A stretch of 12,050 nucleotides of DNA from Planctomycetales bacterium (GCA_037445915.1 JBBIJQ010000056.1:1-12050), one strand, 5' to 3'; positions 1-12,050 are shown, numbered from the stretch's first letter. The notes: generated by a model from the sequence alone, not told the origin. A program made the numbers and translations.

Positions 1-350
1 GTCGGGGGAGGCGCACCGCCCGCACCAGGGGGAATTGGTCCACTAGCACCGGGGGGAATTGCTCCACCAGCACCGGGGGGGATTGGTCCACCCATTCCTG
101 GAGCGGCAATCTGCTGGCCGCCTGGGTCAGGACTCCCGCCTGGAGCACCAGGCATCGGCGGAGCTTGCGTCGGAGGGGGAGTTTCCGTAACCGGCGCGGA
201 CGCGGTCGTTGCAGGGGCTAGGCCAGAAGATGGGATATCGCCTGTGCTTATCCCGCCTGAAAGCAGCATATAAGCGCCATAAACGACTCCCAGCACGATG
301 ACCGCTACTAGGGCGATCATCAAGTTTTTATTCATAGGCTGATTCTGCAT
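1..350 (-). CDS. Membrane-anchored Pro/Gly-rich protein, 3' end beyond the window; positional PilP/PilW/GspC-like alignment-complex subunit
   Basis: Not in the ORF track because it runs off the edge. ATG at 350-348 (alternative ATG at 335), with GGTGGT 5 nt upstream, 18 nt after the pilO stop. The frame is open to position 1: MQNQPMNKNLMIALVAVIVLGVVYGAYMLLSGGISTGDIPSSGLAPATTASAPVTETPPPTQAPPMPGAPGGSPDPGGQQIAAPGMGGPIPPGAGGAIPPGASGPIPPGAGGAPPP. One N-terminal TM helix, no lipobox Cys. The CDS is well supported; the function is inferred from position only. Confidence 0.8.
   Translation of the reverse strand, partial: MQNQPMNKNLMIALVAVIVLGVVYGAYMLLSGGISTGDIPSSGLAPATTASAPVTETPPPTQAPPMPGAPGGSPDPGGQQIAAPGMGGPIPPGAGGAIPPGASGPIPPGAGGAPPP
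21..92 (-). repeat. 3 x 24-bp in-frame tandem repeat encoding GGPIPPGA / GGAIPPGA / SGPIPPGA
   Basis: + strand units: 21-44 cgcaccagggggaattggtccact, 45-68 agcaccggggggaattgctccacc, 69-92 agcaccgggggggattggtccacc. Confidence 0.9.
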
Positions 351-368
351 CAGATACCACCGTCCCAA

Positions 369-1181
369 TCAGAGCTTACGGTCTTTGGGCATTCCCGGAG
401 GCGCTTCGCCTGCGGTAGTGCCTTCAGGATTGATGAAATAAACAGTGAAAATCATTTCGTACTTCGAGACTGTGCGGAATCCGTACTGGTTGTCGTCTCC
501 GCCAGTGTTGCGGAAAGCATGCACCGTCACAAAATAAGTTGAGTCGGTCTGCAAGTCCTTGACGAACCTCTTCAACTCCTCATAGGTCATCGTAAACTCG
601 GTTAGCGTGATGGTGAGGGGTGAGAGGAACTCGGGCATCTTGGTGCTGACTGTTCCATCGCCGGTGCCCTCGCCGATATACTCCCATGCAAATAGGTCTA
701 TCGCATCGGTAAGCGGGGGGAGGGTTTCAATAGGCGAGGCCGCGTAGGAAACCTTGAAAACTATTTCAGGCTCAATTTCAACTGTCGCGGTGTAGATGCC
801 GTGGCTCATCAGCACGTCAAGGAACCACTGCTCAAAAAAGTTCATCAGGTCTTCCTGTCCCTTGAGGAAGTATTTCTGCTCCTGCTGAAGTTTCTTGGTC
901 ATAATGGACTTTATCTGCTCCGCCTTGGGAAGCATTTCCGCCTTCTTCTGGTAAACCTCGTTTTGGCGCTTCTGCGCTTCAATCTGGCCGTTTACCGTAT
1001 CAATCTCCGCCGTTTTGGCGATGTAGATTGATTTCCAGAAAAAACCGATTGAAGCCAGGATAATTATCACCAGCACGATGCCGACATTTAGCGGAGTAAA
1101 GATTGGCGCCGCCGGCTTGCGGTCCACCGGGGCCTTGCCTTTCGCCGCTGGCTGGCCGGCCTGCTTACGTGTTGAGGACAT
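369..1181 (-). CDS. pilO: PilO/GspM-like inner-membrane alignment protein (270 aa)
   Basis: Basic N-terminal tail, single TM (NVGIVLVIIILASIGFFW), coiled coil, and a ferredoxin-like C-terminus with the PilO pattern (PLTITL..MTYEELKRFVKDLQ..YFVTVHAF..YEMIFTVY). Lies directly downstream of the PilN moiety and has a strong SD. Confidence 0.72.
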   Translation of the reverse strand: MSSTRKQAGQPAAKGKAPVDRKPAAPIFTPLNVGIVLVIIILASIGFFWKSIYIAKTAEIDTVNGQIEAQKRQNEVYQKKAEMLPKAEQIKSIMTKKLQQEQKYFLKGQEDLMNFFEQWFLDVLMSHGIYTATVEIEPEIVFKVSYAASPIETLPPLTDAIDLFAWEYIGEGTGDGTVSTKMPEFLSPLTITLTEFTMTYEELKRFVKDLQTDSTYFVTVHAFRNTGGDDNQYGFRTVSKYEMIFTVYFINPEGTTAGEAPPGMPKDRKL

Positions 1182-3156
1182 CCTTGGTTACCTCCTCAAG
1201 GGCGCTGAGGCTCTCAATAGCTTTTGGTTGGTTGAGCGCCGTGTCTTCAAGTTTGGTCGTTATATCGAAGGAGAACTTTATAGGGCTTTGGAACATATCC
1301 TGGCGCTGGAAATAATCCTCAATGCTACGGCCGGCGCGGATGCCCAGGCGCGGCATCTCAAAATCCAGCGGCATGCTCTCGCGGAACTTTTCATTTGAAA
1401 GCGCCTTGGAGCTGTCCCATTTCAAGCCCTTCTGCGGCATGATGCTGCGGCTCGCATTGGGGTTGTCGGGAGGCGGGATGCTTGGCGCATAGGGGTTCCT
1501 CATATCAGCGGTCAGCCCCATTCCGGCTGAGCCGCCACCGCCGCCGCCTGCTCCGATGCCGCCGCCGCCGGTAGCCATGCTCTCCGTCTCTTCCTTAACC
1601 GTAGTGCCAGTGAAGAACTTGGAGTTATCCAGGCTGATTGCGAACTGCATGATATCAACGCGGTCAACAGCCACGCCCTTCATCTCGATTTCGTTGGCAG
1701 AGGCGTCAAAGCTGATTTCTTCCAAATAGCACGTGTCAGGGATACGGTTGCCGACCTCGCTCATTATCGCAGGCCACATCAGCTGTGCTTTGACCAGCGA
1801 GTATATCTGGCCAAACTGGGGTTTCTTGGTGGAGATTTCGCTCTTGACCTGCTCAAACTTATCCGCGTTGGGCTTCCACTTGCTCTGCTCCGCCTGAGCC
1901 GCCTGAAGGTTGTTCTTCACTTCAGAAAGCTTGGTATCCAGCATCTTGTTCTGGTAGAACATGAACGCGCCGATAATGAGGAGCAGCACTACGCCGATCT
2001 TCAAGACGTTGAGCGCTTGCGCCCGGACATAGTATGTGGAAGGCAGCAGGTTGAACTCAACCTTTCCTTTGCGGAAGTAGTCAACGCAGAGGCCTGCGGA
2101 AACTACAAACTTCTCAGCGTGCGCATGAAGCACGTCCAGCGCATACACGCCCTGCTGGTATTGCACCAGCGAAGACAGCGAGACTTCTGCAACCTCAAGG
2201 CCGGTCTCGCGCTCAAGGTAAGCGCCGAGGTTCTTGAAGTTGCGGGTATTGCCGAAAACCATCAGCTTGCCTACGCGGTCTGTGCGGGCAGCCTGGGATT
2301 CGTAATAGCGGATTGAGCGGACCAGCTCGGTGACGAAGCTGGCGAATACCGCCATGACTGCCTCGCGCAGGCGGTTGTCCTCGGTTTGGTCAATCTCTTC
2401 TTCATTAACCATGAGATCAACCGGCTCGGCACGGAGATATTCCTCCGCCTCGCCGACGCCAACGCCGAGAAGCTGCGCGATTTTGCCAATTATGGTGTTG
2501 TAGCCAAGCTCAACCGAGCGCGCCATGCGGAACGAGCCGTCAAGGAAGAACGACAGCTCAGAAATGCTGTCGCGGATATCAACAACACCGACGGACTGCG
2601 TGTAGCCTTCAAGCTTTGCGCCAAGCAGGTTCCATGCGGCGAGGCTCGTAATCTTGATTCCGTAAGTCTCAATCCCTGCAAGCTGCAACATTTCCACCAT
2701 TGATTGGATAGTGGAAGAGCGGGTGGCGACAAGCAGGATTTCCTGCATCGCCTGGTTGCCGCCCTTGCGCTGCGGGAGGACGCGGTAGTCGTAAACCGTG
2801 TCACCCGGCGGGAAGGGAACGTATTGGTTGATTTGCAGGTTAATAGCCTGGCGGGTTTGCGGGGCGCCCATGCGCGGGAGTTCAATCACGCGCACGATGG
2901 CGGCCTTGCCGGAAAGCGAGACTATTGCGCGCTTAGCAGAGATGCCGTTAGTCTCAAGTACGTCCTTGAGCCTGGCGCTTAGCCCGCGCGCGTCCGCAAT
3001 TCTGCCCGCAGCGAAAAACTGCGGGCTCAAGTCGGCGATTGCAAACCTCTCAAGCACGTAGTCGTTTCCGTGCTTATTAAGGGCTGTAACCCTTAACTCG
3101 TTAGAGGTCAGGTCAATACCGATGTCAACCGGTTTTCCAACTGTCTTCTTAGCCAT
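1165..3156 (-). CDS. pilM: PilM-PilN fusion protein (663 aa; GspL-like architecture)
   Basis: The N-terminal ~360 aa are a PilM actin-like domain (IGIDL; AIIVRVIELP; QYVPFP; VYDY; ILLVAT; ELVRSIRYY). It is followed in frame by the PilN N-terminal motif FNLLP (2041-2055, cf. INLLP), a TM helix, a coiled coil and a PilN domain (WPAIMSEVGNRIPDTCYLEEI..IEMKGVA..IMQFAISLDNSKFF). SD AGAGGG lies 4 nt upstream of the ATG. Confidence 0.9.
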   Translation of the reverse strand: MAKKTVGKPVDIGIDLTSNELRVTALNKHGNDYVLERFAIADLSPQFFAAGRIADARGLSARLKDVLETNGISAKRAIVSLSGKAAIVRVIELPRMGAPQTRQAINLQINQYVPFPPGDTVYDYRVLPQRKGGNQAMQEILLVATRSSTIQSMVEMLQLAGIETYGIKITSLAAWNLLGAKLEGYTQSVGVVDIRDSISELSFFLDGSFRMARSVELGYNTIIGKIAQLLGVGVGEAEEYLRAEPVDLMVNEEEIDQTEDNRLREAVMAVFASFVTELVRSIRYYESQAARTDRVGKLMVFGNTRNFKNLGAYLERETGLEVAEVSLSSLVQYQQGVYALDVLHAHAEKFVVSAGLCVDYFRKGKVEFNLLPSTYYVRAQALNVLKIGVVLLLIIGAFMFYQNKMLDTKLSEVKNNLQAAQAEQSKWKPNADKFEQVKSEISTKKPQFGQIYSLVKAQLMWPAIMSEVGNRIPDTCYLEEISFDASANEIEMKGVAVDRVDIMQFAISLDNSKFFTGTTVKEETESMATGGGGIGAGGGGGGSAGMGLTADMRNPYAPSIPPPDNPNASRSIMPQKGLKWDSSKALSNEKFRESMPLDFEMPRLGIRAGRSIEDYFQRQDMFQSPIKFSFDITTKLEDTALNQPKAIESLSALEEVTKDVLNT
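1190..1197 (-). promoter_or_regulatory. Shine-Dalgarno for pilO, embedded in the last codons of pilMN
   Basis: Minus strand GAGGAGGT-AACCAAGG-ATG (8-nt spacer). pilMN and pilO overlap by 17 nt (1165-1181), consistent with translational coupling. Confidence 0.85.
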
Positions 3157-3195
3157 AGGTCCCTCTTTTTGCGAGATCCTTACGCTTCTTTAGAC

Positions 3196-3239
3196 TACGG
3201 TGAGGCGGCTCTGGTTGCATTAAGAGCCGCCTTTCCGTA
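3196..3239 (-). terminator. Intergenic stem-loop between pilQ and pilMN (terminator, attenuator or mRNA-stabilising hairpin)
   Basis: Perfect 10-bp inverted repeat AGGCGGCTCT (3203-3212) / AGAGCCGCCT (3223-3232) with a 10-nt loop, extended by TACGG/CCGTA. No U-tract follows on the coding strand. Confidence 0.55.
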
Positions 3240-3254
3240 AACAATTTTCTGTTA

Positions 3255-6200
3255 CTACTTATCGTCCACCAGGTTGACTGTCAGCGTGACGAACACGTAG
3301 CTGTTGTCCTCCGACTTGTCGTGGTGCTGGAAGAACTGGCCGACGAACGGCAAGTCGCTCAGGAAGGGCACACCGAAAATCTGGTCTGATAAGCCCTTGG
3401 TTTGGAGGCCGCCGAGAAGCGCGGTGGAGCCGTCGGTCAGACGGAAGTAAGTTGTCAGCGTAGTGTCGGTGGTGGGCTGGAAGGTTGCGTTGCCGTCAGG
3501 CGAGACCTGCTGCGGGCCGTCAAAGTTGCTGATGGAGAGGTCAACATACATCGTCATTCTGCCGAGGTCGTCAATCGCCACCGTGAAGTTGATGTCGGTG
3601 CCTACAGTCACCTCGTCAAAGGTGGACTGGCGGATGGCGTTGCCGTTCTGGTCAAATGCGATGGTTTGGCGGAAGTTACCGCGAGTGCGGTCAACAACCA
3701 GGCTTCCCGGAAAACCGTCAATGACGCAGATTTCGCTCTCGGTGATTACCTTGGCTTTGCGCTCGGTCACCAGCGCGTCAAACGCCGCCGAGTAGTTTTG
3801 CTGGAGCGCAACCGCGCCCTTGGGCAAGATGCTCATCGTGAAGCTTCCAGCATCATAGCTGGTCTGGATGCGGTCCTGGCCGAACGGCGCGGACATCGTA
3901 GCGTTCAACATGCCGTAAACCTTCTGCGGGTTTTCGGTAACCTGGTAAACGGTGATCTTGACCGCAGCCTGTTTGGGGGGCTTGTCAATCTTGCGGATGA
4001 TGGACTGGACAACGTCCAATGTCTCGCGCGTGCCGCGCATGACGACGAGGCCGCTCTTCGCTGTCGGGAGGGGAAGGCCGCCGCCAGTTCCGCCGCCGCC
4101 TTGACCGATACCACCGCCGCCGCCACCCTGGCCGCCACCGCCGCCAGGAGCGCCGCCGCCACCAGGAGCGCCGCCGCCGCCGCCGGGGCCGGTCTGCATC
4201 GGCTGCATTTCATTGCCGAAGTAACCGGCTGACATTGCAGCGCTGGCGTCAAAGTACGGGTTCATCGCAGCGTTAAAGTTGCGGTTGTTGTTGCCGCCGC
4301 CCTGGTTGTTATTGTTGCCGCCGCCCTGGCCAAAGTTGCCGCCGCCGCCGGTATTGCGGTAAACATACCAGCCGACATTCACGGAAGGTAGCAAGTCAAG
4401 GTTGAAAAGGATCTCATAGAGCTGGCCTGGGTCAGCGTAGTGGAGCTGGTAGAAATCTATCTCGTTGGCATTCTGGATTTCCTGCTCCTTGCGCTCGCGG
4501 CTCGTGATGAGGATGACCGGCTTGGCATAGGGGTCTTTTTCATCGCGGTAAATAATTTTCTCAAACTGGTGCGTCTGAAGGATAATGTCCAGCGCAGTGT
4601 CCCATGGGACATTCTCAAAGTTGCCGATGACGCTTCCAGGCTCTGTTATAAGCGCGTTGAACTGCGCCGCATCGCGGAAGCCGATGGGGCTGCCGCCTTC
4701 GCCGAACTGGAGCGGTTCAAGGACGCGGCGGTTCGCGACGCCGCCGATGGGCGGGTCGGTTATGTAGGGGTCAATGATAATGGAGATGCCGGCTATCTGT
4801 GACATCAGGTTAAGCACCTGGAAGATGGAGAAGCCTGTCGCGGCGTTAAGGTTGACCATCACGTCGGAGAGCTTGCCTTCAAACTCCTCAAAGCCCGGCA
4901 TTTGGTAATCGCCGGCAATGTCGCCCTCAACGGGCATCTTCGGGTAGTCCTGGTCGGGGTCAAGCCCTTCAAAGACTTCGTCAACCGATACGTCAGCATC
5001 CTCGGCGGGCATTTCTTCCTCGTAAGCCTCATCGCCTTCAGGAAGCTCGCCCGTTACATTTCCAACAGGCCTGAGCTTCGGCTGCCGCTTGACGATTTGC
5101 ATAGGTGAGAGCTTAAGGTCAAAACTGCTGCCGTTTATCGAGCCGGTCTGCGCAAAGCCAAACGCAGCTTCGTTGGCCATGGTGACGACAATGCGGGTGA
5201 AGCTCTCATCGCCAGCCATCAGCTCCGAAACTGCGAGGTAGCGCACAACCGAATCATTCTTAAACAGGTAGCTGGTAACCGCCGCGGAAGGCGGAAGGTT
5301 AACAACGACATTGTAGCCACGCGGGAACTCAATCGGGACGACGTGGGCAGTAGTAGGCTCGGAAGTACGGATGGTTAGCGCCATTGTTCCCGGATCGTAG
5401 TTCACGTAGGTTACAGCGCCACTAGCTGCTGGTTTAGCTGGAACTGCAAACGAAGCAGCAGGCTTCTCCGCAGCTGGCGCTGGGGTCGCTGCGATTGGAG
5501 CAGGAGCGGGCGCAGGCGCTGCCGGGGTCTCCGGCTGCGGGAGCAGGATGTTGCCGGCTTCAGGGAAAGAAACCGTCAGCGTCTTGCCGTCCTCGCTGAG
5601 CTTCGCGTCATACTTGATATTCATCGAGTTGAGGAAGCTGACAACGACCCTTGACGTGCGGACATCCGCGTCAGCCGCTGTGTAGGTGCGGACATCGCGA
5701 ATTGCACCGATGTTCTTCGCAACCAGCGCGTCAACCGATGAGCCAAGCCTCGCATCGCGCAAGACTATTTCCAGCGCAGGCGGGAACTTGGATTCGGTTA
5801 AGCTGTAGTCCAGCTTATCATCCCCACGAATGGTCAGCGCTTTGTTGCCATGGTCAAACGAGACCGCTGAAACAAGCTTGCCGACTGGAAGGGCAGGCTT
5901 CTCCGGCGCAGGCGCGGGCGCGGGGGCAGGCGCAGCCTCTATTGCTTTAGCGGGAGACGCAGCAGCTGGCGCAGTGCCCTTGAGCATCTCAGCAGTTAAA
6001 GTTCCACGCTCGGATAGAGGGTAGAAAACCTCAAGCACTAAGAGCCCTGAACGCGGGCTGGTCCAGCGGTACGCGTCATCTCCAACTTTGCCTTTGACAT
6101 CGAGATAAACGACCAAGACGACTGTGTCGGTATCACCGGCAACCAGAACGTTCTTGACCAGCGAAGTTCCCTTGACCATCGGGCTGACAGCCGTCAGTTC

Positions 6201-6428
6201 CGATGCCGGGAATTGCGCCTCAATGCGCGTTGGATAGAGCTTTACGACCGATTCGGGCGATACGTCCTTGGACATCTGAAAGACGACCAAGTCCCGATCA
6301 GCCAGAGCCTTAACCTCAACGCCCGTGATTTGGTTCAGCTTAGCCGCGAAAACGCCTTGCGTAAAGATAACCGAAAGCGCGAGCGCGATTACCGTGGCTC
6401 CGGTAAGCTTCTTGTTCCAGTGCATCAC
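3255..6428 (-). CDS. pilQ: Type IV pilus/T2SS outer-membrane secretin, PilQ-like (1057 aa), with three AMIN-like domains
   Basis: Sec signal peptide (..FTQGVFA|AK). Three beta-rich AMIN-like repeats separated by Pro/Ala linkers. N0 domain (FQVLNLMSQIAGISIIID..FENVPWDTALDIIL), N3/Secretin_N domain (FYQLHYAD..LVVMRGTRETLDVVQSIIRKIDKPPKQ) and secretin signature (DGSTALLGGL..GVPFLSDLPFVGQFF). Start GTG 6428 or ATG 6425; tandem stops TAG TAA. Confidence 0.93.
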   Translation of the reverse strand: MMHWNKKLTGATVIALALSVIFTQGVFAAKLNQITGVEVKALADRDLVVFQMSKDVSPESVVKLYPTRIEAQFPASELTAVSPMVKGTSLVKNVLVAGDTDTVVLVVYLDVKGKVGDDAYRWTSPRSGLLVLEVFYPLSERGTLTAEMLKGTAPAAASPAKAIEAAPAPAPAPAPEKPALPVGKLVSAVSFDHGNKALTIRGDDKLDYSLTESKFPPALEIVLRDARLGSSVDALVAKNIGAIRDVRTYTAADADVRTSRVVVSFLNSMNIKYDAKLSEDGKTLTVSFPEAGNILLPQPETPAAPAPAPAPIAATPAPAAEKPAASFAVPAKPAASGAVTYVNYDPGTMALTIRTSEPTTAHVVPIEFPRGYNVVVNLPPSAAVTSYLFKNDSVVRYLAVSELMAGDESFTRIVVTMANEAAFGFAQTGSINGSSFDLKLSPMQIVKRQPKLRPVGNVTGELPEGDEAYEEEMPAEDADVSVDEVFEGLDPDQDYPKMPVEGDIAGDYQMPGFEEFEGKLSDVMVNLNAATGFSIFQVLNLMSQIAGISIIIDPYITDPPIGGVANRRVLEPLQFGEGGSPIGFRDAAQFNALITEPGSVIGNFENVPWDTALDIILQTHQFEKIIYRDEKDPYAKPVILITSRERKEQEIQNANEIDFYQLHYADPGQLYEILFNLDLLPSVNVGWYVYRNTGGGGNFGQGGGNNNNQGGGNNNRNFNAAMNPYFDASAAMSAGYFGNEMQPMQTGPGGGGGAPGGGGAPGGGGGQGGGGGGIGQGGGGTGGGLPLPTAKSGLVVMRGTRETLDVVQSIIRKIDKPPKQAAVKITVYQVTENPQKVYGMLNATMSAPFGQDRIQTSYDAGSFTMSILPKGAVALQQNYSAAFDALVTERKAKVITESEICVIDGFPGSLVVDRTRGNFRQTIAFDQNGNAIRQSTFDEVTVGTDINFTVAIDDLGRMTMYVDLSISNFDGPQQVSPDGNATFQPTTDTTLTTYFRLTDGSTALLGGLQTKGLSDQIFGVPFLSDLPFVGQFFQHHDKSEDNSYVFVTLTVNLVDDK
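4078..4350 (-). repeat. Gly/Asn/Gln low-complexity repeat region inside the secretin N3 domain
   Basis: (GCC)n runs. Direct repeats ccaggagcgccgccgcc at 4144-4160 and 4162-4178 (18-nt period, GGGGAP) and ttgttgccgccgccctgg at 4288-4305 and 4312-4329 (24-nt period, QGGGNNN). Confidence 0.9.
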
Positions 6429-6442
6429 GGAGGTGACCTCCT
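6429..6442 (-). promoter_or_regulatory. pilQ Shine-Dalgarno, followed by its own complement
   Basis: Minus strand AGGAGGT-CACCTCC-GTG ATG. The 7-nt spacer is the anti-SD sequence. Confidence 0.85.
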
Positions 6443-6514
6443 ACACAGGTTTAGATACTACAAATGCACCAATGCACCAGCCGGTGCCCCTTCCTTATAC
6501 CTGGATCCCCGATA

Positions 6515-6548
6515 CCTGGCGAAGTCCTCATAGGAGAACTTCCCCAAG
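6515..6548 (-). promoter_or_regulatory. 5'-terminal stem-loop of the predicted pilQ leader
   Basis: Minus strand CUUGG-G-GAAGUUCUC-CUAU-GAGGACUUC-G-CCAGG. The G-U wobbles form only on the minus strand. It begins 2-3 nt after the predicted +1. Confidence 0.6.
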
Positions 6549-6556
6549 ACTGAAGG

Positions 6557-6585
6557 ATTCTAGGAAGTAATGCCGCAGTTGTCAA
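6557..6585 (-). promoter_or_regulatory. Sigma70-type promoter for the pilQ-pilMN-pilO operon
   Basis: TTGACA (6585-6580), 17-nt spacer, TAGAAT (6562-6557). Predicted +1 at about 6551-6550. Confidence 0.85.
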
Positions 6586-6606
6586 GGAAGCCCTAAGTTA
6601 AGCAGC

Positions 6607-6634
6607 GAGGGCCCGGCAATCAAGCCAGGCCCTC
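6607..6634 (-). terminator. GC-rich hairpin after the giant gene; probable intrinsic terminator
   Basis: Minus strand GAGGGCCUGGC-UUGAUU-GCCGGGCCCUC (11 bp; one U-G pair that would be a C-A mismatch on +), 31 nt after the TAG. Followed by a weak tail GCUGCUUAACUU. Confidence 0.65.
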
Positions 6635-6665
6635 TAGCTTGTTCAAGCTCTGTCTCTGCCGGGAG

Positions 6666-9600
6666 CTATGTGCCGCCTCCGGCGAAACTATCCGAGTAAA
6701 CCACTTCGTAAGCATTGCGGTTGCTCGTGCTGCTGTTCACAGCGGTTGGGTCGCGCCTTTGGGTGCGCATCTTCCCGAGGTCAAGCACCTGCTCAATGAC
6801 TCGGTCGCGTGAAATTTGGTCTGCAGCAACAGGCGTAGCCGACGCGCCGCCAGAGACGCTTACACCGCCGATGCCGGTCACGCGGAATGTATAGCTGCGG
6901 GTAGTGACATAGGGCGCGATGTCGTCAAGGTAGTTGGCGATTACCTTGTATTCATTGTTCAGCGAGTCCCAAATCTCCGCATAACGGAAGAGCGAGGGGC
7001 CACTTGGGGTGCGGATTTGCGTGGAGAAGCCGTTCCCGTCAACTTCAACATTGTCGCGGTTGCCGTCGCCGTTAGTGTCTTCCACATTGAACGTGCGCGG
7101 CTCGTCTTCCATCAAGTCTGCATACATCGCGTCGTTCATCACGCCAATGACTTTGAAGAGGTCAAACAGCGACTGGAACGGCGGGTTCGGGATGAAGGTG
7201 AATGCGGTTTCCCCGCCGCTGTATAGCAGCGCGATTCTGTCTCTTGCATCGGCTCGGGTTTCCCCGGCTTCGGCGTCATAAGTGAAATACTGCCTCGAGT
7301 CAAATCCGCGCCGTTCGTCAACGGCCATCGGGTCAAGGCCATTCAGCGTAGTGCTGTTGTCCAGCGTGTCGTTGAGATACTTGGCGTAGCTCTCGGCGGA
7401 CTCTGTCGAGAACCGCCCGCGCACTACTGCGATATCCGAGGTTGCATAGAACTGGAGTCTTGAATCGCCGCGGTCAAGGTTGTAGTAGATGCCCCGGAAG
7501 TTATCCCACGAGTTGCGAACATTGTTGTCGCCCTGGTCGGGCCATATGTCATCGCGCTGCCCCGGGTCGGGATAATCGTCGGAGCGCGGGTTCACGCCGT
7601 CCCACGGGCCAATGACCGGCAAGTGGTCGACTCTGATATCGCCGCTTGCATACGGGTCGATGCCTGCACCGTGGGTATATTCGTAGCCACCTGGAGTATT
7701 GGAAGTTTCAGGCTTGTATGCGTCGTAGTAAGCGTTGCGGTATTCAACTACCGCACGGGCAAGGGCGTTCGCCTCGCTGCGTGTAATGTATTCGTCGTTC
7801 TCGTAATCACGGTCGCCGCGGCTGTAGGTAGTGCCATCCTCCATGAAATACGCGCGGTGCTTGATGATTTTGCTAAACAGCGCAGCGAGGACTTCTTCGG
7901 ACGCAGTGTTGATGTTGACGCGGCCCATAGTATAGGTATCGTAGAAGTCAACCGGCGTGTTCGTCTGCGGGTCGCTCAGGTAGCTTAGGTCAAACATCGG
8001 CGCAGCCGCCGGGTCTTTCGCCGCCATGAATCCAGGCGAGAGGAAGCTCGGGTTCGGGTCAACCGTCAGCAGGTCGCCGAAGACCTGGACATCTGCTTCG
8101 CGCAAGCGGTATTCGTTAGTGTCCGAGTAAGGCCTGTAAAGCGGGTCAACCCAGATGCGCGCTGCATGCAGCGGCCTGCCGTCGCGGTCGCGGCGCACCT
8201 TCGGCGTCGTATCGCCGTAGGACTGAGGGGTCAGGTAGCCCGCAGCATATACTTGCTGCTGCGAAATTGCGAATTCACCGGAACCGTCAGTCGCTGTGAC
8301 GATGACATAGTAGTTGCCCGCGTAGGGGACATACAGGTATACCGGGTCGTAAACCTCGCCCACGTCGCCGTTCATCATTACCCCGTCGGCTCCGTATGGG
8401 TTGATGATGGTCGTGCGCGTGTCGCGGAACTGCATGTCAACCAGGCTGCCTTCGCTTGATATCAGCGCAATCGTCACGAAGTAGTCGGAACTCTGGTTGA
8501 ACAGCCCAGCAAGGTTGCTAGCCGGCCCGGAAGTGACGAGGTTGCCCAGGCTGCTGCCGCCGAATTTGCGGCCGCCTGCGATTGCGTAGTTCACCGCAAC
8601 GCGGAAGTTGTTCCATCCGCTTGACGGCGAAACGAGCGAAGTGATGTGCAGCGGAAGCCGCTCGCCGACAAGCACTTTCTGAGTGGCATTGGATGGGGAA
8701 GTTACGCTGTTGATTATGTCGCCGTTGGCGTCAATCACGTTGATGGTTGGATTTACTCCGTCCTCAGGGTCGTCATAGCGGCCATTGGCGGGCGACGATC
8801 GATCCATCCACACTCTCGTGTAAGCGTGCTCAAACGGTGTGTAGCGCCCCGATGTGGTCACGCTGGCTGTCAGGCCCGGCGCGTCGGGGTCGTTGTAGTT
8901 AATGGTGATGTTGTATGGCGGACGCCCGCCGTCAATATAGACGACGAACCGGACGCGCTCGTTAACCGCAACCGCAGGCGGCATCGCCATTAGCTGCGCG
9001 TTAAGCGGGGCTTCCTCTACTGTGATTGTGCGCGGCCTAGTCACGATGAAACTGCCCGCCGAATCAAACGCGGTCAGGACTATTCGGTATGTGCCGGAAA
9101 CGCTCCCAGCCAGCTCGTCCGCAGCATCGGTGGATGGCACGAACACCGGGTTAGGCGCGAAGTGCTGGTTTATATCGCTGAAGAATATCGGCGTGCCGCT
9201 ATCAACATGAATAATGTCCCAGCGGTAGTTGTAAGGCGAAGCGCCGCCGGTTACGAAAGACTCTAGGCTGAAGCCCTGTGTAGTCACTCCGGCGAGCGGG
9301 TCAATGAATGTGTCCGCGGCGAGCGGAAGCGGGCTGGACGAGCCTGCACCACGGTTTCCGCCGACGAACACGGCTTGCGAGTCAAAGGCGTAGGAAACCT
9401 CAGTTCCCGCAGGCGGGTTGTCGCGCACTAGCGCGGCTGCTGTGTAAACACCACGGTTGGCTTCAATGTTGACGCCTATGTCAATGAACTGGAACCACAC
9501 GCCGGGCAGGCTTGTCGGGTACGAGTTAATCGCGCCGGGGTTGAGAAGGTTTAAGCCGTTGGCGGCGGTAACCCTTGTGTGGGTCTGCGGGTTATAGAAC

Positions 9601-12050
9601 CCTTGGCCGCCAATTTCAAAGAAGCCGTCGGTATTGAGGTCGGCCCAGTACTGCATATCGCTGCCCTGGCCGTTGATGCCGGTCAGCGTAAAGATGGTGT
9701 TGCCAGGCGTGTTGGACAGGAGGTAAGGATTCTCCGTCGCGAGGTAGCCAGCCACGTTGTCCATCGGGTTAAGGCCGCTGGGGATATAGATTGTGTCGCT
9801 TGCTTGGATGGAGTTCGTTACACCTGTCGTGATGTCGTAGTCCTGGCCATAAACGGTCAGCGCGATGAGGTGGCCGGTATCATTGCCCAGCGTGGGCAGG
9901 CTCAAAGTGGATAGGACATTGCTCACGTCAACCGTGGGTAGCGGGGCCGGCATAGGCAGAGAAAAGCTCTGAGTGGACACGCTGTTGTCGTTGTAAGTGA
10001 CAAGAAGGTTGCCGGACACCCGCAGCGTGCCTCTGCTGTAACTGCCAACGGCGCCGTAGTTCCATCCAGCGAAGCCGTTGATATGGCTTGCATAAAGCTC
10101 TGTAGATATCTGCGAAACCGGGATGTTGTGAACTACGTCAGGCGTTCCTTCGCCGGTGAAGTCCCAGCTAAAGGTGACCGGAGCGTCCGGCATCCCGTCG
10201 CCGTTGGTGTCGCGGTCATCAACCTGAATGTTGGATACATTCGGGTTGGTTGTCGTGAAGTTGAAGCCTAGGTTCGCGTAGTACTTCACCGGCACGTTAG
10301 GGCTGACAAAGCGCCCGTCCGCGCTGATGGAAGAGCTTACGCTGAAGTTAACAGGCCCCGGCGTAACCCAAGTGCCTTGCGCGACGAAGGATGGGTCAAT
10401 CTGGTAACGCTGCCATGGGTTGGCGTTGTTAGAAAGGCGCACATAGAAAGTGCCGGCCGGGACGTCAAGTGCCGTGCCAACTATGGCCGCCCAATCGTTC
10501 TGCCGGATGGTTGCCGTGGAAATCGGCGCGAGCGCCGCGTTATAAAGCGTCGCATAGACTTCCTCGCCAGGCCCTGTGTCTATCGCTTGGATGAGCAAGT
10601 TAAGAGTGCCAGTAGCCGTCGTTGTAAGAACATACCAATCTAAGGGGTCTGTGCTTTGGCGGACACGGCCGGTGAATGGGAATGCGTCGCGGTCTGGATC
10701 GTAGTCAATCGGCATCACATTGGCTGTTGCGCTCGTATCATTAGGCTCCGCCTCCCAGAAAGTGTTGCCCGGATTCGGCGAGTAGGTCGCTTCAAGCTCG
10801 TAAGTCTGCGCGCTGTTGCCGCTGATGCGGACGTAGTAGGTTCCAGCAGGAGAGTTGCGGTCAGTCGTCGCAAACGTGCTATTGCCGCCGGCGACGATCT
10901 GGCTGGTGTCTATAAGCGTCATTGCCTGGTTGAAAAGATCAATCCGCAGCTGGTTAGTGCCTGTGATGGTAAAACACTGAAGCAGCATGCTCATGCAGCC
11001 GGCCTGCGGGAAGTCCAGCCGGTACCAGTCAACATCCGCTGCGTTAGAAGTGCGGCCTGTCCGGGTAGCGCCGTCTGTGAACGGGTCGTAGTCAACCGGC
11101 ATAATGTTAGCGGTTGCGCTAGTGTTATTAGGCTCGGTCTCCCAGAATGTAGGTTGCGCCGGCGGAGGGGCGCTGGTTAGCAGCGCGTAGCGCCCGTTGC
11201 CGTCAACATTCCACCGATACTTCAAGCCGTATGCGGATGTTATGCCGCCCGTGTAGGAGCGGACATCAAGCCCCATGCCGGGCAGCGGGTAGCGGTCGGA
11301 ATACATCGGCTGGAGACTCACATTCATCCCGTAAGCGTTAGCCGTGTTATTCGCGCTGTCCATTAACGGGCGAAGGTCGCGGATCTGGATTAGCTGGTGG
11401 GAAACGGCAACCTTATTGTTGCGCAGGTCTGTAACAATCAGCGTCGCATTATAGTTGCCAAAGCCGTCGTTGGCGTAATCATACTGGAGGGAGGGCATCT
11501 GCTGGTAGCTGATGATGCCAGGCGAGCCGCTCATGCGCGTGGTGTCCGCGCGGGCGTCAATAATGCCGTCGCCCTGGAAGTCCACTTCCATCCGGTAGTT
11601 ATGCGTGATGTCCGGGATAACGGAAGCAATCGCGTCAAACGAGACTAGGAAGTGCGTCTGAAAGAGCGCCCGGCCGCTAACGCCGCCGTTGCCGCCGTCA
11701 AGAGTCTTGACTGTAAGCCACCCTGTTCGCGCGTCAGCAGGAACTACGACGCTCATAATCTGGCGCGCCGGCGCAGGCCCGGTGTAGCTTGGGTCTAGGA
11801 TTGGCGGATTGGTCGGCGAAGTCGTCGCGCCGCCGCCGAAGGTAACAAAGTTGTGATGCGGGTGCGGATCAAAGTTGTAGCCATAAATCTGGATGGTTGA
11901 GCCTGCGCCTGCAACCTCGGGGACAATCGGAGGAACGCCCGGGGCTGTGCTAAGGCGGGGCTGCGGGCCTGAACCTGTGATTAGCGGTATATGGCTGTTG
12001 TCGGCAATTGAATCTTTGCCGTTGCCCGGAGGAATCGCAGCCAGGGTCGC
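6666..12050 (-). CDS. Giant (>=1794 aa, 5'-truncated) secreted multidomain protein: IPT/TIG, PKD-like and 2x PPC-like modules plus a GspK-like pseudopilin C-terminus
   Basis: The frame of the 1696-aa ORF stays open from 11756 to 12050 (ATLAAIPPGNGKDSIADNSHIPLITGSGPQPRLSTAPGVPPIVPEVAGAGSTIQIYGYNFDPHPHHNFVTFGGG..QIMSVVVP), so the true start is outside the window. IPT motif; PKD-type motifs (GGASPYNYRW..GTYRIVLTAFDSAG; GNYNATLIVTD); two EPN-type PPC modules; C-terminal GRVNINTASEEVLAAL..ALARAVVEYR..PFQSLFDL..PYVTTRSYTFRVTG..RVIEQVLDL. Confidence 0.85.
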   Translation of the reverse strand, partial: ATLAAIPPGNGKDSIADNSHIPLITGSGPQPRLSTAPGVPPIVPEVAGAGSTIQIYGYNFDPHPHHNFVTFGGGATTSPTNPPILDPSYTGPAPARQIMSVVVPADARTGWLTVKTLDGGNGGVSGRALFQTHFLVSFDAIASVIPDITHNYRMEVDFQGDGIIDARADTTRMSGSPGIISYQQMPSLQYDYANDGFGNYNATLIVTDLRNNKVAVSHQLIQIRDLRPLMDSANNTANAYGMNVSLQPMYSDRYPLPGMGLDVRSYTGGITSAYGLKYRWNVDGNGRYALLTSAPPPAQPTFWETEPNNTSATANIMPVDYDPFTDGATRTGRTSNAADVDWYRLDFPQAGCMSMLLQCFTITGTNQLRIDLFNQAMTLIDTSQIVAGGNSTFATTDRNSPAGTYYVRISGNSAQTYELEATYSPNPGNTFWEAEPNDTSATANVMPIDYDPDRDAFPFTGRVRQSTDPLDWYVLTTTATGTLNLLIQAIDTGPGEEVYATLYNAALAPISTATIRQNDWAAIVGTALDVPAGTFYVRLSNNANPWQRYQIDPSFVAQGTWVTPGPVNFSVSSSISADGRFVSPNVPVKYYANLGFNFTTTNPNVSNIQVDDRDTNGDGMPDAPVTFSWDFTGEGTPDVVHNIPVSQISTELYASHINGFAGWNYGAVGSYSRGTLRVSGNLLVTYNDNSVSTQSFSLPMPAPLPTVDVSNVLSTLSLPTLGNDTGHLIALTVYGQDYDITTGVTNSIQASDTIYIPSGLNPMDNVAGYLATENPYLLSNTPGNTIFTLTGINGQGSDMQYWADLNTDGFFEIGGQGFYNPQTHTRVTAANGLNLLNPGAINSYPTSLPGVWFQFIDIGVNIEANRGVYTAAALVRDNPPAGTEVSYAFDSQAVFVGGNRGAGSSSPLPLAADTFIDPLAGVTTQGFSLESFVTGGASPYNYRWDIIHVDSGTPIFFSDINQHFAPNPVFVPSTDAADELAGSVSGTYRIVLTAFDSAGSFIVTRPRTITVEEAPLNAQLMAMPPAVAVNERVRFVVYIDGGRPPYNITINYNDPDAPGLTASVTTSGRYTPFEHAYTRVWMDRSSPANGRYDDPEDGVNPTINVIDANGDIINSVTSPSNATQKVLVGERLPLHITSLVSPSSGWNNFRVAVNYAIAGGRKFGGSSLGNLVTSGPASNLAGLFNQSSDYFVTIALISSEGSLVDMQFRDTRTTIINPYGADGVMMNGDVGEVYDPVYLYVPYAGNYYVIVTATDGSGEFAISQQQVYAAGYLTPQSYGDTTPKVRRDRDGRPLHAARIWVDPLYRPYSDTNEYRLREADVQVFGDLLTVDPNPSFLSPGFMAAKDPAAAPMFDLSYLSDPQTNTPVDFYDTYTMGRVNINTASEEVLAALFSKIIKHRAYFMEDGTTYSRGDRDYENDEYITRSEANALARAVVEYRNAYYDAYKPETSNTPGGYEYTHGAGIDPYASGDIRVDHLPVIGPWDGVNPRSDDYPDPGQRDDIWPDQGDNNVRNSWDNFRGIYYNLDRGDSRLQFYATSDIAVVRGRFSTESAESYAKYLNDTLDNSTTLNGLDPMAVDERRGFDSRQYFTYDAEAGETRADARDRIALLYSGGETAFTFIPNPPFQSLFDLFKVIGVMNDAMYADLMEDEPRTFNVEDTNGDGNRDNVEVDGNGFSTQIRTPSGPSLFRYAEIWDSLNNEYKVIANYLDDIAPYVTTRSYTFRVTGIGGVSVSGGASATPVAADQISRDRVIEQVLDLGKMRTQRRDPTAVNSSTSNRNAYEVVYSDSFAGGGT
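10380..11147 (-). repeat. Tandem duplicated ~129-aa PPC-like (pre-peptidase C-terminal type) module
   Basis: FWETEPNNTSATANIMPVDYDP..GR..DVDWYRL..PAGTYYVRIS starts at 11147 and FWEAEPNDTSATANVMPIDYDP..GR..PLDWYVL..PAGTFYVRLS starts at 10760 (387-nt period). DNA similarity is still visible at the unit starts. Confidence 0.85.

Follow-up and report, generated by a model that had tools for sequence, protein, structure and literature searches.

The T4aP and the T2SS are among the described systems closest to the locus analyzed here. According to passages of Denise et al. 2019 (PMC6668835), the T2SS derived from the T4aP, and many systems are unclassified and termed "generic." Passages of PMC10191384 describe HIJK minor pilins, including a cap lacking Glu5, as common to both machines, and mention adhesive modules grafted onto pilins; they also describe GspL/PulL as a protein in which M and N form one chain running from the cytoplasm to the periplasm. 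An earlier note had read the locus in our window (the whole 12,050-nucleotide stretch of DNA that was analyzed) as a T4aP/T2SS mosaic. We found that the window covers a segment of a conserved cluster, whose genes encode a type IV pilus-like envelope machine in an uncultured bacterial lineage. Three odd features make it noteworthy: two parts, PilM and PilN, joined in one chain; a conserved Gly-rich loop in the secretin; and a giant modular pilin at the tip.

A conserved cluster of five genes

The window carries five genes, all on the minus strand, at 6666-12050, 3255-6428, 1165-3156, 369-1181, and 3-368. All five reading frames are intact, and the outermost two are open at the window ends. Next to the giant pilin gene, the order is secretin, M, N, O, and then the P-position gene. 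In a synteny survey of 29 related loci, the secretin gene was found in 28, the PilO gene (following PilMN) in 27, a homologue of the PilP-position gene in 22, and the giant pilin gene in 18. The order is therefore kept in up to 28 of the 29 loci, across clades that are about 30% identical, and absences fell mostly at contig ends. Indeed, in 10 of the 11 loci where the giant gene was missing, the contig ended first; this GspK-like gene is thus a member of the locus. A sigma-70-type promoter-like site (6557..6585, minus strand), matching 11 of 12 consensus positions, lies in the 237-nt gap ahead of the secretin gene, and 14 related loci show the same pattern in the corresponding gap.

Among 67 flanking ORFs from 14 loci, none matched ATPase (PilB and PilT), platform (PilC), or major pilin families or was a prepilin peptidase, the window itself likewise has none of these genes, and no ATPase or platform gene lay within 10 kb in the loci examined. 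An extension/retraction ATPase, a platform protein, and a major pilin were thus not seen at the loci, which speaks against a firm assignment of the filament type. In one related locus (L027), the gene upstream of the giant starts with a canonical prepilin N terminus in which Glu5 is present.

A natural PilM-PilN fusion

The gene at 1165..3156 (minus strand) encodes a natural PilM-PilN fusion of 663 aa, identified by Pfam, TIGR01175, and PDB profile matches; 75 of its 83 relatives are 611-724 aa long. On the same strand, it comprises a PilM actin-like domain (2083-3129), an FNLLP motif at aa 368-372 (2041-2055), a transmembrane helix (1945-2013), the periplasmic part of PilN (1582-1944), and a Gly-rich linker with a conserved extra C-terminal region (1168-1581). 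As the earlier note had claimed, the PilM fold is full length: PF11104 was covered over positions 1-337 of 340, and TIGR01175 scored 154.5 bits against a cut-off of 133. Similarly, PF05137 (PilN) matched aa 464-524 with 29.6 bits (cut-off 22.8). When the fusion profile was compared with the PDB, the PilM part matched structures from Myxococcus xanthus (3jc8, E 1.5e-35), Thermus thermophilus (2ych, 2.5e-28), and Pseudomonas aeruginosa (5eou, 2.5e-27; 5eox is also from this species). The PilN part matched M. xanthus 3jc8 (E 4.7e-10), residues 3-143 of M. xanthus PilN aligning with profile positions 365-506. The 5eou entry, deposited as an engineered PilM-PilN chimera, aligned over profile positions 7-371, indicating that PilM structurally tolerates a PilN segment at its C terminus. 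None of the 8 PDB sequences matched by the profile at E <= 0.01 was a GspL chain, and we rejected a GspL identity, although the architecture is alike. The GspL-like chain proposed previously thus stands as an architecture and as a fusion, but its sequence is PilM plus PilN.

The INLLP-type motif reported before reads FNLLP here, and its L370 and P372 are invariant in 23 aligned sequences. Erosion of the ATP motifs was likewise borne out at the motif level: the phosphate-1, phosphate-2, and adenosine motifs are DLTS, DIRD, and FGN, compared to DIGS, DIGA, and GGG in solved PilMs. The replacement residues T17 and R195 are invariant across 23 sequences. Judging from these motifs, PilM in this fusion probably no longer binds nucleotides. 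GspL, too, is not known to bind them. The M-N fusion and the lost nucleotide-binding glycines of PilM are the true T2SS-like traits of this locus.

The PilO and PilP positions

The following gene (369..1181, minus strand), which overlaps the PilMN gene by 17 nt, encodes a PilO homologue of 270 aa, assigned by the reach of its family profile. Its layout is a short cytoplasmic tail, a transmembrane helix, a coiled coil, and a C-terminal domain. Neither Pfam nor the PDB gave a direct match. Of the 60 representatives reached with the family profile, 30 of the weaker ones were scanned, and 16 of these carry PF04350 above the cut-off; the profile hence reaches true PilO proteins, in good agreement with the original assignment. 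Atlas leads for this protein were PilO and T2SSM clusters (0.92-0.93).

The last gene (3..368, minus strand) has its 3' end beyond the window, and its open frame of 122 aa is free of Cys. The N-terminal 116 aa of the PilP-position protein (3..350, minus strand) consist of a hydrophobic anchor followed by a Pro/Gly-rich linker. In full-length orthologues, which have 280-363 aa, a conserved motif and a beta-rich domain at the C terminus are also present. No family, PilP model, or PDB entry matched this protein, which is a candidate PilP by gene position and topology. It had been described as a membrane-anchored subunit that is not a lipoprotein. This fits the fragment in the window with its lack of Cys, but the orthologues of two loci (L007 and L013) have a lipobox-like Cys, and the anchor type thus varies within the family.

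A PilQ-type secretin with a Gly-rich loop

The gene at 3255..6428 (minus strand) encodes a PilQ-type secretin of 1057 aa, as assigned by Pfam, AF2, Foldseek, and profile-profile comparison. A signal/anchor helix is followed by three beta domains (6018-6341, 5562-5885, and 5097-5420), N0 (4539-4871), a single N domain split by the Gly-rich loop (3933-4469), and the barrel (3258-3881), all on the minus strand. PF00263 matched aa 885-1054 (E 7.5e-23). The Pfam cut-offs for AMIN and STN were not reached by the secretin; AMIN was not called in the window protein and was weak in its relatives (5 of 17, best E 0.001). By hhalign, domain 2 (aa 182-289) was related to the first AMIN region of PilQ-type references with 91.9% probability (E 7e-7), and N0 to the PilQ STN region with 96.5% (E 8e-10). 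In profile-profile comparisons, domain 3 (aa 337-444) appeared as a repeat of domain 2 (98.1%, E 7e-14), and domain 1 showed no significant relation. The window secretin has one Secretin_N match compared to three in the GspD-type references P0127 and P0131, and TIGR02517 scored 57.3 bits against a cut-off of 351; the protein thus does not qualify as a GspD secretin with N0-N1-N2-N3. The domain order is PilQ-type and not that of GspD, and we recovered the AMIN-containing PilQ with only N0 and N3 that had been described from the sequence.

The AF2 model resolved the domains (mean pLDDT 65.1). Foldseek returned 41 PDB matches at E <= 0.001; among the matches listed, all were secretins, and those of T3SS, T2SS, and T4P scored alike. 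In the secretin phylogeny suggested by the earlier note, the family formed its own clade (SH-aLRT 99), branching with neither the sampled PilQ nor the sampled GspD-architecture secretins. Furthermore, E fell from 1e-39 to 3.7e-17 at the best match beyond the family. These results support the divergent branch proposed in the earlier note.

The Gly-rich loop, which the earlier note had also pointed out, covers aa 690-790 (4059..4361, minus strand); it is 42% Gly and predicted to be disordered (pLDDT < 50). It was present in all 38 family secretins, with 86-129 aa and 42-63% Gly, in clades only about 27% identical. In f1 pIV and InvG, loops of the secretin N domain are directed into the channel, according to part of a preprint (10.1101/2021.07.20.453082). 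A bolder and, on balance, unlikely idea is that a T4aP scaffold was rebuilt around disordered Gly-rich segments and covalent links, with a mesh in the vestibule, a nucleotide-free PilM-PilN, and a cap pilin for PilY1. If so, more than 1000 flexible residues would occupy the periplasmic vestibule of a secretin with 12 to 15 subunits, a number assumed by analogy with other secretins, and this mesh could serve as a gel-like seal or selectivity filter round the filament. Nucleotide-free PilM on PilN would then be an independent, GspL-like way to couple motor and scaffold, and PilY1 would have been replaced by a cap pilin of roughly 3100 aa.

A giant K-type minor pilin

The gene at 6666..12050 (minus strand), whose 5' end lies beyond the window, encodes a giant minor pilin of the K type (GspK/PilK/PilX class), of which the window covers the C-terminal 1794 aa. 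Full-length orthologues have 2838-3109 aa, and NCBI names one orthologue cluster GspK. The window protein is 99% identical to P0204 and 55-84% identical to P0205-P0212. The N terminus is outside the window; a short leader, a Gly, and a hydrophobic helix without Glu5 open 12 of 19 orthologues. On the orthologues, NF037980 (T2SS_GspK) matched near aa 400-518 (E 4e-7) with about 30 bits against its curated cut-off of 130, and the GspK matches were split, with T2SSK_1st near aa 470-513 and T2SSK near aa 2682-2699. PF21687 and PF03934 also stayed under their cut-offs (17-24 bits versus 26.2 and 17-20.5 versus 24.2, respectively). T2SSK matched 12 of 15 family members, all below the cut-off (best E 0.00042), as was the match in the window part (E 0.0035). 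By sequence, the giant is GspK-like, though not a GspK member by cut-off. The GspK-type tip pilin of the earlier note is hence weak within the window and better backed by the full-length orthologues.

A conserved C-terminal K-pilin part (6669..7925), defined by the T2SSK matches in the family and by invariant columns, contains a helix-hairpin-helix motif (7887-7925), a second conserved motif (7158-7190), and C-terminal strands (6879-6905), all on the minus strand. AF2 modeled this part with a pLDDT of 39.7, which was too low for use. The GspK-like domain of the orthologues is interrupted, between its two helix-hairpin-helix parts, by an insert of about 2150 aa. Two tandem domains of ~129 aa each (10383..11159, minus strand; BLASTP 39% identity over 126 aa, E 4e-29) are found in this insert. 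Neither they nor the window insert matched a significant Pfam family (PPC, E 1.1), and calling the insert "adhesive" is thus a guess based on weak matches of the orthologues to PKD, TIG, and PD40.

A proposed machine and its alternatives

The components with measurable sequence affinity, namely PilM, PilN, PilO, and the PilQ-type domains, all point to a T4aP. A fairly probable explanation is that an uncultured diderm lineage has a type IVa-pilus-like machine, whose envelope-spanning scaffold and tip-priming pilin are encoded in the window. In such a machine, the FNLLP segment of the fusion itself and a single transmembrane helix would tie the cytoplasmic PilM domain covalently to the periplasmic PilN part. 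The PilN part would pair with PilO, and the proline-rich PilP-position protein would join this pair to N0 of a secretin anchored at the cell wall by its AMIN-type domains. A Glu5-less K-type pilin of roughly 3100 aa would cap the filament; its grafted domains, about 2150 aa in all and probably adhesive, would be displayed at the tip, and the pilin would thereby substitute for a stand-alone PilY1-type tip adhesin. Genes for the motor ATPases, the platform protein, and the major pilin would lie elsewhere in the genome. Several results weigh against this reading: the flanking ORFs scanned include no such genes, the GspK assignment stays under every curated cut-off, the PilP-position protein matches no family, the M-N fusion and the lost phosphate-loop glycines are T2SS-like, the secretin groups with neither PilQ nor GspD references, and Foldseek scores secretins of three machine types alike.

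As the earlier note suggested, the same parts might instead form a T2SS-like secretion machine that evolved out of a T4aP on its own, separately from the proteobacterial T2SS, and in which a short K-primed pseudopilus pushes folded proteins through the secretin. The M-N fusion, found also in GspL/PulL (passages of PMC10191384), the replaced phosphate-1, phosphate-2, and adenosine glycines of PilM, and the derivation of the T2SS from T4aP alongside many "generic" systems (passages of PMC6668835) favor this reading, and no PilY1-like gene occurred among the flanking ORFs of the loci. We nevertheless regard it as quite unlikely: the fusion profile finds PilM and PilN and no GspL chain at E <= 0.01, the secretin has AMIN-type domains and one N domain in PilQ-type order, where GspD-type references have three Secretin_N matches, and candidate substrate genes were not identified. 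Additionally, a tip pilin of roughly 3100 aa would fit poorly into a periplasmic pseudopilus. The mosaic proposed in the earlier note rested mainly on the K-type pilin; such pilins occur in T4aP and T2SS, as passages of PMC10191384 describe, and the giant gene is therefore no T2SS marker. The secretin order, too, is that of PilQ. While the anatomy given in the earlier note was largely borne out, the mosaic reading thus finds partial support, its genuine T2SS-like traits being the M-N fusion and the lost nucleotide-binding glycines.

The pilus-like machine could also serve mainly for uptake, either of DNA, as a competence pilus, or of macromolecules, as proposed for Akkermansia Amuc_1098-1102. 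The fusion matched the Amuc_1101 PilM-like family (E 5.7e-30) over aa 58-474, beyond PilM into the membrane/coiled-coil part, and the secretin matched the Amuc_1098 family (E 4.2e-9); according to a passage of PMC13174399, amuc_1101 is a PilM protein whose locus is linked to mucin use. Both scores are, however, far under the cut-offs (104.7 versus 650 and 35 versus 750), and ComEA, ComEC, and glycan-use genes were not seen among the flanking ORFs scanned. A ComEA-type HHH_3 motif matches the giant orthologues (P0211, 28.1 bits versus a cut-off of 27), but helix-hairpin-helix motifs belong to the ordinary GspK fold and so carry little information on DNA binding. We therefore find a main role in uptake improbable. 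That the odd features reflect erosion of a remnant locus, decayed or inactive, as the degenerate PilM nucleotide motifs and several family assignments under cut-off might suggest, is hardly credible given the conservation: five frames are intact, the order is held in up to 28 of 29 loci in clades about 30% identical, the replaced residues T17 and R195 are invariant, the Gly-rich loop is of conserved length and composition in 38 of 38 secretins, and the promoter-like site is conserved in 14 loci.

Comparison with known systems

The type IVa-pilus-like machine that we favor resembles the T4aP PilMNOPQ subcomplex in the best solved relatives of its PilM and PilN domains (3jc8, 2ych, and 5eou), in its PilO homology, in a secretin with AMIN-type domains, N0, and a single N domain in PilQ order, and in the Q, M, N, O, and P-position gene order. 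It differs in that M and N are one chain with replaced nucleotide-binding glycines and about 135 extra aa at the C terminus, that the secretin gene comes first and includes a Gly-rich loop of about 100 aa, and that the P-position protein matches no PilP model. With the T2SS it shares a single chain from cytoplasm to periplasm, as in GspL (passages of PMC10191384), a K-type tip pilin without Glu5, and, in the window, a membrane-anchored C/P-position protein that is apparently no lipoprotein. Unlike in the T2SS, the fusion has no match to solved GspL, the secretin has AMIN-type domains and lacks the three Secretin_N matches of GspD-type references, the GspK model reaches about 30 of 130 bits on the giant orthologues, and this model, with 307 positions, is roughly a tenth as long as the K pilin.

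In the Akkermansia Amuc_1098/Amuc_1101 locus (NF042912 and NF045709), a PilM-like protein is also longer than PilM (the NF045709 model has 608 positions) and its gene adjoins the secretin. However, NF045709 reached 104.7 bits versus 650 here, and Amuc_1099/1100-like genes were not identified; with scores so far below the cut-offs, the fusion is no member of the Amuc_1101 family. Finally, the modular pilins PilB and PilC of Streptococcus sanguinis similarly bear grafted domains on a tip-complex pilin, as passages of PMC10191384 describe. In contrast to these, the insert here, matching no Pfam family, spans about 2150 aa between two GspK-like helix-hairpin-helix parts, and its carrier is a K-type cap pilin of a diderm system.

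Conservation and organization of the locus

All sensible long reading frames of the window lie on the minus strand, its G+C content is even (0.53 to 0.60), and no Rfam family matched anywhere in it. Read in the direction of the genes, a frame for a giant K-type minor pilin (6666-12050), which is open at the right end and encodes at least 1,794 residues, is separated by 237 nt from a secretin gene (3255-6428, 1,057 aa). This is followed by a gene encoding PilM and PilN as a single chain (1165-3156, 663 aa), a PilO-like gene (369-1181, 270 aa) overlapping the fusion gene by 17 nt, and, in the place of pilP, a frame (3-368, likely starting with the ATG at 348-350) that runs off the left end.

Among the candidates scored, 83 relatives of the fusion protein were found at E <= 0.001, 75 of them 611 to 724 aa long; a cluster at 84% identity carries the name Candidatus Riflebacteria bacterium RBG_13_59_9. 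By scanning one genome per species we collected 29 loci, 15 of them labeled Planctomycetales, Planctomycetia or Planctomycetota; three isolates carry the label UBP7. The lineage carrying the locus is uncultured and little studied, and the accessible text of PMC7509429 is silent on pili in Riflebacteria.

A tblastn survey of the 29 loci placed the secretin gene directly upstream of the fusion gene in 28 (in the last, the sequence upstream is just 166 nt long) and the PilO-like gene downstream of it in 27 (the remaining two are cut off at that point). The gene in the PilP position was detected in 22 loci and the C terminus of the giant in 18, the contig ending first in 10 of the 11 misses; the exception is locus L020. 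Since this order is kept across loci that form two deep clades, between which these proteins are only about 30% identical, the locus represents a conserved system and not a chance juxtaposition. The anatomy that the earlier note had read from the DNA is borne out. In L020 the giant pilin gene is absent upstream of the secretin, which itself appears as two ORFs (L020:3600-6593), one of 605 aa, in which Pfam matched nothing, and one of 315 aa, which carries the barrel.

The gap before the secretin gene contains a sigma-70 consensus match at 11 of 12 positions (6585-6557, minus strand), and 14 loci show the same pattern in the corresponding gap. The secretin, fusion, PilO-like and P-position genes thus probably form their own transcription unit, separate from the minor-pilin genes. 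A GC-rich hairpin of 9 bp, lacking a T run, lies in the 98 nt that separate the secretin gene from the fusion gene (3157-3254); it may be a processing or stabilizing element or act as a weak attenuator.

The 67 flanking ORFs scanned in 14 loci gave no match to a T2SSE-type ATPase or a T2SSF-type platform protein, and the only further pilin-like gene among them was one for an N_methyl protein of 370 aa, present in L010 and L013. Just beyond the left end of the window, a lone gene for a NuoN-like membrane protein (L004:13748-15355 and equivalents; TIGR01770 score of 344.6 bits, cut-off 332.6) comes after the P-position gene in 20 of the 29 loci, in both deep clades, and is absent despite sufficient room in L021 only. 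We dropped this neighbor as a candidate part of the machine, as it has its own consensus promoter in three loci of the distant clade (L023, L027 and L029). The NuoN-like gene is followed in turn, in 16 loci that all belong to the nearer clade, by a gene for a Wzy_C (O-antigen-ligase-like) protein of 620 to 700 aa (L004:15385-17247 and equivalents), whose product could be a pilin glycosylation enzyme.

The secretin has a PilQ-like domain order

The secretin barrel was clear (PF00263, E 7.5e-23), and a single partial Secretin_N match was found at residues 788-820. The NCBIfam models for SctC, MshL, PilQ and GspD all gave 57 to 62 bits, far below their cut-offs. An AF2 model built from 38 sequences (mean pLDDT 65.1) resolved three beta domains (residues 32-135, 184-287 and 339-442), an N0-like domain (524-627), an N domain in two halves (656-689 and 793-830) split by a segment of pLDDT <50, and the barrel. 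Among 17 relatives, Pfam detected AMIN in 5 (best E 0.001) and STN in 7 (best E 0.0095), in each case below cut-off. In profile-profile comparison with 18 proteins of PilQ architecture, domain 2 matched the first AMIN region of the PilQ type (91.9%, E 7e-7), the N0 domain matched its STN region (96.5%, E 8e-10), and domain 3 proved to be a repeat of domain 2 (98.1%, E 7e-14); domain 1 had no significant match in this comparison. As for Secretin_N, a PilQ-type reference has one match and two GspD-type references have three each. The AMIN and STN matches together with the single Secretin_N match indicate a PilQ-like domain order.

A Foldseek search with the model confirmed a secretin, and T3SS, T2SS, T4bP and T4aP secretins ranked alike, so that the system class is not assignable from the fold search. 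In a quick maximum-likelihood tree of 63 C-terminal halves chosen from 120 matches (the 63 being 13 family members and the window protein, 21 GspD-architecture, 19 PilQ-architecture and 9 other rows), the window family formed one clade (SH-aLRT 99), distinct from both the PilQ clade (100) and the GspD-architecture rows. This tree is unrooted, and its named PilQ references are narrow (Xanthomonas, Luteimonas or generic Proteobacteria records); it shows the separateness of the family and not its origin.

About a dozen clusters of database proteins (P0113-P0126), about 590 aa long and without a Pfam domain, share with the secretin its first beta domain, its N0 and the first of its two N-domain halves, and end before the barrel; one of them, P0117, is 50% identical to residues 492-690 over 202 aa. 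They may represent a paralogue lacking the barrel, or gene calls that were interrupted where the coding repeat for the Gly-rich loop lies.

The segment splitting the N domain is a Gly-rich loop: residues 690-790 hold 42 Gly in 101 residues, compared to 6 to 7% Gly in the rest of the protein. The loop is present in all 38 family secretins (86 to 129 aa, median 103.5, 42 to 63% Gly) and carries a short conserved motif at its middle, in which Q745 is invariant. A literature search found no description of such a Gly-rich N3 loop. The accessible text of a preprint on f1 pIV (10.1101/2021.07.20.453082) describes disordered N3-domain loops pointing into the pore and mentions an extended N3 loop in InvG; by analogy, the Gly-rich loop may face the lumen. 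Low-complexity stretches rich in Gly or in Pro and Gly are found in four of the system's periplasmic parts, namely this loop (window 4059-4361), the linker of the fusion (1516-1569), the linker of the P-position protein (3-250) and, in the distant clade (L022-L029), the C-terminal tail of PilO.

PilM and PilN are joined end to end

In the fusion protein, PF11104 (PilM_2) matched residues 13-358, corresponding to model positions 1-337 of 340, PF05137 (PilN) matched residues 464-524, and the TIGR01175 pilM score exceeded the curated cut-off. A profile of 23 family members matched eight distinct PDB sequences at E <= 0.01. These included the PilM structures of M. xanthus (E 1.5e-35), T. thermophilus (2.5e-28) and P. 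aeruginosa (2.5e-27) as well as M. xanthus PilN (E 4.7e-10), the others being two FtsA chains and one chance match; no GspL chain was among the eight. Residues 3-143 of this PilN correspond to profile positions 365-506, so that the PilN part begins only a few residues past the end of the PilM fold. An FNLLP motif lies at residues 368-372, and its L370 and P372 are invariant in the family alignment. The natural fusion resembles, in its end-to-end joining, the engineered P. aeruginosa chain 5eou, which was deposited as a PilM-PilN chimera and aligns over profile positions 7-371.

At three aligned sites, which we take to be the actin-fold nucleotide motifs, the solved PilMs have DIGS or EIGA, DIGA or NAGA, and GGG or SGG, whereas the window family has DLTS, DIRD and FGN; T17, D193 and R195 are invariant in the 23 sequences. 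Judging from these residues, nucleotide binding by the PilM domain has apparently been lost. The PilN part is followed by a Gly-rich linker (residues 530-547) and then by about 115 conserved residues; this conserved C-terminal region (window 1168-1581), present in both clades, matched no family. Literature searches found no description of a natural PilM-PilN fusion.

The PilO-like and P-position proteins

The PilO-like protein had no direct match in Pfam, NCBIfam or the PDB. Searching 1.84 billion representatives with a profile of 22 family members retrieved 60 proteins at E <= 0.001, and 30 of the weaker ones were scanned with Pfam: 16 carried PF04350 (PilO) above cut-off, 6 only T2SSM or T2SSM_b, mostly weakly, and 8 nothing. 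An Atlas search pointed the same way, with PilO and T2SSM clusters as leads.

The P-position protein has, within the window, a hydrophobic anchor without Cys and then a Pro/Gly-rich stretch; full-length orthologues continue with a conserved Arg-x-Asp-Pro motif and another conserved segment, and end in a beta-rich domain. In L007 and L013, the hydrophobic stretch is followed by a Cys in a context that resembles a lipobox. No family was matched in family, profile or Atlas searches; for the C terminus, the best Atlas score (0.85) corresponded to no family, and T2SSC and T2SSB clusters (0.78) are a lead only. PDB profile searches with this family and the PilO-like one returned unrelated weak matches only. 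We call the protein PilP-like by position only.

A putative giant cap pilin

Within the window, the giant showed only a 17-residue helix-hairpin-helix match to T2SSK (E 0.0035, below cut-off), which recurs in 12 of 15 relatives. We found 19 longer relatives: one, 2,703 aa long, shows 99% identity across the 555 C-terminal residues used as query, and eight more measure 2,838 to 3,109 aa. At the N terminus of twelve of the 19, a short leader and a Gly precede a hydrophobic helix in which Ala or Val takes the place of the Glu5 of pilins, and one more begins within this helix. The orthologues match NF037980 (T2SS_GspK) near residues 400-518 (about E 4e-7), T2SSK_1st near 470-513 and T2SSK near 2682-2699, all below cut-off. 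Given these two distant places, the GspK-like domain seems to be interrupted by an insert of about 2,150 aa.

The window covers most of this insert and the C-terminal part. Pfam found nothing significant in four pieces of the insert from the window; the insert includes two tandem domains of about 129 aa, and the orthologues show weak PKD, TIG and PD40 matches. For the C terminus, a PDB profile search returned unrelated weak matches only, and the AF2 model of the last 560 aa (mean pLDDT 39.7) was too poor for a fold search. In L027, the gene upstream of the giant encodes a canonical prepilin N terminus including Glu5, indicating that minor pilin genes precede the giant. This gene (L027:1-1550) has a frame break between the prepilin N terminus and the remainder, which might reflect either a fault of the assembly or a genuine frameshift. 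According to the accessible text of PMC10191384, HIJK minor pilins are common to T4aP and T2SS, the pilus tip complex is capped by a subunit without Glu5, and some species have adhesive modules grafted onto pilins.

Comparison with known systems

The earlier note had proposed a T4aP/T2SS mosaic and a possible T4aP-to-secretion transition. Of the mosaic, the M-N fusion with its degenerate nucleotide site stands as a T2SS-like trait, but the Gly-rich loop and the giant cap pilin do not. Our best reading is a machine of the T4aP type that has acquired three derived features: the fusion of M and N together with a degenerate nucleotide site, the conserved Gly-rich secretin loop and the giant modular cap pilin. 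As to a change of function, the evidence speaks neither for nor against it.

The locus does not overturn current views; according to the accessible text of PMC6668835, T4aP-like systems were already recognized as diverse and polyphyletic, and standard models often fail to classify them. The secretin loop and the giant pilin are concrete, testable oddities. Overall, the locus represents a natural experiment on the rewiring of the T4aP scaffold, and its end-to-end fusion is relevant to a possible origin of GspL from PilM and PilN.
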